A DNA stretch of 58,918 nucleotides, filler included, from Platydemus manokwari (Eukaryota): assembly GCA_037951405.1 (NCBI GenBank). It is 5 parts of 5 records of this genome, joined end to end, with 100 filler letters (N's around TTAATTAATTAA, not from the genome) between each part and the next. Parts side by side here need not be neighbours in the genome. Positions count along the whole stretch, not along the records: positions 41,584 to 58,918 come from JBBMOY011104775.1; 4 more parts are not named here. One strand, given 5' to 3'. Made by a program: the position numbers and the translations under genes. Positions within the stretch are counted from its first letter, which is position 1, and the number at the start of each line of letters is the position of its first letter. Under the pieces are notes generated by a model. It searched no databases. It was not told the origin of the DNA and saw only the letters and a program-made list of their open reading frames with translations. Of the stretch, positions 1 to 58,918 are shown piece by piece.

Positions 1-590
1 AATTTTCCCCAAATCTTCTTCATAGTATTGAGTGTTGCCTTTTTGTAGTGATCAGGACCAAGTAAGTATTCATAATTGGCTTTTCGACTCCCTTTTGGCA
101 GGACAGTATCGATGAATTCGGTTAAGATGCGTTCTCTTTTTGATGGGAATAATAAATTTTGTCTGGCTTCTTCTAAATCTTCCTGTGATTACACCCCTGT
201 TGCTGCTAAATTATTTAAAGATGTAAAATTTATTAAATATTGCAATTTAGTTAATTCCAATTTCTCTGGCGGTTTGACGATATTCCTATTTTGTAGCGCG
301 ATCCAGTGGTCAGGGTTTGTTCTATACAATTGTGCCAAGATAGAATTACATTCTAAGCTTTTAGGTTTTGTTGCTTCTTCCAAAATAATTCTAGTTATTG
401 GCTCCATAAAGCGTAATTTGCCTTGAACATTAATTGGTAACTCATTTTTTACAGGTGTCATATTTCATTATTTGCACTGAAATTTTTTACATCTATAGCT
501 GTATAATGCTTCTCAAGAATACGACCAGATATTCCATTTTGAGCAACTATCATGGGCGGTACCGCATTAGGATTTGTTGGTGTCGAGTTC
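1..590 (-). pseudogene. Disrupted ORF of unknown origin (possibly viral or TE-derived), running off the window edge
   Basis: One frame covers 1-461 with a single in-frame TAA at 189-191, and a frameshift near 461 joins it to the upstream frame. It ends ...EFIDTVLPKGSRKANYEYLLGPDHYKKATLNTMKKIWGK. Confidence 0.3.
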
Positions 591-860
591 ATAAATACTA
601 GGGCTTTGTGATCGGTCTTCATGATGATTTTCTTCTCGTATAAATATTTAGTACAAATATTCTGTAATTCCTTATCTCCACCTGCAGTTTCGTAGTATAG
701 TGGAGCCGCTATTAAAACACAATCTTTGATGAATCGGCTGTAATAGTTTGTCAGCAATAAAAATGATCGCAGTTTGATGGTACACTGTGGTACTGAGACA
801 TTTTGTATCTGTTCAATCTTGTCGTAATTAGTCTGTATGCGTTTGGCATTAACCGCATAG
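585..860 (-). mobile_element. Degenerate Ty3/Gypsy pol fragment (RT C-terminus/connection plus RNase H C-terminus)
   Basis: The minus strand reads YAVNAKRIQTNYDKIEQIQNVSVPQCTIKLRSFLLLTNYYSRFIKDCVLIAAPLY (cf. Gypsy P..VKELRSFLGL.NYYRRFI..FA.IA.PL), followed after a short stretch by KYLYEKKIIMKTDHKAL (cf. RNase H YL.G..F...TDHKAL). Most of the RNase H core is missing. Confidence 0.75.
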
Positions 861-3449
861 CAAAAAAAACATTAATTTATCCGACTTTTAAATTCGTCAA
901 AACACCGCCTTCAGTAGATAAATGCTATGTCGTGCGATAACGAATCTAAATAAAAATGTAAGAAGAAATGAGGCAACCAGTGCTATTTCTATGTCATGAA
1001 TTGATGACGTAATACATTTTAATTTGAGTGATATGACGAATATTTCATGTTCGATGATATTGAAGGGCATTGACGAAGATTTAAAAAATAAGAATTTTGT
1101 GACACACAATAGGGATATTTGTCCAAGTTTTAAAAATGCTGAATGACGAATTTCTGATTATGCTGTGGTTTCAAGAATGAATTCAGTTGAAAAAAGTATG
1201 TCAATTGTGACTTTGAAATTTGATAAATGTATTAATGATTTTTTGAATTTAAATAATCGTAATAATTCTTAAGATTTTCTTTAATAAACACTCAATTGTT
1301 CTAAAGAAATTCCGGTTTTTAAGTTATAGACCTAATAGTTTGAACATTTTGTACGGATTTGTATTTTGACATAGGAGAAATCAATCTCGCTGACATAAGT
1401 GGTCATGATGAAGAGCTAAAGTCAATGCTCACTTCAACCGATAAAGATATTAAATTGATCATTATTATATTTTATTTGAACAACTTGACTTTAAAAAGGA
1501 ACTTTAGTAATAATAAAATACCTGGAGCAGAAAACCGTGGATAAAATCTCCTTATTATCTGTGCCCTAATTAAATCATATCTAATGATTGAGGATTTAAA
1601 TGATGTCATATTTAATGACTTTGAGTATTAGAATACGTTTATGAGTAATTACCTAATTGATGGTTCTTTTATTCAAAAACAATGCTCATTGGTGCTCATT
1701 GAAACTCTCTCACCGGTTATGATTTTATAAAGTAGATTCTCTTTTTATCATTATTCAGGGTGATATTTATAATATTTCGTCGCAACTAGGTAGTCATTAA
1801 AATGAATACCTTTTAGTGCGATTCGGGCAGAAATTTGAAATGTGAGGCCATTAAATTCGTATCAAAAGTAATTAGAGATAAATATAAATCTCAAATGAGA
1901 GAGAAGCGAAATTTTAATGGCCAAAATCATATAAAATTGTATGCAATCGCTAATTAGAATCCGAATATGGAATGATAATTGATGACTTGTTTATTTTCTA
2001 AACGGTCTTAAAAAACCTATTCATGTACACGACTTGAAATCTGATGGATGCACAACTGACATAGGTAATAAAGAAAATGAAATAGTTTAGGATAAGGACA
2101 CATTAAATAAAGATGTTAAAATTTTGTAACTAAAAATGATACAGTAAGTACTTGTAATATGTGCAAAGAGTTTAAGTCATAATCTGAATAGTATAAGTTT
2201 TTACTCTAGAATCTTCTGTAATGGATCCACTTAAATTTCCTTATGAACCGAAACTAGTTACAAAACTGTCGAATAATCTGAATTAAAACTTTAAGATGAA
2301 GAATAAGATCTTTAATTCGAATGTTTGTGTTGTGAATAATCCACATGTTCATGGTTTCAAGCAGAAAAATGGTTATTTATCAACCGTGTCCGATATGAAG
2401 TTTACCTATTACAATGTGGTAAAGTGGTAAAGTGAACCACGTATCACAACTAGGTAGAAGTGGTAGCATAAATAACAATACCGACTACAGTATAATAAAT
2501 TTTAAAATTATTAAAAGCGTTCATAATAAACTTTTTAATCAATCCATTATCACTGATGATGCAACGTTTACAAATAATACTTTAACCATCGCTATTCTCG
2601 ATCAATGTACAAATTATTTACAAAAATTTCTAAATTTTGATTAACTTATTCGAACTTCCAGGATCTTTGTATTTTTGAGGCCTCCTAAAGCTCACCAATT
2701 GCTTTTAGTTATTGACTTTGTTCGGAATTGTGTCTGTCTCTTAAAGCCGAAAATTTTAATTTGTAATGACCGATTTGTATCCTTGGCTAAAATAATCACT
2801 AATTCGATTTTTGATTTACTTGGTTTGAAAGAATTTTATGCTGTATGTCAATATGCAGAAAATGAAACTCGTGGTTTTTGGCTTTTTCTAATATTCTTAG
2901 ACGCGGTTACATGCTTAAAGATGACAATTTTTTTTTAATTTTAAAATAAAAGGTATAAGTCTTAATTTTTATTTTTCTATTTAGAAGGAGAGTATCTGTT
3001 TTTTAATTTTTTTATTCACTATAGAACACGAACTAATACTCTAGCAAGCAATCTGTCACCGTTGAACACAAATAAAGAAAGTAAAAAGTGCAGGCGTTGC
3101 TAAAGTTTCAAAGAAACGATGTCACAAGCTCTACAATTTTGTAAGTCAAATAAAAAGTTGCACACTGCTCGTCTTGATGGATGTTTAAATAAAATTATTG
3201 AATTTCTTCGATCGATAAGCATTATTGTTATGGTCAACGACATGTGTTCTTTAAAACTAGATAGCAAAGTTCGTATCGACTTAAAAGTAGCTGATGTAAA
3301 CAAGATAAAGATTGTGGACATGAAATGTTCGATGAATAACTCGCAAAACTTTGAGGAATTGAACAAAAATAATATAATTCACTAAATTCATTTTAGGAAT
3401 AAGCTACTCAAATTGAAACCTGATTTCAATATTGAAGTGTTCACATACA

Positions 3450-5770
3450 TTATAGACTCACTTGATACAGTTATTATTACAATTATAACATATGAACAGC
3501 TATTATATCCTCAGTGAAAGTTTTTGAATGTTTAAATGTTACTTTCGTTGTGAGTTGTTAATGATTTTTGGTATTATTGACTTTTTTCACATTTTGTCAT
3601 TTTCTTGTGGTCTCAACTGTTTTGCATAAAATGAGTTATTTAATAATTTAAACAGCTCAATTCCTATATCATCCGTATTTTGTATGGCAATACTTCTTTG
3701 ATGAATATTGAATTACACATATCTTCTTAAAAAACATTTACTTTTCATAATTAATTTTCTATAAATTTTTTTAATATCATTCCTTGATCTAAAAAAAAAT
3801 CTAAAACATCACCTAACACAATATATTTATTCTTATCTAAATGAGTTAACATTAGTTTTCTATAAAAGTATTTGAGGGTTGTGAACTTTGTTGATAAAGA
3901 GACAACATGTCGTGATTACCATTTTTTTATGAGGAGCTAGTGAAAAGTATTTAGTCTTTTCATGAATTTCGACAGGGTTTTCTAAATCAATCTCGTGTAC
4001 TAACTGCTTATAGATTTATAACCTTTTTTATACTTTTTACTAACTTAAACCAACATCTGAAATCGATTAAAATTCATGAAGCCATAACACTCAACCTTAT
4101 TAGGTTTACATTTGAGATATGCTATAAATTGACTAGGCCTGTACGCCATGTGTTTAAAACAGACTCATTCAGAAATGCTTGCTTATCACAGAATCGTAAT
4201 TAACTTAAAGCATTGTAGAATATATCAATATTATTGACATATTCTACGAGAATTACAATTTTAAGAAAATTAATTCAATAATATCAGTGTTATATTTTAA
4301 TGAGAATTACAAATCAATAATCAATAATTCATTGGCATTAATTTTGACATTCAAATCAATATTTGAACAAAATTGAAATGATATATGAAATAGCTTTGAA
4401 GTTAAACGTATTTGCTTTTCTCTAATAGGATATTCGATAAAAATTATAGAAAGGCTTAGATAATGTTCAAATGTGAAAGCACGTAAAATACAGTGCGTTT
4501 TGAAACTTTTGTTTTCATTTATAATTTCTTTAAAATTAAATTTTCGCTAGTAATGGAGCATGATTTCATTATTCGTATCCTTTAATACAGATGGTTTGGC
4601 AAATAAATCGAATGAAGCTAAAGCGTTAACTGGATAAATAGAAGAATAATAAATTTTGCCAACAAATCAATATATTTACATACAATTTTATAATTATCAA
4701 TACAACAATTATTAATACACGTCTTAGAAAGTATACATATCCTTTAATAATAAATGCCTATACTAATAAGTGAACTAAAGATAGATTGTAACTTTAATTT
4801 AAACAATTTTGAATACAATTCATTAAGAAATTAAACACACATAATTGCATTATTATTATTTTTATATTTATGAAATTTCAATGAAGTTTGTCAATCAACA
4901 TTCTCATCCAAATTGCCGGACATGTTGTAGGCAATGATTGTCCCAATACTTTATTTGTAATCGATTTGTCATTGAATTATAAAATTTTTGATAAAATATC
5001 AAAATCGATTATAATAATAATAAATTAAAAAATCAATGATTATAATCGATTAAATTATCATTCAAAATTTGTGAATAGGATTAGTATTTGTACCCGTTTA
5101 TTTTTGATTCTAACACTAAAATATATTAAAAGCATTTCATCAATATATTGAAATGGTATATGCGCTTCTTAAATTGTATTTTACACAATTTCCAATATAG
5201 GTGTATTCAGCATTATAACAAATACATCTAAGTTATAATTAGAGATGCATAATGAACCAATAATAATCAAATAATTGAATGACAAACAAATGTCTTTTTA
5301 TTATTTATTCAATAATATTGTAATATCTTTATGAACAGTTTCTAATGCATGAAGCTGAATTTTCAAAACACAAATATGGAAAATCAACCCAATTGTTATG
5401 AACATCACAATAACTGTCGTAAGAAGGACATGCTTGTATACATTCACAGTCATGTCTGACCAAAAGAATTGGATCTTTATTTTTACTTCCATTTCCATTC
5501 ATCATGTATGACAATATCAAAATGAAAATAAATAACTAAATTACCGAATTTATTTAATAAATGAATATATTTTAGCGATAAATATTGTTTACTAAAGACA
5601 AATTTCTGTCTAATGAAGATAATATAATTTGAGATTTAACACAAAGAGCATATTTTAAATATTCTAAAAATACATGTAAATCACAATAAGTTATGTGCTT
5701 AAAAAAATGCACATGATCCAAACAAAAAGGGAACCTTTTACAATAAACACTAGACAATAACATATACATT
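3450..5770 (-). pseudogene. Decayed LRR-containing GPCR (GRL101/LGR-like) relic A
   Basis: Broken minus-strand frames in the expected order: Cys-rich N-terminus (CECIQACPSYDSYCD), LRRNT-like CICYNAEYTYIGNCVKYNLRS (~5160-5227), LRR-like AFTFEHYLSLSIIFIEYPI, QAFLNE and EIDLENP, then hinge-like ITTCCLF (~3900). Many stops and frameshifts. Confidence 0.35.
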
Positions 5771-8149
5771 TATAAGGCAAAATACAAAAATCGATAATTA
5801 TTATTATAGAAAGTAAATCTTTTAAAACTCTATTCTTCATTGAAAATAGTCATTAATTATGGTTCCTTTCGATGTAGGGATGTGTAGAAATACCACTAGT
5901 GTCGAAATGATTATCGTCGTTCTTATCCAGATGAATAACGCTGCAAAACGAAGAGTAGTAACCCATGATTAGAAATATGAAAAGTCTTTAGGTTATACAT
6001 AACGTTATTGTATTAATACAATAACCATTAAATTAAAATTTAAAGATTACAAATGAAAACATAATTTTGGTGAAATTTTATTAGTCTATTTTAGTAGTTG
6101 TGATTATTGCTGACTAAAAATTATAAAATATGATAAAAATTATCATGAAGATAATGGCAGGAGTAAATGTGCAAAACTTTTACCGATCTTTGAAAACTAT
6201 ATTAATAAAATGAGCTCTGAAATAAGAAATTTTCAAATGCATGATAAGAAATCATTAAACCTAAATATTAAAACATCATTTTTTAAAAAACTAATTTGAT
6301 TGATAGACATCGATTATGTTACAAACGAATCTCTAACAACTGGAATATGATCATATGAAATATACAAAAGGTTATTGTATCAATAAGAGGGATCTTTTAA
6401 CAATCGTGTTGATAATATATACATTAGAATTAATGCTACATCACTAATACAGAGTTGGTCAATCTATGAAAATTTCATCAGATTATTCTGGTTTTTAAGT
6501 TTTTTATCAACAAAGTATAATTATTTTTGAATTATATTTGGTAATTCAGCAAATCGTATCATTTATTTGAATGGATCTCGAATTTTTACTCGATAGAATG
6601 AGGAAATTTCCATATTGAACATTGATTGTTCTAGACGAATTGACCTGATTACAAGGACCATTGTACACAAAAAGATTTTATAATTATATCAAGGTGATGT
6701 AGAATTTGCCGTACCAATATAATCTTGAGCCTGTTAGTTCAAAATTCAATTTGTCTGACTTATTTTTAAGGTATTTTCAAATTTCATATTTTAAGTTCTG
6801 AGTTCAGTTTAACTATTGCCACCTATGTTACTATTTGAAATTTACATTTAATAATTTCATAAAGTTTAGTCGAATCAAAAACGGACATCATAAGAAACTA
6901 CCAGTTAATACAAAAGCAATGAAAACCACAACAAGATTGTAATCCATCAATAAATACTCATTTGCAAACAAAGAAAAAGAGAAAATATAGAAAAATACAT
7001 GTTTATTACAATTGAAACGAGAATAGAGTTGCATAAATTTGACATGCTGTCACAATCTGAGATATAGCGGTATGAAGAGACTAGTTAATCATTCAGACTG
7101 AAAATAGATTAACCAATCAATAAAACATTATTGCTTCAAGGTTCGCACTATAACAGTCGTACGATCGATTAAGGAAAACCTGAACCAAATCATTATATCC
7201 ACACAAAATTTAAAACTAACGGGAACCGATATGATGTACTAATTTAAATAATTCTATCTGACTCCTTTACAAAACAAATAAATTATTTTCAAATTTTGTT
7301 AATATTTGCATCTAATCTGGAATTTACCGACCGAAAATTTTTTTTCAAATTTTATATTATGAACTCCCATCTAATAATTAGTTAAAAGGATTTCATTTTA
7401 TTATATTCACGAAAAAAAAAATTATTATATAAAAATATTTAATAAGAAAATTCAAAATTACTTAATTCTTTCTTTCCACAATTTATTCGAAATCAAATAA
7501 TAAAGTAGGAACACCGATCACTATTGATTTTCGTTTAGAGATATCAAATGTAAGAAATGTTAACATTGATTAATTCTACGAATATTCCTGTGTATATAGA
7601 CAAAGTTTTAAACAGTATTTTATAAATATTAGAAATCACTTGAAGATCATGATAAAAAAGGTAAAAATTTTATTTTTAATTTGTAAAAAATCTCGAATGA
7701 ATATTAAAACAAAATAATATTAAAGTCTTAAAGAATTGATCAAAATAATATTTATAAATGATAACTTTATTGATTATAATCACTGTTGTTTTGATTTTAA
7801 TTTTTAAAAATGATTTTTATATTCACTTAATAACTTTATGCTACCAGGTCAATATCGATCTGAAAGTAGGTATCGTGTTAATTAAAGCGTGAAATATGAA
7901 AATATGAATTAAACACAAGCTTGTAAATTTCATTTATTAATCAAGCAATAATAATTTCGATCTGTTTGTTAAATAACTCCTTAAAATTGTATTCAAAATA
8001 AATATAAAAACGGTCAGTGCTCTTCAGATCAAATTGCATTGTACGAGTCACATCATAGACACTTTCAGTCAAAATATTTATTTAAAGCACTACACTAATC
8101 TGCCAACGCTTTTCTTTATTTAATCACGTTTCTCGCCTTCTCTTACGGT

Positions 8150-8839
8150 TCCCTCCACCGTTTCAGCCAAACAAGTTGTCCTAATTTTATCGCGGTTGAA
8201 TTTCCAATTGTCTGTCTGACTTGGATGAAGTAATTCAAAAAAGGTGACTCACTTCTGCATGAACATTGATCTTCTATACGTAGATTATCTCAAAGAGCGA
8301 GAACCTCTTGTTGATTGAAGTGTTGCGTTGATGCAGAACTCTGAGCAACAATTCAGCTCAATGTTTCTTAGGGCTCTAACTCTTTAAAGTAGCCTTTATC
8401 ATATTTCGTTCCATCCTGATGACTCTTTCCGCTAGCCCGTTCGATTGTTGTCCGTATGGCGAGCTGAATTCTTGTTTAATACCCAATTGTGAGCACGCCT
8501 TCTTCATAAATTTACCTCCAATATGTTTTCCCGTTTTTAGAAAGAATGATCTTAAGCTTTCCAAAACGAGAAATTAACGAGTTCAAAATGATCTAAAAGA
8601 TTGTCTTTTGTCTTTGGGCAATGAGGATCATTAGCTTATTAAATCTATCGATAATGACCACTATATATTTCTTGCTACTATGTATCGTGTCCATTTAGGA
8701 AATGTCCACCACGATTGTCTCTTGAAACTCAGAGCCTATCTGAGGGATCAAAAATACCCTAATTCCGAATTTATCTATCTTTCTCTTTGCACATATAATA
8801 CATTCTTCCAGTATGTCTTTGATAGTGTTGACCATGTCT
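8150..8839 (-). mobile_element. Degenerate Ty3/Gypsy integrase (rve core), truncated by assembly gap
   Basis: TIVVDIS*MDTIHSSKKYIVVIIDRFNKL (first catalytic Asp region) and KKACSQLGIKQEFSSPYGQQSNGLAERVIRMERNMIK (cf. SPYHPQSNGLAER), with stops and frameshifts. Confidence 0.8.
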
Positions 8840-8939
8840 NNNNNNNNNNNNNNNNNNNNNNNNNNNNNNNNNNNNNNNNNNNNTTAATTAATTAANNNNN
8901 NNNNNNNNNNNNNNNNNNNNNNNNNNNNNNNNNNNNNNN
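8840..8939. other. Assembly gap spacer
   Basis: 44 N + TTAATTAATTAA (stops in all six frames) + 44 N. Confidence 0.97.
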
Positions 8940-9549
8940 TACTAAGACTGATAAGGTACAGAAAGTGTTTAAAATAGGGAATAATATATCAAATCCCATA
9001 AGCAACATACTTACTGAAGCGTTGCTGATATCTTCCTGGAAATTTTAATTAGAAAGGTTCAGATAGTATCAGGAAAAAATAAGAGCCAAAATTTTCTCCG
9101 GATTTATTCTTAATATGCCAAAATAAAAATGAAAACACGATACACATCTTGAATCGAGTTCAGGTTGCAACAAGAGTTCTCAAATGTTTGGGTTTTTAAA
9201 CAATCGCTTCATTTTGAAAATTTATAAAGATTTGTTACCTTTCTACGAAAAGGCAAAGTGCGAAATTTATATTTTAGATAAATTTTGCTGAAAAGTTCAG
9301 ATTGTTATTCAAAGTTTATCAGCTACAATACCTCATAACCCATTGGATCTCACAAAGGAACAAATAGATTGTTAATACTGTTTCTTTTAAATTTAGACTT
9401 AGACTGGCTAGACATCATTGACATAGCTTCGACTTCAACAAATATTTGACATTCAGATTTTTCAATTTTCGAAATTATTCTTTATTAGTCTCAAAACTAT
9501 TTACATTGGAACTATCAATGTAAGCATCTTTTAATTTTTTGATAAATAT

Positions 9550-10350
9550 CCGTAAATGCTTTTTAGTAATTTAGTAATTGTAATTAACAACTCCACCTTT
9601 TTATCCTGTTTCTTCCGCAGTAGTTTCTTATTTGGTAATAATCCATGTAGTTTTGATGTGCCCTGCCTTTTTTGACCAAGGTTTTTCGCTATCATTTTTT
9701 TGTTATAAACAGATTGTATTGTTTTAAATTAATTATTTCTTTATTTAAGTTTTCGGGTCATAATTATTATGATTTTAATAATATAAACAGTGTTAATTAT
9801 TTTAGGAATCATCCTATTATTATAATCAAATCGAAATTTTTTATTTGATACAGTCGCACTTTCAATCGGTTTTCAAATTTTGTTTCACATTACTCTTCAT
9901 TGATAGCAATGCACTTTTAAACTTTCAAGGTTGTTCCAAAGGTTAACCTTCATATAAACCATAGAAGCCTTTCATCAATTCTCTTACCAAGCAAACAACC
10001 CTATGTTGTCAACATTTTTTATTTAATATATTGATGAATTTGCTATTTTTCATTTACAAAGATATTATTTGCTTAGGGTAAACAATATTCCTGTTTATTT
10101 GTAATTATTCTTTACAATCATTTTAATAATAATTCATAACTTTTTCATGATTAATAATTGTGAACTTAAAATTTAACTTTTTAAGAACTAAATATTTTTG
10201 TTTTTTACAATTATCCAGAATTTACAATCTAAATAATAAAATTTCATTTGTTCCAGACTTTTATAAGTCTATAACATAAATATTGCTTCCTGAAGTCATT
10301 TAATTTAATTGGTATACTAGTAAAACGATTTTGAATTTTTAAATTATGCT
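9550..10350 (-). mobile_element. Possible highly decayed non-LTR retrotransposon (CR1/L2-like) ORF2 fragment
   Basis: Minus strand KAGHIKTTWIITK resembles the N...K.TW..I motif upstream of CR1/L2 RT. The rest is heavily degraded. Confidence 0.2.
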
Positions 10351-10964
10351 AAAATAAATTTTCAATTAGTTTTTTTAATTGTATTCGAATATGGGCAAAT
10401 TACACTTGTTCTTGTTTATAGTAATTACGAAGAGTTGAGAAATATCACTTTCTGAATATACTTCAATATTGGCTATATCTAATGCTCTATTTAAATATTT
10501 TTCCTAAAAATTATAATTTACTTATAATTATCTGAACTAAAACCTAATGAAACTTTTTCATGTTACATTCCGCTTTTATTTTATGTGTTATTTGCGGAAG
10601 TAATAAGGCCTTAAATATTTTCATTTAAACCAATTTTTATTATCACAAAATAAATTGCAGGCGGATTTCGAGATTACATAATCGATTTTAAAATGATTAT
10701 AATGTCAAAAAGGAAATTTTTAAAGAAATTTTATGTTTATAATTTCAATATAAATATATTAAAAACATCTTAATTGCTTTTGTGTGAAAAATGTAATCTA
10801 AAAAAGCTTTTAAAGATTAAACTCGAATTTCTAAAATTAATTTGTTGGAATATTTCCGTTGAACTTATCTTAATTTAAAAATATCAATTAACTCAAACGA
10901 TTTATAATTATTTCAACTTTGTTTAAGTTATACAGGATAAATTTTAAAATTTATTTTATTATTA

Positions 10965-11719
10965 ATGGATATATCCATGTTAATGAATCCTTTGAAAAGA
11001 GTAAATATGTATTCATTTATTAGTTGATAATCAACGAAATATTTTAGCATGCTAAAGATAATTATTTTGCCGATTCAGAAATAAGACATAAATATCAGGT
11101 ATTTTAACTTATTTGAATTTTAACAAAGCGATCTTTAATATTCTTTTTCCTCTAATTTTTAAAGAAAGAAAATGAATCATCTTCTAATGATTGCCAAGTA
11201 ATTGATAAGATAAGATTAATACGTGTACATTTTCTTTTCTAACAGATTATATCGGAAAATATACCATCAAATCAGAACAATTATAAATCACCTGTTTTAC
11301 CGCCTTCGTTAAATACTAAAGAAAAAATGAAAATCCTCCAAGAATGGGTCAATAGTATTCCGAATGATTCTTCTTGGGACACGTGCGAAAGCAGTTCCCG
11401 TAGTAATTCTTTGACAGTCACTTCGGACGAATTCACGAAACCTCATGATGAAAGCGCCAATATCAGTGATGGGGAAATTATTCCTAATCGAAACTGCAAA
11501 AAACTCTTCACATCAACAGAAACCCAGCTCATTGTTCAATTATTTTGTCATCATTTCAAACAAGGTACTCTTCCAACGATCACCGAAGTACGACGAATCA
11601 TTCAGAACAATGCCGTCGGTCTCGTTCGGACACCAGAATCAGTGCGTGCGAAAATCAAACGTTTGCAAAGCACAGGCGATTGGGCAAATTTCATGGGGAA
11701 GAATATTTATACTTTGTGA
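10965..11719 (+). CDS. Four-exon gene for a ~197-aa protein with an acidic/Ser-rich linker and a C-terminal Myb/SANT-like helix-turn-helix domain
   Basis: Exons 10965-11000, 11048-11098, 11165-11197 and 11246-11719. Three phase-0 GT..AG introns (47, 66, 48 nt) splice in frame without stops (MDISMLMNPLKR|HAKDNYFADSEIRHKYQ|KENESSSNDCQ|IISENIP...). The C-terminus KKLFTSTETQLIVQLF..HF....LPTITEVRRII......RTPESVRAKIKRL fits a Myb/SANT-like pattern. A T-rich 3' region follows. Confidence 0.75.
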
Positions 11720-12329
11720 TGAAAGATTTTCTCCTTTTTTTTTGGTTTTTTTGCCATTTCAGTTTGGTTCTTTTCTGTTTTTTGTAAGATTGTAAATATA
11801 ATTCGAGTATTTTTTGCGCTTTTCATGAAATTTATTATTGTAATTTAATTGTAAACAATTCAGTTTGTTTATTTTTTGTTTTGTTATTGATTTGTACTAT
11901 TATTGCGAAACAGTTTTTTCGTGGTTGATTATTTTGAGATTGTAGGTAACGATTATGTGAGATTTATTTTCGACACGTTCAATGGGTGGAACATGCTTTT
12001 GGTGGTGAAAGAATTATGCAATGTTTTAAAAATATTGTTTTTTGTATTTGTTATTTTTCTAGCCGGATGTTTTTCTTCATTAATTGTCTTCATTCGATTA
12101 TTTTTTTCCACAATTTTAACATTGAACTGAATAATAGAGTGGGAAGAGTTGTTTATTGCGTTGAAAAAAATTGAAACAATAATTGATTGTTGATTAAAAA
12201 AAAATCATGTTTTTATTAATTTATTAACACATTTTTATTGTCTTAAACAAGTCGAAATTAACGAATCTAGTTGTTTTTATTTGTGATTATTAATTGAACG
12301 TTAAGCATATTTTTATTTAAATGATCAAA

Positions 12330-13250
12330 TACGAATTAGGTCATCTTATTTGATGATTTTATCAATGTTAGTTTTAAACATAATGTAAACTGAATAATGA
12401 AATTGACGTTTAATTACAATGATTCCCTTTTATATAAACGACTGTAATTTAAATCCGGTTTTTCATAATCGTTTGCGATAATAAATTAGTATTAATATTT
12501 GGCATTAATTAAAAATTTATTATAAAATCGAAGGTTGAGCATTTATATTTTAATAACTAATAGCGCGTGAGTACTTATGATTTGTTATATTACAAAATTG
12601 GATTAATTAATCATTGAATGTTTTATGGATGAAATTATATTTAAAGGCTGACATATTATTAAATATTATTCTAAGTGCTTTTACATAATTTGATCAATAA
12701 TTGAAAATTTTATTATACTATCCTACACAAGTATTTAAATATGGCTTTCTCCATATAATCAATAATTCATAATGATCAACAATCATGTTAAAGTTTAATT
12801 CCAAATTTTACGTTTAAGCTTATATTTATCAAACTGATACGTTTTTCATTGACGAAATATAAATCAAATTGTATTTTTAGAATAAAATAGTGATTTTCAA
12901 TATTTAATTTGTAATGTCGATTGTGATTGAAGTCATTATTATTATCATCTATCAAAGTTTCTCGCTACTTTACTCTGGACATTGACCGATTTGAAATAGG
13001 CACTCGTTATAAATTTGTTTGAAATCAAATTAGATTTATAAACAGAATTTTAATCGAATTGTTTTGATTTGATTATTTTATTTAATTCAAAGAAAGACAA
13101 ATCAAGAATGAACATATCTAGGTTTTCTTCAAAATGAAAATTTTTATCATTTGATGGAAGACTTTTAAGTTTTGATGAATTCAATTATTTGCTCTTATTT
13201 TAATCAATTCAAATACCGAACTAATGATTGGTTAAGAAAAACAATGTCTG
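12330..13250 (-). pseudogene. Possible LRR (LRR-GPCR) relic B
   Basis: Broken minus-strand frames: SKLKSLPSNDKNFHFEENLDMFILDLSFFEL, ETLIDDNNN, VKALRIIFNNM. AT-rich DNA can mimic LRRs. Confidence 0.2.
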
Positions 13251-13920
13251 AGATAATCGATAAGTAATGCTTGTTTTATAGCTGTTTTCAAATCGAGGCT
13301 GAGAATTTGTTCGGCGACGATTTAATTTTTGCTATAAAAGGCCTTCAAATATTCAAAATTTTATCAACAATTATAGGGGTATCTTGTAGCATACTGCATA
13401 GACGTACTGGGGGAGTAGCACGGATGATTCTGTCTTTAACATGTTTGAATATAATGACTGTTAACATAAAAAATTGAGAGCGATAATTGACTAAGAATAG
13501 AAAAGCTAAGAAATCCACTTTTGAAACGTTGTACAAACCTTGAAGATAGCTAGCGGCACGTGTGTTACTTGATTTTCAGTGCCTCTAATACAACAAGAAG
13601 TAAGGAAATATCGTTCGGTCTATTTATGGAAAACTAATCAGAGGAATTATTTTACCTAGATACATGAGAAAACAAGATACAAACACTAATAATTGATACT
13701 AAACAAACAGAGCCAGTTATTTATTGATCGTAATTCTTCATTCTTTATGTTTGTAGGATTGTATAGACCATGTTAAGGAATTTTTATGTTGTAGCTTTTA
13801 TTTTTCAATAATCATTAATAGATATTCTCACGACATTCCATCATTTATAAAATAAATTACCATGCAACAATATAATAACATGATAATGAAATTAAGTAAC
13901 CAATGAATGTATTATTTTAA

Positions 13921-14149
13921 CCCTTTCAATACTGCGGGGATATATAAGTTCCAGAGAATGTTCGAAAATTACTGATGCGAAAAATATTCACATTAAACTA
14001 ATGCAGGGACATATGTGTCCCAAGGCATTTTTTCAAAAAACCGTACTTTCTAAAAATCTGAAATTATGTAAATATGTTCCTTTATTTATTTGCAGCACAG
14101 TTCAGTTATACAAAAATATTTTCACTGACCAAAAGTCGTATTGAAAGGG
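13921..14149. mobile_element. piggyBac-type MITE (229 bp)
   Basis: Perfect 12-bp terminal inverted repeats CCCTTTCAATAC...GTATTGAAAGGG, flanked by TTAA on both sides (13917-13920, 14150-14153). CCC..GGG ends with a TTAA TSD are the piggyBac hallmark. Internal near-palindrome GGGACATATGTGTCCC at 14006-14021. Confidence 0.88.
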
Positions 14150-14695
14150 TTAAATACTGAATAAAATAATAGTTATTATAATATATTGAATAATAAAGTA
14201 AAAGTTATTTAAAATAAATAGAAAAATCATCAATGCTTCAAGGAATAACTTGATATTATTAAATATAAAAGGATCGTGTATTTGTGCATCAATATTTACA
14301 TCGTATGAATTATCACATAGCGATAATGAAATGGATACTTTATCTAACTAGAGATAAAATGAACTGAATAAAATTTCGGCACAGATAACAAAATTGAGTA
14401 AATTTTTTGACAGAGATAATCTAATAAAATTAAATGATATACAATGGAAAAAGAAATTTATTGAATTTTTGCACCAAATTACCAACAAACATCATGTATA
14501 TAAACCATCGTATTCAGAATGAATGCTACTTCTGGGTCGTTTAGATTATTGCTTTGTCGGTATTCAATTTATTTTGATGATTATGAGAATGAGAGTTTTT
14601 AATTAAATTTGGCTTTTCTATTAAGGGCTTATGTCAGTCTCGGTGGTTTGAAGTTGCTTTAGGCCCTGGGCGTAACTATGCCTATTGCGAAATGT

Positions 14696-14726
14696 TCTTT
14701 TGTCTTTTTGTCTTTTTGTCTTTTTG
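14696..14726. repeat. Short tandem repeat (TCTTTTTG) x ~4
   Basis: tcttttg tctttttg tctttttg tctttttg. Confidence 0.8.
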
Positions 14727-15189
14727 AGGTCTACATTTTCAAAGTTGTATGATAAAGTTAACGTAACCACCTGTTGATTATTCGTTGGAACGCTGTCTCG
14801 TATTTGATGAAAAACTATTGTTTTGTTTATCTTGTTTAAATGGTATCAACACAATGGTCAAAAGGTTCAAATATATAAGACACAAGTTGATAGTGCGCAA
14901 TTGTTACATTTGAGGTTGATAGATTCTACTAAATTATTGGCCATCACTATCTACGTTTTATACCAACCTACTCAGTTATATTCGAACACCAGGTATCTAA
15001 TTAACCTTAATTAATTGATCTTCTTTCATTTCGAATTTCAACAATCTATATAAAGATGAGTAGAAAGGTGTAGATAATGGAATTGTTAGATTATTAACTA
15101 ACACTGAAAGTTGGAAATTATGATTTGAATTACAGAATCAATCCGGGAGCAATTGCAACTAAAAATCATAATAAAATGACAATAGTTAA

Positions 15190-15610
15190 TCCCTCAAGAC
15201 GGGATCAGCACCCAAAAATTCAATACAGAAGACTGGCTGTCGGAAAAATCACACAAAAATCACTAAACAGAAAATGAAGGTTACCGATCCAAAAAGAATA
15301 GCAGTTACTCTTGGAATCCAAATCCTTTTTTGAGCTTATTGTGTGTGTCCACTTGATTTCCTAACACTTCGTTTTTCAATTCAATTTACAATTCCTCTTA
15401 TATCTCTCGTGCCATTGGCGAATATCGGTGTTTGTTGCCATTTGTTGGTATGGGCCAATTGATCATTGATTTCTAAATACGAATCGATATATTGAAGGAA
15501 ACTGTTTGACTATTGGGACTTGCGCTTATTGAATTTGTGTATCAACCTTTTGAGAGTTATTTTCATAGTTTCCGTGAACATTTTGGATTGCTTTTGACCT
15601 ACTCAACAGA
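15190..15610 (+). repeat. Diverged dispersed repeat, copy 1
   Basis: Shares colinear blocks with 17610-18047: GATCAGCACCCAAAA, GTTACCGA, TAGCAGTTACTCwTGGAA, TGTGTGTG..CTTGAT, and terminal TGAyCTACTmAACA. Confidence 0.75.
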
Positions 15611-16899
15611 ATCATTTTATATTTTACTGCTATATCAGTCTCTTCTATTTTCTCACTAGATTCATTATCACTTTTATCAGTCTCTATATATATTTAATAT
15701 ACCACTGATCGGTTCCGAAAAAGTGATGAATTATATTTAAAATGATTTCGGTTATCCAAACAAACCTTAATGGCGACTTACCAGTTGAACAGATGAACAC
15801 AGTTGACAATAACATTTTTTATTATTACTATGACAGCAATTGATATAAATTTTTAACTATAATTTGATACAAAGAAAAGTTGGATTATAAATATAACAAT
15901 TCATAGAAGTTTTATGATCAATAAACCCTATTGGATAAATATGTTTCGTAAGAATCAGCGTAGATAGTGGTGAAGTTATAGATGATTTTACAATCAAAGA
16001 TCTAACGTGTGTCGGGAAGAAATCTTCTTGGGAAAAAGGTCTTTAGAATATTTAATATTTAAATTATTTTCCAGTATATACTGTGTTTATACGCTTCTAG
16101 TCTTTTAATTGAATTGGATTTCGTGATTGGACTTCACATTTTCACACAAAAATTAAAGCTCGGTAACCCCATATAGGAAATTTATTACACAATAAATAAT
16201 AAAGCCCTATAATATACCAGTTTATCAACAATAAAATTAAAACTAACAATGTAACTAACAATACTATTTCTCAAGGGATTTTGGCTATCGGTCATTTTAC
16301 AAAAAATTGACTGAAAATTTCATTGGCAGTTGTAGAGATGGTGTTTTGTAATTAAATGAAGTTGAATTTAAAGAGTTCCACAGAACCGTATGTACGACCA
16401 TGGATAAAACTAATTTTACAAATATAATATTTATTCGAATTCATTTCGAAATTAACTTGAGAATACAAAACCGAATTAATTAAATGAATGGCAATAAAAT
16501 CGGGATATACTTGCAAAAATATTTGATAAAATGTTCTCCAAATAAAAGGGAAACACAAATGTAAATTGTTCATACTGAAATTTAAATGTTAGCGTTTAGT
16601 GTCGAAAAGTAATTTTTAAATTAAATGTTTCCAGCTAAATTTTCATTTCCATTTAAACAAAATATGGGCTCTATGTGCAACCACTGTTAATTCACTTTAT
16701 TTTAATGCAAATGGCTTTGTTCTCATGCGGTATTAAAATTTCCGAGTCTTTGTTCGATTATTTTTGCCCAAACTTCTTCATCGCTGTCTTTATTATAATT
16801 TTTTTCTTTATAAAATATCCTCTTTGTTTTGATAATATTTTTTTAAAAAAAAATTATTTTATTATTCTATATTTTATATTTTGATCCACAATATCGAGG

Positions 16900-17480
16900 T
16901 TTTTATTTATTTAAATTTGATTATATTGGGATCAATCGATTGTAAACGTGTTAAATTTGTGTTGTTTTTAATAAATTGTTGCACTAAACATTTACTTGGC
17001 TTCTCGTTCAGATAAACATGACCCTTTAGCAAGCTTTGAACCAAATCGTTATCAAGTTTATAAATCGAGCTTATGTCGTTGATTGTATATATAGAATCCA
17101 ACAGATTAATTCTGCCTCTTTTATAATACAATAGTTTTTTTTAATTTTTTTATATTTTACTGTTTAGTAAATAAATCCCTATAATTTATTTACCGTTTTT
17201 TCATTAACCAACTCCATTGTTTGTCGAAATATTCGAATATATTCTTATAAAAATATTCGTATACATTTGACATAACCAGATTACTGTTGTAACTCTACGT
17301 GTTGTGATCTTTCATTCTTATTTCTGTTACATCGGATTTCATAACTATTGATAATAGCAGATTAGCGTCAGTAGATAAAAAATCTAAGAAAGTGATAGAC
17401 TCCAGTTGACGTGTTTCCAGTATTTTAGGCGGTTCATAAGCTTACTTTAGTGCCCCAAGGATTTGCACTGGCGCTCTTTT
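16900..17480 (-). mobile_element. Possible decayed DNA-transposon (MULE-like) transposase fragment
   Basis: Broken frames with LSTDA./SAIINSY (cf. MULE TD.E.AI.NA) and NIFEYFDKQWSW (cf. F..YF...W). Confidence 0.2.
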
Positions 17481-17609
17481 AAGGAGCTATTTATAATTAA
17501 TAATAGGTTTTTAATCAATAATTAAACCTGAAAATAATGTTGACCAAAATGTTACAATCTCAATCACAATAACTACAGTTAAACCTCTTTCACATCAACG
17601 ACAGTCTAT

Positions 17610-18047
17610 CACGCAAGATGTGATCAGCACCCAAAAGTCAAAGACAGAATAGAAAACAACCAAAAAAATGGTTTCTGAAAATCATGCAAAATTACGAATA
17701 ATACAAGTTACCGACCAAACAAGACTAGCAGTTACTCATGGAACTCAACTTCTATTTTAGACCTACTGTGTGTGCCTGCTTGATGTCACGGGCCTTCTTT
17801 TTCCATTTTCTGTATTCGGTCTGCTTGAACTTTTCCTCGTATCTTTTATGCTATTTGCAGATATTTGAGTTTTCTGCCATTATTATTATGTGCCTATCAA
17901 TTCTTAAGAGATAAATATGGATTAATATTAGAACGAATCTGATTAGCTGATGCACATGTGTTTATCAGATCTGTGTGTGTCGACCCTTTTAAGATTATTT
18001 CATTTGTTTCTCTAAACTTTTTGGTTGATTTATGATCTACTAAACAT
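17610..18047 (+). repeat. Diverged dispersed repeat, copy 2
   Basis: Direct-orientation homolog of 15190-15610 (GATCAGCACCCAAAA at 17622, TAGCAGTTACTCATGGAA at 17727). Confidence 0.75.
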
Positions 18048-20311
18048 TAAGATGACTGGATGGTAGAAGATTAAAGATTCATCAACAATGGCTATCAACT
18101 TGAGATTCGGTATTTGAAAATTATTTTATTAACGCAGGCTAATTAAAATTTGTCTATATTTTAGAATTGGATTAGCCTTCAGTCAAAATGTTTATATTTA
18201 TATCTTTTTTCAACGATAGTAATTAATATCAATAAAATCAAATATTGTTTTTCGAGAAAAAAATGGATACAAATTGTTTTTTATAACGCAACACGTGAAC
18301 ATTTTATTATAAAATCAAAATAAATATGAAATCTATAGGAAATTGGTACCTAGGTTAAAGGTGTTTAACTGAAATGACTTACTACTCCACAAATAATCTT
18401 ACTCGAATATTTTGGAATAAAGATTGGAGTGGAACAGAAAGAATTTCATTAGATCATCTATTATGATTAAAATCTTTACAAAACAAATTTTATCTTAAAA
18501 ATTAATGTAATTTTTGTTCTTCTATTATATTCTAAATATTTTATATCATGCGTTAATTAAGCTGGTTGCATAGGGCGGTTGATTTTTTTTTTAAATATTT
18601 TCATCTGCGAGCCAATTACTTCTCTTTAATTTAAAAATGTTAAGTAACATAAAGAAAGATTCACAGGTGCTCCAAATACATCTGCAATGAGCATTGCTTG
18701 AAGATTCAGTTTGAAAAATCTTAATTCCATACAAGCTTTTGAATTTAACTATTTCTATAATTAACTCCAAGCGAGTTCAACCGCACGAATGAAGGCCCTA
18801 ATCTTCGTATGATAATCATAATAATTGTTTGATTTTTATACATTACCGTGATCTCAGTGTGATTCTTTAAACCCAACAGACGAGTTCTTGTTATTTCCAC
18901 AAACTGACTATTGAAAAAACAATATTTGAATTATTGATCTAAATTTATTGATCTATAAAGTATATTTTTTATGCTTGTTTATATATCAATTCTTTAAAAC
19001 CATTTTAGTGTGTCAACTCTATGAAACAAATTAATGTGTTCACTTTTTGTAAAAATTCCTGGAATTATTATCCATGATGATGATCTGATGTTACGAATTT
19101 TAAGAACAATAATATTTTTCTATTTTTATTCTTATTGCTAAAACCTTGAAAGAGCGAGGACATGGTTCAATTATTGACAACTAAACTATTAATAAGAATT
19201 TAATTTTTAAGATAAATAATAATTTTATTAATAACAACAAGAATATCTAAAAGCGATTTTCCATAATAATCAATGAATGCCCTAGCTTATAATTGGAAAC
19301 CACTAGAAGAGATCTTTGCTTGAATTTGTTCAACAGACATTTTGCCAAGACTTCAAGTGAACGTGAATTCGATTTTTTATCAACTACTGATCGATATTAT
19401 ATATCCACCGTGTATCATTTCACTATCGAACTTTACTTCAAAGCAACACCTTCAGGTGTTTAATTTTGATCCAAGAGAAATGATTTATTAACCGTTCTTT
19501 ATTTAAAGTTGTTGCGTAAGGTTTAATTGTTGTTTTTAAAACATTATTAGCTGTAATTTTTATATTCATTGTAATCCTTGTATCAATCAATAAATCCTAG
19601 TGTATGTAATAGCTTAAGGATCGAAGAATTAATAATAGTAAATTAAATAAATATCATAAGTTTCAGCGAATTTAATAGTATTGAGACTGATAATAAAATA
19701 CATAGAATCATTGTTGACGCACGCATTATCTTCATATGATATTGTTGCACAAAGTGAAGAAATTAATCATGAATATAGACTGTTGTAACTGCGACCTTGA
19801 ACCATAACTCAATGAGACTGATCAAGACAGCAGTCATCCTCAATAAATTCGAATAACAAAAGAATAAATAAATCTCATAAGACTCAAACACAACGTATCC
19901 ATATAATTTAATTAAATACACAGAAAGAAATTCATTCAAATATCAAATTTTTATGGGAATCACAGAATTACAAAGATTATCGCACTAAATTACGCTAAAA
20001 TATGGTATTAAACAGACTTAAGAAAAGACGACCTATCGAAATTTATCATAAAGTTTAATTAATAAAGATTTTTTTGTGGCAACTTATGACACAAACCAAC
20101 ACTTTCATCGATTTGAATCCACAAATCATTTTGAAATCATTTGTGTCAATTCAAATTTTTCCAATTTTACCACCTTCGATTCTTTTCCTAGACTATTGAA
20201 ACAATCAACAAGGTTTTTTGGTGAATTCTAATTGATGTTGATCGGGGTATAAAGTCCTTTTCCTTATTTTATGAATTGATTAGAATTGATCTACTAGTCG
20301 ATTACCTGACC

Positions 20312-20411
20312 NNNNNNNNNNNNNNNNNNNNNNNNNNNNNNNNNNNNNNNNNNNNTTAATTAATTAANNNNNNNNNNNNNNNNNNNNNNNNNNNNNNNNN
20401 NNNNNNNNNNN
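20312..20411. other. Assembly gap spacer
   Basis: N44-TTAATTAATTAA-N44. Confidence 0.97.
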
Positions 20412-20980
20412 CAAAGTCCTATTTTCAGCATAAGCCTGCTTTAAGCACTCTAATTTTTTCAAAGTAGGTTTGCCGGTCATCCTCCAACACCCAAAAGAAG
20501 ACCATTCAGGATAGATAGTACGTTGAAGGACAATGAAACAATTTTTCCTCATTTTCAAATATGAGGTTTTTAATTGCAACAACCTTAATATTGAAGCTGG
20601 AAAAGCAGACTTGTCATCCGATTGGTCCTTGTTAAGGTATTTTAATTGTTCTCATTGCAATTGCGAAACCGTTAAATCCCATGTTGTTATTTTCCCTCAC
20701 TACCTCACCGAATCTGTATTGGGTAATTTACAAGCCTATTGCCTTTAATGGGTGTAGTATCCGTACCCCAGGCTCACACTTGGGAATATATGCTTGTCTA
20801 AATCGATACATAATTGTGCAGATAATCATCCAATATTACACAACATTTTCGAAAATATTTTGAATTTTAATATTTATGTATTTTCGATTCGATCAATAAA
20901 ATGTATTAATTTATCGATTTGTTATTTCATGAATATTATTACAGCTAATACAGTTTCCCAGCATCATTGAACACTGTTCA

Positions 20981-22167
20981 TCAACCAGTGAAAAAATGAA
21001 AATATATTAAAAACTGCCAATCAATAAATGATGGAATTTGGCATCCCCGCATCTTACAAATAATCCCTAGCAAATTACTAACACAATATTGGCTACCGTA
21101 TTCAATATTCCAAGGGAAATACATTTTTTTTCCTAAAATCCGAAAATTAACAAAGAAAAATTTAATGGAAAAATTATAGATTTTCTGCCACCAATGGTGA
21201 AGATCAGTGAGGGTTGGGTTTGAACCTAAGGTAATCATTTCAATTATCGATTTTAATTATAATAAGTTGATTCCCATTTAATATTTACCTAACAAATCTT
21301 CATCTGTGTCCAAATTCGGTGGCTTATTGTCGCTACTGAAATGGAATTGCAATCAATTCATTGATCTAAACAGATCCTTACATATTAAGATCTGATTTAT
21401 TGATTGGAGGCGGTCTTAAAGGTGGTGGTCGCTTCGGTGCACATATTTCCAATGATGTTTTGTCAACCAAATTCGTACAGCTATTGGTTTGCTCATAGAG
21501 ATTGAAAGGTTTGAGGAAACCTGCAGATTTTCCAATTTCTTTAGGCGGAGAACAGCTTCGAGCTCTGTTATGGATGTTGTCACCTAAATAATTTATTAAT
21601 ATGACGAAGATGGAAACATCATAATTCATATAAGGCCAATTAATTTATGATTGTCATAACAGCATGGTTGATATAATGATTGACCAGTCTACTATTAATA
21701 CTTTATTTATAATAGAAATGAATATTATATTCAATAAAATTTATTTATTGATTCGATCCATATATAATCCATTAATAAATTATATTGTTTGTTTCATGGA
21801 TTAGAATTTAAGAAATTATGTTTATCACAACCAGAAATATTATCGATATGTCGAAACCTTTGGAGAATGAAATATTATTAAACAAATCAATCGGATTGGA
21901 TGTAATAACTGATTACCTTCGATTTTGAGATCATCTTCATCTTCGTTGAAAAATTCGTCTTTACTTATCATCGATTGTCGATTTTTGGTATCTTTCAATA
22001 ATTCAGATAATAAAAGAGGAATGGGAATATCTTTGACGATTTCAGATTCAGTCAACAATTTCTTCATGTCATCTTCCCAACCGTCATCATATGGTTTCAC
22101 ATTGATCAAATAATCCGTATTGTAGAGAATTGTTTTGTCAAATCTCTCAATGGCCTCAATAACATAT
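20981..22167 (-). CDS. SYNJ: Synaptojanin-like gene, 3' exons (end of the RRM-like domain and proline-rich tail)
   Basis: Exons 21917-22167, 21382-21583, 21289-21335 and ~20981-21225 with phase-consistent GT-AG junctions (phases 2,1,2,1; introns 333, 46 and 63 nt). Reads KYVIEAIERFDKTILYNTDYLINVKPYDDGWEDDMKK...APKRPPPLRPPP. The extent of the last exon is uncertain. Confidence 0.7.
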
Positions 22168-23949
22168 CTGAAAGAATTGATACCAATAAATTTATAATAA
22201 TATCATAGTTGTTATAAAGTGATATTACGCAGTTGATAATATTTCATAGATTAACGGTATGAAACAAAAATAGGATCACGTTTTAAAGATGAAAATGAAT
22301 AAACCAAATATATACCATTATTATCAACACTTTATTATTTTGGACATGAATTTCGATCTGGATGAATTTTAATCTGAATTCATTCACATTTTTCCATAAA
22401 CCTTATTCTCATCTTAAGTGTTCAAAAGAAACCCATTTTTATTAAACTTGACGAACGTGATAGGTATCAATGATAATATTCAATTCTTCCAATCTACCGC
22501 TGTGGGAAAATTTGATCAATATAGTTTATTACTGCAAAATCATACAAAGTAGCTTCTACGTGTAAATAGAGGAACAGTTAATCGAAATTATGCCTATTTT
22601 TAACATCGGTACAACAAAATCAAGAAGGAAATTTCAATGTTAGAGGTCATTAGGTTACATTTGGTTGATTTGAGATCAATTGACCAACAACAAATGAATT
22701 CTTATAAAATCTCATAAATAATTTTTTATTTTTAAAATATTTTAATTTATTAGAATGGTTTGTCTTTATCGCAATATTCTTAATCATCAAAGATACTTTT
22801 TCACCCAAATTCACTTTCATCTTGAAGAGTTCAATTCAATTCGATTTCTAGAATCCTAGTAAAAAATTTCGATGACAAAAATTTCACATTTCCCAATATC
22901 AAAGCTTATGACACCCTTTCACCCAAATAAAAGGAATATATACAATAAACAGATGAGAAAGGATTGAATTACTTAAATAAAGAATAAGTTAATAAATTAT
23001 AAATAATCGAATAGGTAGACTGGAGGTTGATATTGATACTGAATCATATTTTTCAATGTCTTTTTTAAGGTGAGATTATTTCTTGAACGAATCTTTCTAC
23101 TATGAGGTGAAATTGAAGTCATTTTGTTCATTTATATTAATATCGAAATATTTAAGGGCTTGCGTTTTAATAAATATTAAAATGTTGATAATTCTAGTGG
23201 TGGATAATCAACCAATCCAATTAGAATAAACACTGTTTAAAAAGAGCGTGTTTTTTATGGATATAAATCGACTTAAAATCAATGAAGTAACTTATTCAAT
23301 TATTGTAGAAGATAAAAGTCCAAATGAAATATAAATTTTTCTTGAAAAATAAACTCTAGAAAAAATAGATTCGTGAGTGAATATTTGGGTCACCATTATT
23401 ATTTTCTATCAATTTGTAACATTTTTGACTTATTTATTTCCATTTATAAATTATCGTTATTAAAAAATCAATATCTAAGTGCATTGAACAATAGCAAGAC
23501 ATATTGATATTACTGATCTAATAAAATTTTACTGCACAATAAATGCCATATCCATTAGAAACTCTCAAATTTTGAGCTACTTTCAAACTAAAATTTGATG
23601 ACTAATGACAGCAAATTTTATTGATTAAAATATGGCATGGAATTGTAGAATATTAAAGTCACTGTGGCCATTTTCAATATAAATACTTCATTAAATATTA
23701 AATTAAGAATGGGGTCAAATTGATTTGATTTAAAATCAGTCTTGATTCTCTAATCGTTTTTCTTCCATTAATTTAATGATTTTTCAGTCAAATAAGTATT
23801 TACAGAACACACCAAACTTTGATTCTAATCAATTGTTTAATATCTTTTCTCATACATTATTTATCAGTTCCTGTAAATAATAAAATCCGATTAATTATAA
23901 ATGCAAATTATTAATTCAGAGCTTTATCTTTACACCCACGCACCCCCGC

Positions 23950-24800
23950 AAACAGAATAAAATGAGACTTGTTCAGTAAATGTTCGATCAATAATTAAGG
24001 TTTTTCTTTGAATATCAAATATGGATATGATAAGACCAAATTGAAATTATTTTTTGTCATTGATGATTGGAGAATTTGATTGTATAATTGTTGAAAATTA
24101 AAATTGATCTATATAAAATCAAAAATTTCTCGCAAGACCAATTACAGGACATCTGATTAACCAAACAACTTAAAAAGAAGTAAACCGTCACAGCACCAAT
24201 ACAAATTGATTTGTTAAATAACTTATAATATTTTGTCATTTCAATTTTCGCAACATAAATCAGCAAACGTAGATGATTTGTTATTGACCATAACTAATGG
24301 AGTGGGATTACACAATTATTATTAATCTATGATTAATAGTTGTTTTATTATTGTGAATGATATGGATATATACAATATGTATACAATATATCTCATGTGA
24401 CGTTTGTTTTTCATTTATCGAAATATCCCATAATATGTTTCAGTTGATTTTCCAAGCCTATTAAGATCACATGATTCCTGTGCGAAGAGAACAAATGATC
24501 AAAAGATTATGGCTCATCTAAAGAAAGGCTAATATGAAAACTAAGCAATTTTCTAGTTGCAATTCAAACAAATCTCAACAAATGATTATTGATTTTTCTT
24601 TCCTCGATAATTTTTATACATGTGACCGAAAACAAGGCTCCCTCAGAAAGTTGCAATTTTTCAAAACTTTATGAAATTGATTAAATATATTTTATTAACA
24701 TACTCTTTCTCCCTGAAACTTCCCTATTTTGCTTAAACTCTTGCAAATTGTTATTCACTTATTCTGTTTCATATTAATCCAATACTACTGACTAAACACG
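23950..24800 (-). pseudogene. Possible LRR-GPCR relic C inside the synaptojanin intron
   Basis: Broken frames INMKQNK, NNHLLRF, MSHNLL, LIGLENQLKHI, then hinge-like LCNPTP..NKSSTFADL and hydrophobic ICIGAVTVYFF. Confidence 0.25.
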
Positions 24801-26059
24801 CAATATCATTGTCGTTGTCATAGTAACCATGTTTATAAAGCTACATTATTAAAATTAATAATACCGGCATGTGGTGACTATATGTTGAATATTCGTTATA
24901 AATTTTATTTAAAATAATTGATATCCACTGGTACAATCGATCAACATCAATATTTCCCAAATCACGTCATATCAAGCAAATCCAAGAAAGCACCAATTAA
25001 TCATATATTGTGTAAATAAAAGAAGTTGATAAATATCGAAGCACGTCGACTAATTGTTACTAAAATATACAATTTGGAGATTCGAACAATTATCGGGCGT
25101 GTTTATTGTTTATTTTCTGATATTATGTTGCGATATCAAGACGTTGAAATCATAATGATTGTTAGATAACAGAAATATTGTATGATGTAACGGATTTGAC
25201 AAATACAAGCATTAAGTAGATTGTTATTCGACGAGTTTTGAAAAATTATTGATAACCATTACCAGTTTTTTTTCGGAATCGAACGACGTGATATTATCGA
25301 ATTGGACTACAAATGATTTATTGATTTATCTCATTGAAAACATTGAATCAAAAACCAATGTTTTAAAAAGATCAAAGAATTATTTTATTCTGAAAACGAA
25401 TTTCGAATCAAATATATTTTTCTATCCTTTTGACAAAGGCCAATGAATGTTTTATAATCTATCTGATGTCATATCTTAACTTGAATTGTAATGATCAATA
25501 ACTATAACATGATTTCAGTAAACAAGTTTAAAAATTAGAAAAATGAATCGACATTTTAGTGAAATCACTCAACAAAGAATCATGAAAGCTCTCCCATGTA
25601 ATAAATTATAATTTCAACACAAACTCATTGAAAATCTAGGTTTATAATCACAGTAATAAATTATATTTCTCTTATCAAATATCGAGTGTGTATAAGTAGA
25701 ATGTTTTCCTAAATATTCAATTCATCCTTTTCAAACTAATCCCACTGGTTGTATATTTATTAGAATCGACAAACAAAAATGGAGATATTCATAAATAATT
25801 CTGTGATGTGTTCTCCAATCACAGCACAGATTTCAATGAGCCAATACAAAATAATTTGTGCTTATTAAGCAGAACTGAAATACAACCTTTAATCGATTTA
25901 TCGATATATTTTCTCGGGTGTATTTCTTTCGAAAAACAAATAACATACTCATATGAGTAAAATAGAGTAGGGTAGGGTAATGTGTTTAAATTGACAAAAT
26001 ATTGATTAAAATTATTAACGTTGACCGAAGTGTTTGATTTGATAAATTGGTTAAAGAAA

Positions 26060-26353
26060 TATAATATTCAAAAATATGATTTTGTGTCAAATCAATGTCA
26101 GGATGCAAAACATTGGACTGCAAAATAGTTAAAGATTTAAAGGATTGTTAACAAGAAGCATTATCCAACAATAAGGAATTATGCAGACCAATTGAATCCT
26201 GAAGAAATGTTAAAGATGTCTTGAAGTTGAAGGACAACATTTCGTATATTTATTATGGTTTATTTCATTGGGGCGCTCTCAAATTTCATTTGTCAAAGTT
26301 GTATCTCGATTTTAGTAAATTTTCGATGAAGTCTACATTTGAGATACCCTATA
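26060..26353 (+). mobile_element. 3' end of a Tc1/mariner-superfamily element (transposase C-terminus and right TIR)
   Basis: RCLEVEGQHFVYLL matches the C-terminal C...G.HFE.LL motif of Tc1-like transposases. The element ends in TTTGAGATACCCTA|TA (reverse complement TA|TAGGGTATCTCAAA, cf. CAGGGTGTCTCAAA-type TIRs). It lies in the synaptojanin intron. Confidence 0.55.
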
Positions 26354-26769
26354 CTTCCAATCTACCGAAAACGTTCATCCATTAATTAAGGGAAAACATC
26401 GTTAAAATGATTACCAATAATTTGTAAAAATATATTATTGATTAAAGGTCTCAAGGTAGCTTTTGTATTTCTGTAACAGCCACTTGAAGCATTTTATTCG
26501 TTTATAATAGAAATCTATCATTTTTTTATTATTACCAACTCACTTCTTGAGCAAAAAAATCAATAAGAATAATCTTAGTGTTTACAAATCGGTGCAAAGC
26601 AAAATTTATATCAAATATTACGTCATTGAAATCATTAAAACAACTTCAATCCCCCGAACATTTTTAGCCAATAATACACATGTCATTGTCAAACGACTCG
26701 TTTTCGTCATTTGTTCTCACCAAGAAACCATTCATCATTATCAATAAAATTAACAGCAACATGAATTAC

Positions 26770-26984
26770 TTGCTATCGGAATAGTTGAAAAGAACATCGG
26801 ATTCTTCGAATCGAACCAAAACTATTTGTCCGATCTCACAGAAAACCGTAATCAACACGTTCAATAGATCATTTGGAATATCTGATGACGATTCGAAACT
26901 TTGTATTTGAACTCGTACGATGGCATTTCTCGGTCCGAATTTCAACATCGATTGCAGAACAAATTCATCGAAATTACGATTAAT
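26770..26984 (-). CDS. SYNJ: Synaptojanin-like exon (DUF1866/RRM-like domain)
   Basis: INRNFDEFVLQSMLKFGPRNAIVRVQIQ...DLLNVLITVFCEIGQIVLVRFEESDVLFNYSDSK aligns by eye with synaptojanin GPPDGTV.V....LIDELLQQF..FGEVILIRF. AG acceptor at 26985-26986. The GTAATT donor (phase 2) is compatible with the exon at 22167 across a 4.6-kb intron. Confidence 0.78.
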
Positions 26985-27599
26985 CTGCGAATTTAAAATT
27001 ATATTGTGTGTAAAGAATGATGAAGAATGTTTTATTTGCATTATTGAATGAATATGTTCAGTTTAGGATCAATCGATAATATCATATTTGGGGATTATGT
27101 CATGATAAATTAGATGGATTCAGGTTGTCAAAATTAAGTATTGTTCCAGATGGAATATGAAGTACATTTCAAAATATCGATCTTGCTTACAGATATAGAA
27201 TCTTTTATTTTGAATTGATCAAATAACGAATAATATTTAATCATTAACTTATTTCAGTGCTCTTCCTCTTCGTAAAAATTATAATAGAAAATTCCTCCTA
27301 GCTGCCAGTTTTAACAAATATTTTAATGATTTATTTTTCTTTTTGACATGATAACGTTGTTTAAATATTAATTGTTTATGAAAAAATTTCCATTGGACCT
27401 TATTTATGGCAAAACGAAAGTGTGTCAAGTTAACTGTTGTTGAAAAGAAACACAAAACACGCCTGCGATCACAATTATGACCGGAATTTAAATTGCAAAA
27501 AATAATACATCAAATTTAGCAGAAAATAAACCGAAAAAATTTAATTGATTTATAAAACTAATCAATAACTAAATGATTGATTGCAATGCATTGAATTGA

Positions 27600-28620
27600 T
27601 GTTATTTTTAATTTGGAATCATTCACATATTAAAACAAATTATGATAATTGATTTCCAATAATCATTCTGAAATCTGAAGTATGAATGGTGAATAAAATA
27701 TCGATTTTTCAGACATCCACAATTCCAAAAACCATTGCAATTTTTTTTGCCACATATTTGCCAATAAATATTATTTCCAAATTCATTTATGAATTTTATT
27801 TATTCCTCGTAAAATGAACGAGATTCTGTTTTGATAAAATCAATCGGCAATATTTGTAAATAAAATTCGTAATGAATTCATTAAAATCTCAAAGAACTGG
27901 ATCATTTTCATGAAAAACCAAATCAAATAATACATGAATATGTTAAAAAATATTATGTCCGATACAACTACACGTTATTACTCAAAAATTGTCAGATTTA
28001 ACCACTTATATAGATTGTATAAGGATTGGCCTGTATTTTATCGTAACAGCCAGCTAATGTGCTTCATTCATTAGATTCAATTTGGTGATATTATTAACGA
28101 TATCGTCACAAATAATAATAGAATGATGTAAAATATATCACAATTATTATTGATAGACTAATATGGTCTATTAACAAATATAAGAACATTACAATAATAA
28201 TAACCATAATAAATAGAAAATTTCAACACATTTTTGAGAATGGATTTTAATGTGCCTTTTATAAGATAAAAGCTATATCAATTTATGAATAAATAAATAC
28301 AGAAACTGGAGAACAATTGAGAACATTAAAGATGAAAATATTGAAATTAAACAAATCAATTAAAACCTCCCAATTAAAAACACAAAACATCACTGAATTT
28401 GTAATTAATTAGAAGCCCACAAGAGAAAAATTGAAATAATTTTTAAAAAATATTCGATATTTAACTAAACCGTCCAAAATAATTCTCCAAGAAGCAATAG
28501 AAAAATAATTAAATTCACATTTCAACTTTGGAGGAAATAAATTCATTATAACGAAATGGGATTCATGATTATCCAATGAGATGATATAGGAAAATATTAT
28601 TGGATAATAATAGATCATTC
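27600..28620 (-). pseudogene. Possible LRR relic D
   Basis: Broken frames NITKLNLMN, IQANP, NSLRILF, YQNRISFI, IHTSDFRMI. Weak support. Confidence 0.18.
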
Positions 28621-29452
28621 ATATATCAATACAATGTTGCATTTTTCATAATGTTTATATTCACAGGTTATTATTATTGTTATTATTATTAGTACTTTAT
28701 TATCATTGATATTATCACGGTTATATTAATGATTGTTATTAATATTATTGATTTTGCGTTATCAAGTCTTGTCAGCTGGACCGCCTGCAATATTAACTGA
28801 ATCTTGTAATGAATATTTCCAAAAATTTTTGATTTTAGAGTAGTTGTATTGTTTTTTTTTTAATAAAATTGCATATAAAGTTATAAATGGTGAATAAAAT
28901 ATGAGAAATTGTAACAAATTATTTTCGATTCCCCATCCTTGATTATTATTTAAGCTTATAAAGAGAGTTCCTTTGATTAAACGTTACACATACACAGAGT
29001 AAAAGTTTAAGCACAATAAATAATGGGAACAGGCAAACTTTTTCCAATCAATAGTAATTATTGGAACTTTATAATAGCCTTTAAATCAATATTTTTATTA
29101 TAAGCTATATCAGTATCTGTTATAACTTTTATCCATTTTTATGTTACAACAATAGACTGACAACAAATTAACCGAAAAATCAGATTAAATTTTTTGAGCT
29201 TTCCCTTATATATGACCAATGATTTTACCAATTCATGCTGATGGTCAGCAAATTGATTTTCGATGTTGAGATAATATCATAATGAATAATTTAAAAAATC
29301 CAAATTCGCATCGTGTATTCGAGGTAATAATATAATTATCGAATTAATATCTATCATAATTATATAGTAATATTATAACCATATCATAATATATTTCTAA
29401 CATTATTATTATTTATACTTGATAATTATTATCATCATTGTTATTTGGATTA

Positions 29453-29552
29453 NNNNNNNNNNNNNNNNNNNNNNNNNNNNNNNNNNNNNNNNNNNNTTAA
29501 TTAATTAANNNNNNNNNNNNNNNNNNNNNNNNNNNNNNNNNNNNNNNNNNNN
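29453..29552. other. Assembly gap spacer
   Basis: N44-TTAATTAATTAA-N44. Confidence 0.97.
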
Positions 29553-29994
29553 CATTGTTACTGCAATTTAAAATTTTTTAGTTTAAAATTTTAATTAAGT
29601 ATTCTATATGATTCAAATTAGAGATTGTTTGTTATTGATTTATTATTGATCTAAATATCAATCAATTATTGTGTTAATTCGTCTTTATAATATTATATTA
29701 AATGTATGAATATCATTATACCAACACACATATACAGACGTAATTTTGTTAATCTTGTGTGTGTGCTTTGAAAATACCTTTGTACTCGGTACGTATCATG
29801 CTGGTAAACAAATCCATGTTAGTGCTGAGGTAGTTCAATTCAATACAATTCAATATGTATATACCATTGCTGATACTATATAAAAATCATTTCATTGAAC
29901 ATTTTTGAAATTTTATTTCACGGTTAGTTTTATTTTGTTTCTTCAGATTAATTTTGAAACTCATGAAACACGTTGGAATAATTTCCATTTATCG

Positions 29995-31195
29995 TTATGG
30001 TCCTGAAAAAACCAAGTCAAAGAAAGATTTTAGCCCTCCACTACAGATCATTAAACAAGGAAGAATCACAATAGTACACTTATTTGGTTGGAAATTTGTG
30101 CTTAAATTGTTCTGGATAGAAACCTTGATATGAATCAGATAATATTTCAAATTATCAGAAATTTTCCCTCTTATTTCATGGTAAACGGTTATATTTTTGC
30201 GACAAATTTTGCTGAAAGTTTTCAAAATTATAAATTTCTAGTTCTCCAATGGGACTCTTGTCAAATGATCATTTTTAATGGATATTTAAAATAAGTAATA
30301 AGTTCTTCCCAAAGTTTATAGCCATGCTTCACATATGATGAACCATAAATTAACGGAATATCTCTCAATGAATATGAGCTCCTCCATCTTTCATATATCG
30401 GCAATTTTACTTGATTTTCTTCTCAGAGACGTTCCCATGTTTTTCATCCCAAAAATCCCTCTGAAAAATCAAGTTTAGATAATAGAAAATAATAATCTTC
30501 ATATCGGAAACGCATCTCAGATCCAGCATAGTATTTATCAAAATCTAAAACTTTGAAATATGTTTGAGAGATTTCAAAAACAAGATATCTTTTTTATTTG
30601 AAAACAATGAAAAGAATTATATGTTAGATGTATTGCGAACTATTTTTATAATTATTTATGATAAATTTATTTTTTAAAACATTATTTCTATAAATGTTTT
30701 AAATTTTTTGAAAAGACAATGACACAACAATACACACACCGTCTTATTTTTACAATAAGTCACACATATATTACACAAAGATTTCTTTCTAGTTTAGACT
30801 TGCGAATGTAACGAATACACACATAGTCGGAATTAATAGTCAGTCAGATAAAATTACACATATTTTGGTTGAATTGGAATGGGGATTTTAATGACCAGAT
30901 TAATAAAATATTTATATAAATTTAAATGTGAAAAATATTTTTAATTAATTCGTATCAATGGATTTATTTATCCGTCAACAGATAATGATAAATTTCCAAC
31001 CAATCCTGAATTAATAAGCCAATATCACTTGCAAAGCCTTCTCGAATTTCAGTTAACAAATGACACAATCTACTTCTGGTTGAAGGTTTGCCAAAAATGA
31101 GCTCCAATTTCTCGTTAAAGGGTAAACAATTCACAAAAATTATCAACATAAAATTCCCATAAAAATCATACATAAATCAAATTAATTGATAACAA

Positions 31196-31241
<46 letters not shown>

Positions 31242-33061
31242 TTGTAATTCGTTTCTACTGTAAATAGTTGGTTTATCAACTAAATCTATTTTATAATTTC
31301 TCCATTTCTCCTTATTGAAATGCAAAAAGGCAAAATTGTCGAATTAACAACAACTGAATCAATCGCCTCTGTTTTGCATTGGGATATAGATTCGAATTTC
31401 CATATTAATTATAATAATGTTGGTTGTATTCATATCTATTGGCTTGCATAATAATAATGTGACAGCTTAAACGTGAAAACGAAATTCTGACAAAAAACAA
31501 ATTCGCTTAATTCTCTTTTCATTTCTCAATTCGATAGATGTTATTAAAAATCTATTCTTTTCTATTCGATATCATCGAAAGTCAAAGGGTAACGTTTTTC
31601 TTCTCATCAAACAAGCCTGACGACTGATTGAAGAAATTTATTTTCATCAAAATATTTTGCAAAAAACATGTCTTAAAAATGTCCTTTTAAAATTCTTGAA
31701 TAAATTTTCTCGTGACACACGCACATACATATACGTATATATCTTCAGACATTTCGATACTTATTACTACTTTGGTTAAAGCCAACTTTGCAAGCATTGG
31801 TAGACCAATTTACATTATCCAAAGTCACTTTCGTATCTAAATATTTTCACATATTATGATAATAGATAACCATATTAGTTTAATCCACTTATTGGTGATA
31901 CTCTAATATTTATCATTTTCACTACACCACTTTAATCGATCACTCTTCTTTACTGTTTCTCGTTAAGATTTGACCTTCCAAAGTTCCCACTTACATTGAA
32001 TTTGAAAATTATAATTTTATCAAATGCCTTTGAAATATTGTGCTGGGATTGTTTTTGTTGGAATGTGATCTAATTGATTTCGTTTGCAGGTTTTTCAGGA
32101 ATAGAATACACTTCAATATTAAAATGGGAAGAGAATTTTACTATAATTTTCCATCATATCATGCTGAATCTCATTTTCAGACGAGAGAAATTTTTATTTT
32201 ATCTAGATATTTGAAAACACTGAGCCTCATGGCTCCTTATTTGACATTCTAAAGGCAGAAATTTTCTAGAAAAATCTTATTCAAATACATACATAAATTT
32301 GTTAAATCCTTGCTCTTGTAATACTTTATTTGAAGAAATTGTCAAGCTTCAAATTATCTACATTGATGATACAATTGGTAAAATCATATGGTGGATCCGA
32401 TTTGTGTGTGATTTTCCCTCCTCCATTTTATCGTCAGTCATAATTCTATTATTGTTGATTTATCAGAAATCTATAAAAATAATTTTTTCTTCGATGAGAC
32501 GATTCTAGATTAAATATTTCTGCATAAAAATATATTTGGAAAGCCAAAGTATAATTAATAAGAAACCCTTCAATGCGTTCCCCTAAAATCTGGTTAATAA
32601 GCTATTAATAAAGCTGTCTGCATTTCTATAATAACCCAAATAGGTGGTGTGAGAAATTATAAAAAAAATAATTACAAAGAAGGACAACATTATGATAAGC
32701 TTCAATTCAACAATTTATTTATCTTCTTTCGGTTTTCTTCACTCACATTTTTCTGTATTCAAATATTATCATCTTGAATTTTTCTCCTACTTTTACTGAG
32801 AAAATAAAATTTACAACAAATAAAATTTAGAACCATTAAATGATATTTATTTTCTTTTAGTGTAAACATAAACCTTAGTTTTTCAATTTCTTTTTATCCT
32901 TAAAATCACCAGTGCAATAGACAAGGTTTTGGTAATAACCAGAAAAGGTTGATCTATAGAACTCAAATAACCCATATGACTGTCAATTGTTACTGTGGTC
33001 GATATTTTGATTGGAAAAATTCCAAATCCTCAACAGGAACATTATCAAAAACTAATATCAT
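29995..33061 (-). pseudogene. Decayed multi-exon gene of unknown function
   Basis: ATG at 33061 (MILVFDNVPVEDLEFFQSKYRP) and several short GT..AG intron-like segments. Long coding-like stretches (DFDKYYAGSEMRFRYEDYYFLLSKLDFSEGFLG*KTWERL*EENQVKLPIYERWRSSYSLRDIPLIYGSSYVKHGYKLWEEL; LIFGKPSTRSRLCHLLTEIREGFASDIGLLIQDWLEIYHYLL) are interrupted by TGA stops and frameshifts. Confidence 0.35.
31196..31242. repeat. (ATT)n microsatellite, ~15 units
   Basis: Perfect ATT run. Confidence 0.95.
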
Positions 33062-36000
33062 GATTTTGAAATTTTAAAATATTTTGTAATGAATGTGAAA
33101 ATAAAATAATAAGAATATATTATTCATACGAATGAGTTATATTTAGTTCATAGTCTTTTTCTGCCAGAATACTTATACTGATTAAGAAATCCAGTAATAA
33201 AATCAGATTTATCTCGATAAATGCATGAGCAGAAATATTGATTATCTCTCTTTAATGTTAGTCTTTCATGTTTTATTTAGTCGCCTGTAATTTTATGATA
33301 ATCTCTTACGAATAAGATAATGATTTAACAATTATTTAATTATTATAATAGCATCTTCATAATGATAATTAAACCATTAGTTATTCGTCACAATAATATT
33401 TCCAATTAATATAATTTATCAAGACTAGCGGTAAATTCAGCTTTGAATGATTTTCGTCGTATTGTTGGTGCACTAAACGGAAAATCTTTGAAAATTGATT
33501 GTTGTCGAAAAACAATTTTCAAAAATATTTAAATGAAAATCAAAAAATCAGTAGAAAATTTTGAATTATTTCGACAAAGCTAATTTTTGGATTGATATGA
33601 GTCAACAATTATTAATTAAAATGGTTATTGTTTATCTGAATCATTATAATGAATTGTAAATAGCGATTTTCAAATTTTTAAACGTAAAATCCATAATGTG
33701 ATGATTTTCATTAATTTTCATTTACCGAAAATTTGAAAAAAATCAAAACAAACCAAAAACAAAACAAAATAATTAACTAATAACTTCTAATTAATACCAT
33801 CAGCAATTATTTTTAAAATATCATTTTACCTTTTTTTCACCAAAAAAATGTTTAATTCACTGGGAAAAGTAAAACCCAAATATTGTAAATTATTTAAAAA
33901 ATTTTTAAAAATGATCTTATTGCGTTTAAAGATGAAGTTGTTTTTAATTTAAATTTGTTATTATCGGGATTTGAATCACTTATAAACCTCAATAGCTCTA
34001 ATGGTAAAACAATTTAGAATTCAATATATTTGAGTTCTTGTATTTGAAGGCAAAGCTTATAAATTAATAAACATGTATTACAGTCGACCTCACAATATTG
34101 GGTTATTCATTTGCCATACATTATTATGGATAATTTAAAATTTTTTGTCAAAATTTGATTTTTCTAAATTCCAATATCGCTTCAACAAATGTGGTTCAAT
34201 TTCTTTGGTTGGATTGATGGAAAAAATATATAATTTGAAATTTAAACCGGATTGATATTGTTCCAGATCGGGTATTGCCTTCTAGCAATAACCACGTGTA
34301 AGTGATATTGAGATGATTCACTTGTAATGAGAGTATTGATCTAAATTATTAATCGGGGTTCCAATGTATTGGCAAACTTTATTTCGTTCTATTTTCATTA
34401 AATATTTTCTTTGTCCTGATTTTGAGTTTAGCAAAAGGAATTTTCGACCAACTATTTCCCTCCATTTCTTTCATCATTCGATATATTATTATCACATATC
34501 TTATATTATAATCTTATTTTTAAAAAAAAATTAAGAAAAACAATAAAAAATTTTCGTAACGTTGAAAAATCTGTATTTTGAAAGCAATTTGTTGTGTTTC
34601 ACCAATCACACCAACAACAGGCAAAAAATATTCCCCCACAATAGCGAAAATATGAATTTTATTTGATAGAGTAGAGAAACTTTTAATCGATCGATTTGGA
34701 AAATAAAATCCAAATGTTGAGCTATTTGAGACCAATAACAACAATTAGGAACAAAAAAATGAAAATTCATTTGAATATTTTGGGGTTTTTTAACAGATAT
34801 TACAGCTCAAATGAAGAGGTTTTTTTTCGTTTGTTTCTGTTGGAGTATTTTGAGTTAAAAACATTGCATATAATAATAATAAACACATATTTTGTATTTA
34901 ATTATGTGACACTACAGTTAAGGTACTACGATCTCTTGGATGGTGGTACTAAGAATAAAGAATCATTTATAATTGAATTATCGACATTGAATCCCTGGAA
35001 ATATCTTCTAGGTCTCTATCTCGATTAGGTTAATATTTGCAGAAAAATCACGTCTGATTTATATAGGTACCCTCAACGAAATAAAATTTGAAAGAAACAA
35101 ATCCAATTTATTTGTGTGAGCGTATGGTTATGAGGGATTGTTCAACATGCAGTCTACCTATAGACCGGTTTTGTAATTCTTTCTATTGATTAGTATTAAA
35201 TAAGGCGTCGAATCCGTTAATTTCTAATTAATGGTTAAACCAAATGAACAAAAAAATTTTAAAAAAAAATAAAAAAATAAATATATAAATAAATAAATAC
35301 AGATATTCATATTTAATACATCATTCTTATATATAATTATAATTATAACACTGACATCAGTTTGGCTATCTTCATTAATTATTCATGTGGGAATGGCAAC
35401 ATTTGTTGGAACAAATAATGTATAAAATGCTTAGCGGAACGAGAACTCTATCGTAGATTAATTTGTATGTTCCAAATAGAACAACTATTAAGTTATGTTT
35501 TTTTTTTTCCAATTTTTCAATCCAAATATCGTTAGATTTCAACTTGTAAGGATTTTCAATCCGATTTGTCAGATCAAATCACGATTATATTGAAACTTGA
35601 TTATGTGAAATCTTATGTCGATTTTGGCTTTCATTAATAGCGGACATTTGTGACGTCATTTTCAAAATATTACGTTTGGATTGAAAGAATTCAATATTAT
35701 TCGATTATTAAATGCTGTTATTAATAGAGTGCGTTGGATTTATATTTATTCCATAAATTAATACTCTCTGTCTAAAACAATGTATCTGTCTGTATCCGTG
35801 CTTTATGCATCTATGGATATGGATATTAATTATATTACCACTACCTCACATCCTCAAACGGTAAATTTATATAAAAATCCATGCCAAAATTATCCACAAC
35901 AACGCTTGATATCTGCAATAATTTGTCGTCTCAATTTGTAGAAATCTGGCAACCCTAGATACAGAAGAATTGTAGGTATCGATTTCTATGATAATTCTAA

Positions 36001-37090
36001 GTCTATTCGAAAAAAATGTCATATAATCCGTTAATTTTAACTGTGTCATGGCACCGTTTTAATTATATTAGCTGCTCGTTAGTTCAATGCAAGGCCGGCG
36101 AACATTTAAAACAAGAAATTAATATCTTCAGTCTGGCTTCTAGGATAAATCCAGTGATTGAAACATTCATTTACAAATATTCGTAAGTTATGAGCTAATT
36201 TTCCATAATCCCAACTCAACCAACATCATCGCAGCTTATTCAAGTAAAGCCGGAGATGAAATAAATCTATCGCAAAAAGAAATTCGCCACGGATTTCACT
36301 TGTTTTCGATTCATACGAAGTGTGTATGTTTTCTGATATCTTCCACATAATAATACATTTTTGGCATTCGTTCTCAATAATGTCTTTTTTGCAGTTTTTG
36401 ATAGATGAGGAAAATAACAGAGATAATCAACCATCCCGCCTTGTCGGTACCATGACATGGGTTAAAAGATTCTTGTCGTATTCCGGGAAAATCATAAAAT
36501 AGAAATAGAATAACAATTATGACATCGAATATGTTTATTATAAATAATAATTTTCTATTTAATTTGCGGAGCTCGTTTGACAAATAGGTGCATTATAATT
36601 ACTACAAGGCACAATTAATTCGTCGTTATTTATCTTATTGATATGGTTCATTGGGTTCTGATGGGAATCCATACATCAATAACATAAGAAAATGCTAGCT
36701 CACCACTGTTGATAAATAGCAGGGTGTGATGTAATCATATCGTGCCCCCTATCTCAATGAATAATATAATAGCATGTCAATATCAAAATCGACACACATG
36801 CCTTAGACCGCTACACTACTGATGGCTCCGGTTGCCGAAATTATTTCCTCCAATGGCAACGAACTCATTACGAAGCGAATGACTCTCACCGATATCATCG
36901 GTATACCATTTTCGTCATCGGATATCCGGGATATTAATTCCAAATTCCGGGATATTCAACCAAAATATGGCATCTCCATAAAAGTGCGAAATTGGTGTGT
37001 GTTTGCGTGCATAGATGTTGTGTGTAAGAATGCGCGAAATTTATAAAAATATGAATAAAATATGAATAAAGTCAAAGAAGATAAACTCAC

Positions 37091-37232
37091 CCGATGTTTC
37101 GTTTTGGCAAGTTTCGATTGATGTTTTGTTGGGAAATGGTTGTACATTGCCACCGGAACTGATCGGGGTTGATTGGTCGACTTTGGTCATGTCGAGAACA
37201 TTGGTGAGCAAGGGATTCGGTAACAGATTCAT
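37091..37232 (-). CDS. Putative first coding exon of an unidentified gene
   Basis: ATG preceded by an in-frame stop; MNLLPNPLLTNVLDMTKVDQSTPISSGGNVQPFPNKTSIETCQNETS followed by a consensus G|GTGAGT donor. Upstream lies a GC-enriched, (CT)/(GCA)-repeat-rich 5'UTR-like region. No downstream exon was identified. Confidence 0.4.
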
Positions 37233-39135
37233 TAGTTAGCTGTTTGGAGATTCTTTAAATTGAGATATCGGGAAAAAGTGGGCTATCCAAATGATCTTTC
37301 GTAGAACCTGCCGGCCGACCGACCGATAGCGACAGAGCCAGAGAAAGAGAGAGGGAGACTGTCAATGACAAAATTGACGTGGTATAAAAATTTAATTTCC
37401 AACAATCGACACGAAAAAAATGTGATTTTATCCTCACACTGAATACGAATAACAAAATTAGTTGCGATATTTTATTTGAAATTATTAGCCAAGATAATTA
37501 AGTCTAGCTCATTATCTTCATTATTAGCTGCGAGTTACTGCTGCTGATGCTGTAGTCATCTCTTCCAGCTATCACTGATGCTGCTGTGTTTTGCCATGTC
37601 TTTTACCACTGTGTTGTTCCCATTACTACTGCCCCTTTAATGACGACGATGAATATGTTTGTTTGTCGATTCTGCAGGCCTTGGTAGAGAAAATAAGTTT
37701 GTGCCACAGCCTTAGTATAATTGTGGCAGTACCGATAAGTAGCGTCACATTTAGCCCTAATTGTAATTATAGCAGTTTCGACTAAATAAATTTCTACCAA
37801 GGCTTTTTAACACTGCTGAGAATGATTATATGCTGCTGCTGTTGTCTGTTTTTGTTATTGGTGCGCTATATGCGGGTATGATATTGCCCCATTATTTCAA
37901 CTACTCTGTAAAGGCAGCAGCAGCAGCAGCAATTATAAATCTTGGTTTGTTGGCAATATTCCCCAGCCCAAACAGTGTTCCGTGATGACTGCTAGTCTGG
38001 CATAAAGATTTATGCAATTCAGTAATAACTTCGACAAGCCAATTGTGTGTGTAGCCAACATTGATATCGGTTTTTCTCTCTTTTCCCCCCGTATAATTAA
38101 CGAGTACTTTACATACAAACTTTGTCTCTCGTTGTTTTGATATCGCACAACGATCTCTTCTTGAATAATACAAGATTGAATTAATATTAATTTTTTTTTC
38201 CTTGGAACGTAATATCAGTCACATGAGCTCGAAATTAGCCAAAATAAAAATTACAAAGAATTGAAGAACATGGAAATATTCACATGAATGTGTATGTTTG
38301 TGTGGGTGTGTATGGGTTCTGGCTATGAGTGTACTACGGCAGTGTAAGTGTGTGAGTGTATGTATATCTGTAACTGAATGAGTCTAATCTGGCATGGTTC
38401 AATTTTTGGTCGAATCTCTTGTTATATTACAGTAGTAATCTCTCATTAAAAATTCTTGTTAGAAGATTCTCGTCTCAATTATGCATAATTTATTTTCATT
38501 ATCAAATACTGTCGATTATCTTAACATTTAACCAACTGCACACCGTCTCGTGCACACTCACATACACACACTCGATACGTACACACATGCATGCATATAA
38601 ACCAGCAAACTCTGCACAGGGATTGAACAGGGATTTTTCATTTGGCCGAGGTTGGCAAATTTTGTTTGTTTCGAGTAATTAATAATCCAAGCCTGAATAA
38701 ACACTGCCCAATATCAGATAAACCCCAACATTCTTTATGATTGGCCAATAACTAGTTGTTTAGATTCTTTCTTTTTTTTTCCTATCATTTTATGATTATG
38801 ATAATCAATTTCAGACCCAAGTAATTTCGACTAATTAAGTTGATTTCAATTCTGTATTATATTTCACATTGGTCAGATGAACGATGAATCCCAGTCCTTG
38901 AATTTAATCAATAATTCTATGATTCCAACAATATTCTCGATTTTATACAATTATTCACAACGATATTTATATAGATATATAATTGTGAAATAGAAATATT
39001 ATTATTTATGGTACACATAAATATTATTTACTGACGAACATAACTGCATTGTGTTCACATATTTGAGAATAATTATCAAAGATAATCGGAGAATAATTAC
39101 AAAATTTATGATAACAGAAAGAGAGCTAACAAGCG

Positions 39136-39157
39136 AGAAAGAGAGAGAGAGAGAGAT
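39136..39157. repeat. (GA)n microsatellite
   Basis: gaaagagagagagagagagatt. Confidence 0.8.
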
Positions 39158-39959
39158 TGAAAAAGAAATTAAATATTTCTAGAATTATTTTTGAAAAAAA
39201 ATATGGCGTGTAAAACCTTGTGAAAATCGTAAATGATTTTCGGTTTGGATTTTGTGAAAAATGAGATAGGATTCTGGAAATATTTATGCCAGCTAATTAG
39301 TTTAGTGATCAAGAAATTTTTCACCAATTTTTAGTGGAAATTATTTGAAGGAAATTGATTTTTCTTAAATTGATAATTGATGAGGTCTAGATATGATGAA
39401 CCGAATGTCAGGGTACGTGGAATAGTTATATTCACCACACAGTATGATTGGAATGCCAATGGGAACTAATAAAATCTTTATGTATGCCTCAAAATCCTTT
39501 TATTAAAAGAATAATGATGTGAGTTCAGTTATTTTTATTTATTTTTATTATTTCTTCAACTACTATTTTCATCCCATTCCAATATTAGTATCAATCGATT
39601 GTAGTCAGAACCAACAGTGAAAAATCAAAGAATCATTCATTCCAAACTATCTTCTGCTTCTCAACACCACAATAATCCTGATTTTTATTTATTTATTTGC
39701 TCTCTTGATTTATCTATTTAACATTTTTTTTTTACAAACATTTGAGTTGAGATAAAAGTAATTTCGTATTTCTTGTTTGTATTTGGTCAATGGGAAATAG
39801 CTAATAAGAATCATTGTTGATTTATAAAATCAAAAATATGAATACAGTAAAATGCCGAATATAATGTGTATTTTTTGAGGTGTATTTTGAATCATAAAAG
39901 TTGCAGTATGTATAAGATGCACTGTTTGCACATTTCTATAATAAACAAAACATATCATT

Positions 39960-41330
39960 ACCAAAGATATGAAAACACCTCACCGGGATACTATTTTCGA
40001 ATGAGATGATTTCTCTTGGGAAGAAGATAACGTTTTAGGCATTTTGAATGGCTTTCGTATTTTTACGATAAAGACGAAGGTGTTTATGAAACTCACGAAG
40101 GTGAAATGGAAATAAAAGATAATAGTTCCGAAAATTTCTCAAATTATCAGAAAATTTCACTGTTATTGTTGATGAAAAAAATCATATCGAAATGTTGTGA
40201 TTAGAATAGGAATTTGGTTTAACCATCCTATTTAGTTCCTATTCGACATAATACAATGTGAGATATCAACTGGACTATATAAATAAATTAGCTTTTACAA
40301 AATGATAAAAAAATTTCAGAAATAAAGTCAAATATGTAAAAATATTTATTGTTACGAAATTTGATGATTTCTTGATTTCTTCTTCTTGCTTTCCAACCTT
40401 TGGTTATCAATATAGCACTGTGAATCATTGTAAGTGCTTTGTGAATCCGGATAACCCAGGCTTTTGTATTCAAAACGTTGAATCGACATGAAATTATAAT
40501 TTTTCTTTTCTGATAGCATTTAGCTAAGCTAGATATGATAAACATATCGTTAAAAATAAATTTCAAATTATAAATAATACACGAAAAATCATTACATTAA
40601 TATTAGGCCAAAGGATAATTTTTCCTAATTTAAGTAATTTATTGATTTTTTTATATAATATTTTCATGAATTTATACCTCAAATTCAACGGTTTTAAGTC
40701 GTGCACAATACATCATATTAGCTGCAACTCGTAAATGAACCATTTTCACATAGAGATATGATAAATTTCGAAAATATGAGTATATAAAACATAAATTCCT
40801 TAAACCAGACAAAGTGAAGAATTTGATAATACTTACAGTCAGTACTATCTAGTAAAAAAAATGAATCCTACTGAATAAGAAAGGAGACAAAATCATTTTT
40901 TTAAAGAGCCGTTCATATATAACTCCCAAATACAAGTTAAAGAATTCAATGAAATATATGAGACAGAATTGAGATGCATTTTCCAACTGAGCAAAGTCAC
41001 TGGTTCAATCTACTCTGCTCTAAATTTCCAGCCACATCAAAAGTGACCTTTTCACGTTATAGACGCTAAAATTAAAACTCTACAATTTCAATGAAAAATG
41101 AAAAAATGCAGACCAACTAAGGCATTTAATCCGGAGACAAAGAATCCGCCCAATAATAAGGTTAAACTTATATTTATATTTAGTTTGATCTGTAGAATTA
41201 AAGCTAATAAGAGGACATGTGTTTAAATTTGATTCGAGAACAAATCTCATATCCTGTAAATTCAAGATCTAGACGGTTGATAATGTTCACAAACCTGGGA
41301 TAAACATTGTCAAGTAAATTCGTTGAATAA
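39960..41330 (-). pseudogene. Decayed, apparently intronless LRR-GPCR (GRL101/LGR-like) relic E
   Basis: Ordered motifs across broken frames: LRR-like FDVAGNL, FRNLSYLYV and HLRVAANMM; hinge KCYQKRKIIISCRFNVLNTKAWVI (cf. C.P....SSC.DLL....LR..IW); TM2-like SNFVTINI/FDFISEIFLSF; SHCICRIG; TM3 end LITTFRY (DRY-like). Confidence 0.45.
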
Positions 41331-41483
41331 TTAAAACTAGAGCAAGTGGGTTTTACTAATCTTAAATAATATGGCATCATGATTATTATCTATCGATAAA
41401 AGATCAGGTAAATATAACAGCTGCTAGACGAATTGAACAAATTAATATTCGGCCATTCGAAATTCTTTTCTTCTGTTGCGCAA

Positions 41484-41583
41484 NNNNNNNNNNNNNNNNN
41501 NNNNNNNNNNNNNNNNNNNNNNNNNNNTTAATTAATTAANNNNNNNNNNNNNNNNNNNNNNNNNNNNNNNNNNNNNNNNNNNN
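41484..41583. other. Assembly gap spacer
   Basis: N44-TTAATTAATTAA-N44. Confidence 0.97.
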
Positions 41584-41875
41584 TAAAAAATATCATACTA
41601 ATAAATCGTGATAAACTCTGATGTTATTACCAGGAGAAGGATTTCTCTTAAAATATTGATCTTAAAATTCTTGGACGCCCTTACTGTAAAACGTTATTAA
41701 TAAAACCTGTATTCTACAATGACTCGTTATTTTAATCATGGCAACGATTTAAATTGTATTTTTGAATTGGATCGTACTTAGATATTTTAAATTTTACTAA
41801 ATCAGTGGTCTCGTTTATAAACTTTGAATCAATTAGATCACCTAAACATCAACCGCATATAATTATATTCTCTAA

Positions 41876-42345
41876 CTAACTCATTGGGTAGCCCTTAATA
41901 GGATTATAATATATGAGAATAATTTCAGACTCACCCCATATTCCGGAGGAATTCGGACAACGGTGGATGAAAATATGTAATTATTTTTTTTTCGTCTTCT
42001 ACGGCACAATACAATTATTCCACCAACAATAATTCCGACGATAATAATCGCTAGAACTGAAAAGATCAATGTGGGAACAATTTTGGAATCATTTTTATCG
42101 TCATCATCGTCATCGGATTTCTTTTTTTTATCATCGTCATCATGTTTGTCTTTACATCGGCCACTACCCATACTTAATCGGCAGTCATCACAGCATTCAT
42201 AAACCCATGGTCTGTCGTAATTCTCACAACAAAAGTTTGGGCACATTCTATGAATTTTTCTGCAAAACTCCAAAGCCTGACATTGTGGAATTTCGATGAG
42301 AATAATCGACAATAAAATCAACGTCGAAACCAAAATGAATTGCAT
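41876..42345 (-). CDS. Small type-I membrane protein, Shisa-like/WBP1/VOPP1/CYYR1-like (Cys-rich ectodomain, TM, PPxY)
   Basis: ATG 42345. Signal peptide MQFILVSTLILLSIILIEIPQCQA, Cys pattern C..C..CC..CC..C..C, D/K-rich spacer, TM LIFSVLAIIIVGIIVGGIIVLC, stop-transfer RRRRKK, then PPEY. A GTGAGT donor at 41934 and a 41-nt intron lead to a final exon 41876-41893 (GYPMS*). About 142 aa. Confidence 0.75.
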
Positions 42346-44430
42346 TGCAAGAATTGAATATAATCTTACAACGAAATTGATCCAAATAAAAAGTGATTGT
42401 TGAGCATCATTGATCACATATCAAAGGTCTCAATCGAAATATGATATAGAATATAATCAAAACTACTTAATAATTATCTTTCAATTTATAAACACGTGAC
42501 TTCTAGTCACATATGGCTCGATAGCCATTTAATAATTCACATTTAATTATATTATCAAAGCCGGTTTAGAATATCGTAGCACAAATTCATTTGTCAGTAA
42601 ATAATTAAATAAATAAATCACAAATAAATTGTTGATAATTGGTTTTCAGGACTTTCAGTTGTGGGTTCTTCGAGATTATTATTTGGATTTAAAAAAGGTT
42701 ATCGTCAGAGTTTAATATCTCAAAGAAATTTTAATTCTTGCTTAATCGATAAAATAAAAAATATCAAAAAAACTATCTGGTCACAATCTTTATTGATAAG
42801 GATAAAATAATAATTTCGATAAAATAAAATCATCAACATTAAAACGAAAGTCGATCATAACTGATGTTATCATTGATTGGTGAGTGTAGATATTATAAAT
42901 CATTATAAAATAAGTTGATAAATTTATTTTAAACAAACCTTGTATGATAAAAAACCAATTATAATCAAGAATATTAATATAAAGACTATCTGTGATTAGA
43001 ATTGATTCGTTTGTTTAAATATTGATTTTTGAGTGAAATTTTAAATTTTCAAAATCTACGTTTTCGTTTTTAAAGGCTTTCCGAACTAAATTTTCAAATG
43101 AAAGATATAAAGTGTCAAACACAATCTTGGGAATCATTTTTATTTTCACTGAGCCTCGTTCTAATCATTCGAAGATGGTTTTTTGTTTTTCTCTACTTTT
43201 GTGATGTAACAACAATAAACATGATAATGTAATAATAATAAGCTATTAAATACCAAGCTAATATTTCAATTCTGAGTCTGATGATCATATGTTATATAGC
43301 GGCAAAATAGAAAGACGATATTTGGTGGTACGAACTCAATCATAAATCTCCGGGGAAATATCTAGAATAAAGAGATTTAGATTTTAATTGTTAACTGGGT
43401 GTGTTACAATATTAAATTCCTTACGGATGACATTCCTCCCTCTATATATGATAAAAAATTATGAATTGCTGGAAGAAATGTGATGAAAGAGTGATTAATG
43501 ATGATATAGGAGAAAATGTTGATATAAAAATCAAACCCATTTTTTATGTGCGGGACGGAAATAAGTTAGAAATGAATGGATAGAGATGATCATGCAAATT
43601 TAATCAGATAACTTATAAACCAATAAACTGAGATTTGCAAATTTTATTTTTTCGAGGCCTTCATGCATTCTGAAATATTCTCGAAACATTTAGAAGCAAA
43701 ATTAAGATGTTTATCAATATGTTTTAGGCAATCCTCATACACTTTACCCTTCTCCCGGTGTGTACAAATTCTGAATACAATTAGAGAGCTAAACCTGACA
43801 AATCTTCCACACGAGAATCTATAGAAATCGTGCAATGTTTTTGGTTGGGTCGACTTGAAGTAGAAAAACTAGATCCACTAAAATAAGTTGATCGAAATTA
43901 GAAGAAAAAACATAAAAAAATTCATTACATTTTTGTATTTGTTTTAGGTCAGTGATATAAATGGGAAATTTCTATCAGATTCCACTGCAACCTTGTTCTA
44001 ATTTCAAAGCCAAATTGAAATGAGTTTTTGTCAGATAAGAATCTCAACGAGATTTATCTGAAGCCATGAATATCCCGTAAATACTTAAGCTCTGACTTCG
44101 ATGAGACATCATTTCTTCAAAATAATACCTCGTGTTTAAATTATTATTTTTATAAGGTTTCTTTTAATAAATGTGTTAGTATGCACTAAATGGTTTTTGA
44201 GATCGACTTACTAATCGATTTATGCTATTTGAGAATAGTTATTAGCCCATAATCGTACGTACAGGGATAATGAAAACCTACACTTTACTGGATTTATACA
44301 CGAGGTAATTAATAACAAAGGAATTTAAAAGTATCAAACCAATGGAAGTATATATTTTAAAATATTAATAACGATAGGAATAATATTTATTAACGATAAT
44401 TAATCAAATATTTTATCGACGTTCATATCG

Positions 44431-46233
44431 ATGGAATTTGAAAAATTCAGTCCACCTCGATTGCCGAAAAATTTGAAATCAAACAATTCAGAATTTCGGT
44501 ATGATTCTTGTCCGATCGACAGGCATTTCAATTCACCATCGAAATTAGTTCATCATTTAGGTGAACTACAGTTAGATAATGAATCACAATTATTTCAAAC
44601 ACCCAAAAATAATAAATCTTCTCGTAAAAGTACGGTGGCTGCTTATCAAAGAGTTTTCACCAAATATTCACCCTCTACTGAAACCGTTTCAAGTCCATTG
44701 AAAGCCTCACAAGTAAATCTCCAAAACGTTATCATGGAAACATCGGATACTTATATTGATATAAGCATATGGGTTGTTAATTTGAGCGAGCAATTCTTTT
44801 ACGACAATACTCTTCTTCTGTTGAATGGATCAAAGACCAATACGAATCAAATGAAACTCGTTATTCGCAGCAATTCCAAGCCTCCTGACGTTAGTTTCTT
44901 TGAAAAATTGGAGAATATCATTTATCTTGGAAAGGGAGCATTTGGGAAAGTGTACAGTTGCACTGATCTCCATACACAGACCCGATACGCCATCAAATAT
45001 ATCACGCCTGATTCGAAAGATTTCGTTAATCATTGTAAGCAGATCCTTAATTATATGGCTGAACGAAATTCCATTATTCGGGCCATGAACAGTCCATTTG
45101 TTGTCAAGTTTTTTTTTTCATTTCAAACGAAATCTGTTGGAGGCTTGTTTCTGTTTTTCGAATATTGTATCGGTGATTTGTACACTTTTATTACCCAAAT
45201 CGCCCACGGTGATTATTCCGAAATTTCATATAAGTTAGAGAATAATAATAAAGAAATAATTATGGAGTTGGATAAAAATATTGACGTTCTCGACGTATCG
45301 TTGTTATATATTTTTGAATTGTTTTGTGGACTCGATTTTTTGGTCCATTCGAATATCGTTCATCAGGATATCAAACCAGATAATCTCATGATTTCTGAAA
45401 CTCTTCATTTGAAAATAGCAGATTTTGGTTTGGTATATCGAACGAGAACGATTCATAGAAGATCTAACAAACTGCTGGTGAATCACAATGACATTGATAA
45501 AGCTGAAAGTAGCAATTATCATTTGTATATTGAAGGCACATATTATTATCAAGATTTCGAGATTAAGTTGATGGAATTAGATCGAGAAGGAAATCCTATG
45601 CTGGATGAAGTCTTAGAAAACAACACTCTCTTCGACACTCCAGGAATTTCCTATGATGATGACAATTTGAAGCCAGTATTTCTAACTGATACCTGGGCAG
45701 CTGGTATTGTATCGATTAATTTACTGTTTAGAGGATTCGATTTGTTTGATCCGGACTTGTTAGAAAATAAAAACCTGACGAACGTACCACAATCGAACTC
45801 AAACGAATTTCTCGTCCATCTTGTTGGTCGACAGTGTTTCTATAAAAAGTACATTTACCAAGGATTGATAAACGCTGGTGGAGAATGCCACCGAGAATTG
45901 ATGGAATTTCTTTCATCGATTTTCCAACCTCGACCAACTCGATCAAGCAATTTTGTGAAAGAAAAGACAATATATCATTTCACCGAAAAACGTTCCATGA
46001 AATATATTGATATGTACAAAATCGAACAGTTGAAATCGTTTCGAGATCGAAATTTTAGTTGTTCAAATATTTTCCTTTTTACGGTTCCTGAAAAAATTCG
46101 AAAATATTTTCCCATACGCGACAAAGCAGTCTTTCCAACATTTAAGAATCTGTTGAGAGGTCTTTCGAGGATTACTTGTGGGGAGGAAGTAATCGATTTG
46201 ACACCGGGTTTGGTTATAAATTATTTTCATTAA
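44431..46233 (+). CDS. Intronless Ser/Thr protein kinase, AGC/Greatwall(MASTL)-like, paralog 1 (600 aa)
   Basis: Uninterrupted ORF with LGKGAFGKVY, YAIK, MAERNSII..MNSPFVVKFFFSFQ (cf. Greatwall AERDALALSKSPFIVHLYYSLQ), HQDIKPDNLMIS..LHLKIADFG, GT..Y...E and TDTWAAG. Confidence 0.93.
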   Translation: MEFEKFSPPRLPKNLKSNNSEFRYDSCPIDRHFNSPSKLVHHLGELQLDNESQLFQTPKNNKSSRKSTVAAYQRVFTKYSPSTETVSSPLKASQVNLQNVIMETSDTYIDISIWVVNLSEQFFYDNTLLLLNGSKTNTNQMKLVIRSNSKPPDVSFFEKLENIIYLGKGAFGKVYSCTDLHTQTRYAIKYITPDSKDFVNHCKQILNYMAERNSIIRAMNSPFVVKFFFSFQTKSVGGLFLFFEYCIGDLYTFITQIAHGDYSEISYKLENNNKEIIMELDKNIDVLDVSLLYIFELFCGLDFLVHSNIVHQDIKPDNLMISETLHLKIADFGLVYRTRTIHRRSNKLLVNHNDIDKAESSNYHLYIEGTYYYQDFEIKLMELDREGNPMLDEVLENNTLFDTPGISYDDDNLKPVFLTDTWAAGIVSINLLFRGFDLFDPDLLENKNLTNVPQSNSNEFLVHLVGRQCFYKKYIYQGLINAGGECHRELMEFLSSIFQPRPTRSSNFVKEKTIYHFTEKRSMKYIDMYKIEQLKSFRDRNFSCSNIFLFTVPEKIRKYFPIRDKAVFPTFKNLLRGLSRITCGEEVIDLTPGLVINYFH

Positions 46234-46434
46234 ATTTCAGTCATCATAACCGGTGAATACTTTCTTTCTTTTACGTTTCCTATGAATACTCCAACGTATC
46301 GATTATATTCTATTTCAATATCATTTGTATTTATTAATATATTTATTATAATTTATTTCGTAGAAAGTTTTATAAAAGAATTACTATAATATTCTTTATT
46401 TAATTTATTGATTACGAAACGTGTTTCAGCAAAA

Positions 46435-46860
46435 TCAGTAGAAAGATTTCTGACAACGAGAAGCATTATCTGATTCATGGTAAAGCCTCAATACATAAGG
46501 AAATTTAAATATCATATTCCAACGAAATAAACGTGTTAATTTGGTTATTTTTTTATCACTTTTAATAGCGGCCTTAAATTGTACTCGATTCCAGAGACAA
46601 ATAGAGGCTAATGGAACATGTTGGGTTTCATGTAAACACATAACTTTTAAACTTTAAATTATATTAGCCCTCATCACGATACATTACAAAATATACATTG
46701 GAATGAATTAATGATTCTGAAATATACAGCAATACATATTTTCAGGACATCAAAACATATATTGATTGAATGCAGGCAATCATTCTTTCATTCATATCGC
46801 TGACATCACATGTGTAACCCAAATCATAACCTTGAATATTTATACTGACTCATTGGAAAT
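46435..46860 (-). pseudogene. Possible LRR-GPCR transmembrane-region relic F
   Basis: IFKVMIWVTHVMS (cf. LGR TM1 LRV.IW) and SINICFDVLKICIAVYFRII (TM2-like), in broken frames. Confidence 0.25.
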
Positions 46861-48364
46861 AATCTTGTGATATATTTTATATGAATTAAAATTTTAATCC
46901 TAATTTAATATAAAATCATATTTGTATAAAATTAAATTTATTTGATTAAATATTTGTATTTAAATAGATTTGTGGTGCCTTGACTTTTCAGTTCATTTTT
47001 AATGTGTGCCCTTTAAAATAGCAGCGGCTAACAATCCTGATACAGTTCATCTAGAAGCAAATATTATAACACTATGTGGTGATGGTGTTGGACATTGTCT
47101 GATTTGTGTTATAAAAAACTGTGTTTTATCAATAAATATTTGTATATTCTTAATAAAGAATAATTATTTAAGGAACGAGATTAATGAACAAACAACGTAA
47201 TTGTTTAAGATAGTCAACAAATAGAAAGATGAATAAAGGATAATAAATTAAATTTCTACAACAACTATACAGTGATAATACAGAAAAGAAAATATAAACG
47301 AAATCTATGACGTCACTAATAATTCTCGATCAGCAATCACTAATAATTAATAGCTTTGATTTCACTAAATTCGTTTCGTTAATCTGGGGAGATTGAAAAC
47401 TCCATTTTGGATAATAAAACTGCTACAAAAATGGTAAAAGAGATTTTAGATGGACCTAATTAATTCATAAGCCAATAAATTTAATGGAAAATTAATCATT
47501 ATTGTTGAGAAAATATATCTCAAATATATCCCAACCGGTTATTTCACAAAAATTCAATTCATCCTGATAACAATCAACAATGAATCCGGCATGAAATAAT
47601 CACATCTTTGTATCGGATTTCTACAATCGATGTCTTCATTCTATGAATAATTTTCAATTTGTTTTATCATCATAATTGTTAGCCTTTATGAAAACGCCGA
47701 CAATTGGAGAAAAAAAACACCGAATGTGAATTTAAACAACAGCAAATATCAAGATAATAATAGAAATTATTTTCTTATTCAGGAAAATCAATCAGAAAAT
47801 AAATCGTAATTCAAGATGCTCACAATTTTCCAATCACAGAACTGTTAAATATTTTTTTACAAAAATAGTGATAATAAGGGAAAACAGAAGAGATTATCTT
47901 TATAACCAAAAAATACGAGCAAATTAAAAAATAAAAGGCCAATCATTATTAAAATTGATCGAAATAAAGGACATAAATAAATAAAATTAATAAAATAATA
48001 CTGTTAAGACCTCTTAAGTTGGATTTGATTGGAATGCCACAATTTATGTCAAATATGGATTATATCAAATATATTGTTTGTGTTTATTGATTGTTTATCA
48101 TAGATTTAATAAATGATTTTAAATTGGATCGTCATGACAGTAGTTTATGTGGCACTTAACCAATTCTGGATACCCCGGTAGTTACCACAAATTCTACTGA
48201 GGATTGTTATTGTTGACTTCTTAGAGTATTTTACAAAATAACATTTAAAATAAATAATAAAATGATTATTAAAATATGTATGTTTGTTTATCTGAATTAT
48301 ATATATTATTATTATTGAATTTATCATTGAATTATTATTGAATTTGTTTAATCAAATTTTCCTC

Positions 48365-49060
48365 ACATCCTCCCATTTAAAATTATTAATTTTCTCCACA
48401 TTCCGTTTTATCATTGTACCATTTTTATCTTGTAATCGGTAACTCCCTTTATGGTTCTTTCCTATCACTTCATACGTGCCATCATATCTTTCTCAGTCTT
48501 TGTCCGGGACTTCTTTTATTACTAATACCTTGTCACCTATCTTAAATTTGGGTTTTGTTGTTTCCACCATTTTTCCACCGTCTTTCCAAAAATGTTTCCT
48601 TTAATTTCTACTCTGTCTACTGTGCTGTTGGCATGTCATTGTTATTTGTTTATTTTCCTCCCAAATATAACTTCTACTGGACTAATATCAATCATTTTTT
48701 GCGCCGTACCATTCAATGTGCATTTGATCTCAGATAATATTGAAACACACTTCGTGTTTTACATATTTTTTTCTACAGAAATGTTATAGTCTCTTTTTAT
48801 TCTAAATTGTTGCTCAATTTATCCAAATATTTTTATGATGATACGGACTGACAAAATTAGATTTGTTCCTATTCTAAAAGCCATCTCTTTGATTCGTAGT
48901 GACTCAAGGCACTTACCATAATCTACATATATTTATTTTGGTGTACCGTATTTTAAAACACATTGTTTCTGAATCACTTTTTTAATGTTTGTGGTTGTGA
49001 TTATTTCTGATTTATTATTACAAACATATACTCGAATTGATGACAGGTTTCTTCTAGAGC
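48365..49060 (-). mobile_element. Degenerate Ty3/Gypsy integrase 3' end with GPY/F module, polypurine tract and LTR start
   Basis: KYGTPK*IYVDYGKCLES, SPYHHKIFG*IEQQFR, LNGTAQKMIDISPVEVIFGRKI, FKIGDKVLV...RYDGTYEV...YRLQDKNG...RNVEKL, followed by GGGAGGA|TGT (PPT plus LTR TG) at ~48365-48374. Confidence 0.8.
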
Positions 49061-49560
49061 GTTACTTTTCATAATTGTGATGGCTTAATTTAAATGATAA
49101 AACAAATCTAAGTCGCGGATGCAGGTTGGTTACAAATCCTTGTTGAAAATGCTTGCTCATGATGTACAACAAAATCAAGAAGCGCAACCTGAAAGTGATT
49201 AAGCATAGTTTCGTGCATCAAAAAGCAAACTTAACGTCTCTGCTGGTTTTATTTTGAAAGATCTACCTGCTATAAACTTACTCGACATACTATCTTAAAT
49301 TAATCATAATCATGATTTCATTATTTTGTTTTCTCTTTCATCTTTTTAGCTTCTATTCATTTACATATATTACTATTTCACAACGATTTAAGTAAACCAT
49401 TTTGAAAATATTTTGCAGAAATTTTTTATATAGGGGAAAATATAAAAATATTTCGTAATATTAAATAATGGAAATAATTAATCAATTAATTTAATTAATA
49501 CATATTGATATTCAAATCTGAACTATTCGTGTTGTTCTGGTAATTTGATAGGCTAATAAT

Positions 49561-51405
49561 ATGCGATTAAGGAGTCATGTTAATGTTCCTGAACCAGCGG
49601 AGATTCCAATTCAGACATGTGTTGTCAAAAGACGTAAGTTGCCTCTCGATAATACAGGTACCTGTCCATTACAAAAAGAAACAACAGTAGATCAACCACG
49701 GCCCGTAAGAAAGAAACGTTCAAAAAAAGAACCTGAAAAATCCTTGCTCACTACTCCACAAACCAAATCTACCACTTCTTTGATCAAGCCAGATTATAGG
49801 AAAAGCACGACTGCTGGATGGTCAAGAGCATTTATGAAATTTTCACCAACAACCGAAACAAAAGTTAGTCCACTGAAAGCATCTCAGATTAATTTGCAGC
49901 ACATTGTATTTAAACGTTATGAACCATATCTGGATGTCTTTACTTGGGTAGTTAACATGAGTGAACAGTTCTTTTATGATAACACACTTCTATTATTAAA
50001 CAGCTCAAAGGCAGATGCAAGTCTGATGAAGAAACGAATTCGACACAATTATAAAGAGGTTGATGTGCATTTCTTTAAAAGTTTAGCTCAAATAACATTA
50101 CTTGGTAAGGGTGCTTTTGGTAGTGTATATAAAGCTACCGACAGCATCACAAATAAGAATTATGCTATCAAATATATCAGTTCAAAATCAAAAAGTGTTC
50201 TCGAACATTGTAGAAACATTTTAGATTATATGGCCGAACGAAATTCAATTGTTCGAGCAATGAATAGTCCTTTTGTTATGAAATTTTATTATTCACTTTA
50301 TTTGAAATCGGCTGAAGGATTATTTTTGTTTTTCGAATATTGTATCGGTGATCTTCATACTTATATGTCTCAAATATCTATTGACGACTACATTAAACTA
50401 TCAGAAAGATTGTTCAAAAACGAATCTGGAATCATACAGGACTTGGATAAAGATATTGGCGTGCTTGATGTGACGTTGATGTATATTTTTGAAATGTTTT
50501 GCGGGCTCGATTTTCTAGTTCAAGCTAACATCATTCATCAAGACATCAAACCGGAAAATTTAATGGTTTCAGAGATTCTGCATTTGAAAATTGGAGACTT
50601 TGGTTTGATATATCGAACTCGAACAATCCACCGAGACACAAATAAAATGTTGGTGAATCATGACGATATCGATACGACTGAGAGTAGCAATTATGCATTG
50701 TCGATCGATGGAACCCATGATTATGAAGATTTGGAAATTAAACTCATGGAATTGGAAGATGCTTCCGATCCACTCTTTAATGATGTTATAGAGAATAGCA
50801 AACGTTTTAATGTCAATTTACGATATGATACAGATATATTGGTACCAACCTTTCTCACGGATACCTGGGCAGCTGGAATCACATGTATAAATCTACTGTT
50901 TCGAGGATTTCATCTGTTTGATCCAGAAATGATCAGTGATGAGATTTTAAAAGGTGTACCTCGAACGAGTCTCAATGAATTCCTTGTCCACGTAACGACG
51001 CGGCGAAATCTGTATAAGAAATATGTTTATGGTGGTCTTGTGAATTCTGGTGGCAGTTGCCATAAGGAATTGATGGAATTTATCGCTTCCATCTTTGTAC
51101 CAAGAGAAATACGATCGAAAGGATATACGAAAAAAAAGTCCATTTATAAATACAGTAAGAAAATGAAGCTCAATTACATCGATATGGTTAAATTAGAAAA
51201 AATCAAATCTTTCAAAGATCGAGGTTTCAATTCGAAAAATATTTTCACATACATCGTACCGGAAAAAGTCAGAAAATTCTTTAAAAAAACCACCAAACCC
51301 AAATTTGCAACATTTGAATTGTTGCTGGAATCGATCGCCAAAAAGTCGTGTGGAAAATCTTTAATTGATCTCAAACCAGGCTTGACAATTAATTACTTTC
51401 AATAA
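49561..51405 (+). CDS. Intronless Ser/Thr protein kinase, AGC/Greatwall-like, paralog 2 (614 aa)
   Basis: Uninterrupted ORF with LGKGAFGSVY, YAIK, HQDIKPEN, DFG and TDTWAAG. Colinear with paralog 1 (identical blocks SEQFFYDNTLLLLN, GLFLFFEYCIGDL, YRTRTIHR, INLLFRGF). AATAAA overlaps the stop and recurs ~45-65 nt downstream. Confidence 0.93.
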   Translation: MRLRSHVNVPEPAEIPIQTCVVKRRKLPLDNTGTCPLQKETTVDQPRPVRKKRSKKEPEKSLLTTPQTKSTTSLIKPDYRKSTTAGWSRAFMKFSPTTETKVSPLKASQINLQHIVFKRYEPYLDVFTWVVNMSEQFFYDNTLLLLNSSKADASLMKKRIRHNYKEVDVHFFKSLAQITLLGKGAFGSVYKATDSITNKNYAIKYISSKSKSVLEHCRNILDYMAERNSIVRAMNSPFVMKFYYSLYLKSAEGLFLFFEYCIGDLHTYMSQISIDDYIKLSERLFKNESGIIQDLDKDIGVLDVTLMYIFEMFCGLDFLVQANIIHQDIKPENLMVSEILHLKIGDFGLIYRTRTIHRDTNKMLVNHDDIDTTESSNYALSIDGTHDYEDLEIKLMELEDASDPLFNDVIENSKRFNVNLRYDTDILVPTFLTDTWAAGITCINLLFRGFHLFDPEMISDEILKGVPRTSLNEFLVHVTTRRNLYKKYVYGGLVNSGGSCHKELMEFIASIFVPREIRSKGYTKKKSIYKYSKKMKLNYIDMVKLEKIKSFKDRGFNSKNIFTYIVPEKVRKFFKKTTKPKFATFELLLESIAKKSCGKSLIDLKPGLTINYFQ

Positions 51406-53219
51406 ATCAAATCACATATTTCTGGTGATCAAGTTTTATTTTATTGACAATAAAAATTTATTGAATAAAGATTTTAATTATGGTTGTGATTTTCACTTTT
51501 TAATAACCGTGAGTAAATAATATTGTCGGGTTTTCAATCAATAACTTATACTTATCGTAAAAATCAATCTATCACATTGTTGTACTTTAACCCGACAGAT
51601 GAGCTCGAATATTAAATAAAATCAAACACATTCGTGGAAATTTTTCATCGTTTACTAGTAACTAAAATAGATGTTGTTTAGACAAAAAGTCTTGGGAAAA
51701 GTTCAAGTTGAGTCTTCCTTTAAAAATTTGATTGTAAAGTGCGATTTAATGACCTTGTTTTCATTCAATCCAATTCAATGATTGATAAATCATCTTGTCA
51801 AAGATTTTTAACAAAAAATGTTTCCATCTATATTGCTGTTCAATCAGCCCGAGTTTTTCAGTCTTTGCCGTTCTGGGTTTTTTTTAATTCTGATTTTAAG
51901 TCGGAATCACTTCCGGAATTTATTCTTCTCTCTAGATTTCAATTCGATGAGTATTTTAAACATATTTTTATTTATTTCTGGTTCCGATGTCAAATATTAA
52001 ATTTATTTTTTATCTTAATCACTAATGGAGAAGGGTTTTTGATTAATATTTAATTATCTGGAATTAAATTTATTCTGCACGATTAATTTATCGATTACTG
52101 AATTGAATTTTATGGGTATTTATTTATCCTCTGGTACACTGTCCCGTCTATCTGAGTAAAGTATCAATCTGTCTATATTTTTCCAACAATACAAAACACA
52201 ACCCCACAATCTCTGCAAACACATTTCTTGCTCGGTTCTATTTCATATTTAGAGAGTTTTGGGAACGCAATCAATATTTGAACGGAATGTGCTGATTGTC
52301 TTCAGTAGTCATGCTATTTTAAAACCTACTTGAATGAATATTATCATAATTATTTATTTTATGTGCATTTCTTTAAGAAATTAACATCTTTAATAGTTAA
52401 TACAATTTTACCGACATTTCCTGTATTAATTTATTTTTTAAAGCATTATTTTTGTCAAACAATCCAGAATTTATTAGGTCATTACTTCTCTTTATTAATA
52501 TTTTGATTATTTTATTAATTAATTATGGTTTTGATAAAATAGAATGAATTGATTTTATACAAACAAATCCAATCAAAATCAACAAAAATAATTAATCGAT
52601 ATTGATCCTAGACAATCGATATCATTGAATAAAAACAAAATCGATTCAATTATCAAGAACATTTTCCTTAAGTTTTTATTCTTATCCAATACAGATTTTG
52701 ATCTTGATTTGAAAAGTGTAATAATTGATTTTCCCTTACGTAATTCAAACAATTTCATTAAAGGTCAGTGTGAAGTGAGACTACGTCAGTGTAAACCAAT
52801 TAAAATAATCGATTGTTACAAAAATTAAAAGTTCTAAAGACTAATAAAAGAAAGGAATAGCAAAATGAATCAAAAACGATAACAATTTTAAAAAATACGA
52901 AATATATAAACAAATAATGAAGTCAATGACTATGTCGGGGGTTATGTGATGAATATTTTCTGTAATTCAATGCCATTCCTAAAACACTGGTTCTAACATT
53001 AAGATACAATTTCATAATTCTCCATCATGGTCGATGACAAATGAATTTTCTAACCCTGGGCGTTCCATTCAAACTAGACATCAGTAGCAATTTATATATT
53101 CCTCCAGTCCCATAGATGCTAGCAATTTAATACATGTATAGTATTTTTGTGGTTAATCCAAAGTATATTTTCCAACAAGCATCTTGCAATCAAGTCTAAC
53201 CTAACGGTTAAATCATACT

Positions 53220-54450
53220 CTCTCCACTTGAAATCATTGTCATAAATGATTATAATGACCACTAGAGGATAAATCTCAAACATATTTTGACATTCCGGTA
53301 ACTGTTAACAGAATCAAATGATATGTGAAACAAATAAATCAAAACATCCTTCAGACAACATATATCTATGAATAATAAAGCAAGTCTCATTTTCACTGAA
53401 TGACTGATGAGGAAAATTTAACTTCGAAAAATCAGATATTGAAAAATTTGAATGTCGAAATATATTTCATTAATATTCCCAATGAGCTCAAATAGTAATG
53501 AATTAGTTGACGTTTAAAACGAATCTTTCATAATTGAAAAAATTCCAAATCACACCCTGTCCTACATAATTGGTACCGAATTCCTACGCTATCATCATGT
53601 GCTTCGATGATTTATAATTCAGTAGATTCTTACAAATCATTATATTCTATGATATTTATTTAAGTTTAGAAAATCCACAACAAATAACATGCCGCACTGT
53701 CATTGAAACATGTGATAATAATAGTAAATAAATAAAATTCGCATAAACAAATTTGGATCGAATAATCTAGATCAATTCTGACTAAGTAGAAACAATCTCT
53801 GAGATTGTCTGGTTGAATAAATTACTCTAGCAACTAATATTATTTTCACTCCAAATTGAAATCATAGTTAGATCACATGACTGATAATGAGAATGAATCA
53901 TTTATTCTATTATTTGATAATGCCGTTATCATTTTCGTAGACATTTATCAAATTAAAAACTTTCCCTCTGATGATGATTTTTCAATCGTTAGAGGTGAAA
54001 CACAGTTTATCGTTGGAACTGAACATATCATTTGAATAAATCCAGAACACATCTCACTAAGAGGATGAAATAAAAAAGAGACGGCATTTATAAATCAGTT
54101 TGTCTGAAAAATTGGTAGAATTTAGAAAAAAATCGAAAGGCAGATGCAGACAGAGAATCCATGAGCAATCAGTTCTTGAATTTATCACGTGCTTAGTCAT
54201 GTCGAACTGCTAGAAAAATTAATTTACCAATATTACGAATTATGAAAATTATCTTCTTTCAATTTCTTTGATGTAAAAAAAATTAATGATAGTGTTTAAA
54301 TACAGTTCTAAATTGGTCATGAATTTCTTTAATAATAAATCTCATTTCTTTCGATGATATGTGTCTGATTTCTTACATGATTAATTTTTCCCAATGACCT
54401 GACGAACTTGTAGACAAGAATGAATAAAAAGCAAGAGATGACGCTAAACA
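53220..54450 (-). pseudogene. Decayed, apparently intronless LRR-GPCR (GRL101/LGR-like) relic G
   Basis: Ordered motifs in broken frames: LRR-like IRNIGKLIF and DSLSASAFRFF, hinge ICSVPTINCVSPLTIEKSSSE, SAACYLL, and TM6-like VKMRLALLFIDICCL (cf. LGR AKRMA.L.FTDF.CW). Confidence 0.42.
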
Positions 54451-55449
54451 GTCAATAATTTTTTAAAAAAAATTGACCAATAAAAACATAAATCTACAAC
54501 AAGACAGAATCATTCCATTTTCAATGCAGACAAACAATGTCTATAATGAATCAATAATAGTTATTTAGAGTCTGAAATTTCGATAATTTGTGATTATATC
54601 AACAATTTTACACATATGGAAATCCAGTAATAAAAATACCAAATAAAATATAACTAGAAAATCAAGACTATTGTTATTACCTTATGACCTGAAATTATAA
54701 GTTCATCTATTTTAGATTTAATTAATTGATTTCAACTTGTGACATTTTATGTATCCATATCAAATTTTACGGACGCAACTCAATTATTCGAACTATCTCA
54801 AAGTTCATCGAAAATAATCAATTGAATTCTGAATTATCAGATTAATCTTATGAACCTAGCCTCACATAGTTAATAAGTAATGATATAAATGTTAATTTCG
54901 TTGCAATAAACAGTAAACAGATAACAAAACACTTCTTAATTAATAATATTTTTGCTACTGCCATAGTTACACTGAAGTCAATTACTGCAATATCTAACAA
55001 ATTTTAATATAGAATCAAATCAATAAGTTTATTTACTGAACTACACATACGAACAACAACAGACAGTTGTGAATGTGTGTCAAATATGTTTAAAAGCGAC
55101 ATTGACTCTCTAATCGACGGTTGTCATGCAATTGCCATAGCGACAGTGCCTAACTATGCGTTACTATTATAAATTTCAATAAGGACACGGAGAAATTGTC
55201 TGCTTTTAAGGTCAGAAAAATAGTGAGTGAAATAAAAAAAGATGTATAATAGAATCAGTATTCACGCAACAAATTTTATTAAGGCTGTTTATACAATTTG
55301 TTGGAAAACCAAAATTTAATGAGTACAGATGATAATAATAATAATCGATATACATCAATAAATCATTGAAATACATGTTACAACACGCAAATATAATAAT
55401 AATTAACAATTACAAAGAGTTGTGGAACTTGTTGAGCCAAAAATCAATA

Positions 55450-58401
55450 CTGGTCTAAAATTGAGTGTTTTTAACATAGATGGAAAGCCAGAAATTAATA
55501 TCATTGTAATAAGAAAAAAATAATTTCTTATGCATTAATATATGCATATGTAGAGATCAAAACAAAAAATCAATGATCTATAATTATAATATTAATAATA
55601 TACATCAAAGCACACAGGGACATCAATAAATGGAAAACAAATTTGCAGATTCAAATAAAAATTATGAATTTTCGTCTATGTGAAATCAATTTTTGCAATA
55701 AATTTATCATAAAAACCAATTTTTTAAAATACAACAAATAATAATAATAATAATAAATAGAAAAATTGATAAATGACATGTATTAATGGACAGATTAAAG
55801 CGCCAAACAAGGCGGCGGCAATCAATTCTAACACACTGAACATGATGAAGCGTCTACATTTATCAACAAAAGGCAACAAATATAATAACCATAATATATA
55901 TGTATATATATATATATAATAAATATGTAAACACAGACGAATATTGGAATTTCTAATCATTCTAAAAATAAAACATAATGAAATCACAAAGGCTACAATA
56001 AAACACGATATTATTGTATCATGGATGAGCGGTGAATAATTACGCAATATTCGCACATACGGCATCATCATCATCATCAATCACACTTGATTACAATGTA
56101 CAATCAAAAAAGAGTAATCATTCAATATAGCACATGCAATATATCACTCGTCAGAAGTTAACTATTCGAAATTTGAAATCAATAAAATTAATAATAATTG
56201 ATTAATAAAATCGATAATCAATACAAAAATCAATAGATAATATCAAACAAAGTGATTTAATGCCTGATTGAGATACTAATAATAATACAATAATAATGTT
56301 AATAATAATAAATTATGCTTCAATGACTTGACAGTCAATTTTACAAAACCAAATTGAGATAATTCAAAATCGAGAAACTGATTTGTAGCGATAAATATTA
56401 ATTTTTCAATCTGTAATGTATATCATCAAATGGAAATAGCTATCATTATATATATAATATTTATCATATATACAATATAACAGAGAGCCATTAATTATAT
56501 TTTGCCTATAAATGAGCCTGGAATTCTGAAAACAATGAAATGCACATTATTAGTAACACAATAACACAATATAATCAATAATACTCAAAAAGGGATTAGT
56601 TTAAAAGTCAATTATTCAGCAATCTAGAAAGTATATACATGTAGAAGAGATTTAAAAAGCAACTTTTAAAAACACATTGATATAATCGATGATTGAAATC
56701 ATGATTATTGTTAATCTTTGGTCATTAAAATCAATAAACATACAATCGCGCACACAACGATACACACAAGCTCACACCATATTTTTATAACAGAATAAAT
56801 CAACAATAATGATTGTTTTCTTCATTTTTTTTAAAATTACTTTTGTTAAAAATAGATAATTGCAAACCATGAAAGACTATGATTCAAATTGGCAGATTTG
56901 GTTGAGATGGATCGATAATTGATGTTTTCCAACCAGTTTCTGATATATAGAATAGAATTTTATATTGTTTTTATATTGCTGTCGTTTTGCAAATGTTACA
57001 AAAAAGCACCCAGAGTATCTAATAACCATAACAATTTATATTACTGTGTATTACTGAGGTCCTGGAACATCTTTATGACTCGGAAACAGTACAAAATAAT
57101 AATAATAACAATATCACACACACAAGCACATACACGAGTACACACACAGAGAAATTGGACAATTTATTTACAAAACAAAAATCTGAGCGAATCAGTAATT
57201 TCAAAAATTAAAACACATCAAAGATGAATGGACTAATGATATAGGTTTGGTGATTTTAGAGTTTCTGATATATTAGACAAAATTGAAAATAGCACATCAA
57301 TTTAGTCGGAGTCAGCTGATTGAAATTCCACTAAAATACAGAAATAAGCGCACACAGCACAGACGCAAACACAGCAAGAAATGATCACAGATAGCTGGTT
57401 CATCTACCTCGGCAAAAGATGTACAAATTCTTATAATATAACAGTGCTACTGCTGCACAGCATTAGCAGTAGAATATATTTATATATGTATATATATGTC
57501 GATATGAAGATTGATATTGCAACAAATACAACAGCTGTGTAAAAATACCAACGACCGGACTTTGAGGTTCATGAGGACAAGCACGCACAGACACAATTAC
57601 AAACATTAACAATACACAACTTAGTACAATAAATTTTAGCAGTTGATTAATAATAATAAATAATAATAAATGATAAAATAATTACATGCGTACACATAGT
57701 AGTAGTAATAATAATATTATAATAATTCATCGGTTCGATGTCAAATTAGACTGTCCTAGCGCGCTTCAAGACCAGATCATAATAGTAATAAATATATAAT
57801 CAGTGAGCATCGTAAGACACTGGCGATTGAAAATAGAGCGACTATGATAAATCACAACTATTGAGAGAGCCATCAATACAAATAAGGACCAGCAAAAATC
57901 AAACAAAAAAATCAAACCAACGCATGTGCTGACGACATAACATAACTTGCAAATATATGAAAGAATAATCGAAATAATTGAAAATGCTTCTTGGTCTCAT
58001 TTGATCACAATTTGAATATATAGATGATTTTCGTTGGGATAGGAAAGATATTCGGGCACTGAAATCGATAGACACAGAACATATAGAGGAAAGCGAATGG
58101 TCTAGGTAAAAATTGAACCAAGGCAAAATAACAATGATAATAATAGAGTAAGAATATTGATAATAATAATAATAATAATAAATACGTCATAATATAGCAG
58201 TGGTATGATAGCGCTGCTGCTCTAACACTGAAACTACTTTGTGATGATGATATACTGATAATATAATATAGAGACACATCAAATGTGTCATCAATTGTTT
58301 CTAATATTCTCACTGAGCTTGTTTGGTGTAGAGCAAGAGAGATAGTTCATTTTCGTTACCGTCAATTGAGTAACTGAGATGCGTATATAATGCGTATAAT
58401 A
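55450..58401 (-). other. Probable long 3' UTR of the RRM (GW182-like) gene
   Basis: About 3 kb directly downstream of the stop at 58402, with strong A/C skew on + (U/G-rich transcript), many (AAT)n, (CA)n and (TA)n tracts, and no credible ORF. Confidence 0.4.
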
Positions 58402-58614
58402 TCAATTAGCACCGGACATGTAAAGCATGTAATCTTCTTGATTATTGATTAGTTCAACTCGAAGAGAAAGTTGATTTTGAATAATATTGATGTATCGATA
58501 GGCCTCTTGAATATTAGCAAACTGTACGATAATCGATTGAGCTTGATGATTTAAGTGGAAATTGATTATCGCTCCAGATTCCATGCAAATTGATTTAATC
58601 AAATCAATATGCTT
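58402..58614 (-). CDS. TNRC6: Terminal exon encoding a GW182/TNRC6-type RRM
   Basis: TTTCAG acceptor (AG at 58615-58616), phase 0. KHIDLIKSICMESGAIINFHLNHQAQSIIVQFANIQEA resembles TNRC6 [36 protein letters not shown]. Possible preceding exon ~58673-58714 (ILFILCQHHWKVLM). The gene continues beyond the window. Confidence 0.55.
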   Translation of the reverse strand, partial: KHIDLIKSICMESGAIINFHLNHQAQSIIVQFANIQEAYRYINIIQNQLSLRVELINNQEDYMLYMSGAN

Positions 58615-58918
58615 CTGAAATAGATGATCAAATTATTTTTTTTATCAATACATTTTTAATCATACAGATCACCATAAGAACTTTCCAATGGTGCTGGCAT
58701 AATATAAATAATATCTGGAAACTTTAAATGTTAGTTAAAGCAACTTTAAAAAAACATATCCAGTAAGAAACATACACAAATAAGGCATCAAAAGTTCTGC
58801 ATGCTGATATATTAAACTGTTGTGTTCTCTCTCTGCAATCGTCAGTGCCCAAGACATATAGGGCAACTTGTGTTAAGTGATCTCCACAAATGTTGGTCTT
58901 TTGCCATTAGTTTTGTTG

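Follow-up and report, generated by a model that had tools for sequence, protein, structure and literature searches.

Two single-exon kinase genes in tandem

Within the window, a stretch of 58,918 nucleotides from Platydemus manokwari, two long open reading frames, K1 and K2, lie 3.3 kb apart on the same (+) strand (Table 1). Both are colinear from first Met to stop with four full-length relatives, without internal gaps, which makes each coding sequence a single exon. Given the base composition here, a run of 600 codons without a stop would arise by chance with a probability of ~5e-23. G+C content is ~0.33–0.35 in the two ORFs versus ~0.26–0.30 in their flanks, a gap no larger than is usual for coding sequence. 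The spacer between them contains very high-copy genomic repeats at ~46800–47199, ~48200–48599, and ~48800–48999. An earlier note on this DNA had placed the pair in an intron-rich neighbourhood where every other intact gene is spliced; that picture was drawn from unrelated pieces of the window, and no other recognisable intron-bearing gene was found in the piece that holds K1 and K2 (41584–58918).

Table 1. Features of the K1–K2 locus (positions along the window)
Feature	Position	Strand	Description and basis
K1	44431..46233	+	600 aa, single-exon CDS; ORF and translation, Pfam Pkinase E 2e-24
K1 variable N-terminus, residues 1-64	44431..44622	+	18% identity to K2; predicted disordered
K1 family-specific N-terminal extension, residues 65-159	44623..44907	+	Invariant columns; 58% identity to K2
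K1 protein kinase domain, residues ~160-505	44908..45945	+	Pfam, conserved columns, AlphaFold model
K1 C-terminal tail, residues 506-600	45946..46230	+	Invariant columns; model confidence; structural alignments
Intergenic spacer	46234..49560	.	3.3 kb; resembles no other part of piece 41584-58918
K2	49561..51405	+	614 aa, single-exon CDS, K1 paralog; Pfam Pkinase
K2 protein kinase domain, residues ~175-519	50083..51117	+	K1 motifs including HQD

By BLASTP, the two proteins align over 557 aa with 57% identity, 75% positives, and 8 gap positions. Aligned codons share 60% of their nucleotides overall and 43% at third positions, and different codons are used at 162 of the 325 identical residues. 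Synonymous differences are saturated (pS 0.78) against a dN of 0.32–0.38, and dN lies far below saturated dS in every conserved region. At the DNA level, similarity is confined to 44770–45755 versus 49945–50927 (68%); the flanks of K1 and K2 share none, and no other repeat pairs occur in piece 41584–58918. The comparison of dN with dS that the earlier note had proposed thus agrees with its proposal of an ancient tandem duplication kept under purifying selection, and its description of two uninterrupted, colinear frames with dissimilar flanks holds as well.

A non-RD catalytic core and its flanking regions

The Pfam Pkinase (PF00069) alignment ends at DFG, and the remainder of the domain was traced by other means: E377, D420, and R501/R504 of the C-lobe are conserved, an hhalign alignment to an IRE-like profile runs through GTxxY..E and DTWAAG, and the predicted model of K1 is a complete kinase fold. 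K1 carries a G-loop (G167, G169, G172), K189, E211, HQD (311–313), K315, N318, and DFG (331–333), followed in the C-lobe by GT (369–370) and the residues just named. The G-loop glycines, K189, E211, D313, K315, N318, D331, G333, G369, and D420 are invariant in all ten family sequences (10/10). The catalytic loop reads HQD among close members (K1, K2, P0001–P0004, and P0011) and, in more distant ones, HTD (P0013) or HAD (P0014 and P0016); with the arginine of HRD lost, the family consists, on its sequences, of non-RD kinases. Since all catalytic residues are retained, K1 and K2 should be active enzymes; activity is common among non-RD kinases. Compared with canonical kinases, the K1 domain has three inserts: one separates the GDL motif from HQD, a second lengthens the DFG-to-GT spacing (38 aa), and a third follows the APE-equivalent Glu, ahead of DTWAAG. 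In the activation segment, (L/I)x(I/M)xGTxxYxDxE, a Ser/Thr four residues before the Gly is not conserved, and the activation-loop phospho-Thr of AGC kinases (T-F-C-G-T-x-x-Y-x-A-P-E) is absent from the family.

Outside the core, the N-terminal extension of K1 contains invariant YSPSTE and SPxK motifs (S80 P81; S88 P89 K91), which fit a proline-directed CDK-type consensus, and a SEQFFYDN helix; residues 65–159 gave no Pfam family and no Atlas match. The N-terminus of K2 has basic clusters resembling a nuclear localisation signal. The K1 tail opens with a confidently modelled beta-hairpin (509–526) and ends in a conserved PG-x-x-INYF. Between these lies a conserved F-x-x-F (F568, F571), modelled at pLDDT ~90, about 63 residues past the kinase core, which is about where AGC kinases have their hydrophobic motif. 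That motif reads F-x-x-F-[S/T/D/E]-[F/Y], whereas in the family neither the acceptor nor the aromatic residue follows FxxF.

The AlphaFold model of K1 has a pLDDT of 78 (above 90 across most of the core) and a pTM of 0.84, with low confidence for the N-terminal extension and the ten C-terminal residues. Foldseek returned YANK1, GRK2, ROCK, and RSK2 as top matches, and in VIA the best 50 matches were all AGC kinases (Z 25.4–27.2; PKC-iota 27.2, Akt1 26.6, PDK1 25.8), a ranking in which differences between kinase groups are small and which depends on a model built from an AGC-rich alignment, one that may also skew the modelled course of the tail. Neighbours in the ESM Atlas were the generic non-AGC kinases SBK1, PIM, and STK35. 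By predicted fold, AGC kinases are the nearest group: its canonical members (PKC-iota, Akt1, PDK1, GRK, ROCK, YANK1) align over 270–310 residues, into the C-tail, at Z 25–27. They differ from the family in that K1 and K2 have no detectable Pfam Pkinase_C match and the family lacks both the phospho-acceptor after FxxF and the conserved activation-loop Thr; identity to them is 18–26%.

A small family near Greatwall-type kinases

Close relatives of K1 and K2 are scarce. We found only four among 5.8 billion clusters, and when 1.84 billion representative proteins were searched with a profile, only P0004, P0011, P0013, P0014, and the fragment P0016 ranked above generic kinases, which come next; the related clusters all lack a name. 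The closest relative of K1 is P0004 (65% identity; sister with 100/100 support) and that of K2 is P0001 (58%). P0002 and P0004 are uninterrupted ORFs on contigs of just 2.2–2.3 kb. These sequence searches support membership of K1 and K2 in a very small, lineage-restricted kinase family, as the earlier note had thought probable.

Among named kinases, the best PDB match of a single sequence was Greatwall (57 bits), and the family profile against PDB gave Greatwall 89 bits, PKC-theta 81, and MST3, CDK2, and NDR ~77. Fish 'greatwall' proteins were the first named matches outside the family in a profile word search. With hhalign, animal Greatwall scored 298 (36% identity, 152 columns), Rim15-like 296, IRE-like 293, and PKR-like 213, the Rim15-like (fungal) and IRE-like (plant) labels being assignments based on insert length, motifs, and a handful of record names rather than on curation. 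Sequence similarity therefore supports Greatwall as the nearest named family, tied with the Rim15-like and IRE-like profiles. The likeness to animal Greatwall/MASTL (PDB 5loh, 8v5h) runs from the N-lobe to DFG at 34–36% identity and includes the motifs AERN..(l)...SPFvV.l.YSfQ, LyLv.EY, and H.D.KPDN(l/m)lIS..GH.K(l/i).DFGL, as well as an AGC-type fold and extra activation-segment residues at the position of the Greatwall insert. Enlarged DFG-to-GT spacing was found in ~70 of the 96 nearest scorable non-family kinases (lamprey and thrips Greatwall are named examples).

There are also differences from Greatwall. The DFG-to-GT spacing, 16–24 aa in canonical kinases, is 38–40 aa in the family but 234–789 aa in the animal Greatwall clade; HRD and GTPDYLAPE, invariant there, are replaced by HQD/HTD/HAD and GTxxYxDxE; additional inserts precede the catalytic loop and follow the APE position in the family; and the ~95-aa N-terminal extension and the 95-aa tail with FxxF are unique to it. 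The Rim15/Cek1-like and IRE-like kinases score on par with animal Greatwall, and the IRE-like spacing (44–50 aa) comes near that of the family, with an alignment spanning GTPDYLAPE to the DWWS motif. However, these RD kinases are far larger, have multiple domains, and lack the family's extension and tail; since they come from other kingdoms, they are not orthologs. In a maximum-likelihood tree the family forms a separate branch with a long stem (1.34), falling between a PKR-like group and the Greatwall/Rim15/IRE supergroup. Because the tree places it outside that supergroup, derivation from AGC/Greatwall kinases would rest on the similarity scores and the ranking of folds, measures that rate and composition can affect. 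The name 'Greatwall-like' used in the earlier note is therefore apt for the nearest named family by sequence but should not be taken for Greatwall orthology, given the 38-aa spacing, the lost RD arginine, and the long branch, although an AU test did not reject a Greatwall origin (p 0.17).

Origin and possible role

We consider it probable that K1 and K2 are functional, anciently duplicated tandem paralogs encoding ~600-aa Ser/Thr kinases of an uncharacterised, very small, lineage-restricted family with an AGC fold, whose nearest known relatives are Greatwall-type. Alternatively, K1 and K2 could be copies in decay or without catalytic function (unexpressed relics or pseudokinases), with frames kept open by chance or by a role as scaffolds; the lost HRD arginine and the degenerate P+1/APE motif (GTxxYxDxE) would fit. 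We regard this as very unlikely, as the phosphotransfer residues are all invariant across the family, non-RD kinases are commonly active, dN is far below dS in each conserved region, and so long an open frame is so improbable by chance. A closer contender, though still an improbable one, is that K1 and K2 are fast-evolving Greatwall/MASTL co-orthologs with a shortened middle region that phosphorylate ENSA/ARPP19 to inhibit PP2A-B55 in mitosis or meiosis. Greatwall is the best named match in every sequence comparison, the extra activation-segment residues fall at its insert position, the conserved SPxK sites point to regulation by CDK, as in Greatwall, and an AU test of a forced clade of the family with animal Greatwall did not reject it (lnL difference 13.3, p 0.17). 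Yet the tree sets the family outside a well-supported animal Greatwall clade, the spacing is many residues shorter, both Greatwall-invariant motifs are replaced, Rim15-like and IRE-like profiles score equally, and the extension and tail have no Greatwall counterpart. If the host is a flatworm, it also counts against this reading that a separate mastL gene is reported for flatworms (PMC12688102).

How the family came to be intronless bears on two further proposals. Its founder may have been a processed retrocopy, derived from a spliced AGC kinase gene (Greatwall-type or other) and later duplicated in tandem, a history we consider possible but rather unlikely in this specific form. The intronless coding sequence is its one argument: both K1 and K2 are single-exon and colinear with their relatives from Met to stop, and P0002 and P0004 are uninterrupted too. 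Downstream of either stop codon, neither a poly(A) remnant nor target-site duplications are visible, and the flanks share no similarity; survival of such traces is not expected at this divergence, so their absence is uninformative. The data fit equally well with a loss of introns or with a gene that had few introns from the start, and the retroposed origin put forward in the earlier note is plausible rather than proven. Horizontal acquisition from a bacterium or a virus, giant or otherwise, followed by duplication, would also account for an intronless gene in a narrow lineage, and giant viruses encode many Ser/Thr kinases. This alternative, likewise raised in the note, is the least credible: IMG/VR holds no relative, BFVD matches are generic kinases at 12–19% identity and weaker than cellular AGC matches, bacterial and archaeal genomes yield only generic Hanks kinases (22–28% over the N-lobe), and JGI metagenomes yield only generic kinases (25–33%). 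The G+C gap is typical of coding sequence, and Greatwall-type kinases of eukaryotes are the nearest relatives.

On the favoured reading of functional tandem paralogs, the pair would stem from an ordinary tandem duplication long ago, one that, should P0004 belong to a different species, happened before the two lineages parted; the intronless founder would have arisen by retroposition or intron loss. The activation segment has just a short insert of ~15–20 aa in the place of the long middle region of Greatwall. As for regulation, we infer that K1 and K2, being non-RD kinases, are probably independent of activation-loop phosphorylation. Control might instead come from CDK- or MAPK-type kinases phosphorylating the N-terminal SP sites and from the FxxF tail binding to the N-lobe in the manner of AGC kinases; the K2 type is probably nuclear. 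More tentatively still, and with the odds against it, the family could be a lineage-specific AGC offshoot of the Greatwall branch that lost the RD arginine and the middle region and gained a CDK-site extension, forming an undescribed module downstream of CDK, with a nuclear K2-type and a non-nuclear K1-type kinase, that would act in cell-cycle or germline control parallel to canonical Greatwall.

The kinase subfamily represented by K1 and K2 is real and undescribed; what it offers at present is a sound annotation of a gene family and not a novel type of system. If active and expressed, they would add to the kinome an undescribed subfamily from a narrow animal lineage, distinguished by unusual traits: the catalytic loop is non-RD, the domain has three inserts, the regulatory N-terminus is unique, and the tail is AGC-like. 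Kinases restricted to one lineage are candidates for regulating biology particular to it and, in relatives of parasites, for selective drug targeting, and this family illustrates how a Greatwall-type kinase scaffold may be remodelled.

Two uninterrupted kinase genes and their divergence

Our analysis was confined to positions 41584-58918 of the window, a piece with no N inside it. It holds exactly two long open reading frames (ORFs), the neighbouring kinase genes K1 and K2; the third-longest ORF encodes 178 aa. Given local frequencies of A 0.37 and T 0.34, 600 stop-free codons in a row have a probability of ~5e-23. ORF, Pfam, and Rfam scans found no further recognizable gene in the piece: Pfam gave nothing above threshold on eight neighbouring ORFs, and Rfam returned zero matches. 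Read from an internal ATG, the 178-aa ORF has a signal-peptide-like start, a Cys-rich block, and an Asp/Lys low-complexity stretch, then one transmembrane helix with an RRRRKK stop-transfer sequence, and it could encode a small type-I membrane protein or represent a terminal exon.

Features of the piece and of the K1 protein (nucleotide positions count along the window; residues follow K1 numbering)
Feature	Position	Strand	Description
K1	44431-46233	+	600 aa, uninterrupted ORF
K2	49561-51405	+	614 aa, uninterrupted ORF
178-aa ORF	41881-42417	-	Pfam: none above threshold
Spacer repeat	46800-47199		summed X1 word depth 5,700-18,500
Spacer repeat	48200-48599		summed X1 word depth 5,900-13,700
Spacer repeat	48800-48999		summed X1 word depth ~400
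N-terminal extension	65-159		invariant YSPSTE and SPxK motifs, SEQFFYDN helix; family-specific
G-loop	G167, G169, G172		
VAIK Lys	K189		
alpha-C Glu	E211		
Catalytic loop	H311-Q312-D313, K315, N318		
DFG	D331-F332-G333		
P+1/APE equivalent	G369-T370...Y373-x-D375-x-E377		
Subdomain IX	D420-T-W-A-A-G425		
Subdomain XI Arg	R501/R504		
C-terminal tail	506-600		beta-hairpin, conserved F568-x-x-F571, conserved end PG-x-x-INYF; family-specific

The two proteins share 57% identity and 75% similarity over 557 aligned residues with 8 gap positions. Their aligned codons are 60% identical in nucleotide sequence (64% at first, 74% at second, and 43% at third positions), and about half of the residues identical between them (162/325) use different codons. 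By the Nei-Gojobori method, pS is 0.78, past saturation, against a dN of 0.32-0.38, and the same combination of low dN and saturated pS recurs in every conserved region; the sole stretch free of this constraint is residues 1-64 (18% identity). The sole DNA similarity detectable within the piece joins 44770-45755 to 49945-50927 (68%), and the flanks and spacer of the two genes share none in this comparison. An earlier note had described a tandem pair that diverged long ago under purifying selection, and these data bear it out on each count: K1 and K2 are a real, correctly observed feature. Its contrast with spliced neighbours, by comparison, derived from unrelated pieces of the window.

The K1-K2 spacer contains three mutually dissimilar, very high-copy repeats, recognized by their word depth in X1, the single sequencing run matching the locus; depth over both ORFs is ~13-15. 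We saw no clear terminal repeats, and repeat searches in the spacer gave just AT-rich matches at chance level. Short AT-rich micro- or minisatellite arrays lie at 58127-58181 and 48288-48345, respectively (AAT)n in ~18 copies and an 11-23-nt unit in 2.5-5 copies. A search for RNA runs turned up none that covers the locus: X1 is genomic DNA, and its contigs, near-identical to the window, cover genes and spacer alike at ~13-15x; it is probably the source sample, and thus not independent evidence. The simplest account is that K1 and K2 arose by tandem duplication long ago, after which their non-coding parts diverged past recognition and were later invaded by repeats.

A small family with conserved catalytic residues

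Relatives of these kinases are few, each represented by a UniParc-only entry or a short Logan/ENA contig. A word-based search of 5.8 billion clusters with K2 found only four full-length relatives (P0001-P0004, 50-58% identity), after which the next match falls to E 6e-8; P0004 is 65% identical to K1. When 1.84 billion representatives were searched exhaustively with a HMMER profile, five proteins reached E <= 1e-30: P0004, P0011 (35% identity, with an HQD catalytic loop), P0013 and P0014 (26%), and an artefact, P0012. A fragment, P0016, follows at E 3e-26, and generic kinases start at E 7e-27. The artefact (Tagetes erecta, E 2e-63) is no relative; this 1069-aa plant protein is an array of ~15 tandem copies of the segment from catalytic loop to DFG, which inflate its profile score, and appears to be either an odd gene model or a tandem exon array. 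K1 groups with P0004 (support 100/100), while the branching order of K2, P0001, P0002, and P0003 is not separated; should P0004 derive from a different species, K1 and K2 duplicated before that split. Our literature search found no description of this family.

Pfam Pkinase matches both K1 and K2 (E 2e-24) but spans the Gly-rich loop to DFG only. Family alignment and profile-profile alignment to IRE-like kinases, one of the comparison groups used here, indicate that the remainder of the domain is present though interrupted. Compared with canonical kinases, the family has three inserts: one of ~20 aa separating the GDL motif from the catalytic loop, one of ~15-20 aa that widens the DFG-to-GT spacing to 38-40 aa (vs 16-24 aa), and one of ~30 aa that follows the APE-equivalent Glu and precedes DTWAAG. 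Since the catalytic positions are invariant in 10/10 family sequences, K1/K2-type proteins look like active enzymes. The HRD arginine is missing family-wide, replaced by HQD in K1, K2, P0001-P0004, and P0011, HTD in P0013, and HAD in P0014 and P0016, and its members are non-RD kinases.

The N-terminal extension and the C-terminal tail are strongly constrained. An ESM Atlas search with the extension gave zero matches. Six metagenome kinases (L023, L028, L065, L072, L085, and L094) align to K1 from residue 73 on at 25-29% identity, covering part of the extension, which may reflect an N-terminal helix common to AGC-like kinases or mere chance. There is no support for the INYF end being docked in the AGC pocket, because the last 10 residues of the predicted model have a pLDDT of 26-41. 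The variable N-termini are basic in K2-type members, and K1-type members are without these clusters: K2 (49561-49800) carries KRRK and RKKRSKK clusters resembling a nuclear localization signal, and P0003 two AT-hook-like KRGRPR motifs. This composition hints at nuclear or chromatin localization of K2-type members.

Relation to Greatwall

The earlier note called the pair Greatwall-like, and by sequence the nearest known kinases agree. For K2 alone, the best solved-structure match is Greatwall (57 bits vs ~50 for PLK2, PDK1, and RSK), as it is for the family profile (89 bits), ahead of PKC-theta (81 bits) and MST3, CDK2, and NDR (~77 bits). The first non-family matches of a profile word search were fish 'greatwall' proteins, with 34% identity across one third of the query. 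Motifs could be located in 96 of the nearest non-family representatives, and ~70 of these have an enlarged DFG-to-GT spacing (40-789 aa), the hallmark of AGC kinases of the Greatwall/Rim15/IRE type; those that could be named include lamprey and thrips Greatwall, and a second, smaller set is PKR-like. Against the family profile, hhalign scored animal Greatwall at 298 (36% identity over 152 columns), the Rim15-like group at 296, the IRE-like group at 293, and the PKR-like group at 213. Scanned with Pfam, the nearest kinases showed no discriminating accessory domain.

With the ten family sequences alone as alignment, AlphaFold gave an unusable model (pLDDT 49); adding 59 kinases from among the nearest raised pLDDT to 78, with a pTM of 0.84. 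Foldseek with this latter model ranked YANK1, GRK2, ROCK1/2, and RSK2 first, and all 50 of the 50 best VIA-align entries were AGC kinases (PKC-iota Z 27.2, Akt1 26.6, PDK1 25.8), with alignments extending into the tail. An ESM Atlas search with the whole protein returned generic kinases instead (SBK1, PIM, STK35). The predicted model itself shows an AGC-type fold.

Greatwall itself is another matter. The long middle region that defines Greatwall is missing: DFG and GT lie 38 aa apart in the family, whereas members of the animal Greatwall clade have 234-789 aa there. HRD and GTPDYLAPE, invariant in 15 Greatwall sequences, are both altered. In a maximum-likelihood tree of 105 kinases (287 columns, LG+G4), the family forms a single clade (support 100) whose stem is long (1.34). 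Its attachment point lies outside the animal Greatwall clade, with the PKR-like group on one side and the Greatwall/Rim15/IRE supergroup on the other. By these sequence tests the family is not Greatwall, and one-to-one orthology is not supported. However, a long branch typically attaches at just such a point, and an AU test (54 rows) did not reject a forced clade of family plus Greatwall (lnL difference 13.3, p 0.17). In our view, descent from a Greatwall-type ancestor is the most likely origin. A separate mastL gene has been reported in parasitic flatworms (PMC12688102), which bears on the Greatwall question if the host is a flatworm.

Origin and proposed regulation

Viral or horizontal acquisition, also suggested earlier, drew no support from any collection searched, and we reject a viral, bacterial, or metagenomic origin: IMG/VR held zero relatives, BFVD just generic kinase folds (12-19% identity), bacterial and archaeal genomes just Hanks-type kinases (22-28%), and JGI metagenomes just generic kinases (25-33%). 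Retroposition, the other origin put forward, is a reasonable guess because the entire coding sequence is one exon, the single observation in its favour, but neither a poly(A) remnant nor a target-site duplication was found beside K1/K2.

Activation-loop phosphorylation is usually dispensable for non-RD kinases, the CDK consensus is S/T-P-x-K, and AGC kinases are regulated via an FxxF tail motif docked on the N-lobe. The family shows intact catalytic machinery, a non-RD loop, and conserved SP/SPxK sites. Drawing on that general knowledge, we propose that the kinase would be competent constitutively, that proline-directed phosphorylation of the N-terminal extension would gate it, and that its own FxxF tail would stabilize it, with K2-type members acting in the nucleus. 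This scheme is tentative, and we consider it less likely than not to hold.

The earlier interpretation is thus partly supported. It is quite probable that K1 and K2 are tandem paralogs encoding an active, lineage-restricted kinase that is related to Greatwall and has an AGC fold; these kinases are undescribed, yet they fall within the protein kinase superfamily and are not a categorically new kind of gene.
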